Shown: piece after piece, positions 1-33,472 of the stretch | Layout: each line of letters opens with the position of its first letter | Numbering within the stretch: position 1 is the first letter of the stretch | Virus record (IMG/VR): IMGVR_UViG_3300038312_000303 | Coordinates: 1 to 33,472 of that record | Length of the DNA: 33,472 nucleotides | From: a virus | Lineage: Duplodnaviria; Caudoviricetes | Strand: one strand, 5' to 3' | Made by a program: the position numbers and the translations under genes | Notes under the pieces: model-generated | Told to the model about the DNA's origin: nothing | Databases searched by the model: none | What the model saw: only the letters and a program-made list of their open reading frames with translations

Positions 1-98
1 TATGACGCGGAGATCATCGCTGAAGGCAGCCAGGAGTCTTTGAAGGATCTCTTTGGCGCGCTCAGATGTGGGGTTGAGATCTATGACGATGAGGGCGT
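1..98 (+). repeat. Terminal overlap, copy 1 (circular assembly)
   Basis: 1-98 is identical to 33374-33471; the next base differs (G99 vs A33472). Confidence 0.95.
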
Positions 99-1470
99 GC
101 CACTTTGGTGGGGGTATATCAGCCGGGTGGAAGTGAGCGTCAACAAGGTGATCTCATTTCTCGATCTTGAGGAAATCGTCAATGAAGTCAAGGTGGGTTA
201 CACCATCCTTAACCAAGGGGGAGGCGCGACAGGACCCAGGGCATCAACGCCCTGGTATGTGGATATGGAGTCGGTTGAAAAGTACGGGTCCAGACAGCTG
301 CTGGAGACCGGCGGGTCCACGAACCTGACAGCAGCGTCCGCCCAAGCCCAGAGGATCCTGAATGAGCGCAAGACACCCCGACAAGGAATTATCAATACCG
401 GGGGCGCTGGAACAGCGCGGCTACTTTGTTATGGCTGGTGGCAGACGCTTGACCAAGTTTATGCCCCCGTAGAGACCAAACTGGCTCTGTCTTACAACAT
501 TGCACCGACTAAGAGCGTATCCCTGGTACCCGGCAATCCCAAGATCGCCCAGAGTTTTAAGACCTCCAGCGCGATGCATGTGTTAGAGCTGGGGGTATGC
601 GTGAAAAAAGTCGGTTCCCCTGGTGATCTAAAGCTGGAGATCTGTAGGAATGAGGATGACCTGGCTACCACTGACGTGAATGAGTTTCAGACGATACCGG
701 GAGAGGTTTTGGCAAGTGTGACGATCGCCCCAGGAATGGTTCCCACCAACACTCTGACATGGGTAAAAGGGCAACTCTCTGAACATTATGACATGCCGGC
801 AAAGGCCAATTATTTCCTGGTTATCTCATCCACTACGTATGACGCGAGTAATTACTACGAGGTGGCGATCGATGATCTGGCGCGGTATGGCGATGGTGTG
901 TGCCGGCTGTACAAGGAACCCGAAAATACTTGGATCGGTACAACCTGGGACATGCTGTTCCGGATCTATGTGGACGAGTTGACCGACACCGCCCAGCAGA
1001 TCCAAAATCACCTGGTGTCTTATGGCCAATTCTTTCGCAATATCTTCGTTGACGCGCCATCGGGGATCAGGACGGAAAGCTTTCGCAACGGGGACACCAC
1101 CGCTTTGACAGAAGTTGAAGGGTTGCTGGATTACGGGACCAGCAACTTCAGGCGGCTACTCGCGCGGGTGAATCTGGACAGGACTGTGGAAGTCTGGGAG
1201 GCTCCCGATGAACCGACCACCTCGCTGATTGAAATGCGGGATGACGGGGAGTTGTATTATCGGACTGGGGCAGCTGCGGGGAGATCCTTCAATCCGGTGG
1301 GGTTGTGGGCCAGCCTGGACCCGATCAATGACAATGTGAGCCAGTCTGGGGTTAGCACCGGGACGAATAACAGTTTTATTTTGTATGCCGAATGGGATGA
1401 AAAGGAGAAGATCCATATCGAGTCAGCGTCCCAAGTCAACTCGGTGGGAGTTTTGGACAGAAATGGCTAG
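1..1470 (+). CDS. Tail tip/baseplate-hub-like protein, 3' part (gene starts at 33269 and wraps the junction, ~524 aa)
   Basis: Frame 1 is open from base 1 and continuous with the ORF starting at 33269; lies after the distal tail gene; beta-rich. Confidence 0.7.
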   Translation, partial: YDAEIIAEGSQESLKDLFGALRCGVEIYDDEGVPLWWGYISRVEVSVNKVISFLDLEEIVNEVKVGYTILNQGGGATGPRASTPWYVDMESVEKYGSRQLLETGGSTNLTAASAQAQRILNERKTPRQGIINTGGAGTARLLCYGWWQTLDQVYAPVETKLALSYNIAPTKSVSLVPGNPKIAQSFKTSSAMHVLELGVCVKKVGSPGDLKLEICRNEDDLATTDVNEFQTIPGEVLASVTIAPGMVPTNTLTWVKGQLSEHYDMPAKANYFLVISSTTYDASNYYEVAIDDLARYGDGVCRLYKEPENTWIGTTWDMLFRIYVDELTDTAQQIQNHLVSYGQFFRNIFVDAPSGIRTESFRNGDTTALTEVEGLLDYGTSNFRRLLARVNLDRTVEVWEAPDEPTTSLIEMRDDGELYYRTGAAAGRSFNPVGLWASLDPINDNVSQSGVSTGTNNSFILYAEWDEKEKIHIESASQVNSVGVLDRNG

Positions 1471-3433
1471 CCCAAGACGGACCCATGAAGCCTGGAAGAA
1501 CAGGCCATATTATGCCCTGACCGCGGGAGATCTGGCGGAGGAAGTATTGGCCCCGGAACTGGCGTTGGTATGGGACTACATGGGCACCCGGGCATCGAAG
1601 GTCACTCAGATGATGGCAGGTGCTGGACTGACCGGTGGCGGATCCCTGGCGGAAGACAGGACATTTGAAGTTGGTGCTGGCGCTGGGATATTGGTTTCAG
1701 CTGACGCGGTAGCAGTGGATCAAGAGGCCGATTTTGACTGGCTGGGGACACATCGATTCCAGAGTGACTTGAGCACTAGCCACCTCATTCCGCGGGTGCC
1801 AGACACTTACGACATTGGCAGCCAGCAGCAGCCTTACCGGCGGGCTCACATTTCGGAGATCGCGGCAACAATTTTCACGAAAAATGAGCAGACGATCCAT
1901 GATGCGTGGTTCGTGGTCACGAAGGGATCGGGCAAGCTGAATGCGGCGATTGATGCTGTTGTAACAGACGTTGACCTGGAAGGCGGCGGATTTGCGGTAG
2001 GAGACCGGTTGATCTTCCGGCGAGTGGACGAAGCCACATTAAATCCAGTTTTTGAGGTGATGACCATCTCTGTGGTGCCCGCCAGCGGCAACGTGTATTC
2101 TGTAACAAGAGGCGCGGAGGGCTCTGGAGCAGACGCGTGGCCTGAAGGGCAGGTGTTTGCGAATTACGGGAAATCCGGTGATGGCCGGATCGAGATGAAT
2201 TCGATCGCTGGCGCGAAGCAATCGATCTTCCAGCATGGCGCAACCGCGGCTGGTGATGCTGAGGTGATGCGCCAGGGTTACCTGGAAGCTTGGGACGGTG
2301 CTGGACTGGCTGGCCTTTGGGGAATGGCTTTAGGCCGATGGAACGCTGGAAACGGACCATACATGCTTTATAACCAAACGGACGGCCTGATCGTGAAAGG
2401 TCAGATCAGAGCCGATACTGGATACCTTAAAGATTTGAGCATTACCGGTGTGTTATCGATAGCGAATACAGGTTTTTTACGTCAGGGCTCTGGAACTTGG
2501 GGGACAAACTTCACTGGTCTGGCAATCTACAGCTCAGGGGGTATCGGTGTTCTAGAAGGCTGGAAATCTGGTACCAAGCAAGCTTACTTTGGTAGTGATG
2601 GTATCTTGTACGCAGGCGCAGGTGCTGCGTCGCTTAAGGCGGATGGCATCAGCATCATTTCACCACCTATCGCGGATATGTCCGATGTAACGAGTGCCAA
2701 TAAGCTGAAATTCGTAACCACAACAAATGTGCTTACAGGAAGTCTTTATGGCGGTACGAAAAGCGGTGTCAACAATATGGTTCTTGAGACCGTTGGTACT
2801 GGCTCAACCTTAAAAATCAGTACGAGTAGCGGTCCGATCCTAGTAAGTGCTGGTACATCCCCAAATAACGTGGATGTTAGCCTAGATACCGGCTATCAAG
2901 CTGTACTTATAAATAAAAGACTCACGGTAGATGGCGATGCGATACTGCTTGGGATGCCAGGTCATTTATCATATGGTGCAAAAAGCCTGAATGCCTACGG
3001 GGATATTGTTTCACATTACGGCTCCATCAAAGCTTCTAGCCTTCAAAAGAGTAATAACGATGTGCTTGCCCATGTCCAATTAATTAATCCGATAACTGCT
3101 GCCTCATTCAACTGGACGGCTACATCTACTATCGCAAAAACGGCCGTGAATGTTACCACCCAGTTTCCAGGGGTGCCAAGTGGTGTCAAGTCAATTGACC
3201 TCATGATCGGTGTTAGAGACAGCGGATCTGCGACAGTGGATTGCTGGGTGATTGTCGCTCCTAACACTGGTAATTTTGTAGGGGATGCTGTCGATTGCCA
3301 TCCAGTGAATGACCGGATACACCGAGCCCAGCGCACAGTGAAAGTTGTGAATAATTTGATTTACATGCAACGAAATGCCAGCGGAACTGGAACGCTAGAC
3401 GTATTCATCCAATGTACGGGATACGAGATTTAG
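1463..3433 (+). CDS. Tail fibre / receptor-binding protein
   Basis: ATG 1463 overlaps the previous stop; AGAGLTGGGSL..DRT fibre motif; G/S/T-rich beta-type C-terminal half; last large tail gene. Confidence 0.7.
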   Translation: MASPRRTHEAWKNRPYYALTAGDLAEEVLAPELALVWDYMGTRASKVTQMMAGAGLTGGGSLAEDRTFEVGAGAGILVSADAVAVDQEADFDWLGTHRFQSDLSTSHLIPRVPDTYDIGSQQQPYRRAHISEIAATIFTKNEQTIHDAWFVVTKGSGKLNAAIDAVVTDVDLEGGGFAVGDRLIFRRVDEATLNPVFEVMTISVVPASGNVYSVTRGAEGSGADAWPEGQVFANYGKSGDGRIEMNSIAGAKQSIFQHGATAAGDAEVMRQGYLEAWDGAGLAGLWGMALGRWNAGNGPYMLYNQTDGLIVKGQIRADTGYLKDLSITGVLSIANTGFLRQGSGTWGTNFTGLAIYSSGGIGVLEGWKSGTKQAYFGSDGILYAGAGAASLKADGISIISPPIADMSDVTSANKLKFVTTTNVLTGSLYGGTKSGVNNMVLETVGTGSTLKISTSSGPILVSAGTSPNNVDVSLDTGYQAVLINKRLTVDGDAILLGMPGHLSYGAKSLNAYGDIVSHYGSIKASSLQKSNNDVLAHVQLINPITAASFNWTATSTIAKTAVNVTTQFPGVPSGVKSIDLMIGVRDSGSATVDCWVIVAPNTGNFVGDAVDCHPVNDRIHRAQRTVKVVNNLIYMQRNASGTGTLDVFIQCTGYEI

Positions 3434-3444
3434 AAAGGATTATC

Positions 3445-3729
3445 ATGCCGTTTCCAAAAACAATCACTTACACTGCAACCGGCTTTACAAAAACAGCAAT
3501 GAGCTTTGATCATGTTTACCATGATGACAAATGGTGGGTGACTTGGCATCAGGGATATCAGTTTGTAGACAATGAAAACATACCTCTTACAGGGATCCAG
3601 AACAAGTATGCTGTGGAAGGTGAGATCTCCGAAACAGATCTAAGGGCAAACCATCCTGAGATTTGGTCGGCCTTGTCAGCACTCTGGATCTTTATGGAAA
3701 ACCAGATCAAGGCACAGGAGGACTTATGA
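3445..3729 (+). CDS. Hypothetical tail-associated protein
   Basis: AAAGGA RBS before ATG 3445; coupled to the next gene. Confidence 0.6.
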   Translation: MPFPKTITYTATGFTKTAMSFDHVYHDDKWWVTWHQGYQFVDNENIPLTGIQNKYAVEGEISETDLRANHPEIWSALSALWIFMENQIKAQEDL

Positions 3730-4088
3730 AAGTCACGATTGCGCAATTGATTGAAGCTGATGAAGCCATACGAAACTTGTTAGAGTTGAAACTGCCATTT
3801 GCTTCGAGCGTTGCGATCGGGAAGGTGATCGATGAGATCCGAGATATAGTGAGTCAAGCCCAAGAGGCGCGAATAGCAGCGCTGGAATATTTGGGAAAAA
3901 AGCAGGAAGATGGAAATTTCTTTGTTCCCCCTGATAAACAAGAGGAACTGGGGAAGATCTTTACAGATATCTACGAAACCCCAATCGAGTTGACCTCCAA
4001 GTCAATAGATCCGGTTCCGGATGGGCTGCTAAGCGTGAAAGATGTGATCACACTGGCATGGCTGTGGAAGGAGCCAGAAGATGGCTGA
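3726..4088 (+). CDS. Hypothetical phage protein of the small helical type often found between fibre and lysin
   Basis: ATGA overlap with the upstream gene; GGAGGA RBS. Confidence 0.6.
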   Translation: MKVTIAQLIEADEAIRNLLELKLPFASSVAIGKVIDEIRDIVSQAQEARIAALEYLGKKQEDGNFFVPPDKQEELGKIFTDIYETPIELTSKSIDPVPDGLLSVKDVITLAWLWKEPEDG

Positions 4089-5535
4089 CTTGCCGTTAGG
4101 GATTGATGTCAGCTCCCACCAGGGAGTGATGGATTTTGGGGTCCTGGCGAAGCGGGAACCCAAGATCTCTTTCATGGCTGCCAGGTTTGGCTGGCATGAC
4201 GATTTTGTGGACCCTCGGTTTGAAAGAAACTGGGCCGGCATGAGAGATCTGGGCGTGGGACGGATCGCCTATTGGGGGCCGGATTTCCTGGGTGATTCCA
4301 TGGACCAGGCGAGTTACATTGTGAACGCGCTGCGGGCAAAAGGGTTCAATGCGGAACATGATCGCCTGGCGATCGATGCGGAGCTGAACCAGGGAGCCGG
4401 AAAAGCCCTGATCACCATGTTCCTGGATCTATTCTCCAGGGAGGTCCAAAGATTGACCGGGCAGTGGCCGATCCTTTATTCCAGGGCGAATTGGCTGGAT
4501 CTTTACACAGATCTGAGCCAAATACCAACAGAAGTGCCGCTTTGGTTGGCCCAATATCGCTGGCGGCTGCCAGCGCCATTGTTCACGCCTGAATACGATT
4601 CCACAAAGTTGACCCTGCCCAAGGGCCGGGGTGATTGGCTGATCCACCAGACCAGTGAGCGCGGGAATGGCAGATCCTTTGGCGCAGCATCCTATTTCAT
4701 CGATTTGGACCGGTGGTATGGAACTGAGGCAGATGTGCGCGCCTTCTTTGGATATGGGGAGGAAACCCTGCCAATTCTGGACGATGTGGACCTGGCTCTT
4801 TACAAGGCGAGAGTGATCACGAGCCCAGGTTACCGCTTGATCGTGCGCAGGACTGCTGGAGGCCCTGAGGTAAGGCGTCTGGCGTCTGGTGATGTGATCA
4901 GTGTTTACCAGGAAGCCGGGGGCTGGGCGCGAATCGGCGTGGGGGAATGGGTGAGCATACAGTGGATCCAAAGGATCTATGAGGTTAACTTGCCCTTTGT
5001 GGTTGGCCCAGTTGAGGAAAGTCTGCAGCTGGAGGTGTTTGGCCAGCGGGATCCCAGGTGGTCCTGGGTGCGCTTAGGCACTGGGATGGCTACCATCGGC
5101 CAGGAAGGCTGCTTGCTGTGCTGTGTGGCGATGGTGTCCAGGTATTTTGGGTTTCAGACGGACCCAGCGATATTGAACCAGGCTCTGATCAATGTGAATG
5201 GATTTGAGCAAGGCAATCTGTTCAAGTGGTGGTCTCTGGAGAAGATCTATCCGCTGAAGTTGAACACCTGGATCGAATGTGCAACTGTGCCAGCCCCGCT
5301 GCATGAGATCGATGCTGCGCTAGCCAGGAAGGAACCCGTTTTGGTTTGGGTGGACTTCAACCCGGCGACTGCCTGGAATGACATGCATTGGGTGGTGATT
5401 ACCGGCAAGCTGCCGGGTGGGGATTATCGGATCGCGGATCCGTGGACCGGCCGGCTGGAGAGCCTGAAGGCGCGGTACTCGGATCCGGCAAGGTTTATTT
5501 TCAGGATCGTAACTTACAAAAAGACAGGAGAATAA
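4081..5535 (+). CDS. Endolysin: GH25 muramidase + SH3-like binding domain + C39-like cysteine peptidase
   Basis: GIDVSSHQG, DAE and WLAQY GH25 motifs; SH3b-like VRR..GD.ISVYQEAGGWARIG..EWV; Q.DPRW...IGQEGC...HWVVITG...IADP peptidase motifs. Confidence 0.88.
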   Translation: MADLPLGIDVSSHQGVMDFGVLAKREPKISFMAARFGWHDDFVDPRFERNWAGMRDLGVGRIAYWGPDFLGDSMDQASYIVNALRAKGFNAEHDRLAIDAELNQGAGKALITMFLDLFSREVQRLTGQWPILYSRANWLDLYTDLSQIPTEVPLWLAQYRWRLPAPLFTPEYDSTKLTLPKGRGDWLIHQTSERGNGRSFGAASYFIDLDRWYGTEADVRAFFGYGEETLPILDDVDLALYKARVITSPGYRLIVRRTAGGPEVRRLASGDVISVYQEAGGWARIGVGEWVSIQWIQRIYEVNLPFVVGPVEESLQLEVFGQRDPRWSWVRLGTGMATIGQEGCLLCCVAMVSRYFGFQTDPAILNQALINVNGFEQGNLFKWWSLEKIYPLKLNTWIECATVPAPLHEIDAALARKEPVLVWVDFNPATAWNDMHWVVITGKLPGGDYRIADPWTGRLESLKARYSDPARFIFRIVTYKKTGE

Positions 5536-5536
5536 G

Positions 5537-5755
5537 ATGGCAAAGGCAAAAGGAAATTTCAAAGTCAAGGCAACCGCTCTGAACGGGTTTGAGAATGCTG
5601 GCCCGCAGTTCAAGTTGGTGGCAGGGTTTTCCCAGGGCAATGTAGTCCAGGTAGTGGAGGAAAAAGACGGCTGGGCGAAACTGGAAGGCGGCGCCTGGGT
5701 CCCGCTTGAACACCTGGAGAAGGTGGCAGAAGAGACGAAGACGCCGGCTGCCTAA
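5537..5755 (+). CDS. Small stand-alone SH3-like protein
   Basis: V.ATALN...GP...G.VVQVVEEKDGWAKL..G.WV pattern; AGGAG RBS. Confidence 0.75.
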   Translation: MAKAKGNFKVKATALNGFENAGPQFKLVAGFSQGNVVQVVEEKDGWAKLEGGAWVPLEHLEKVAEETKTPAA

Positions 5756-5787
5756 AATAATTATTGGCTTTGGCTCAAAGCTAAGCG

Positions 5788-6123
5788 TTATCGCAGATCG
5801 AGATTTTGGATCAGTTCTAATAGTGCCGCAATCACTGTCGATGGTGCAAACGCGGCCTTGTTCTGAAGGTAGAACTGATAGCCTTCGTGATCGCGCATGG
5901 ACTCTTCAGGCTCATCGCTGATCAACTCATCGAAGTGGCGTTCATCATCGTCATCGCTTAGAAGTTGAGCCAGATCTGCTTCTGAATACTCCCAATCCAT
6001 GATCAGATTTGTCGAGGGGTTTCGGCGCACTTGAATCTCGCTGCTGGGAGTGAGCGTGCCGTCACGCAGCTCTTCTAGCAATTCGATCATGATCTCTTTG
6101 ACCAGGGCAGGTTCAGTCTTCAC
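5788..6123 (-). CDS. Acidic hypothetical protein (111 aa)
   Basis: GTG start overlapping the RHH gene end; D/E-rich centre (DDDDERHFDELISDEPEES). Confidence 0.6.
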   Translation of the reverse strand: MKTEPALVKEIMIELLEELRDGTLTPSSEIQVRRNPSTNLIMDWEYSEADLAQLLSDDDDERHFDELISDEPEESMRDHEGYQFYLQNKAAFAPSTVIAALLELIQNLDLR

Positions 6124-6292
6124 GGTCCATCTCTTTCTTGATTAACTCACGAACCTTCTCCGACATACCAATAGGCTGGGATTTGAGCCAGTCAACCATT
6201 TCGGCGGTAAGGAACATCGCCGTCTTAATCATTGGTGCGTCATAAAGCGGTGGACGCCCAATAGGGGAAGGGGTGGAAGACTGTTTGTTCAT
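6113..6292 (-). CDS. Small ribbon-helix-helix (CopG/BrnA-like) DNA-binding protein, 59 aa; absent from the ORF track
   Basis: Hand-translated MNKQSSTPSPIGRPPLYDAPMIKTAMFLTAEMVDWLKSQPIGMSEKVRELIKKEMDRED; AGGAG RBS; GRP + beta-strand + two helices. Confidence 0.75.
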   Translation of the reverse strand: MNKQSSTPSPIGRPPLYDAPMIKTAMFLTAEMVDWLKSQPIGMSEKVRELIKKEMDRED

Positions 6293-6301
6293 TTTTGTCT
6301 C

Positions 6302-6934
6302 CTAAAATCTGACATAACTGTCAATGAAATCATCGTCCTCAATGCGGTCAAGACCTGGTCGATAGTCTTGTTTAGTCCAAACCTCTCGCAAGTATTCGCG
6401 GCGGGCTTTGATCGCGGCTTCACGCTTGGCGATCAGCTCTGCCTCAAGCTGAGGGGTGATGTGGGCGTTGAAGCGTTTGAGGGTTGAGTACTTTGAGTAT
6501 TTGAAAAGCTTGTTGCGCTCGAGTTGGGCGGCTTTGGCTGCTTTCCGCTCAATGGCTTCCTGTTTCTCAGATTCGCGCTGCTCTTTGGTCTTGAAGGTCT
6601 TGGCTTTGTGGTCCGCGATGATGCTGTCAAAATCAGCCTGGTCAGCAAGCTCAAACCGGCGGATGTTGAACGAGTAGAAGCGGGTCTGATTGAAGAGTGC
6701 ACCGGTGTGGTGGATGCTGGTGTTTTCCAGGAATTTGCGCACAACATAGACGGGAAGGCTGGTGGCTTTTTCAGCGAGGTCATCGCGGTCTTCATTGCGC
6801 AAGTGCTCCAGGATGGCTAACTTCGTCCACTTGCTCTTTGGCATCTCACCATTTGAATAAGCCAGGTTAGCGTTGATGCTCATGCTGTTGCCTTTGTACC
6901 CTCTGCCTTTGCCTTTGCCTTCGATGTATGCCAT
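6302..6934 (-). CDS. Hypothetical mobile-element protein (GY.G.SMS.NA..AY..GE.P.SKWTK...HHT...N.T.FY pattern)
   Basis: 210-aa ORF with AGGAG RBS directly after a consensus promoter. Confidence 0.75.
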   Translation of the reverse strand: MAYIEGKGKGRGYKGNSMSINANLAYSNGEMPKSKWTKLAILEHLRNEDRDDLAEKATSLPVYVVRKFLENTSIHHTGALFNQTRFYSFNIRRFELADQADFDSIIADHKAKTFKTKEQRESEKQEAIERKAAKAAQLERNKLFKYSKYSTLKRFNAHITPQLEAELIAKREAAIKARREYLREVWTKQDYRPGLDRIEDDDFIDSYVRF

Positions 6935-6956
6935 TCATATCTCCTGTCTACTTATA

Positions 6957-6985
6957 ATTATATGTAACTATTACTCTAATGTCAA
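6957..6985 (-). promoter_or_regulatory. Perfect-consensus sigma70/sigmaA promoter for the 6934-5788 operon
   Basis: Minus strand TTGACA (6985-6980), 17 nt, TATAAT (6962-6957). Confidence 0.85.
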
Positions 6986-6987
6986 GC

Positions 6988-7003
6988 AATTGGTCGACCA
7001 ATT
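6988..7003. promoter_or_regulatory. Perfect 16-bp palindrome next to the -35 (candidate operator)
   Basis: AATTGGTCGACCAATT. Confidence 0.5.
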
Positions 7004-7018
7004 TCAAAGGAATCCCAT

Positions 7019-7942
7019 TCATAAACCCCAGTTCATTACAGGGGATGCAATCCGGTGTGCATTGGCGATATCTGCCTGGGCGAGGGCGAGGTACCGCCTA
7101 ACCATGTCCAGGGTCGAATGGCCGAGGATTTGCTGGAGCGTGTAAATGTCACCGCCGTTGCGGAGGTAATTGATCGCAAAGGTGTGGCGGAAACGGTGGG
7201 GATGGACGTTCAGGACGCCGGCGCGGTCGCCTATGATATTTAATGAGCGCTGCACTGTTCCCCTTTGCTGCTTTAGGCCATCAATAGTTGAGAAAGCAGG
7301 TCCTTGGATGGATGTCGAAGGGTGTTCTGCAAAATGAGCCCATAATGCTTGCGCTGTACGGGGTGAGATCGGAATCTGCCGGCCTTTCCGACCTTTCCCA
7401 AACACTGTGATATAGCGATTTCGGAGATCTACATCTTTAACTTTTAGATCACAGAATTCTTGCACTCTAATTCCTGTATCTAGTAAAAGTAAGATAGTTG
7501 TCTTCATTCTCGAACCGTTTGAGGTCTTCTTCTTATAGGTCCGTTTTCCTGGGGTAATGCATATTCTTGAATGATCACAGGAGCCTAACAAGAGCCTTAT
7601 ATCCTGCTCAGTAAAGGGGACCACCGCGACTGTGTCTGGTTTCGGAGGTCTCACTTTTTGTGGGACTTGGGTTTCGGCAAACCCACGCTCACTAGCCCAA
7701 GTCCAGAGGGCAGACAGGCCGACATGGTAATTTAGGATCGTCTTCTTTTTAAGCTGTTTCCAGGATCCAAGAAAGCCTTCGATAATAGCCGGGGTAATAT
7801 CGTTTATCTGTACATCAACTCCAAGGTAGCTCACGAATTTATTAAACGTATTTGTGTAGTCTCTAATCGTGGCCGGTGAAAGTCTAGCATCTGCATAGAT
7901 TAGGTAACCTTCAATTGCTTTTGAAATAGGCATATTTTCCAT
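7019..7942 (-). CDS. int: Tyrosine integrase
   Basis: DTGIR, GKG, HRFRH and LGH...RY catalytic motifs; SAM-like N-terminal domain; GGAGG RBS before ATG 7942; next to tRNA-derived attP. Confidence 0.92.
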   Translation of the reverse strand: MENMPISKAIEGYLIYADARLSPATIRDYTNTFNKFVSYLGVDVQINDITPAIIEGFLGSWKQLKKKTILNYHVGLSALWTWASERGFAETQVPQKVRPPKPDTVAVVPFTEQDIRLLLGSCDHSRICITPGKRTYKKKTSNGSRMKTTILLLLDTGIRVQEFCDLKVKDVDLRNRYITVFGKGRKGRQIPISPRTAQALWAHFAEHPSTSIQGPAFSTIDGLKQQRGTVQRSLNIIGDRAGVLNVHPHRFRHTFAINYLRNGGDIYTLQQILGHSTLDMVRRYLALAQADIANAHRIASPVMNWGL

Positions 7943-7984
7943 CCTTGCTGCCTCCAAAACAGCGTTACTTATTGGGATAATGCT

Positions 7985-8038
7985 GTCTGGTCTTGGAATA
8001 TAAAAAAAGGCCAGACTTTTTTTTATCTGGTCCTTTTT
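7985..8038. terminator. Overlapping bidirectional intrinsic terminator(s) upstream of int
   Basis: Plus strand: GTCTGGTCTT/AAGGCCAGAC then T8; minus strand: AAAAAGGACCAGA...TCTGGCC then T7. Confidence 0.6.
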
Positions 8039-8049
8039 CTGTACTTTAT

Positions 8050-8242
8050 CCGTGATGCCTTTAGCAGGCTAACCGTGATGCTTGTATTTCGATTTCCCTC
8101 GTTGAGAGGGGCTTTGTGGGCGCTAGAGGGCTCGAACCTCCGAACCTCACGGATGTGAACCAAAACACAGAATTTGGCTACTTGCAACCACACGGTTCCT
8201 ATTATTGACTAACCTTGAACACAATAGCTTTAGGGAACCGTG
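8050..8242. repeat. Candidate integrase arm-type sites flanking the att core
   Basis: CCGTGATGC at 8050 and 8073; AACCGTG inverted at 8191 and direct at 8236; CTAACCTTGA at 8209 vs CTAACCGTGA at 8069. Confidence 0.5.
8116..8161 (-). other. attP: attP core: 3' half of tRNA-Val(CAC)
   Basis: Minus strand GG-TTCACAT-CCGTG-AGGTTC-GGAGG-TTCGAGC-CCTCT-AGCGCCC-A-C = anticodon loop (CAC), T-arm and 3' acceptor strand; 5' half absent; followed by a CCCTC/GAGGG hairpin. Confidence 0.88.
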
Positions 8243-8289
8243 CAGACAGGAGTAATGACCAAATAGATATTAATTATTTAAGGTGCGGT

Positions 8290-8997
8290 TTACTTCAGAT
8301 GATCAGGTAATTCTTCATAGTCCCATTCAACTACATCGATCGAAAAAATGAAATCGTCTGTAACTTTCTTGCCGTCAGAAATAAAGTACGGGATCTTGAC
8401 TACGACTTTAGACACCTGGTTCCATGCGCTCTGCTTCATGCCAACCCAGACAGGACCAATTATTGAAGAACCGGGAAGAATTGATTGTTCGAGCGGGTGC
8501 CTGAAAAAAATGTTGTAGAACCTGGCTTCCCCTACCTGTTCACCATTTGCGGAGACCAGGGTGCCTTGGAAGTCAGAAATTGCGACCTCCTTGTCAGTAT
8601 TGTTCTTGATCGTAAACAAGGGTTGAAGATATACTTTTGAGCCTTCAAAGCCGGGGTCTTCAAGGAGTCCACCATCCCTTGCTGCAGGATCTGAGATGTA
8701 CAGTCTCTCGAGGGTAACCACAACTCCATTTTGTTCTTGAACCATGTGAACGTTCCTGGCGACCTTTCCCGGTGTGGGGTTTGCAGTAGGCGATGGTAAG
8801 GGAGTCGGTGGGATGGGCGTATTCGTAGGTTCAGGAGTATTCGTAACAGTTGGAATAGCGGTGTACGTAGGATAAGGCGTGAAGGTGGGCTGTGCGGTGT
8901 AGGTGGGATAGGGGGTCTGGGTTGGAATGGGAGCAGCAGGAACGCAAGCAGACACCATCATGGTAAACAGGCAAATTATTAAAGCCAGTTTTCGCAT
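8290..8997 (-). CDS. Lipoprotein with Pro/Thr linker and Ig-like (DUF4352-like) domain; candidate superinfection exclusion
   Basis: MRKLALIICLFTMMVSAC lipobox; PTYT/PT repeats; GGAGG RBS; last gene of the cI transcript. Confidence 0.75.
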   Translation of the reverse strand: MRKLALIICLFTMMVSACVPAAPIPTQTPYPTYTAQPTFTPYPTYTAIPTVTNTPEPTNTPIPPTPLPSPTANPTPGKVARNVHMVQEQNGVVVTLERLYISDPAARDGGLLEDPGFEGSKVYLQPLFTIKNNTDKEVAISDFQGTLVSANGEQVGEARFYNIFFRHPLEQSILPGSSIIGPVWVGMKQSAWNQVSKVVVKIPYFISDGKKVTDDFIFSIDVVEWDYEELPDHLK

Positions 8998-9016
8998 CCC
9001 AGTATTCCTCCTTGTC

Positions 9017-10336
9017 TCAGCTGACATCCTCTAAGATGCTGTTGAATTCTTCTTCAGTAATGATTTGGATCTTCCCGCCGGCTTCCACAAGTTTCCTGGC
9101 AGTACGTTCCTTTTTTGAAAGCTGATCAGCCCCCAGATGTGTGAAGGATGGGACACCCACCACGAGATAATCAACCTGATCATTGACAGTATCTCTTACG
9201 TTCCCGCCCAGGTTTGCTGTCAGTGCTGCAATCTCTCGCCGGGAAGTAGCCAAAGCGCCGGTGAAGACAAAGTTCAAACCATTTAATGGACCACCCTCAA
9301 CCCCATCCTGTTTTACTCGAGAAAAATAGGAAGTGGATCTAAACCTCTTCTTCAATGAGTCTTCCCAATCTGAGATCGAGTGGGAATGATTAGCGAGGAT
9401 ATACAAAACCACCTGTGCTGCCATGAAGGCATCTGCAACGGCATCGTGAGCATCTTTATATTCAATTTCATAATGCAGACAGAGGTTCTGAAGGCTGTAG
9501 CCAGACTGGCGAAAACGTTCATCGGCACGGCGGGCCATCTTGGCGCTATCCATGAACCTCAACTGAACTGGAGGCAGGCTATACCTCTGTTGAGATCTCT
9601 CAACTGCCAGTCGGTCAAATGAGGTGTGAATCACAATCAACTCGCCATCCACCAGCTCCAGCAATGATGGCAGAAGTTCCGGCCAGGCGGGAGCGCCTGA
9701 GACTGTAACTTCATCAATGCCGTGGAGCCATGTGTTTGAGAAGTAAGTTTCGGGATCTACATAGGAGCCCCAAGTATGGGTGACCTTATTGTCTTTAACG
9801 AATGCCAATCCTACCTGGCAAATTGAGGCCATGTCTTCATTGGCGGTCTCAACATCCAGGGCGATGAAATCATATTTACTGGGTTTGGAATTTGTTGAAC
9901 TCCTCTCATTCTTTGAAAGATACTTTTCAACAAATTCTTTTGATACATCCATTGCATCCCCGATGCGGTTAGTCCTGAGCAATACCTTGATTGTGTCCTG
10001 GCTAATGGGCATGCCATGAGGGAGATATTTATCCTTTGCATGCTGAGATTCGTCTTGATAACGCTTTTTTTCAATTTGGAAATTGTGGACTACTGCATCC
10101 TCATAGATTCTTATAAAATCAAGAGCCGTCGTTTTATCGCCTAGTGCTTTATAGACTTTAGACAATTCATCGTAATAGTATGGGGGAGTTCGAGGATCAT
10201 CGTAATTCATTTCCAGCCATCGCACGCACTCCAGTAGCAGATCCCTGGCTTCAGCGTATTTTTTCTCGCGTTTTAGTGACTTTATGACCTCAACCTGTTC
10301 CCAAGGTTTGAACTGGTCATCCTCGCCTAAACCCAC
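9017..10336 (-). CDS. TPR-like helical domain + DEDDh 3'-5' exonuclease (DnaQ-like) + BRCT
   Basis: ALDVETAN, HTSFD and HDAVADA exonuclease motifs; LNGLNFVFTG...LGG...VDYLVVG BRCT; GTG start overlaps the cI stop. Confidence 0.85.
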   Translation of the reverse strand: MGLGEDDQFKPWEQVEVIKSLKREKKYAEARDLLLECVRWLEMNYDDPRTPPYYYDELSKVYKALGDKTTALDFIRIYEDAVVHNFQIEKKRYQDESQHAKDKYLPHGMPISQDTIKVLLRTNRIGDAMDVSKEFVEKYLSKNERSSTNSKPSKYDFIALDVETANEDMASICQVGLAFVKDNKVTHTWGSYVDPETYFSNTWLHGIDEVTVSGAPAWPELLPSLLELVDGELIVIHTSFDRLAVERSQQRYSLPPVQLRFMDSAKMARRADERFRQSGYSLQNLCLHYEIEYKDAHDAVADAFMAAQVVLYILANHSHSISDWEDSLKKRFRSTSYFSRVKQDGVEGGPLNGLNFVFTGALATSRREIAALTANLGGNVRDTVNDQVDYLVVGVPSFTHLGADQLSKKERTARKLVEAGGKIQIITEEEFNSILEDVS

Positions 10337-10935
10337 TAAAATCTCCTGCGGATCTCGATGACCTTGCCTACGATGGTGACTGGGAGTGATTTGACCTGGT
10401 CGGTGCTGAAGAAGACAGGTTCGAAAGCTTCATTCCTGGGGATGAGCATGAGTCCGTTGATCTGTTTCTTGACCCTCTTAACTGTCACATCCTCCCCATT
10501 GACACGGACCACGGCAACATCGCCGGAATCGATGAAGTCTTGCTTTACGACGATAGCAATGTCTCCGTTATTGATCTCTGGCTCCATGCTCTTACCTTTG
10601 ACGCGCAGGGCAAAAAACTCACCATCCTTGACGAAGCGCGGGTAGATATCGATGTATTCCTCAACATTCTCGATCGCTTCAATAGGAACGCCGGCTGGAA
10701 CTTCCCCCAGGACAGGGATCAAATAGGATTGGAGCTGATTGGTTTTCTGTGTTTTGCCAAGTAAGTAATCGATTGATACTTCAAAAATCGATGCCAGCTG
10801 AAGTAGTTTTTCGTTATCAGGCTGGATGTTGCCAATCTCATATTTTGTATAAGTCGACCGGTCAACGCCTAAAGCCTCAGCAACCTGCTGCTGAGTGAAG
10901 CCTTTCATCTCCCTCGCGATCTTGAAATTGTTCAT
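10336..10935 (-). CDS. cI: CI-like repressor (XRE HTH + S24 autopeptidase)
   Basis: TQQQVAEALGVDRSTYTKYE HTH; VPAG cleavage site; GKSMEP Ser and VTVKR Lys; GAGG RBS. Confidence 0.92.
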   Translation of the reverse strand: MNNFKIAREMKGFTQQQVAEALGVDRSTYTKYEIGNIQPDNEKLLQLASIFEVSIDYLLGKTQKTNQLQSYLIPVLGEVPAGVPIEAIENVEEYIDIYPRFVKDGEFFALRVKGKSMEPEINNGDIAIVVKQDFIDSGDVAVVRVNGEDVTVKRVKKQINGLMLIPRNEAFEPVFFSTDQVKSLPVTIVGKVIEIRRRF

Positions 10936-10957
10936 GTAATCACCTCTCTGAATAATA

Positions 10958-11076
10958 ATGTGCCTTTTTGACACATGCAAGAATCACACCAGAATGTGAC
11001 TAATCTCCACATTTCACTGGGTTTACCCTTGACAATGTGCGTAATAGGCACTAAGATATGTGCTAATTACGCACAA
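10958..11076. promoter_or_regulatory. Four CI/Cro operators, consensus ATGTG-N9-CAC(AT)
   Basis: 10958 ATGTGcctttttgaCACAT; 10994 ATGTGactaatctcCACAT; 11035 ATGTGcgtaataggCACTA; 11058 ATGTGctaattacgCACAA. Confidence 0.8.
11029..11057 (+). promoter_or_regulatory. Early lytic promoter (PR-like)
   Basis: TTGACA-17-TAAGAT, overlapped by operator 3 and abutted by operator 4. Confidence 0.8.
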
Positions 11077-11084
11077 GGAGCCTA

Positions 11085-11291
11085 ATGGACTGGTTAAAAG
11101 AGAAAAGACTGGAAGCAAACCTCACCCAGGAAGAAGTGGCAGTCAAGGTAGGGGTCAACAGAGCCACGGTCACGAAGATCGAGAATGGATCACGCACGCC
11201 TTCCATTTGGCTGGCAAAAAGATTGGGAGAGACACTCGGTTTCGACTGGACGCGCTTCTACGAAGAAGAGCCAGAGCCAGAGGCTGGGTAA
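11085..11291 (+). CDS. cro: Cro-like HTH regulator
   Basis: LTQEEVAVKVGVNRATVTKIENG XRE HTH; divergent from cI; AAGGAG RBS. Confidence 0.9.
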   Translation: MDWLKEKRLEANLTQEEVAVKVGVNRATVTKIENGSRTPSIWLAKRLGETLGFDWTRFYEEEPEPEAG

Positions 11292-12247
11292 TGTTTGCTG
11301 ACTCCCCCACTGAACGCGCGAATGCCTGGGCGGATGCCAGGGAGCTGTGGCTGAGCCGGCTGGGATCGCCCAATACGGCGACTTCCTATAACACCGCGCT
11401 GGGATCCCTGCTGGAATTCACCAGGAAAGCGCCCTGGGAGATCAGCCGGCGGGACATCAACGCATGGATGGCGCACCTGCAGAAAGGCAAGAGCGCGCCG
11501 GCCACGATCGCTCTGCGGTTGACGGCGGTCCGATCCTTCTACCGCTTCCTAATCACCGATTACGTGCTTATGGACCTGAATGCCGAGGAATACCGCCTGC
11601 GCGAGGATAACCCGGCGGATGGCTGCAGGACCCCCAAAGTGGAGCGCTATGGCCGCGCGATCTGCCTGGACCGGGAGCAGGCTGCGGCGCTGCTGCAGGC
11701 GATCGAGACAGATAACCTGGTGGGCAAGCGCAACAAGGCGCTGTTTGCCGGCTACATGCTGCTGGGCTTGCGGAACTCGGAGCTGAAAAACCTGAGATAC
11801 GAAGACATCGACGTGCGCGTGGAAGGCATTTATATGCGCTACACGGGCAAGGGAGGCCGGCAGCAGCTGAAAGAGATCTTCCCGCCGGTTTACCAGGCGA
11901 TCATGGCCTTCGCGGATGCGGAAAACCGCTATGAAGGCTACGTTTTCCACTCCTATGACGCGGCTGGTAAGCCGATCAACCGGCCAATCCATGACCAGAC
12001 GGTGCGGGATGCGCTGAAATACTACGCCAGGCGGGCGGGGTTACGAACCCAAGGCCTGCGGGTGCACTCTTTGAGGCACACCGCGGCGATCCTGCGAAAG
12101 GAGGCCGGTGACACAGACGAAGCGATCCAAAAGTTCTTGAAACACGGCAATGTGAACACCACCAGGATCTACCTGCAGCACCTGAAACCGGATCCGGATA
12201 AGACCTGGATGCGGGTGGCAGAGATGCTGGAAATGGTGAAATTTTGA
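11291..12247 (+). CDS. Second tyrosine recombinase (XerC/D-like)
   Basis: TAATG coupling to cro; GLRNSEL, GKG, HSLRH and LKH...TRIY catalytic motifs; SAM-like N-terminal domain. Confidence 0.9.
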   Translation: MFADSPTERANAWADARELWLSRLGSPNTATSYNTALGSLLEFTRKAPWEISRRDINAWMAHLQKGKSAPATIALRLTAVRSFYRFLITDYVLMDLNAEEYRLREDNPADGCRTPKVERYGRAICLDREQAAALLQAIETDNLVGKRNKALFAGYMLLGLRNSELKNLRYEDIDVRVEGIYMRYTGKGGRQQLKEIFPPVYQAIMAFADAENRYEGYVFHSYDAAGKPINRPIHDQTVRDALKYYARRAGLRTQGLRVHSLRHTAAILRKEAGDTDEAIQKFLKHGNVNTTRIYLQHLKPDPDKTWMRVAEMLEMVKF

Positions 12248-12249
12248 GG

Positions 12250-12277
12250 GGTTGGGATAAGGGAGATTATCCCAAGT
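12250..12277. other. dif/lox-like recombination site (11-6-11)
   Basis: GGTTGGGATAA-GGGAGA-TTATCCCAAGT: 9-bp perfect inverted arms with an ATAA-N6-TTAT core, 2 nt after the recombinase stop. Confidence 0.75.
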
Positions 12278-12323
12278 AGCGAGAGAAAAACAGACCTTGT
12301 TAATAATCTTTTTGAGATGAAAA

Positions 12324-12596
12324 ATGAAGGGTAAACCACGCAAACCACAGATGACCGCCCTGACCGGCAAGAACAATGAGCACTTCGTGAAAGGCTTCCT
12401 GGAAGCTGCTGGTGAAGGCCGTTTCAAGGTGCTGGGATACGTGAAAAGACACAAGCCGAATGGGACGATCGTCTTCAGGCTGGAAGCCCGGGACCCGAAA
12501 CGCGGGAAGCTGCATTACAGCAGTGTGGCGGTGCTGCCTGAATACGAAAGCATGGCAGAGCGCATGATCCTGCAGCTGAAGAAAGGCCGGCGGTGA
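12324..12596 (+). CDS. Hypothetical basic early protein
   Basis: 90-aa ORF, coupled to the next gene. Confidence 0.6.
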   Translation: MKGKPRKPQMTALTGKNNEHFVKGFLEAAGEGRFKVLGYVKRHKPNGTIVFRLEARDPKRGKLHYSSVAVLPEYESMAERMILQLKKGRR

Positions 12597-12886
12597 TGGC
12601 AGAGATCCGCGGTGTACCCGTGACTCGAGGGGATGTGCTGTTCCTGGAAGATGCTCCCAAGGAAGACAAGCTGCGCCTGACGATGGCATCTGGGATCTCC
12701 AGGGGGTGGATCAGCGTGCGCACGGTGCAAGGGTTCACTGTCATCATCAGCAAGGATGAATTTGACTGCTTCACGGTGGCCGGCCACATCGAGCGATTGG
12801 GCGAGCTGGCTGGGTTCATCGCTGACTTCAAAGGCGGCCGTGAAATTGAGCAGGAAGAGACTGGCCAGCTGAAGCTGGCGATCTGA
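12593..12886 (+). CDS. Hypothetical early protein
   Basis: GTGATG overlap with the upstream stop. Confidence 0.6.
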   Translation: MMAEIRGVPVTRGDVLFLEDAPKEDKLRLTMASGISRGWISVRTVQGFTVIISKDEFDCFTVAGHIERLGELAGFIADFKGGREIEQEETGQLKLAI

Positions 12887-12895
12887 GGAGGTTCC

Positions 12896-13108
12896 ATGGG
12901 AATGTTGAAAAGCGAGCTTGATGAGATCCATGAAGTGATCACGAGGACGATGCGAGAGCCAAACGAGGAAAACCTGAGCGACTACGAAACAATGGCGATC
13001 AACCAGGTGACGCGCCTTTACTTTGAGGTGCGCCGGCTGGGATACGCCTTAGAAGAGATGCAACGGGAAGCGTTGAGAAAGAAGGTGACATTTGAAGAAA
13101 ACAGATGA
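12896..13108 (+). CDS. Hypothetical helical protein
   Basis: GAGGAGG RBS. Confidence 0.65.
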   Translation: MGMLKSELDEIHEVITRTMREPNEENLSDYETMAINQVTRLYFEVRRLGYALEEMQREALRKKVTFEENR

Positions 13109-13424
13109 CACGGTCTTGGTGGTGCGTGAGATCGAGATGCACTTGAAGGAGCGGGTGATGACCCCTGGTGGACCGGGGCAACTCATCGGTAGATCGCGGG
13201 GCCCGGAAACCGGGACGGAACGGTTGATCGTGAAGCTGGATGATCAGCCTGAGAAACACCCAGGATTGAAAGTGAACCAGGTGTTTCTGTTCAACCAGGA
13301 GGACGTTGTCCCCCTGATCAACAAAACCCCGGATCCTCTGTTGGAGCAGGGATCCGGGGGTAAGGATGGGGTCTTGCGAGACACCCCCTCCATTATAGCG
13401 GAGGAAGAAGATGAGCCAGGATAG
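13092..13424 (+). CDS. Hypothetical protein
   Basis: Fills the operon gap and overlaps both neighbours; start uncertain. Confidence 0.55.
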   Translation: MKKTDDTVLVVREIEMHLKERVMTPGGPGQLIGRSRGPETGTERLIVKLDDQPEKHPGLKVNQVFLFNQEDVVPLINKTPDPLLEQGSGGKDGVLRDTPSIIAEEEDEPG

Positions 13425-13791
13425 GCCCAAGCTGACAGCTGAAGATCTATTGATCTACGAGGTAATCGAAACGCAATCGAAAAATAAACCCATCCCGGGA
13501 AAGCGGTTGGTGAAGCTGGCCCAGGACCGCGGCGTAAGGCTACACGCGCGGGGGATCAGGGAAGGAATTAAGCGCCTGCGGCGGAATGACCGGCTGATCT
13601 GCAGTCTGCCGGGCATCAAGGGCGGGTATTTCATCGCGCAGACGAAGGAAGCCTATGAAGAGTTCGTGCGCCAGGAATTCCAGGCGAAGATCATCGATAT
13701 GGCCATCACCCTGCGGGCGATGAACAGCACCGCCAAGAAAGAGTTTGGCGAATTCAAACAGCTGCATTTGAACATTGACGGCCTGAACTGA
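13411..13791 (+). CDS. Winged-HTH phage protein
   Basis: R.IRE.IK.LR...ICS....GGYFIA pattern; GGAGG RBS. Confidence 0.65.
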   Translation: MSQDRPKLTAEDLLIYEVIETQSKNKPIPGKRLVKLAQDRGVRLHARGIREGIKRLRRNDRLICSLPGIKGGYFIAQTKEAYEEFVRQEFQAKIIDMAITLRAMNSTAKKEFGEFKQLHLNIDGLN

Positions 13792-13798
13792 CCGCCTG

Positions 13799-14542
13799 AT
13801 GATGAAGAAACCACTGCTCCCACCGAGTTATGTCAACATCCCTGCAGCAAGGGTGTATGACACCACCATCCCTGCGGCTGTATTTCAGACCTATGTACAG
13901 CTGCGCGGGATGGCCTGGGGGCAGGATGGGGTCGAAGAGATCCCGATCAAACAGATCATGGAGGTGACGGGCAAATCCAGATCCACGATCTATGGCCACC
14001 TGGCGGTGTTGAGAGATTTGGGCTGGCTTCTGTTCAGCTCAACTCGGCACTGCGGCTTAACCTGTCGGTTTCAAGACCTGCCGGCTGCGGGCCAAGATCA
14101 TTTGTCCAAAAGTCTGGACTGCCTTAATGAAGAAGTTAAAGAATCTTTTAATCCTGTCGATCTTCCTGCTTTTAATGATCTTGAGGGGGAGAATCAGGCG
14201 GCGAGCGTCCAGATATCTGGACTGGCGTCCAGAAGTCTGGACAGAAGCAATGGGTATCACGATGTGATCGATGCGGAGCTGGGCGGGATCCTGGAAGGTT
14301 TGGGGGTGTACCGCACGGTGTTTCCGGCGCTGGCGGAGGCGATCCGGTCCCAAGGGTGGGACCGCGGCCGCCTGGTGCAGATGGCGCGGGACCTACGCGC
14401 GCAGAAGGGCGCCCAAGACGCGGGGAAGCTGTTTGTGTGGCGCGTGAGGAACGGGATTAAGCCCAGGACGGAGGAGGATGCGCGGGCTGAGCAGGCGCAG
14501 GCCTTCAGGGAGCTGTTTTTAGCGAGCAAGGAGGAAGGGTGA
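13799..14542 (+). CDS. Putative replication initiator (N-terminal wHTH)
   Basis: IKQIMEVTGKSRSTIYGHLAVLRDLGWL HTH; internal iteron-like repeats and AT-rich tract, as in lambda O-type initiators. Confidence 0.65.
   Translation: MMKKPLLPPSYVNIPAARVYDTTIPAAVFQTYVQLRGMAWGQDGVEEIPIKQIMEVTGKSRSTIYGHLAVLRDLGWLLFSSTRHCGLTCRFQDLPAAGQDHLSKSLDCLNEEVKESFNPVDLPAFNDLEGENQAASVQISGLASRSLDRSNGYHDVIDAELGGILEGLGVYRTVFPALAEAIRSQGWDRGRLVQMARDLRAQKGAQDAGKLFVWRVRNGIKPRTEEDARAEQAQAFRELFLASKEEG
14104..14242. repeat. Putative replication origin: three 16-bp palindromic iterons around an AT-rich tract
   Basis: GTCCAAAAGTCTGGAC 14104; GTCCAGATATCTGGAC 14207; GTCCAGAAGTCTGGAC 14227. Confidence 0.7.
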
Positions 14543-14623
14543 GTAAGAAATGGAGACAACAATGTGGTCACTAACTAAACTGTTTTTATAATAGCTAATA
14601 GGTTTTTGACCAAAATGTTACCT

Positions 14624-14632
14624 TGTTAGAAT
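14624..14632 (+). promoter_or_regulatory. Candidate extended -10 promoter for the methyltransferase
   Basis: TGnTAGAAT in AT-rich DNA; TTGACC 15 nt upstream of the hexamer. Confidence 0.35.
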
Positions 14633-14702
14633 TATTCAAGCTCCTAAAAATTTTTTATCAAGCGCCTGAAGAGAATACCTAATAAGGTGATAATATTCAG
14701 AT

Positions 14703-15752
14703 ATGAAGAAAATGAACGTCGAAGCAATTGATTTGTTTTGTGGTATAGGGGGATTTACCTATGGTCTTCAACAAGCAGGGGTTAGAGTGCTTGCAGGACT
14801 AGATGTGGATGAATCCTGTAAGTATGCTTTTGAGAAAAATAATTCTTGTGCTTTTATATGTGCAGACATTTCTAGTTTCGATTTTTTACAATTGTCTTCT
14901 GTGTATAGTGAAGATTCGATAAAAGTTCTTGTTGGATGTGCACCTTGTCAGCCTTTTTCATCTCATACATTCAAAGTAAAAACGAAAAACAATGACCAAC
15001 GATGGGATTTAATTAACCACTTCGTTCGAGCGATCAAAGTCCTGGAACCACACATTATCTCAATGGAGAATGTGAGGGGAATTACCAAGACAGATGTATT
15101 TAATCAGTTCCTTTCTGATGTGAAAAGATTGGGTTACGATGTAGACTATCAAATTGTATATACACCCGATTATGGTATTCCTCAGAGTAGAAGTAGGCTC
15201 GTCCTAATAGGCTCAAGAATTGGACTAATTAAGGTACCAGAAGTTACACACAATAAAGAACAATACACCTCTGTTTCAGAGGCTATTGGTAAGCTTGCTC
15301 CAATAAAAGCAGGGGAGACTTCAGAAAACGATCCGATCCATAGGGCTAAGAACTTGTCGGAGATAAATCGATTGAGAATAAAACAATCAACACCTGGGGG
15401 AACATGGAAAGACTGGGACCCTTACTTACTTCCAGGTTGCTATACAAAAGAAAGCGGTCAAACTTACACTTCCGTTTATGGTCGAATGAGTTGGGACAAC
15501 GTTGCCCCAACTATAACGACTCAGTTTTTCAATTATGGATCTGGTCGATTTGGTCATCCTGATCAAGATAGAGGTTTATCCTTACGTGAAGGGGCTTTGT
15601 TACAAACATTTCCGAGAGATTACGATTTTGGAAAAGATATATCCCTCACAAAGATTGGAAGACACATAGGCAACGCTGTTCCACCGCGGCTGGGGACTGT
15701 TATTGGAGAAGCTATGTTTAATCATGTGGTAAAGCGATATGGAAAAGAATGA
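14703..15752 (+). CDS. Orphan C5-cytosine DNA methyltransferase, M.HgiDII-like
   Basis: DLFCGIGG, GCAPCQ, ENV, Q.R.R, SVYGRM.WD..APTITTQ..GRFGHP.QDR and IGNAVP motifs; AT-rich relative to its flanks. Confidence 0.92.
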   Translation: MKKMNVEAIDLFCGIGGFTYGLQQAGVRVLAGLDVDESCKYAFEKNNSCAFICADISSFDFLQLSSVYSEDSIKVLVGCAPCQPFSSHTFKVKTKNNDQRWDLINHFVRAIKVLEPHIISMENVRGITKTDVFNQFLSDVKRLGYDVDYQIVYTPDYGIPQSRSRLVLIGSRIGLIKVPEVTHNKEQYTSVSEAIGKLAPIKAGETSENDPIHRAKNLSEINRLRIKQSTPGGTWKDWDPYLLPGCYTKESGQTYTSVYGRMSWDNVAPTITTQFFNYGSGRFGHPDQDRGLSLREGALLQTFPRDYDFGKDISLTKIGRHIGNAVPPRLGTVIGEAMFNHVVKRYGKE

Positions 15753-15783
15753 CTTTGTTTTTAGAATTTCACTGAGTGTGTAG
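15739..15783 (+). pseudogene. 14-codon N-terminal remnant of a probable GHKL/MORC-ATPase restriction gene
   Basis: MEKNDFVFRISLSV* overlapping the MTase end; resembles the recalled F.F.ISLSVLNHLG start of such proteins. Confidence 0.5.
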
Positions 15784-15785
15784 TG

Positions 15786-16163
15786 ATGAAAGACAGTTTT
15801 TTTAAGCATCTGAAGATCCATAAGTATCCGCTGAAGTTTGAAAAGGAGTTTGAGCTGGATCTGCCTGTGGGGTGGCGGTACCTTTCAGCACAGATCCAGT
15901 TTGGGGAGTACCCGGTGCTGTGGGCGTTGGTGGATACGATGGAAACCAGGACGGAAAAAGTTAAGTTTCACTTCCTGTTCACCGGGGAGGAAATGCCGGA
16001 TCTGGCGGAATATTGGTACTACCACGCGACTTTGAAGACAGAGGCTGACCATATGGTTTGGCACCTGTTCGAGGAGCCCCAGGAGTTTTCCAGGGATCCT
16101 TTTATGAGGATTCATGAGGAGATCGTGGAAGAGCGAGAAAGGGAGAGTGTGGCGCATGAATGA
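15786..16163 (+). CDS. Conserved hypothetical phage protein (IHKYPL...P.LWALVD...TG...VWHLFE)
   Basis: Motif pattern recalled from small phage early proteins. Confidence 0.65.
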   Translation: MKDSFFKHLKIHKYPLKFEKEFELDLPVGWRYLSAQIQFGEYPVLWALVDTMETRTEKVKFHFLFTGEEMPDLAEYWYYHATLKTEADHMVWHLFEEPQEFSRDPFMRIHEEIVEERERESVAHE

Positions 16164-16509
16164 GACGGTATTGAAGCCTTGCCCGTTTTGCGGGAAGGAG
16201 GTCCAGCTGTATGTTTCACTTTCCTACCCGAATGGGTCCAGGATCCCGGCCAAGATCTGGTGCATGACGTGCGACTTCAAGATGACGGCTTATGATGAGG
16301 AAAGGGTGCTGGCCAGGTGGAATTCCAGGCCGATGGAGGATGCCTTGAGGGGGGAGAATGCTGTGTTACAGGAGTTCAGGGACTTTGTTGAAGACTGTGG
16401 CTTCACCCTTCACCAAGAAACAGTAAGAGATGATACACGAACATACTTAAAAGGTCATGGGAGTCTATTTGGAGTAGATCCATATCGATACCGCGCTAAG
16501 CCTAGCTGA
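16156..16509 (+). CDS. Lar-family restriction alleviation / Zn-ribbon protein
   Basis: LKPCPFCG...I.C..C...WN.R signature. Confidence 0.7.
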   Translation: MNETVLKPCPFCGKEVQLYVSLSYPNGSRIPAKIWCMTCDFKMTAYDEERVLARWNSRPMEDALRGENAVLQEFRDFVEDCGFTLHQETVRDDTRTYLKGHGSLFGVDPYRYRAKPS

Positions 16510-16521
16510 GGAGAATTACAG

Positions 16522-16818
16522 ATGAGCAATGAGATCGAATATCAAGCGCATTATCAGGCATTTGCCAAATGGAGATCCAGAAATCAGGACTTGGAAAACT
16601 CGATCGAGGAAGAAAAAGACTGCGAAAACTGTGGGGGAACAGGCGAATGCACTTGCATTGATTGTGGGACTGAACACATGTGTGGATACTGCGAGGGGTC
16701 AGGACGGGTTGATACTGATAGCTCACAGGAAATGATGACCCTGTATGAAGAACAGCTCAAGCGCGACAAGCTGCTTCTTGATAAATGGGTGCTAAAGAAA
16801 GAAAGTCAGGTGTCGTAA
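16522..16818 (+). CDS. Cys-rich Zn-finger protein (CxxCxGxG repeats)
   Basis: CENCGGTG, C.DCG, CGYCEGSG; GAGGAG RBS. Confidence 0.7.
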   Translation: MSNEIEYQAHYQAFAKWRSRNQDLENSIEEEKDCENCGGTGECTCIDCGTEHMCGYCEGSGRVDTDSSQEMMTLYEEQLKRDKLLLDKWVLKKESQVS

Positions 16819-17282
16819 TGGGGATCCTGAATTATTCGACTAAGATCGATCCTCACATCACTGCTGGAGAGCTGTCAGGAAAGCTAGCAGTACTCGGTGC
16901 AAATCAGGTTTCTATTGAGTACGATGAGCGCCGGCTGCCAGCTGGAATTAGCTTTGTGGTGATGATTAGCGGGTCTCACATCATGTTTAAGCTGCCGTGC
17001 AAATGGCAGGGCGTGTTGAGTGCCATGCGCAAGGATAGGTCCATCTCTAAGAGCTACCAAACGGAAGAGCAAGCGCGGCGGGTGGCCTGGAGGATCGTGA
17101 AGGATTGGGTGGAAGCACAGATGGCGATCATCCAGGCAGAATCGGCAGATCTGGCGGAGGTCTTCCTGCCTTACGCGATTAATCCGGGGACAGTGGAGAC
17201 GCTGTATCAGTCATTCACCTCAGACCCACAGAACCTGTTGATAGCCGGCAGCGAGATCGTTGATGGTGAGTACCATGAGTAG
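16818..17282 (+). CDS. Conserved hypothetical phage protein
   Basis: NY.T...RVAWRIVKDW..AQ.A...E.FLPY pattern; TAATG coupling. Confidence 0.7.
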   Translation: MGILNYSTKIDPHITAGELSGKLAVLGANQVSIEYDERRLPAGISFVVMISGSHIMFKLPCKWQGVLSAMRKDRSISKSYQTEEQARRVAWRIVKDWVEAQMAIIQAESADLAEVFLPYAINPGTVETLYQSFTSDPQNLLIAGSEIVDGEYHE

Positions 17283-17808
17283 CTCCGAAAAGCGGCCATT
17301 CGCAGAGGTGCTGCCGATCGCTGAAGGGATTGTGGACGAGCTGAGGCCGTATTGTGAGCGGATCGAAATAGCCGGCAGCCTCAGGCGGAAAAAGGAAATG
17401 ATCGGGGATATTGAGATCGTGATGATCCCCCAGGAAACGGAAGGCTTGTTTGGAGGAAGCAAGCGCGATGGGGCACTGCTGCTGGCCTTGACAGCCTCTT
17501 ACAGGGGATGGAGACGCGTGAAAGGCGGGGAGTGGTATCAGCAGTACCTAGTTGAAGGGATGACGGTGGATTTCTTTATCACCACACCCGAAAAGTGGGG
17601 CTGCATTTTCCTGATCAGGACCGGCAGCGCAGATTTCTCCAGGAAGGTTATGACGGCGAGATCCCAGGGCGGTCTGTGCCCGGATCATCTGAAGTTCTGG
17701 TCTGGCCGGCTGTGGGATGGGGATCGCGCCCTGGAGACACCTGAGGAAAAGGATGTGTTCCAGGCATTGGGGCTGGCGTTTATTGCGCCTGAGGCGCGTG
17801 CGGTTTAA
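17275..17808 (+). CDS. Minimal family X DNA polymerase / Pol beta-like nucleotidyltransferase (palm + thumb only, 177 aa)
   Basis: IAGSLRR...GDIEIV, VDFF, WG..L.RTGS..F and EE.DVF..LGL.FI.PE.R motifs. Confidence 0.85.
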   Translation: MSSSEKRPFAEVLPIAEGIVDELRPYCERIEIAGSLRRKKEMIGDIEIVMIPQETEGLFGGSKRDGALLLALTASYRGWRRVKGGEWYQQYLVEGMTVDFFITTPEKWGCIFLIRTGSADFSRKVMTARSQGGLCPDHLKFWSGRLWDGDRALETPEEKDVFQALGLAFIAPEARAV

Positions 17809-17835
17809 GCCCCTAACGGAGGAAAGATCTCTTTA

Positions 17836-17863
17836 TTGACTGAAAATTCTAAGTCGATACAAT
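17836..17863 (+). promoter_or_regulatory. Moron promoter
   Basis: TTGACT-16-TACAAT upstream of a GGAGG RBS. Confidence 0.6.
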
Positions 17864-17897
17864 TGTAAAAGATTGTTCATAGATCGATGGAGGATGT

Positions 17898-18509
17898 ATG
17901 CAAATTATTACACTATCTGGACCCTATACTTGGCCAACCTCTGTGAAGCTAGCACCAATAAGTTATAGATGTGGCTACTGTGGTGAGAAAATGAAATCAC
18001 AGGAAGGATACACGTCTAGAGAAGCGTCAACTTGGTCTGCTTCGTTTCCTAGTGGTGGAACTATCTATATTTGTTCCACTTGCGGTTCACCGACTATGTT
18101 CGATCATATTGGCGATCAATTTCCAGCACCTTGGTATGATTCCAATAGAGTTCAAAGTCTTCCAGAAATTGTTGAAGAGGTGTTCCGGGAAGCAAATATA
18201 TGTCAGCAAAATGGATGCTACACAGCGACAGTGATGCTATATCGAAAATTACTGATGCATCTTGCAGTGGAAAAGGGAGATAAACCTGGGAAAGGCTTTG
18301 TTCAATACGTAGATTATCTCGAGACCAATCATTATTTTCCCCCTGGAGGTGAAGAATGGGGGAAAAAGATTAAGGACCTCGGCAATGACGCAAATCACGA
18401 GATAGTCATTATGGGGAGCGAGGAAGCAGAACTGATCTCAACCACAATGGAAATGTTGCTTAAATTCATTTATGAGTATCCAGAAAAGTTTAGAGATACT
18501 ACAAGCTGA
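17898..18509 (+). CDS. Zn-ribbon + DUF4145 (HEPN-like) protein
   Basis: CGYC/CSTC; LPE.V...EA..C...TA.VML.RKLLMH.AV..G...F..YVDYL...IKDLGNDANHE; AT-rich with its own promoter. Confidence 0.8.
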   Translation: MQIITLSGPYTWPTSVKLAPISYRCGYCGEKMKSQEGYTSREASTWSASFPSGGTIYICSTCGSPTMFDHIGDQFPAPWYDSNRVQSLPEIVEEVFREANICQQNGCYTATVMLYRKLLMHLAVEKGDKPGKGFVQYVDYLETNHYFPPGGEEWGKKIKDLGNDANHEIVIMGSEEAELISTTMEMLLKFIYEYPEKFRDTTS

Positions 18510-18522
18510 CCGAAACCTATCT

Positions 18523-18873
18523 TTACAATGATTCGATGATGTACTTCACCAACAGGTCCTTGGCCACGGAAAGCATGAAACCGCCTGAGCCTTCCAGGAT
18601 GCTTTTGACGTGGGACCAGGCGTTATCGTGGCGGGCGGCGTCTAAGAACTCGTGGCCGGCGTTGGTGAGGCGGATGGGATAGACATGGACATCACCGCCG
18701 ATGCCAATCTCGACCTCAGCTTTGATGAAGCCGGCCTCAACCAGGATCTCCTGGTGATAGTTGATAGCATCCTGGGGAAACTGGTCCAGCACTATCGGGT
18801 GATAATCGGATGGATAAGGGAGATCTTCGTAAGCCTGAAGAATGGCCTTGATCAGATCGGGGTCGCGTTTCAT
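18523..18873 (-). CDS. DUF2513-family protein
   Basis: MKRD.DLIK.IL...YH..IL.EAGFI...RLT..GHEFLDA.R....W; AAGGAGG RBS. Confidence 0.85.
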   Translation of the reverse strand: MKRDPDLIKAILQAYEDLPYPSDYHPIVLDQFPQDAINYHQEILVEAGFIKAEVEIGIGGDVHVYPIRLTNAGHEFLDAARHDNAWSHVKSILEGSGGFMLSVAKDLLVKYIIESL

Positions 18874-18923
18874 TATTTCCTCCTTGGGATAAAGGGTGAG
18901 GTGATCGAGGAAGGGGATGCGTC

Positions 18924-19277
18924 TCATTCTTCGAGCTCACAGTACGTGGGATCCTCAGAGTCTACGGATAAGCCGGCATCACGCAGCTTCTTGAGATCGC
19001 TAGGGGTGGCGAAAGTCCACCCGGTGGAAGGGCTGCCGATAAGACGGCCCTGGGGCATGAGATCAGCCTGCTGGAGGGCATCGGCCAGGGCGAGGAAGCA
19101 GCTGAGAATGTGGGTGGTGAGGGGGAGCAGATCCTCAACGGCTTCCTGTGGCAGATGGTCCTGGGCTAGCTTGAGGAGTTCATCCAGGGTTTCCTGGTCT
19201 GACTTGCGGAGAGCCCGGCGAAAGCGCTGGAGGGCAGCGAGCTCTTCTTTCCAGGTGGGATTGTCTGGCAGATCCAT
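18924..19277 (-). CDS. Small helical protein resembling the PolB2-associated family (FRRALR..DQ..LD.L...A..H)
   Basis: Motif recognised from memory; ATG about 7 nt after the -10, so probably leaderless. Confidence 0.55.
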   Translation of the reverse strand: MDLPDNPTWKEELAALQRFRRALRKSDQETLDELLKLAQDHLPQEAVEDLLPLTTHILSCFLALADALQQADLMPQGRLIGSPSTGWTFATPSDLKKLRDAGLSVDSEDPTYCELEE

Positions 19278-19284
19278 GAAGGCT

Positions 19285-19313
19285 ATATTAGCACGCTTGT
19301 TCTATTATCGCAA
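19285..19313 (-). promoter_or_regulatory. Leftward promoter with embedded LexA-type box
   Basis: Minus strand TTGCGA-17-TAATAT; AGAAC-AAGC-GTGCT (19290-19303), one mismatch to AGAAC-N4-GTTCT. Confidence 0.65.
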
Positions 19314-19322
19314 GAGGGAAGA

Positions 19323-19529
19323 TTGATATCGCAAGGGTTGATGGGTGATCAGGCGGAATCGGTCCAGGACAGAAATGACGGACCGGTTCTTGCTGAATCG
19401 GCGATGGAACGGATCCGCAAGGCGGTGGACCTGGTGATCGCGGATGGCTATGGCCGGGTGATCATCGAAATCAAGAAGGGGAAGATCTTGATGATCACGA
19501 AGGAGTTCAGCGAGAAAGTTAACGAGTAA
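19323..19529 (+). CDS. Small DUF2292/YezD-like protein (start uncertain: 19323, 19341 or 19404)
   Basis: I..AV.....GYGRVIIEIKKGKI..I....K pattern. Confidence 0.6.
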   Translation: MISQGLMGDQAESVQDRNDGPVLAESAMERIRKAVDLVIADGYGRVIIEIKKGKILMITKEFSEKVNE

Positions 19530-19533
19530 ACGC

Positions 19534-19562
19534 TTGCATAATTAGAACAATTATGCTATTAT
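19534..19562 (+). promoter_or_regulatory. Putative late promoter with degenerate LexA-type box
   Basis: TTGCAT-17-TATTAT with TG extension; AGAAC-AATT-ATGCT at 19544-19557. Confidence 0.6.
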
Positions 19563-19594
19563 TTAAGCGTTGATTGGCCCAGCGAGGCATTGAT

Positions 19595-19639
19595 CCCGGG
19601 GCTGAAGACCAGTGTTTTCAGCGTCCCGGGTTTTCGTTT
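19595..19639 (+). terminator. Intrinsic terminator in the late-operon leader
   Basis: CCCGGG-GCTGAAGAC-cagt-GTTTTCAGC-gt-CCCGGG followed by TTTTCGTTT. Confidence 0.7.
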
Positions 19640-19663
19640 AATCCGGGGGAAGAGGAGAGAACG

Positions 19664-20065
19664 ATGTCAATCGAGTGGAGCCCAATCATCTCAGCAGTTA
19701 TCCAGGCAGTTTTGTTGGTGGTGTTACCGGTGATCGCGAGCGCGGTCACGGCTTTCCTGCTGGCCCAAGCTAAGTTCCTGTGGGCCAAGGCGCGGGCGTG
19801 GAACCCATCGGTCACGGCGTTGATCGAGGAAGCCGCGATCTTTGCGGTGCGCGCGGCTGAGCAGGCCGGCGCGGGTGAGTTGATCGAAGATAAGAAATTG
19901 TACGCCCTGGACATTGCCGAAAGGTGGCTGGCAGAGCGTTCGTTGTATATTGACATTACCCTTTTGGAAGCGGCAATTGAAAAGGCGGTGCTGGAGCAGT
20001 TCAACCCTGAGCTGCTGGCGCCCGCGTCTTTGGAGACTGCGCCCATGGTAGACGAGCTTGCCTGA
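19664..20065 (+). CDS. LL-H-family holin-like protein
   Basis: N-terminal TM segment; AVRAAEQ...G...KK.YA...IE.AV motif; GAGGAG RBS. Confidence 0.7.
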   Translation: MSIEWSPIISAVIQAVLLVVLPVIASAVTAFLLAQAKFLWAKARAWNPSVTALIEEAAIFAVRAAEQAGAGELIEDKKLYALDIAERWLAERSLYIDITLLEAAIEKAVLEQFNPELLAPASLETAPMVDELA

Positions 20066-20489
20066 GATGCCGGGGGAAATCGCCGAGTCTATCCCCTTCA
20101 CCGCTTGGGAGCAGGCGGTTTTTGTGGTCCTGGTGATCGTGCTGGTGATCACGTTGGTCGCGATCTGGAACCGGGAAGCGAATGCGTCGCGCGTGTTCCA
20201 GGCGGAGCAAAGCCGCGAGTGGCAGGAATTTATTTCCGGCCAGGACGATAAGTGGCGCACCTTCTCGAAGGAGCAGCGCGAGGCGAATAACACCGAGATG
20301 CGGAGTGTGAGCCAGTCTTTGAGGGACCTGGCCCAGGTGACATCCGGGCTGGCGCGCGAGGTGCAGGAGATGCGGCAGGAGTCGCGGGTGCATGCTGACC
20401 GATCGGACCTGCATAATGACGAGCTGGCCAAGTTGATCGGCCAGATGCTGCAGGCTAAACCTACACGCAGTAGGAAGGTTTCAGATTAA
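20058..20489 (+). CDS. Single-TM coiled-coil membrane protein (holin-like, BhlA/UviB type)
   Basis: Hydrophobic AVFVVLVIVLVITLVAIW followed by a coiled coil. Confidence 0.55.
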   Translation: MPEMPGEIAESIPFTAWEQAVFVVLVIVLVITLVAIWNREANASRVFQAEQSREWQEFISGQDDKWRTFSKEQREANNTEMRSVSQSLRDLAQVTSGLAREVQEMRQESRVHADRSDLHNDELAKLIGQMLQAKPTRSRKVSD

Positions 20490-20941
20490 TGGCTAGAGCA
20501 CCGCTGCGCCCCTGTGCCTACCCAGGCTGCCCCACCCTGGTGGTGGCCGGCCGATGTGAAGAGCATCGGAATGTAGGCGGCTGGGTGCGCGACGCCGATC
20601 GGCAGCGGTTGTATGGCCGGCGGTGGCAGGCGTTCAGGCGCACGTTCCTGGCGGAGCATCCCTGGTGTGTGATGTGTATGGACCAGGGAGTGTACACGGT
20701 GGCCACCGATGTGGACCACGTGATAGATCACAAGGGAGATGTCGATCGCTTCTGGGCAGGACCCTTCCAGGCGCTGTGCAAATCGCATCACAGTCAGAAG
20801 ACCGCCGCCGAAATGGGGGGTAGGGGGGTAGAAAAGTTTGAGACTGGGAGGGGTCGAGCGCGGTGGGTCACGCGCGCGAAAAATAATCCCAATGCGGGAA
20901 ATTCGGGGGGTATAGGTAAAGAGGTGGGAAATGCCACCTAG
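20489..20941 (+). CDS. Packaging-associated HNH endonuclease (HK97 gp74-like)
   Basis: CAYPGC..GRCEEH; HPWCVMC...VDHVIDHKGD...QALCKSHHSQKT; directly before terS. Confidence 0.88.
   Translation: MARAPLRPCAYPGCPTLVVAGRCEEHRNVGGWVRDADRQRLYGRRWQAFRRTFLAEHPWCVMCMDQGVYTVATDVDHVIDHKGDVDRFWAGPFQALCKSHHSQKTAAEMGGRGVEKFETGRGRARWVTRAKNNPNAGNSGGIGKEVGNAT
20815..20915. other. Probable cos region
   Basis: G-runs (GGGGGGTAGGGGGG...AAAAGTTT), a GC-rich core and A-tracts between the HNH core and terS, as in HNH/P27-TerS cos phages; exact cut site not determinable. Confidence 0.5.
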
Positions 20942-21593
20942 AAAACCTGCCAATTTAATCGTCCGAAACGAGACGAAAAACGAAGAAAATCAGAGAATTT
21001 CCGGGCAAAAAGCGGTGACTTCAGACACCAGATTGCCCACTACGGCGCCTAAAGAGCTGCGAGCGCACAAGGTTGCCAAGGAGGTTTGGCGGCGACTGGT
21101 GCGTGAGGATAACAAGCTGGAGAGCCCGTTGATGTCTGCCCAGGACCGGGACCTATTGGTGGATCTATGCCTGGCGAGCGAAGAGGAAGAGCAGATCATT
21201 CAGATGCGCAATGCTGCCAGAGAAGACTGGCTTGCCAGAAGGCAAGCCGCGATCGAGCACCGGCGCCATATGACGCGATGGGAAGAGATGGCAGAAACTG
21301 AGGATGACTTCCCTGTTAACTTCATCGAATTGGAGAGGCAAGCGATCAAGCTGGTGAACCATGTTCAGGCCGCATATAGGACGGTCCTGGATATTGATGC
21401 CAGGCTGGATGGCAAACGAAGGCTGATCGCGGATTATCTAAGCCAGCTTTATCTGACCCCCAAGTCGCGCGCAAAAGCTGTACCTTCAATACGCGAGGAT
21501 CAGGCCGTTGAGGTAGATCCAATGGAAGCGCTGATCAGCACGCCGGCCAGCCAGTTTGAAGCCATCGCCAATGCCAAAAGAGGTGAAGAATGA
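20931..21593 (+). CDS. terS: Terminase small subunit (P27-like, extended)
   Basis: MP.RKP start, APK.L...AK..W.RL, LTP.SR end; located between HNH and terL. Confidence 0.8.
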   Translation: MPPRKPANLIVRNETKNEENQRISGQKAVTSDTRLPTTAPKELRAHKVAKEVWRRLVREDNKLESPLMSAQDRDLLVDLCLASEEEEQIIQMRNAAREDWLARRQAAIEHRRHMTRWEEMAETEDDFPVNFIELERQAIKLVNHVQAAYRTVLDIDARLDGKRRLIADYLSQLYLTPKSRAKAVPSIREDQAVEVDPMEALISTPASQFEAIANAKRGEE

Positions 21594-23179
21594 CCCTGGC
21601 GCCAGGATCTTACAGGGATGAGGCGAGGGCTGATCGCGCGGTGGCCTTTTTTGAGCTGCTGCGCCATATTGACGGCCAGTTCTACAACAAACCTTTCGAC
21701 CTGCTGCCTTGGCAGGAAAAGATCATCCGGGATGTTTACGGGACCATTAAAGAAGATGGAACGCGCCAATACCGGGTAATTTGGCTGGAGATCCCCAAGA
21801 AAAATGGCAAGTCTGAGATGGGTGCTGGCGCGGCCATCTTTGGGACATTCGCAGATGGCGAAATGAATGGAGAGGTTTACGGATGCGCGGCTGACCGTGG
21901 CCAGGCTTCCATCATTTACAAAGTTGCAACCAAGATGATCGATCTAGTACCCGCACTGGCAAAGCGCGCGCGAAAACGGGATTCAATCAAGAAGATCGAA
22001 GACCGCGTTTCCGGCAGCTTCTATGAGGTCCTATCTGCTGAGGCTTACACGAAACACGGCTTCAAACCGAGCACAATCGTGTTCGATGAGATCCACGCGC
22101 AACCAAATTCTGATCTGTGGAATGTGATGACATTTGGGACCGGCGCAACAAGAGAGCAGCAGCTGATCTGGGTGCTTACCACCGCCGGTGATGATCCTGA
22201 CAGGAACAGCATCGGCTGGGAAATGCACGATTACGCCTTGCGGGTGCTTAATGGTGAGATCGTGGATCCCACCTGGTACGTGGTTATCTATTCCTACGAC
22301 GGGGATGACATCTGGAATGAGGCTAATTGGGCTGAAGCCAATCCTTCGATGGGAGAGGTGAAGTCAATCGATACGATGCGAGCGGAGGCTATTGCAGCTC
22401 AGAATGACCCAGCTAAAGAGAAATTATTCAGACAGTTTCATTTGAACCAGTGGGTTACAACAAAGCTGACGAGCTGGCTGCCCCTTGAGCTCTATGATGA
22501 GACCGAGGAAGACATCCCAGAAGAGGATTTGCATGGGTTGAAGTTTTTCATCGGCCAGGACGCATCTACGACCACGGATCTTTCGGCATTATGCCGGATA
22601 TACCCGCCTCAACAATGGCTGGACTTTTATTACATTAAATGGCTAGGCTTCATCCCAGAAGACTCGATGTATGACCGGGTCAGGATTGACCATGTTCCCT
22701 ACGATATCTGGCAAAAGAAAGGGTGGTTGACGGCGACTGAGGGAAACACCATCGATCACTGGGCGATGCTTGAAACAGTCCAGGAATGGCAGAAACAAGG
22801 CCACATCGTGGAACTAGTCTCAGATCCGGCGTTTGCGGTGATGCTGACCCAAGCTGAGCTAAAGGCCGGAATAAATGTAGTAACAGTCCAGGGTACTTTT
22901 GCCAATCTGACTGACCCGATGAATAACATCGAAATGCTGTTGAAATCAGGCCGGATGAAGCATGAAAAGAATGACCTGGCGCGCTGGTGTTTTGGCAATA
23001 CCTCAATCGCAATGAACGGCTCAGGTTTAAAAAAGTTTGTAAAAGAAACGAAGGGGAAGACTGTAATCCGCACCAAGCGCATCGACTTGATGGCAGCGCT
23101 GATCCTGGGAATGTGCCGGGTCCCATACGAAAACAAGGCGGAATCTGCCTATGAGTCAAGGGGTTTGGTGATCTTATGA
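21590..23179 (+). CDS. terL: Terminase large subunit
   Basis: LLPWQ, IPKKNGKS (Walker A), IVFDEIH (Walker B), TTAG, GQDAS.TTDL, KRID. Confidence 0.96.
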   Translation: MTLAPGSYRDEARADRAVAFFELLRHIDGQFYNKPFDLLPWQEKIIRDVYGTIKEDGTRQYRVIWLEIPKKNGKSEMGAGAAIFGTFADGEMNGEVYGCAADRGQASIIYKVATKMIDLVPALAKRARKRDSIKKIEDRVSGSFYEVLSAEAYTKHGFKPSTIVFDEIHAQPNSDLWNVMTFGTGATREQQLIWVLTTAGDDPDRNSIGWEMHDYALRVLNGEIVDPTWYVVIYSYDGDDIWNEANWAEANPSMGEVKSIDTMRAEAIAAQNDPAKEKLFRQFHLNQWVTTKLTSWLPLELYDETEEDIPEEDLHGLKFFIGQDASTTTDLSALCRIYPPQQWLDFYYIKWLGFIPEDSMYDRVRIDHVPYDIWQKKGWLTATEGNTIDHWAMLETVQEWQKQGHIVELVSDPAFAVMLTQAELKAGINVVTVQGTFANLTDPMNNIEMLLKSGRMKHEKNDLARWCFGNTSIAMNGSGLKKFVKETKGKTVIRTKRIDLMAALILGMCRVPYENKAESAYESRGLVIL

Positions 23180-23322
23180 AGAAAATAACGATCGAGAGCC
23201 TGATCTTTGTCGCCGGGTTAGGGGCGTTCTGCGCAGGTTTATGGCTAATCTACCCGCCGGCAAGTCTGGTGGGAGGTGGGCTTATTTTGATGTTTATCGC
23301 CATCCCTGGGGGTAAACGATGA
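23176..23322 (+). CDS. Small two-TM protein (48 aa) between terL and portal; absent from the ORF track
   Basis: MKKITIESLIFVAGLGAFCAGLWLIYPPASLVGGGLILMFIAIPGGKR; ATGA overlaps at both ends. Confidence 0.75.
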   Translation: MKKITIESLIFVAGLGAFCAGLWLIYPPASLVGGGLILMFIAIPGGKR

Positions 23323-24551
23323 GCATTCTGTCCAGACTAATCGAGCCGAGATCGATCGAAAACCCTGAAACCGCGATCAGTTCATCGACAATTTTGGACG
23401 TTATTGGGCTCAATCCCACTTTTTCTTCCAGGTCTGTCACACCCGAAAACTCTATGCAAGTGAGCGCGGTATTTGCATGCGTGAGCCTGCTAAGCGAGAC
23501 GATCGCATCCCTACCATTGCTGGTATATCGCCGGCTGGAAAATGGCAGGGAGAGGGCTTCTGATCATCCCGTTTATCCGGTTTTGCACGATGAGCCTAAC
23601 CCGGAACAGAGCAGTGTGGACTTTCGGTCCACGATGATGGCTTTCATCTTACTTTACGGGAATTCTTATGCAGAGATCGTCAGAGACGGCGCGGGGAATG
23701 TGCGCCAATTGTGGCCACTAACCCCTACCAGGGTACAACAGCAGCGGGATGCTGCTGGAAAACCCTACTATCAGGTGACTTTACCTGATCAGAAGACCGC
23801 TAATTTGCGTCCTGATCGCGTGCTTCACGTGCGCAACCTCCTTGGCCTATCTCCCATCAAACAGGCTAAAGAAGCCTTGGGACTCTCTATGGCCGCGGAG
23901 GAGTATGGAGCACGCTTTTTTGCCAATGATAGCCGTCCTGGGGGCATTTTGGAGCACCCCGGCAACCTTTCGGACGCGGCACAATCGCGCCTAAAGAAAA
24001 GTTATGAAGCCGCCAATCGCGGCCTTGAAAACAGGCACCGGGTAGCGATCCTCGAAGAGGGAATGAAATGGCACCAGATCGGGATCCCGCCAGAAGATAG
24101 TCAATTCCTTGAAACCAGGAATTTCCAAACCAAGGAAATCGCCCGGATTTTCCGGGTCCCGCCCCACATGATCGGTGATGTTTCAGGATCTACATCCTGG
24201 GGCACTGGGATCGAGCAGCAGACGATGGGATTCATCACATATTCGCTGAGATCCTGGTTGGTGAGATGGGAACAAGAGATTACGCGCAAACTGTTGAGCG
24301 TAGAGGAAAGACGGACCATATTTGCCGAATTCCTTGTGGATGGACTGCTGCGGGGTGACATCAAAACGAGGTACGAAGCGTATGCAGTTGCCCGGCAGAA
24401 CGGCTGGATGAACGGTAATGAGATCCGCGTGCTGGAAAACATGAACCCAGCCGAGGGATTGGATGACTACCTGGTGAATGGAAACATGCTGCCAGCAAAC
24501 GCGGCGGGAAGACCAACCCAGGAGAGTAAGGAGGAAGCGAATGAAGGATAA
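23319..24551 (+). CDS. HK97-family portal protein
   Basis: SAVFACV..LSETIASLPL, YGNSY, GLSP, QFLETR...EIARIFRVPPHMIG, NEIR..EN. Confidence 0.96.
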   Translation: MSILSRLIEPRSIENPETAISSSTILDVIGLNPTFSSRSVTPENSMQVSAVFACVSLLSETIASLPLLVYRRLENGRERASDHPVYPVLHDEPNPEQSSVDFRSTMMAFILLYGNSYAEIVRDGAGNVRQLWPLTPTRVQQQRDAAGKPYYQVTLPDQKTANLRPDRVLHVRNLLGLSPIKQAKEALGLSMAAEEYGARFFANDSRPGGILEHPGNLSDAAQSRLKKSYEAANRGLENRHRVAILEEGMKWHQIGIPPEDSQFLETRNFQTKEIARIFRVPPHMIGDVSGSTSWGTGIEQQTMGFITYSLRSWLVRWEQEITRKLLSVEERRTIFAEFLVDGLLRGDIKTRYEAYAVARQNGWMNGNEIRVLENMNPAEGLDDYLVNGNMLPANAAGRPTQESKEEANEG

Positions 24552-25329
24552 AAAAGAACTGAGATTCATCCCTTTTGAGTTTGAAGTACGTGAGGAAGGC
24601 GAAAAACCGCCAAAACTGGTGGGTTATGCCAGCGTCTTCAACCAGGAGAGCGAGATCGCTGGTTTATGGCGCGAAAAAGTCAGCCCCGGCGCCTACAAAA
24701 AGACAATCCAGGAAAATGACATCCGGGCGCTGTGGAACCACAATACAGACCTGGTATTAGGGAGAAACAAGGCTAAAACATTGTACCTGGAGGAAGACAA
24801 CAAGGGATTGAAGGTTGAGATCATTCCACCTGATACCCAGGCTGGCCGGGATGCGATCACCAGCATCAAACGGCAGGATGTGAGCCAGATGAGCCTGGCA
24901 TTCATCCCAATCAAGCAGGAATGGATCCTGCCGACTGACCGGCGGGACCTGGCATTGCGGGTGATCAAGGAAGCCAGACTGTTTGAAGTTTCGCCGGTAA
25001 CCTTCCCTGCTTTCGAAGAAACGTCAATTAATACACGGTCCAAGCTTTACCTGCCTGGTGAAGATATGGATCCAGTGGAAGAAGCTTTCAGACTTTTGGA
25101 ATGTGCTGAGAGAGGCATGCAGCTAAGCGCGGAACAAAGAAGCGTTATCAGGGCTGCTATTGAAATGTATCAATCCCATCTTTTAGAGCCGGATCCCGAT
25201 GAGGGCCACCACTCTGAATCAACCGAGGAGCCAGAGCAGTCAGGTTTGGACCTAGATGGCCACTACTCGGAGGTTGAGCGGGCGCGCAGGTTGGATGCTT
25301 TGTACCAACAAATCAATCAGATCTCATAG
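24541..25329 (+). CDS. HK97-family prohead protease
   Basis: GYASVFN, ALWNH..LGR, MSLAF, LFEVSPVTFPA. Confidence 0.93.
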   Translation: MKDKKELRFIPFEFEVREEGEKPPKLVGYASVFNQESEIAGLWREKVSPGAYKKTIQENDIRALWNHNTDLVLGRNKAKTLYLEEDNKGLKVEIIPPDTQAGRDAITSIKRQDVSQMSLAFIPIKQEWILPTDRRDLALRVIKEARLFEVSPVTFPAFEETSINTRSKLYLPGEDMDPVEEAFRLLECAERGMQLSAEQRSVIRAAIEMYQSHLLEPDPDEGHHSESTEEPEQSGLDLDGHYSEVERARRLDALYQQINQIS

Positions 25330-25337
25330 GAGGAACA

Positions 25338-26654
25338 ATGACTATTGCAGAACTTCGCCAGCGCCGCGCATCCCTTTGGGAGCAGGCAAAATCGCTTCAT
25401 ATCCTGGCTGAAAAAGAGAAGCGAGAACTCACTGCTGAAGAACGTGAGCAGTGGGACCGCATTAATGCGGAAATTGACGGCTTGAAAGAGACCATCGACC
25501 GTGAAGAAAGAATCGCGGAGATCGACTCCGAATTGAATGACCTGCCGGAACCGGTGGCCTTGCGCACACGAGAAGGCCGCATTGCCGCAGCTACTGGCAG
25601 TTTTGAGCACTCACCGGTGGAAATGGAAGAATCCGTGCTGCCGCAGAGTGATGAATACAACAGGGCTTTCCGCTCCTACCTGCGTGTGGGAATGGGATCC
25701 TTGAAGCCTGAGTCGCGCGCCATCTTGCAGCCATTCTTTGGGGCAACAGATACGGAACAGCGAGCTTTGGGCGTGGGAACGGCTGCCGCCGGCGGCGCGT
25801 TGGTGCCTGAAGAGTTTTATCGCCAGGTTATTGACGCTATGAAGGCCTTTGGCGGAATGCGCCAGGCGCGCACCACGAAGATCTCAACTGCGAGCGGGGC
25901 TAACATGCCAATCCCTACCGCCGATGACACAGGCAATGAGGGCGCAATCCTGGCTGAAAACACCCAGGTGGGTGAACAAGATATGACTTTCGGGTCCAAA
26001 AACCTGGGAGCCTATATGTACACATCCAAATTGGTGCGCGTTTCCCTGCAGTTGATGCAGGACGCGGCCTTCCCAATCGCAACCTGGCTGGCACAGAAAC
26101 TAGGCCAGAGGCTGGGGCGTATCACCAATAAACACTACACGATCGGCACTGGAACAGGTGAACCTGCAGGCATACTGACGGGTGCGACCCTTGGTTCCCT
26201 TGGGGCTGCCGGCGCGACCACCACGATCACTTACGAAAAGCTGGTGGAGCTGGAGCACTCAGTCGATCCTCCCTATCGTGAGCAAGGCGCGGAGTGGATG
26301 TTCAATGACAAGACCTTACAGGCCCTGAAAAGCCTGAAGGATGGCGATGGGCGCCCATTGTGGCTTCCTGGATTGGCGGTACAGTCCCCGGATACGATCA
26401 TGGGATACCCCTACATCATCAACCAGTCCATGCCTGCGATGGGTGTGGACGCGAAGTCGATCTTGTTTGGCGACTTCAGCTACTACTTCATCCGAGATGT
26501 GATGGATCTACGGGTCCTGCGTTTGGACGAACGCTACGCAGATTACCTGCAGGTCGGTTTCCTGGCCTTCATGCGCAGTGATGGCATCTTTGCCAATCCT
26601 GACGGCGGGTCGACCAACAGCCCGGTGAAGTTCTATCAGAACTCGGCCACTTAA
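25338..26654 (+). CDS. HK97-fold major capsid protein with N-terminal scaffold (delta) domain
   Basis: Coiled-coil N-terminus; GG.LVPE, VS.QL.QD, LKDGDGRPLW, FGDFSYY.IRD. Confidence 0.96.
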   Translation: MTIAELRQRRASLWEQAKSLHILAEKEKRELTAEEREQWDRINAEIDGLKETIDREERIAEIDSELNDLPEPVALRTREGRIAAATGSFEHSPVEMEESVLPQSDEYNRAFRSYLRVGMGSLKPESRAILQPFFGATDTEQRALGVGTAAAGGALVPEEFYRQVIDAMKAFGGMRQARTTKISTASGANMPIPTADDTGNEGAILAENTQVGEQDMTFGSKNLGAYMYTSKLVRVSLQLMQDAAFPIATWLAQKLGQRLGRITNKHYTIGTGTGEPAGILTGATLGSLGAAGATTTITYEKLVELEHSVDPPYREQGAEWMFNDKTLQALKSLKDGDGRPLWLPGLAVQSPDTIMGYPYIINQSMPAMGVDAKSILFGDFSYYFIRDVMDLRVLRLDERYADYLQVGFLAFMRSDGIFANPDGGSTNSPVKFYQNSAT

Positions 26655-26667
26655 TTTACGGATCATG

Positions 26668-26693
26668 AGCCTCCTGGGGTCACCCAGGAGGCT
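26668..26693 (+). other. 11-bp stem-loop after the major capsid gene (no U-tract)
   Basis: AGCCTCCTGGG-gtca-CCCAGGAGGCT. Confidence 0.7.
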
Positions 26694-26705
26694 GGAGGAT
26701 AAGAA

Positions 26706-26921
26706 ATGGCAAAACTGAAAATCTTGAAGGTTTGCGCAACCGAAACAGCCACATTTTTTGGCAATGAGATCGTTGATGTCCCTGGACAGGTAGATGAACC
26801 GTTAGCCCAAGATTGGGTGGATGAGAAAGTCGCCGATTGGGTTGAAGAGACGGTTGATCAGCCGAAAAGCCCAAAGAAGGGTAAAGCCGCTAAAGACACA
26901 GAGAAGAGCGACAAGGAATAA
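26706..26921 (+). CDS. Small head-associated protein
   Basis: GGAGG RBS; K/E-rich tail typical of genes following the capsid gene. Confidence 0.65.
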   Translation: MAKLKILKVCATETATFFGNEIVDVPGQVDEPLAQDWVDEKVADWVEETVDQPKSPKKGKAAKDTEKSDKE

Positions 26922-26924
26922 GCG

Positions 26925-27233
26925 ATGGCCAATATCCTGACCGCCCAAGAAGCTTCGATCGTGCTGCGCTGTGAAATTGATGACCCTGCCATGCTGGAAA
27001 GCCTGCCTTTGGTCGACGCGCACCTGAAACAAGCCACTGGGAGGGATTGGAGTGTGGCTATCGAAGGTTCGATTGAGCCTGTGGCCAAATCTGCCGCACG
27101 GATGCTTTTGGTTATCTGGCATGAAAACCCTGGGATGTTTGGGACGGAAACGCCGATCAGCCAGTTTGGCTTGCCGGCGATCATCACCCAATTGAAAGCC
27201 AGGGATGCGGAACTGAAGGAGCTGGGATCATGA
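26925..27233 (+). CDS. Head-tail connector (HK97 gp6-like)
   Basis: LT..EA...LR....D...ATGR...A..L...W.ENP; position. Confidence 0.8.
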   Translation: MANILTAQEASIVLRCEIDDPAMLESLPLVDAHLKQATGRDWSVAIEGSIEPVAKSAARMLLVIWHENPGMFGTETPISQFGLPAIITQLKARDAELKELGS

Positions 27234-27577
27234 GACTTGGCGGCAAGATCACCAATCCTGGGGATCTAAGGACGCGGATCGATCTGGTGGATATTGTGAG
27301 AAGCCAGGACGCGGGTGGGTTTTACCATGTGACTGAGCTGCCTGGAAAGGCGGTTTGGGCGAGCTGGAAGAATGCTTTTGGGCTGGAAGCCATGCGCGCT
27401 GCCGCTGAAGGTGTGGAGATCTCTGCCACGGTGAGGGTCCGGTTTCTGGCTGGTTTGAATAACAGCTGGCGGGTGCGAAAAGGTGGTGAGACTTACGAGA
27501 TCATCACGGATGTGGATGACATCGGCGAACGGCATGAGTACATGGAGTTCAAGGTACGGAGATACGAAGCTGCATGA
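27230..27577 (+). CDS. Head closure/adaptor (SPP1 gp16-like)
   Basis: G.LR.RI...D..GG...VWA...G.E...R...YEI..V.D. Confidence 0.82.
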   Translation: MRLGGKITNPGDLRTRIDLVDIVRSQDAGGFYHVTELPGKAVWASWKNAFGLEAMRAAAEGVEISATVRVRFLAGLNNSWRVRKGGETYEIITDVDDIGERHEYMEFKVRRYEAA

Positions 27578-27969
27578 AAGCAACCTTGAGCGCGCCTAAA
27601 TCATTGATCACCCTCATGGAGGATGTGGCTGCCTTGGAGGCTGATATTGTGGCGATCGCGGCTGAAGGCTTGGAAGCCGGTGCTGAAGTCGCCCTGGAAG
27701 GAATGCGCAAGCGCGTCCCAGTCAGGAAAGGTGTGCTGAAGGCAAATCTGAAGCGTGGACCGGTGAAGGTGGACGGAAACGTGGTCACGGTGGACATTGG
27801 ATTGCTGGATGACACGCCAGAGGATGTGGCCAGGTATGGCAACGCACAAGAGTTTGGTTCTTCGAGCATGGCCGCGCAACCGTACATCCGGCCGACTATG
27901 GCTGAGGATAAAGGCAGGATCACCAAAGCCTTGGCGGGTCCGTTCAAGGAGCGAGGTCTGTCAGAATGA
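27574..27969 (+). CDS. HK97 gp10-like tail-completion protein
   Basis: VPVR.G.L...EFGSS.MAAQPYIRP. Confidence 0.88.
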   Translation: MKATLSAPKSLITLMEDVAALEADIVAIAAEGLEAGAEVALEGMRKRVPVRKGVLKANLKRGPVKVDGNVVTVDIGLLDDTPEDVARYGNAQEFGSSSMAAQPYIRPTMAEDKGRITKALAGPFKERGLSE

Positions 27970-28313
27970 CGATCTATGAGATTTGCCATGCCGCGCTCAG
28001 CCCCTTGGGATTGCCCCTGGCCGCGGTGATGATGAAGCCTGGGAAAGGCCAGACTTATCCTGACCGTTACCTAGTTTACCAACTTATCAGCGCGCCGCCT
28101 GAAGCGCACGCTGATGACCTGGAAACGGAAAGGACCTACCTGGTCCAGGTGAATGCCTGGTCCCGGAATGGTTTCATCGGTTTCCCTGATATTGAGGCAG
28201 CGATGCTGGCCGCGGGGTTCAGATACTCCAGCCAGCGGGACCTGCCGTTTTCAACCGAGACAGGCCATTCTGGCTTGTCCCTGGATTTTTTCTACTTAGA
28301 GAATAGGAGTTAG
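27966..28313 (+). CDS. Tail terminator protein
   Basis: YLVY...HADD.E....VQV..WS...M.AAGF pattern; position before the major tail gene. Confidence 0.75.
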   Translation: MTIYEICHAALSPLGLPLAAVMMKPGKGQTYPDRYLVYQLISAPPEAHADDLETERTYLVQVNAWSRNGFIGFPDIEAAMLAAGFRYSSQRDLPFSTETGHSGLSLDFFYLENRS

Positions 28314-28315
28314 CT

Positions 28316-28939
28316 ATGGCTATTGTTTCAGGTGAATACAAGTCCGTTATCGGGCTCGACAGGATCTATTTCGCACTGGTGACCGCGGATGATGCGACCG
28401 CTTATACCGGCGGAACCCCGGAATGGCTGGCACCGGCGGCAACTGCCAAGGTGAGCACCACCAGCAGTTCCACCGCGCAGTACGCGGATGACGGCGTTTT
28501 TGACAGTTCGAGCTCAGAAGGCGAATCGGTAGTGGACATTGAGGTCACGAATGTGCCCTTGATCACCGCCGCGAAGTTGCTTGGAAAGACCTTCAACGCG
28601 ACCAACGGAATGATGGTGGATGGGTCATCTGCCAATCCGCCAGACTGCGCGCTGAGTTTCCGTTCGAAGAAGTCGAATGGCAAGTACAAATACATCCAGT
28701 ACTTGAAGGGCAAATTCAGCATGAGCGAGGAAGAGTTTGCCACTTTGGAGGCTTCCCCCGCGCCAAAGACAGCCAAATTGAAGTACACAGCCTTCAACAC
28801 GATCCACCCCTTCCAGACGGCGGTAGGCAAGACCGAAACCGTCAGACGGGTGACCGTGGATGAAGACCAGGCTGCCTCCGCGACTGTGATCGCCAATTGG
28901 TTCACGGCTGTGCAGGTGCCGCCTACCGTTACTGCTTAA
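28316..28939 (+). CDS. Major tail protein (phi13-like)
   Basis: IGLD.IYFA, YADD, ALSFRSKKSNGKYKY..YLKGKF. Confidence 0.9.
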   Translation: MAIVSGEYKSVIGLDRIYFALVTADDATAYTGGTPEWLAPAATAKVSTTSSSTAQYADDGVFDSSSSEGESVVDIEVTNVPLITAAKLLGKTFNATNGMMVDGSSANPPDCALSFRSKKSNGKYKYIQYLKGKFSMSEEEFATLEASPAPKTAKLKYTAFNTIHPFQTAVGKTETVRRVTVDEDQAASATVIANWFTAVQVPPTVTA

Positions 28940-28944
28940 TTAAT

Positions 28945-28969
28945 TCCTGGCCGGGATGACCGGCCAGGA
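28945..28969 (+). other. 10-bp stem-loop after the major tail gene (no U-tract)
   Basis: TCCTGGCCGG-gatga-CCGGCCAGGA. Confidence 0.7.
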
Positions 28970-28979
28970 GGAGGATTCC

Positions 28980-29285
28980 ATGGAACCATTCGCGATCGAG
29001 ATCACCCTCTATGGAGAGGATGATGAAGTCAAAAACACCTATCGACAAAATTTCATTCCATTCCGCCTGTTGAAGGAGGCCTTCAAGCTGGCTGAGAGGA
29101 TGGGCAAGCTGGAAAACCCTGAAAAGATGACCCCAGAAGTATTCGATGACCTGGCGGATTTTATCGTTGCACTGTTCCGGGGCAGATTCAGCCGGGAGGA
29201 GCTGGAGAATGGTGCGAGCATGGATGAGGCGATCACGGTGCTCAGGCAGGTGATGGCCCGAATTTCAAGTTCAAACCCTACTTAG
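28980..29285 (+). CDS. Tail assembly chaperone (gpG-like)
   Basis: Between major tail and tape measure genes; D.LADFIV.LF..RFSREEL..G pattern. Confidence 0.82.
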   Translation: MEPFAIEITLYGEDDEVKNTYRQNFIPFRLLKEAFKLAERMGKLENPEKMTPEVFDDLADFIVALFRGRFSREELENGASMDEAITVLRQVMARISSSNPT

Positions 29286-29491
29286 CCGGCGGGGAGCCGG
29301 CGGATGAACAAAATGAAACCCGCAGCCCTTTGGAGATCCTGCTGGATGTGGAGATCATGCTGGTGAAAAGTTTTAACTGGAGCCTGGCTGATATCGACAG
29401 GACCGACAGCGTGAGCCTGTTCGACTTTCTGCGCCGGATGGGTGTGAACAATGCCCCCAGGCAAGTGTTTGCCGATGAAGTGGAGTGGTGA
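29273..29491 (+). CDS. gpGT extension reached by -1 frameshift at A-AAC-CCT; absent from the ORF track
   Basis: X-XXY-YYZ heptamer at 29273-29279; -1 frame open to TGA 29489-29491 (..LLDVEIMLVKSFNWSLADIDRTD..FADEVEW), overlapping the tape measure ATG. Confidence 0.8.
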   Translation, partial: KPYLAGGEPADEQNETRSPLEILLDVEIMLVKSFNWSLADIDRTDSVSLFDFLRRMGVNNAPRQVFADEVEW

Positions 29492-31950
29492 TGGCCGGCA
29501 GCGCTAATCCGCTATCCAGCAAAGTTTCGCTTGATGTCACCGACTTCAAGACCAATTCTGCTGCTTTAAATAGGGAATTGAGGCTGATCGAAAGCGGCTT
29601 CCAAGCGAGTGTGGCCAGCATGGGAGACTGGAGCAAGAATTCTGGTGGGCTGGAGGCCAGGATCCAGAGTTTGGGTGAAAAAATGGGGGTCCAGGCAAAG
29701 AAAGTGGAGGCCACCCGCCTGGAATATGAAAAGGTAGCTGCTGAGAAAGGCGCTAACTCCAGGGCCGCTCAAGAGCTGGAGATCAAGCTCAACAAGGAAA
29801 CTGAGACGCTGGGGAAAATGCAGAGTGAGCTTAGGAACAATCAGGCCGCTCTGGAGAAAATGGGGACGGAATCCGGCCAAACCGCGCGAGAAGTGGACAA
29901 ACTTGACAGCGAGAATAAAAAGGCAGAGAAATCCACCAAAAGCTTTGGAGATCACCTCAAGGATCTGGGCAAAGGGGTGGCATCAACCTTATCCGGGGTG
30001 AGAGACACGATCGCGGGTATCGGTAAGGCTGCCGGTGTGGCAATCGGTGGATTGGCGATAGGCGCAGCCGTAGGAGCTAAGAAACTTGTAACCGGTGTCA
30101 TCGAGCAGTTTGGCAGCCTGGAACAGAGTTTGGGCGGATCTGAAGCCGTCTTCCAGGAATATGCCAGCACGATGCAGAAAATTGGTGAGGATGCCTATAA
30201 AAACATGGGTGTCAGCCAATCCCAGTATTTAGATACCGCAAACAAGATGGGCGCCCTGTTCCAGGGAACCGGGCTGACAGCTGAGAGATCTGCTGACATA
30301 ACAGCCCAGGCAATGCAACGCGCGGCTGACATGGCTAGCGTGATGGGCATTGACATGCAGATGGCGCTGGATTCGGTGGCCGGCGCGGCCAAGGGCAACT
30401 TCACGATGATGGACAACCTGGGCGTGGCAATGAATGCGACCACGATCGAAGCCTACGCGGCAGCCAATGGGCTGGACTTCGTGTGGGCGAGTGCTACCCA
30501 GGCGGAAAAGGCCGAAATGGCAATGAAGATGTTCTTCGAGACCACAGAACAATACGCGGGAAACTTCGCTAAAGAATCCACCCAGACGATCAGAGGATCG
30601 ATGGGTTTGCTTACAGCCGCGGTGACATCCTGGACAGCCGGGCTGGGCAACTCCAATGCCGATATGATCAATCTGACAGAGAATGTGGTGGACGCCTTTG
30701 GCGCGGTGGTCGATAATGTGGTCCCTGTTCTGGAGAATATCACTGACGCGCTGCCCAAAGCGCTGGATACGATGCTGCCGATGGTCGGTAACCTGTTAGG
30801 CAAGTTTTTGCCGGTCATCGTGAGCATCTTCTCCCAAATCATGAAAACGGTGGTGGGGATGGTTCCCCAGATGCTGCCGGTCGTGGTGGATTCCGTGGGC
30901 CAGATCCTGGAGACGCTGATCGGGTTGATGCCAGAATTCATTAATCTGGGCGTTGAGCTGGTCTTGAGCCTGATCGAGATGATTGGAGAGATGGCGCCAA
31001 TGCTGGCGGAGGCCGCGCCTGAGATGATCATGCAACTGGTGGACGGGATGTTGAAGATGCTGCCAGAGATCATTCGGATCGGCATGCTGATCCTGCTGGC
31101 CCTGGTGGCCGGCATTGGCCAGCTGCTGCCATCCTTGATACCGGCAGCAGTACAGATGATCGTGATGATCATCAATGGGCTGACACAGGCATTGCCGCAA
31201 TTAATGACGATGATCGCGACGCTGATCCCTGAAGTGGTGATCGTGCTGATTGAAAACCTGCCGCTGTTGATCGATGCGGCATTGCAGCTGATCCTGGCGA
31301 TCATGGATGGGTTGGTTCAAGCTTTGCCAGTGCTGATCAATTACACCCCGCAAATAATTGAAGCGGTGTTCAATGCGCTGATCAGGGCATTGCCTATGAT
31401 CGGACGAGCTGCTGTCCAACTGGTAATGGCTTTGGTAAATGGGATAGGAAGCATGCTGCCTTCAATGGGAAAGGCAGCCGGCAATATCATCGGGGCATTC
31501 ACCAAGGGAATCAGTGGAATGCTCTCATCGCTATGGCAGGTTGGCGCCGATATTGTGAATGGGATCTGGAATGGGATCTCAGCGAAAGCAGCTTGGTTCA
31601 GGAGCCAAATAACAGGATTCTTTTCCAATATCCTCAGTTCAGTGAAGGCTGCGCTTGGGATTAAATCTCCTTCTAAACTGTTTGCAGATGAAGTCGGCAG
31701 CAATATCGCCTTAGGTATTTGGCAGGGATTTGACCAATCACTAGGCAGAATCAAATCTGACATGGATCTCGCGGTAAAGGGCCTTACGCCTGAATTGGCT
31801 TTGAATCCATTTCAACCGATGACCCCTGCCCTGGCTGCCGCAGGAATGGGAAGCGATGGCAAGAATCTTACAGTGATTGTGAACACCACACGCCCTTTGG
31901 ATTATGAACTCTTATCAGAAAAAGTTGCCAGAAAGCTGACCAGAAGATGA
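29491..31950 (+). CDS. Tape measure protein
   Basis: Long Ala/Gly-rich helical ORF with periodic LP repeats and the LGIKSPSK motif. Confidence 0.93.
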   Translation: MAGSANPLSSKVSLDVTDFKTNSAALNRELRLIESGFQASVASMGDWSKNSGGLEARIQSLGEKMGVQAKKVEATRLEYEKVAAEKGANSRAAQELEIKLNKETETLGKMQSELRNNQAALEKMGTESGQTAREVDKLDSENKKAEKSTKSFGDHLKDLGKGVASTLSGVRDTIAGIGKAAGVAIGGLAIGAAVGAKKLVTGVIEQFGSLEQSLGGSEAVFQEYASTMQKIGEDAYKNMGVSQSQYLDTANKMGALFQGTGLTAERSADITAQAMQRAADMASVMGIDMQMALDSVAGAAKGNFTMMDNLGVAMNATTIEAYAAANGLDFVWASATQAEKAEMAMKMFFETTEQYAGNFAKESTQTIRGSMGLLTAAVTSWTAGLGNSNADMINLTENVVDAFGAVVDNVVPVLENITDALPKALDTMLPMVGNLLGKFLPVIVSIFSQIMKTVVGMVPQMLPVVVDSVGQILETLIGLMPEFINLGVELVLSLIEMIGEMAPMLAEAAPEMIMQLVDGMLKMLPEIIRIGMLILLALVAGIGQLLPSLIPAAVQMIVMIINGLTQALPQLMTMIATLIPEVVIVLIENLPLLIDAALQLILAIMDGLVQALPVLINYTPQIIEAVFNALIRALPMIGRAAVQLVMALVNGIGSMLPSMGKAAGNIIGAFTKGISGMLSSLWQVGADIVNGIWNGISAKAAWFRSQITGFFSNILSSVKAALGIKSPSKLFADEVGSNIALGIWQGFDQSLGRIKSDMDLAVKGLTPELALNPFQPMTPALAAAGMGSDGKNLTVIVNTTRPLDYELLSEKVARKLTRR

Positions 31951-33272
31951 GCAAACTGACGATCACATACGGCGCGACTACGATCAACCTGAATGACCGG
32001 GTTAACCACATCTTGATGGAGGGCTATTTCCCGGAAGTGACCACTGACCTGGAAGAACATGTAAGCGAGACTTGTAAGGTGCAACTGCGCGGAAATGTGA
32101 GCGACTTGGTGCGCGCTATCAACCGGGCATTCACCCTGGCGCGGTCCAGCAATGAAAGCCTCAACCATGTCTACATCAATTATGCCCCTGGTGACAGTGA
32201 AGCACCCTGGCGATCACGGATCTATGACGGTGCGGTAATCGTGGACAAGAGCCTGGGAAGAGCGTACCCGCGCTCCAGGCTGGCAGTGGACATCTCTTTT
32301 GAGCGAGATCCATTCTGGGAGGGACCTGAGGAATCCATCCCACTGAGCAACTTGAATGGAACCAATCAGACAGGCAGTTTGAATGTGTTCAGCTGCAATG
32401 ATCTCACAGGTACGGCGCCGTCGAGGCTCTGCAATTACATGGATATTGCCGCGGGAGTGATCAAAGGAGATCTTGAGACACCGATAAAGCTGGAGCTGAA
32501 GAACCTCTATCCTCAAGCACTGGGAACGGTATGGGTTGGGTTAAACAAGACTAATCCGGCTACAGCGCGTTGGTTATATGAAGCTGAATCTGCCAATGGG
32601 GTCACTGCGACGACGGCAACGGGTGCATCTGGAGGAAAGATCGTCAAAGGAACGGCGACTGATGCGAGCCCTCTGGCTTCGCTCACATGGACGTTGAGCG
32701 CAGCGGAGCTTTCGGCTTTCGCTGGACAGAGAGTACGCTTCCTGGCAAGAACTCATTACATGGGTGCTTACAGTGTGTTCCGCTACAAGCTTTTACTGAG
32801 GTCTGCCAATATCACCCTGTTTGAAACGGATTTCATCCGGGAATCGGAGGAATATGCGCGCGCCTGGCTGGAACTGTTTGACCTGCGGCTGCCTCCTTGG
32901 CTGGAGGGTCTGAGCAACTTGCTTTCCATCGATATGACCTTACAGATGCAGCTCGCGCGAGCTGGGAGCTGGCCTTGGGCGATTGATGACATCATGTTGA
33001 TTCCAGCGGATAGCTTTATCCAAGTATTGAGTTTTGTCAATCAAAACGAGCGCCTAGTGCTGGATGGGATCAAAGGAAATTATTACAAAGATAACGGAGC
33101 GGGTATAGGCAGAATCGGTGCCAGGAAGGTGATCGGCGGTCCTTTGATGCTCTCACCCGGGTTAGCGCAACGCCTATATTTGATCCAGCACGGTGTCCAG
33201 ATGGACATGGCTGCGCCTGGCATGGTGGTATCGGCTGCTGCCAAATACCGACCACGAAGGATGAGTTTATGA
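31947..33272 (+). CDS. Distal tail (Dit-like) protein with probable inserted carbohydrate-binding domain
   Basis: Follows the tape measure gene; F.RDPFWEG and C-terminal L.PG motifs; central YEAES...GASGG insertion. Confidence 0.65.
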   Translation: MSKLTITYGATTINLNDRVNHILMEGYFPEVTTDLEEHVSETCKVQLRGNVSDLVRAINRAFTLARSSNESLNHVYINYAPGDSEAPWRSRIYDGAVIVDKSLGRAYPRSRLAVDISFERDPFWEGPEESIPLSNLNGTNQTGSLNVFSCNDLTGTAPSRLCNYMDIAAGVIKGDLETPIKLELKNLYPQALGTVWVGLNKTNPATARWLYEAESANGVTATTATGASGGKIVKGTATDASPLASLTWTLSAAELSAFAGQRVRFLARTHYMGAYSVFRYKLLLRSANITLFETDFIRESEEYARAWLELFDLRLPPWLEGLSNLLSIDMTLQMQLARAGSWPWAIDDIMLIPADSFIQVLSFVNQNERLVLDGIKGNYYKDNGAGIGRIGARKVIGGPLMLSPGLAQRLYLIQHGVQMDMAAPGMVVSAAAKYRPRRMSL

Positions 33273-33472
33273 AAGTAAATATCATCCAACGTTCTTTCGC
33301 CCAGGAATGGGTGATCCCCAAGGACCTAAAGCTGACAGTTTCGAGACGGTCCTTCCACGCAATCGGTGGCCCGTATGACGCGGAGATCATCGCTGAAGGC
33401 AGCCAGGAGTCTTTGAAGGATCTCTTTGGCGCGCTCAGATGTGGGGTTGAGATCTATGACGATGAGGGCGTA
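33269..33472 (+). CDS. 5' part of the tail gene that continues at base 1
   Basis: ATGA overlap at 33269; 35 codons to 33373, then in frame with base 1. Confidence 0.8.
   Translation, partial: MKVNIIQRSFAQEWVIPKDLKLTVSRRSFHAIGGPYDAEIIAEGSQESLKDLFGALRCGVEIYDDEGV
33374..33471 (+). repeat. Terminal overlap, copy 2
   Basis: Identical to 1-98. Confidence 0.95.

Follow-up and report, generated by a model that had tools for sequence, protein, structure and literature searches.

The 33,472-nt window analysed here, a whole phage contig with an end overlap of 98 nt, encodes two tyrosine recombinases. One of them, Int1, adjoins an attP made of part of a tRNA-Val gene. The other, YR2, lies between cro and the replication genes and is followed by a dif-like palindrome; degenerate copies of one arm of this palindrome stand in the leader of int1. 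We propose that YR2 recombines sister phage genomes at its palindrome and, in addition, controls Int1 by binding to the integrase leader. Judged from sequence comparison, this reading has a probability of about one in two.

HK97-like head genes, an HNH gene 5′ of the terminase gene, tail genes and a CI/Cro switch are all present in the window, and the features that matter here are collected in Table 1. Sigma70-like promoters were matched twice in the window with 1.1 expected. YR2 is presumably repressed by CI, to judge by its gene position. Iteron-like repeats at 14104-14255, inside the replication-initiator-like gene, are about 1.8 kb from the palindrome. Neither an excisionase nor RecT/Erf/Sak or another single-strand annealing protein was detected in this phage genome; RecT-like genes occurred at 3 of 16 loci without YR2 and at 0 of 15 loci with it, which is not significant (p=0.23). 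Because the nearest homologues of YR2 are located in Anaerolineaceae genome bins and near-identical phage DNA is present in anaerobic-digester runs, the host is most likely an Anaerolineaceae bacterium.

Table 1. Features of the phage genome, in order of position in the window
Feature	Position	Strand	Remarks
Int1, 312-aa two-domain tyrosine integrase adjoining the tRNA-Val attP	7019..7957	-	likely start ATG 7939
Half-site 2, predicted YR2 binding site, TTATCCCAATAA	7969..7980	-	9 inner bases identical to the palindrome arms
Half-site 1, predicted, ATATTCCAAGAC	7990..8001	-	21 bp upstream of half-site 2; 8/12 to right arm, by eye
Terminator-like hairpin with T-run, between attP and direct repeats	8002..8038	-	read by eye
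Two CACGG half-sites (8077-8073, 8054-8050), likely Int1 accessory sites	8050..8077	-	resemble the anticodon-stem core
attP core, 3′ half of tRNA-Val(CAC)	8116..8161	-	matches full tRNA-Val of related prophages
CI-like repressor (HTH_3 + Peptidase_S24)	10336..10980	-	domain match
Sigma70-like promoter match TTGACA-17-TAAGAT 5′ of cro, candidate early lytic promoter	11029..11057	+	consensus match only
Cro-like HTH gene	11085..11291	+	stop overlaps YR2 start
YR2, 318-aa two-domain tyrosine recombinase (SAM-like core-binding + catalytic domain)	11291..12247	+	domains Phage_int_SAM_1, Phage_integrase
11-6-11 core site, predicted YR2 crossover site	12250..12277	.	left arm 12250-12260, spacer 12261-12266, right arm 12267-12277
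Replication-initiator-like HTH gene	13799..14542	+	domain search; homologue L016 matches phrog_270

The first-pass annotation had placed a second tyrosine recombinase with a full catalytic set after cro, and this is what the domain and residue analysis found: YR2 has both the core-binding and the catalytic domain, and R161, K187, H259, R262, H285 and Y294 supply the R-K-H-R-H/W-Y set of tyrosine recombinases. Five of these (R161, K187, H259, R262 and Y294) are invariant in all 36 aligned proteins of the family; at position 285, the H of the window gives way to Q in many relatives. No arm-binding domain was detected in YR2. The gene had also been described as coupled to cro. In the window the cro stop and the YR2 start do overlap (TAATG), but the pairing varies among relatives, with 0-3 genes between the two. 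Near-identical strains exchange the segment 10702-11238, covering the N-terminus of cI, the operator region and most of cro, yet retain YR2.

Calling YR2 Xer-like does not set it apart, as the XerA model gives Int1 the higher score (150.6 vs 115.9 bits) and both proteins lie below all Xer cut-offs. The scores of YR2 on the XerC and XerD models were 101 and 108 bits (cut-offs 335 and 330), on XerS 36 (cut-off 267) and on XerA 116 (cut-off 220). XerH gave no model match and was reached only by profile, at E=1e-5. The nearest solved structures by sequence are XerD and XerA, fold searches returned generic integrases only, and identity to Cre in the fold alignments was 16-17%. A phylogeny had been suggested as a check. 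In the quick tree that was built (SH-aLRT only, with long-branch warnings) YR2 forms a clade of its own that excludes Int1, E. coli XerC/D and the host Xer. That YR2 is a captured Anaerolineaceae Xer was considered and rejected: it shares 22-29% identity with the dif-linked Xer of the host, and the two fall into separate clades in the same tree, subject to its long-branch warnings.

The palindrome begins 2 nt past the YR2 TGA and reads GGTTGGGATAA-GGGAGA-TTATCCCAAGT. It is a perfect 9-bp inverted repeat, with 9 of 11 positions paired across the full arm, around an asymmetric spacer; we take its layout to resemble that of E. coli dif. No other exact ATAA-N6-TTAT occurs in the window. In one hundred first-order Markov resamplings, perfect 9-bp/6-bp inverted repeats averaged 0.15 per genome and none had ATAA, compared with 2 and 1 in the window. 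The 11-6-11 site described earlier is therefore real, and the statement that it is the only full one agrees with both the exact-pattern scan and a scan led by the leader repeats; genomes of this clade have one each. Since the window has one site and the relatives with several carry all-different spacers, the earlier argument against an invertible segment stands, and a DNA invertase or shufflon, with two inverted sites of the same spacer, was rejected on the same grounds.

A single-protein search of viral contigs returned nothing, and the relatives of YR2 were found by an alignment-based search. The family comprises 269 clusters at 50% identity (E up to 1e-30). The best 36 homologues are 47-82% identical to YR2, after which identity falls; among cultured phages the nearest relative reaches only 31%. 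In viral and genome loci alike, Int1, cI, cro, YR2 and the site repeatedly come in this order, commonly followed by a LexA-domain gene, then by a small conserved gene and a replication-initiator-like gene; many phages that have an Int1-type integrase carry a more distant YR2-type gene at this position.

Sites were scored as linked when they lay within -80/+900 nt of the YR2 stop, and a locus was counted if its downstream sequence ran to 300 nt or longer. At 45% identity and above, every locus had one (24 of 24, the window included; L107 and L109 are near-duplicates); at 30-45% the count was 10 of 25, and under 30% it was 1 of 12, so that 15 and 11 homologues, respectively, had no site near the stop by this strict rule. 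For background, 100 of 1160 random windows contained a site, with the true sites not excluded. A looser search led by the leader repeats recovered dispersed sites in most of the strict-rule failures tested, with none in L370 or L391. Where a gene is inserted after YR2 the site is retained, shifted to 214-580 nt away, and in L275 and L345 the YR2 stop codon itself forms part of an arm. The exact pattern was met at 20 viral loci, of which 11 are YR2 records and 8 others have no YR2-family gene in their 3-kb flanks.

The arms change together. Among 18 related sites, preselected as palindromes, changes on both arms filled 14 cells against 4.3 after shuffling, and 0 of 500 shuffles reached as high. 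An identical double arm change is found in two separate branches (L014 and L105), and distant clades have their own symmetric outer arms, which score below every host arm (-14.0 to -1.2 for L274-L277 vs a host minimum of 9.9). Covarying sites after the stops of homologues had been proposed as a check, and they were found. The one-enzyme module with its own site that the first-pass annotation had envisaged is thus borne out by the covariation, by the single full site per genome in this clade and by the unsuitability of the palindrome as a terminator.

The spacers took 13 forms among the 18 sites, none of them self-complementary, with T as the first base in 15 of 18 and A as the last in 17 of 18. 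When the search led by the leader repeats allowed 4-10 bp, 33 of 35 own-genome matches had a spacer of 6 or 7 bp. Strand exchange requires spacer homology in the system described in part of PMC2847244, so a spacer that is free to vary suits recombination between copies of a single genome rather than with an unchanging partner. Distant relatives have up to five or more dispersed sites, each with a distinct spacer, and several of these sites lie at gene junctions. In a search for module swaps at the site, identities upstream and downstream were seen to correlate (rho 0.80); identity falls from 0.90 to 0.52 in same-spacer pairs such as L101/L104, and different-spacer pairs show a drop as well.

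The phage had been credited with an integrase and a tRNA attP, and both were confirmed. ARAGORN found no whole tRNA in the window, and no arm-binding domain was found in Int1 by domain search. The core used by Int1 is the CACGG/CCGTG anticodon stem; copies of CACGG flank this core and usually overlap the Int1 start, and a third half-site in the window is at 8242-8238. Prophages in G003 and G152, both fully traced, have tRNA-Val repeats at their ends and an intact YR2 and site inside. Loose ends at 8161, continuing into a host tRNA, were seen in three of four DNA runs. Contigs bridge the palindrome, and no joint or loose end at it appeared among the matches listed for the 4 DNA runs.

The leader of int1 contains a feature that the first-pass annotation overlooked and that is likely to tie YR2 to Int1. 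Two head-to-tail copies of the YR2-site arm, 19-23 bp apart, lie between the terminator-like hairpin and the Int1 ribosome-binding site across relatives. In the window the copy is degenerate (below 11 on the clade matrix; a half-site at 18881-18892 scores higher, 15.7), and with half-site 2 as query the palindrome was the sole inverted site matched in the 33-kb genome. Agreement of leader repeats with the arms of the same phage over positions 5-12 was 154 vs 107 when permuted (n=16; 0 of 20000 permutations, p<5e-5), and with the main clade collapsed 120 vs 87 (n=13; 0 of 20000), although these phages are related and independence is overstated in both tests. The repeats mismatch their own palindrome in 3 of 16 cases (L280, L345 and L365). 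Site matches led by the leader numbered 0.84 per 10 kb in the own genome vs 0.34 in loci of other phages; this enrichment is just 2.5-fold because all loci share the core motif. Of 36 YR2 phages, 22 had repeat pairs scoring at least 12; of 11 near-complete records in which YR2 is absent, 1 did (Fisher p=0.004, by hand count of phages that are not independent), and that one record is incomplete where YR2 would lie. Six of the 36 YR2 phages had no repeat pair. Since the core of Int1 is CACGG/CCGTG, repeats of the TTAT type need another binder. Compared with the arm of the host site, the leader repeats fit the phage arm better in G003 (7 vs 4 of 8) and in the G002-type phage (8 vs 6); those of G152 fit neither.

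A mismatch search of five host genomes found a related site once per genome in four of them, and in the fifth with a refined pattern. That pattern matched 66 of 151 Anaerolineaceae genomes, almost always in single copy, with 0 control matches. At 11 of 16 host-site loci a conserved tyrosine recombinase was inside the fetched stretch; in two genomes it is 71 and 405 kb distant. GC skew was used to place the terminus because dnaA does not lie opposite the host site. Sampled as 15-kb tiles every 155-175 kb in 2 genomes, the skew switches from plus to minus at the host site in both, at tile resolution. The host site is very likely the dif of Anaerolineaceae, probably served by a single active Xer as in the XerS/difSL and XerH/difH systems covered in part of PMC5357621. 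It is thus single-copy and terminal, whereas the phage site lies in the early operon of a prophage. The supplement of a 2011 dif survey (PMC3025954, in the part used here) has Dehalococcoides as its sole entry for this phylum; the likely dif of Anaerolineaceae and its likely Xer, such as the enzyme at L175:7877-8842, come as a by-product of the present work. The idea that hosts short of Topo IV need help with unlinking was dropped, as 4 of 5 genomes have two GyrA/ParC-type genes.

Phage and host sites share GATAA-N6-TTATC and an outer AA-N-CA pattern, and other readings of the palindrome start from this likeness. It might be a second attP, with which YR2 or the host Xer would integrate the phage at the host dif in the manner of IMEX; the first-pass annotation had offered such a second route. 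A matching host site does exist in the 66 genomes, as the suggested search of candidate hosts showed, but its spacer never equals that of the phage: 0 of 13 phage spacers matched any of 7 host spacers in either orientation, the nearest being that of L100, with 4 of 6 bases in common with its own host's spacer. Moreover, both traced prophages are in tRNA-Val, phage genes run on beyond the site in the mapped core-clade loci, and joints at the site are missing from the listed matches of the four runs. The second route is therefore largely refuted and highly improbable, and with it membership of the IMEX, for which spacer homology to the host dif and a prophage at dif are expected. YR2 could also use its own site and bind the host dif as well, blocking chromosome dimer resolution and cell division in lytic growth. 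The common right arm of the main phage clade differs from the common left arm of the host at 1 of 12 positions, and the host site is single and at the skew terminus. That one difference, however, lies at position 6, where every one of 40 host arms has a purine while both arms of the main clade have C; the predicted recognition helices differ (DQTVRD vs TTTGRE) and distant clades lack the likeness, so we regard this effect as improbable. Less easily set aside, if still quite unlikely, is that the palindrome and leader repeats mimic a host dif arm and are bound by the single Xer of the host, alone or partnered with YR2, as at cer/psi or pdif. In the main clade, many arms have scores in the host-dif range (11.4-14.2), the upstream site of L265 and the site of L278 look host-like, and L333, L384 and L388 bear leader repeats, and L389 five inverted sites, with YR2 found in none of the four (records 100, 38, 71 and 78% complete, in a first look that may miss distant genes). 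These records and the degenerate leader copy of the window keep the reading alive. Against it are position 6, the window arms, which score 4.2 and 6.0 on the host-arm matrix and so below the host minimum, the symmetric divergence of distant clades from the host pattern, the linkage of the site to the YR2 stop across 28-100% identity, and the lack of a site in L306, L308 and L322, which have the same replication gene without YR2.

The remaining readings leave YR2 or its site with little or no crossover. The chief task of YR2 may be to regulate Int1 by binding DNA or to set its directionality, with the palindrome as an operator or a roadblock before the replication genes and strand exchange rare or absent. 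The leader repeats persist in seven YR2 phages without a palindrome near the stop (L357, L366, L370, L372, L391, L379 and L381), and five distant relatives have a further inverted site 360-430 bp upstream of Int1, beyond the att core where this was located. The arm-less Int1, the missing excisionase and the sites of multi-site relatives at gene junctions would also suit a regulator. Yet the five catalytic residues are invariant, the 6- or 7-bp spacers have the geometry of a cleavable core site and the end bases of the spacer are conserved, and we judge a mainly regulatory YR2 unlikely, though one of the main rivals. The palindrome could instead work as RNA, as a terminator or processing signal, or as an operator of the downstream gene. 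It folds as a 9-bp hairpin (z -2.0), and a gene with a LexA DNA-binding domain comes after it in 14 loci. However, it has no U-tract and no terminator was predicted, so that an intrinsic terminator was rejected and the objection that the palindrome is a mere RNA terminator, raised in advance, fails. Primary sequence and 6-bp spacing are conserved, single arms recur as direct repeats that cannot pair, and the site is kept in the window and L100, which lack the LexA-domain gene. Contigs from RNA libraries include parts of YR2 and cross the site (X15 record 7 spans it and may be DNA); strand and level are not readable from contigs. We consider a hairpin or operator role very improbable.

On the reading that we favor, with crossover at the palindrome and control of Int1 from the leader, YR2 would recognise a 12-bp TTATCCCAA-type arm. 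CI would silence YR2 in the lysogen, and induction or infection would switch it on together with cro and the replication genes. Two YR2 protomers would then occupy the inverted arms and strands would swap across the 6-bp spacer. As identical spacers are needed, partners would be limited to copies of one genome or to a co-infecting phage whose spacer matches, a rule that would explain both the tolerance of any asymmetric spacer and the coexistence of sites with different spacers in distant relatives. The reaction would interconvert monomer and multimer circles, as Cre does at bare loxP. A bare core site recombines without topological selectivity (PMC2847244, in part), from which we reason that the outcome would depend on copy number. 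We lean slightly towards the building of multimers as a packaging substrate, given that YR2 is a lytic gene, that its site lies close to the putative origin and that RecT/Erf/Sak went undetected; resolution or unlinking is nearly as likely. Recombination can provide concatemers for packaging (PMC12315714, in part). For plain resolution one site is enough, so the multiple barcoded sites of relatives speak more for a pro-crossover or regulatory role. The leader arms would serve for binding only, because head-to-tail arms cannot make a core site. YR2 placed there, between the terminator and the Int1 ribosome-binding site and amid the CACGG sites, would shut off int1 or bias excision in lytic growth.

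Taken together, these steps would make a two-recombinase switch, in which an arm-less Int1 is governed by a lytic-only, catalytically active YR2; YR2 on phased repeats of the att arm would replace an excisionase, crossover at spacer-barcoded dif-like sites would build packaging multimers in place of Red/RecT, and the arm would shadow the host dif. This full combination we advance tentatively, as rather doubtful in its entirety. If the leader repeats are YR2 sites, they would represent a new mode of control for an integrase without an arm-binding domain. The 269 clusters of the family also offer candidate one-enzyme pairs of a recombinase and a site with a 6-bp spacer. Sites adjoining recombinase genes are common enough for routine mining (PMC10250229, in part). 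No paper on the YR2 family, on the dif of Anaerolineae or on a second recombinase binding an integrase leader was found in the open-access literature searched.

The nearest precedent is gp50 of the Tyrovirus phages of Bacillus, Thrax and Tsamsa, which is unrelated in sequence. Like YR2 it gives a temperate phage a further tyrosine recombinase, encoded in a lytic module, and an 11-6-11 inverted repeat comes directly 3′ of its stop. Its function is left unexplained in the part of PMC9703825 used here, where it is placed in the structural module, unlike YR2, and where no link to an integrase leader is described. Tsamsa gp227, taken as gp50 by its position, matches YR2 over 46 aa only and its site arms differ, so YR2 is not an orthologue by sequence, nor does it lie in a tail module. 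To such known but unexplained extra recombinases YR2 adds a case with predicted targets, in which enzyme and site covary through a natural series of pairs. XerS/difSL, XerH/difH and XerA/dif share with YR2 a single recombinase gene beside a near-symmetric site with a 6-bp spacer, 11-6-11 as in the XerA sites (PMC5357621, in part). YR2 differs from them in being phage-borne and off the chromosome terminus, in scoring under the Xer cut-offs, in its variable spacer and in the direct repeats 4.3 kb off.

P1 is a plasmid prophage, unlike the present phage, which integrates at tRNA-Val by another enzyme. Cre and loxP otherwise offer a similar picture of a phage recombinase with an adjoining palindromic site, an asymmetric spacer and self-self recombination (PMC10250229, in part), but Cre sites are 13-8-13 and, given the low identity, YR2 is not of the Cre type. 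The IMEX (CTX, TLC, GGI) are mobile elements with a dif-like site resembling that of the host (PMC5357621, in part), and the phage departs from them in its mismatched spacer and its integration at tRNA-Val.

Cox/Xis-type directionality factors and Apl of phage 186 are small non-catalytic proteins, of which Apl binds helically phased direct repeats; YR2, unlike these, is a full recombinase. As an early lytic protein on att direct repeats that doubles as a regulator, Apl would nevertheless resemble the proposed YR2 (see also PMC7498355). TnpI and the IRS of Tn4430 are alike to YR2, in sequence arrangement, in combining an inverted core pair with a direct-repeat pair of one motif, and the direct repeats of TnpI are binding-only. 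The four TnpI motifs, however, are within 116 bp, with the direct repeats abutting the core, and impose resolution selectivity in a Tn3-family transposon (PMC2847244, in part), whereas the phage repeats are in the leader and att arm of another recombinase, 4.3 kb from the core. The YR2 module thus resembles XerS/difSL or Cre/loxP at its core and TnpI in its use of repeats, yet belongs to none of these systems.

A pattern search identified the dif-type site TTGYGATAA-TRRTAC-TTATCRAAA in one stretch of an Anaerolineaceae genome (L175) and in 65 further genomes of this family. The site is positioned at the GC-skew terminus, and a single conserved Xer-like gene is frequently present downstream of it. 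This site is likely to be the chromosomal dif of Anaerolineaceae; it is absent from the supplement of the 2011 dif survey (PMC3025954). A chromosomal Xer-like paralogue was conserved in five out of five Anaerolineaceae genomes. Inspection by eye of four of its sequences (L200, L216, L218 and L219) found neither the first Arg, nor the HxxR His, nor the catalytic Tyr, making the paralogue a candidate for a dead partner or a regulator. The dnaA gene was located at 2143 kb in genome G095 and at 1510 kb in G111, distant from both GC-skew switches of each genome.

Coordinates of features in the window and in compared loci
Feature	Position	Strand	Remarks
DEDDh exonuclease-BRCT fusion	window 9017-10336	-	immunity operon; cI on one side, lipoprotein-like gene on other
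C5 cytosine methylase and DUF4145 gene	window 14703-15752 and 17898-18509		low-GC inserts, GC 0.39-0.41
Short gene with DNA polymerase beta thumb domain	window 17260-17808	+
Lone strong half-site TTATCCCAAGGA	window 18881-18892	-	score 15.7; upstream of late genes
dif-type site	L175:7271-7294
Xer-like gene downstream of dif-type site	L175:7877-8842
Chromosomal Xer-like paralogue	L200:1456-2352	-	also L216, L218, L219
FtsK/SpoIIIE-like gene	L401:1309-2688	-
Repeated palindrome GAATGTTTGCGCGCAAACATT	L279:6961, 7710, 17959-17983; L280:5690		G152 prophage

Seven distant relatives (L343, L353, L366, L368, L372, L378 and L389) carry three to six inverted sites of the ATAA-N6/7-TTAT type per fetched stretch. 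The spacer differs at every site, several sites are at gene junctions, and one is often found 360-430 bp upstream of the tRNA-Val integrase, Int1. In five other loci (L337, L341, L355, L362 and L392) the early-operon slot of the second recombinase, YR2, is occupied by another tyrosine recombinase subfamily; the Int1 leader of L337 and L341 contains an inverted repeat instead of direct repeats. In L401, a homologue of YR2 and the site associated with it are followed downstream by the FtsK/SpoIIIE-like gene.

In the window, positive GC skew was observed in 31 out of 33 1-kb windows (positions 1-33000), and the polymerase beta thumb gene is kept in 14 loci. The cI-operator-cro block (10702-11238) was swapped for 541 different bases in three digester runs, with the flanking sequence nearly identical; this replacement is an immunity-module exchange. 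The palindrome repeated in the G152 prophage is operator-like.

Follow-up and report, generated by a model that had tools for sequence, protein, structure and literature searches.

How does a temperate phage time the expression of its lysis, packaging and head-tail genes if no late activator can be recognised in its genome? This question is raised by a phage DNA of 33,472 nucleotides (IMG/VR record IMGVR_UViG_3300038312_000303), the whole of which is called the window here. The genome is of the temperate siphophage type, with a repressor, two tyrosine recombinases and an early rightward region. Its late run encodes, in this order, holin, HNH, terminase, portal, protease, capsid, connector and tail proteins, followed by the endolysin past the contig junction. 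The contig start is repeated by its last 99 nt with one mismatch, and the late run thus continues across the junction to position 5755, i.e. over about 19.5 kb. The first-pass annotation had described such a holin-packaging-head-tail-lysin run of about 19 kb starting at 19534-19562. It had also recognised no RinA, ArpU, Q or sigma-factor gene, and indeed no member of these families was found among 51 ORFs with Pfam and PHROGs or among 20 ORFs of the window with NCBIfam. The two nearest matches of the terminase in species genomes (66% and 61%) are both in Anaerolineaceae assemblies, which points to an Anaerolineae bacterium as the likely host.

Several other features of this genome were observed. 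The tyrosine recombinase genes are located at 11060-12247 and 7019-7957, and one of them heads the early rightward region, at the usual place of cro. Between the repressor and the early genes, a GTGC-N7-GCAC palindrome is present three times (10960-10974, 11037-11051 and 11060-11074; two copies are perfect), and these copies are likely CI operators. Two stretches, 14545-15752 and 17810-19277, have a lower GC content, look like insertions and possess their own promoter-like sites; their gene content is a cytosine methyltransferase and DUF4145 and DUF2513 genes, respectively. A strong minus-strand hairpin with a U-tract (13294-13326, -24.2 kcal/mol) lies inside the early ORF 13092-13424; another hairpin, at 7985-8025 upstream of the integrase, is accompanied by long T runs near 8017.

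The region that precedes the holin gene contains the following elements.

19323-19529, plus strand: small DUF2292-like gene, candidate RNA-binding antiterminator (public assembly gene call, profile, AlphaFold2)
19534-19562, plus strand: predicted late promoter, TTGCAT-17 nt-extended -10 TG-n-TATTAT (sequence and relatives)
19574-19605, plus strand: predicted antiterminator hairpin of 32 nt (alignment A4, nascent-RNA folding)
19580-19599, plus strand: nearly invariant core CAGCGAGGCA-nn-GATCCCGG, candidate protein-binding site (alignment A4)
19595-19639, plus strand: predicted intrinsic terminator, hairpin 19595-19630 and U-tract 19631-19639 (folding)
19652-20065, plus strand: ribosome-binding site GAGGAG (19652-19657) and holin gene (ATG at 19664, gene 19664-20065), first of the gated operon (sequence, Pfam, PHROGs)

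The holin assignment comes from PHROG holin families and from Pfam Holin_LLH (E 9e-5). The late promoter consists of TTGCAT (19534-19539), a 17-nt spacer ending in TG-C, and TATTAT (19557-19562), with a start predicted near 19569. Since its -35 matches the consensus at only three of six positions, it was omitted by a consensus scanner, and its prediction therefore rests on the extended -10 and on the relatives described below. Among eight related leaders, seven contain a promoter-like site that scores 9-11 out of 13 and ends 10-49 nt before the core, and L350 scored 8. The promoter-like site at 19534-19562 noticed earlier is thus present and has counterparts. A scan with the promoter pattern returned 84 loci, with one relevant locus (L133, identical to L059) among the matches listed.

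Does the leader then contain a functional stop for RNA polymerase? The first-pass annotation had placed a 15-bp hairpin plus U-tract in a leader of about 95 nt, and this structure stood up well. Fifteen pairs, a bulge of 2 nt and a loop of 4 nt make up the hairpin, which is followed by TTTTCGTTT. None of 200 shuffled sequences folds as well (z = -4.28), and at -23.0 kcal/mol it is the strongest of seven plus-strand candidates in a scan of the genome, although a separate standard terminator scan did not call it. This genome scan gave no strong intergenic terminator further along the late operon, the other candidates of the late run being within coding sequence.

The upstream half of the leader is predicted to adopt another fold as well. 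In the predicted antiterminator hairpin, an outer stem formed by 19574-19579 and 19600-19605 closes the conserved core, which occurs as a single copy in the genome and gives the one strong match of model R1 in the window. The 3' end of this hairpin and the 5' arm of the terminator have 11 bases in common (19595-19605), and the two folds therefore exclude each other. For transcripts ending at 19604-19620 (36-52 nt long) the minimum-energy fold contains the antiterminator, and from 19624 on it contains the terminator. Over 19569-19645 the terminator fold reaches -27.8 kcal/mol versus -18.1 kcal/mol when the antiterminator stem is forced, and with this advantage of about 10 kcal/mol the default state would be off. 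Taken by itself, the antiterminator hairpin has an ordinary stability (z = -0.47; 58 of 200 shuffled sequences fold as well), which is expected of a fold that needs a ligand and yet is also a reason for caution. The leader segment 19571-19594 put forward in the first-pass annotation was too short: the conserved element runs into the terminator arm, and that segment leaves out precisely the 11 bases that make the switch. Rfam gave no match in the window, and three sub-threshold miRNA matches in nine related loci. Among contigs from four of 17 RNA-library runs, of low depth and fragmentary, three cross the promoter region and the terminator; their strand and ends are not readable and they may derive from DNA.

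If this hairpin matters to the phage, it should be conserved where its neighbours have diverged. Relatives were reached through the terminase and through one protein-pattern scan. In these related phages, the lysis or packaging genes are preceded by a small gene and a promoter-like site, together with a short leader and terminator. The core, in the form CAGCGAG(G)CA-n(n)-GATCCCGG, is common to the window, L377 and L350, the latter with an unrelated terminase. Because it resembles L059, the 5' part (19572-19580) was at first taken for a conserved loop; this idea was abandoned once L377 and L350 had revealed the real core. A scan of IMG/VR with the core pattern, which was chosen after seeing the window and L350, returned at least 119 loci (about 120 estimated) in 103 distinct contexts. 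The hairpin is present in eight related phage sequences from seven further lineages (L377, L350 which equals L504, L411/L414, L460/L471, L472, L501 and L509; L411/L414 and L460/L471 are near-copies). Scans with the shorter leader segment gave no match, and with a gapped version of it 52 loci were obtained, in none of which the motif test identified a family gene. A match of model R1 downstream of a DUF2292 gene in L306 (E 0.18) has no terminator and was treated as chance.

Nine sequences were aligned (A4: window, L350, L377, L411, L460, L471, L472, L501 and L509; L414 was left out as a near-copy of L411). In the core, 15 of 20 columns are invariant, and the flanks differ. Nevertheless the flanks keep pairing: with six bases on each side in the outer stem, 90.8% of 98 cells are standard pairs, versus 35-53% in controls slid by 1-3 columns. 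A covariation test of homologous leaders had been suggested along with the first-pass annotation, and in these nine sequences the outer stem does covary, five of 11 pairs having two-sided changes, all of them in this stem. The paired fraction was reached by none of 500 shuffles, a control that kinship can inflate. RNAalifold recovers the same outer stem unprompted, with an inner register that differs from our structure; the inner pairs never vary across the alignment, and two inner registers are proposed. As exceptions in the outer stem, L411 keeps four of six pairs and L377 pairs in another register. In all nine sequences the 5' arm of the terminator starts inside the core, though the terminator sequences differ. 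The first downstream genes encode holins in L377, L460 and L501 and the terminase in L350; those of L411, L472 and L509 gave no PHROG match.

The small gene and the hairpin travel together. Among the 103 core contexts, eight have an overlapping terminator and 95 have neither a terminator nor a family gene within the available flanks (39 of the 119 loci had at most 300 nt of flank, and the search beyond the flank covered L501 and L509 alone). In six of the eight terminator-positive contexts a family gene ends 23-91 nt upstream, with E-values of 2e-9 to 3e-6 among 838 ORFs for a profile of 11 proteins that did not include these six. In the other two records the gene is farther upstream, at about 1.3 kb in L501 and at 727 nt in L509. 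A family gene is thus present upstream in eight of the eight related sequences with hairpin and terminator. When only contexts with at least 1000 nt upstream are considered, three have both (two being near-copies) and 65 have neither. Neighbours may, however, be inherited together without interacting.

More can be learned from the leaders that have another sequence. Among 17 related packaging loci, L377 has the hairpin of the window type. A second motif, RCGGC-N4-RACCGY (motif A), is found in four loci, three of them distinct (L147, L206 and L231, plus the copy L355), and the family proteins of these loci group on one side of a branch (93/94). Leaders of this type are located at L147:910-1312, L231:4314-5014 and L206:3511-5044, with two tandem copies in L147 and L231. 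A third one, GAGTTTAYCGCC (motif B), occurs in four loci (L145, L146, L229 and L378) that have zinc-ribbon genes, three identified by pattern and that of L146 by eye, and no family gene. Motif B runs into a terminator at the same position (L145:4081-4700, L146:505-865 and 4040-4192, L229:4907-5286, L378:3528-3882), and in L146 this leader is present twice, ahead of two operons. In L359 and L368 a family gene is accompanied by a different leader; the remaining six loci (L001, L059, L164, L241, L358 and L384) lack all three motifs as well as any clear family gene. Since leader motif A or B follows the protein type, protein and RNA appear to have been swapped as a pair among related loci. The proteins linked to the window-type hairpin do not form a supported clade: the tree requires four changes, a number as low being reached in 132 of 500 shuffles. 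Terminator-containing leaders of yet other sequence were seen at L322:1465-1760, L352, L359:4702-5100, L368:4574-5330, L001:181-1046 and L059:3131-3896. Of these, L322, L359 and L368 have family genes, L001 has a small ORF without the motif, and L059 has a zinc-finger-like ORF and a promoter resembling that of the window. Model R1 detected none of the leaders with motif A or B, nor those of L322, L359, L368, L352, L001 and L059.

What is the small protein? A small gene with a GYG.V.I.I..G motif had been noticed just upstream of the promoter, and the ORF 19323-19529 indeed encodes this motif and is called in public assemblies. Its product has 68 residues from a TTG start, or 62 from the ATG at 19341. 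Single-sequence searches returned the protein itself alone, and a three-sequence profile added six proteins, all relatives of the two added rows. With a profile of the eight other hairpin-linked proteins, the window ORF was the best of 350 (E 5.8e-7). AlphaFold2, run with 16 sequences, predicts a helix (25-41) and two strands (44-51 and 54-62) forming a beta-hairpin, with a mean pLDDT of 73.6 and no helix-turn-helix. Fold searches returned nothing significant (PDB best E 1.3, VIA best Z 4.1, viral best E 0.14), which does not show that the fold is new. The protein is not net basic (10 K+R, 12 D+E), a point that counts against an RNA-binding antiterminator.

The relation to DUF2292 that was proposed earlier holds at the level of remote homology and not at that of Pfam membership. 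PF10055 does not match the small protein at E up to 5, its gathering cut-off of 22 bits not being reached, and matches five of the 16 relatives weakly (best E 6.5e-5). When the nine hairpin-linked proteins are aligned by hhalign with seven PF10055 matches, some of them below the cut-off, the probability is 89% (E 2e-6, 37 columns). The Atlas neighbours of the protein include DUF2292 clusters, below the Atlas naming bar. The protein is thus DUF2292-like by profile comparison. Both have a helix, an [FYW]G turn and a beta-hairpin, and both genes precede a bulged hairpin that runs into a terminator: read by eye, this layout is present downstream of DUF2292 genes in three of four loci of Bacilli, whose leaders differ in RNA sequence from that of the window. 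OscA of Pseudomonas, a putative member of the DUF2292/YezD family, is linked to sulfur-uptake genes (PMC3596284), whereas the window element would gate phage late genes. When 401 Anaerolineae genomes were searched with protein profiles, most matches were chance ones in long frames. On one Anaerolineae chromosome (L309, G285:C25), two tandem DUF2292-like ORFs are followed by a terminator-like hairpin and then by a NusG-like gene, as read by eye.

Taken together, we consider that the leader is probably a protein-operated attenuator with a single terminator (probability about 0.7), in which the small protein would hold the hairpin so that the late genes are read through. The late promoter would fire and, by default, RNA polymerase would halt at about 19639. 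The covariation in relatives suggests that the outer stem pairs in vivo, and the invariance of the core that it is read by a sequence-specific factor; the co-occurrence of the genes points to the DUF2292-like protein as this factor. As its gene stands at the end of the early region, like that of lambda Q, the protein would be made late in the early programme. Once accumulated, it would stabilise the hairpin on the nascent transcript, so that the 5' arm is no longer available to the terminator and the 19.5-kb operon is transcribed. The action of the protein would probably be confined to this one terminator. In L377 the family gene follows an early gene at a distance of 4 nt; that of L411, L460 and L472 is the last of a same-strand run. 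In the window, two leftward genes stand between the small gene and the early operon, which counts against this reading. The insertion-like stretch 17810-19277 is what parts the two.

Among known systems, BglG, SacY and LicT resemble this proposal most in mechanism. These proteins combine a CAT RNA-binding domain with PRD domains and act on a RAT hairpin under the control of sugar-dependent phosphorylation. Here too, a bulged hairpin of about 30 nt overlaps the 5' arm of one intrinsic terminator, the default is off and the protein would stabilise the weaker of two folds, as predicted for the window, where 11 bases are common to both; the overlap recurs in every aligned sequence. In contrast, the window protein matches neither a CAT nor a PRD domain in Pfam or NCBIfam, has 62-68 residues folded as a helix and a beta-hairpin, and faces a distinct RNA sequence that would gate a phage late operon, likely timed by protein synthesis.

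The first-pass annotation had suggested that the small protein and the leader together permit read-through. The conservation and covariation of the hairpin, its overlap with the terminator and the co-occurrence of the gene now speak for this idea, whereas the analogies then drawn, lambda Q and conAn of pLS20, are off in mechanism. The Q protein of lambda joins RNA polymerase, and its gene lies upstream of PR', followed by tR' and the late genes. The same order of regulator gene, late promoter, terminator and then lysis, packaging, head and tail genes is seen in the window, and also in L377, L411, L460 and L472. However, Q binds DNA between -35 and -10, as described in the available text of PMC8191782, and the window element is an RNA stem that overlaps the terminator, 10-55 nt from the -10. 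No Q-family match was obtained with Pfam, PHROG or NCBIfam, and no DNA site is conserved between -35 and -10 in nine promoters. According to the same text, conAn is processive and acts only in cis, an RNA within a region of about 300 nt antiterminating alone across many terminators, and the processivity domain of ConAn1 is PF17362 (PMC8191782). The likeness is one of two parts, a small protein gene and then an RNA element, heading a long operon. The differences are that the window RNA has 32 nt, overlaps its terminator and has its own predicted promoter between gene and RNA, and that in relatives the family gene can be up to 1.3 kb from the hairpin with genes between. No PF17362 match was obtained in the Pfam searches, and no large RNA in cis directly follows the gene.

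Processive antitermination nevertheless deserves discussion. The hairpin could be a loading site, as boxB is for lambda N, or like conAn2, from which the small protein would alter RNA polymerase to ignore this and later terminators over 19 kb. The length of the operon, the invariant core, the Q-like placing of the gene and the two tandem copies in some motif-A leaders would fit. A loading site would not need to overlap the terminator arm, as the hairpin does in nine of nine sequences, and the late operon has no strong intergenic terminator candidates downstream that would have to be ignored. Nor did any match to the families of Q, N, NusG or ConAn1 (PF17362) emerge. Single-terminator attenuation is set apart from processive antitermination in the available text of PMC8191782, and a short hairpin that competes for the bases of one terminator belongs with the former. 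We regard the processive reading as improbable.

Equally improbable in our opinion is that the hairpin is a real switch operated by a host RNA-binding protein, a metabolite or another phage protein, the small gene being merely linked to it. The gene-to-hairpin distance, which ranges up to 1.3 kb, leaves room for such an operator, and the ORF 13411-13791, which had been mentioned as a possible late activator, belongs to phrog_2113 (function unknown) and has a counterpart in L377. Nothing ties this ORF to the window leader, and phrog_2113 is also present in L384, whose terminase has no hairpin upstream. The family gene, on the other hand, is upstream of the hairpin in all eight relatives, even with an unrelated terminase (L350) or inserted genes. 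As for a host factor, the core pattern matched 33 times in 401 Anaerolineae genomes, in no case with a terminator, and thus no host regulon of the hairpin was seen. We prefer the small protein mainly because the type of RNA pairs with the type of protein, which is a correlation.

A third alternative is that the small protein activates the late promoter by binding DNA, like the late activators RinA and ArpU or like Q loading at the spacer, the conserved 20-mer being its DNA site. The gene abuts the promoter, the spacer contains a palindrome (19536-19556) and the -35 is imperfect. However, the covariation of the flanks is that of a single-strand stem, the core lies at a variable 10-55 nt from the -10 and the spacers differ among the nine promoters, most related promoters are near consensus and the protein model has no helix-turn-helix, so that this alternative is very unlikely.

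In addition to the attenuator, a transcriptional layer may exist at this locus, and three further elements have to be introduced.

19545-19556, plus strand: 12-mer resembling a LexA box within the spacer of the late promoter, adjacent to the -10 like the boxes of host recA promoters (sequence comparison)
19285-19313, minus strand: predicted leftward promoter, TTGCGA-17 nt-TG-n-TAATAT (sequence)
19261-19289, plus strand: weak candidate rightward promoter for the small gene (consensus scan)

GAAC-N4-GTTC is the LexA site of Bacillus and Mycobacterium in the available text of PMC3323433. With at most one mismatch, we found it between -35 and -10 in 10 of 10 recA or lexA upstream regions of five Chloroflexota genomes, and in the recA promoters it abuts the -10; from these promoters we infer that it may be the LexA site in Chloroflexota as well. 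The box in the late promoter has two mismatches to this sequence and one to the recA box of L561. The leftward and late promoters face outward around the small gene and are identical at 21 of 29 bases. The former contains a recA-type LexA-box-like site (19291-19302, one mismatch) and would yield a leaderless mRNA with the ORF 19277-18924 (weak DUF8156) and then the DUF2513 gene. This box also spans the expected start site of the weak rightward promoter, TTGTCT-17-TATATT, the only one listed by the consensus scanner (1 found, 1.8 expected by chance); as its -10 overlaps the leftward -10, this promoter may be incidental. The late-promoter spacer box is absent from seven of seven related leaders checked and is thus particular to the window phage. 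An additional coupling of the switch to the host SOS response, through LexA boxes over the late promoter and over the transcription start site of the antiterminator gene, is a tentative idea that we would not yet count on; if true, it would make a two-key lock on lysis.

Finally, a protein-independent attenuator, in which the hairpin tunes a fixed leak and repression by host LexA or phage CI sets the timing, could call on the LexA-box-like site in the register of host recA promoters and on a sequence over the -35 that differs from the cI-region palindrome at two positions. It has hardly any chance of being right: the box is absent from the related leaders, the terminator fold is favoured by about 10 kcal/mol, a fixed leak needs neither an invariant core nor a linked gene, and the two-mismatch CI-operator look-alikes at 19280-19294 and 19534-19548 do not exceed chance expectation (11 of 100 shuffles).

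Beyond this phage, we lean towards the view that DUF2292-like proteins constitute an unrecognised family of minimal RNA-binding antiterminators that may replace Q in the timing of late genes in Chloroflexota phages, in interchangeable protein-RNA pairs; this family would have two or more types of RNA, and zinc-ribbon proteins a third one. In the openly accessible literature searched, no description of this hairpin or of an antiterminator role of the DUF2292 family was found, nor any molecular function of DUF2292/YezD. If our reading is true, a molecular function would be provided for this widespread uncharacterised family. It would explain the timing of late genes in temperate phages that have no Q, RinA, ArpU or sigma factor. 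It would also mean that protein-RNA switches can be very small, with about 60 residues and 32 nt, and exist in several sequence types, which could be possible orthogonal parts.
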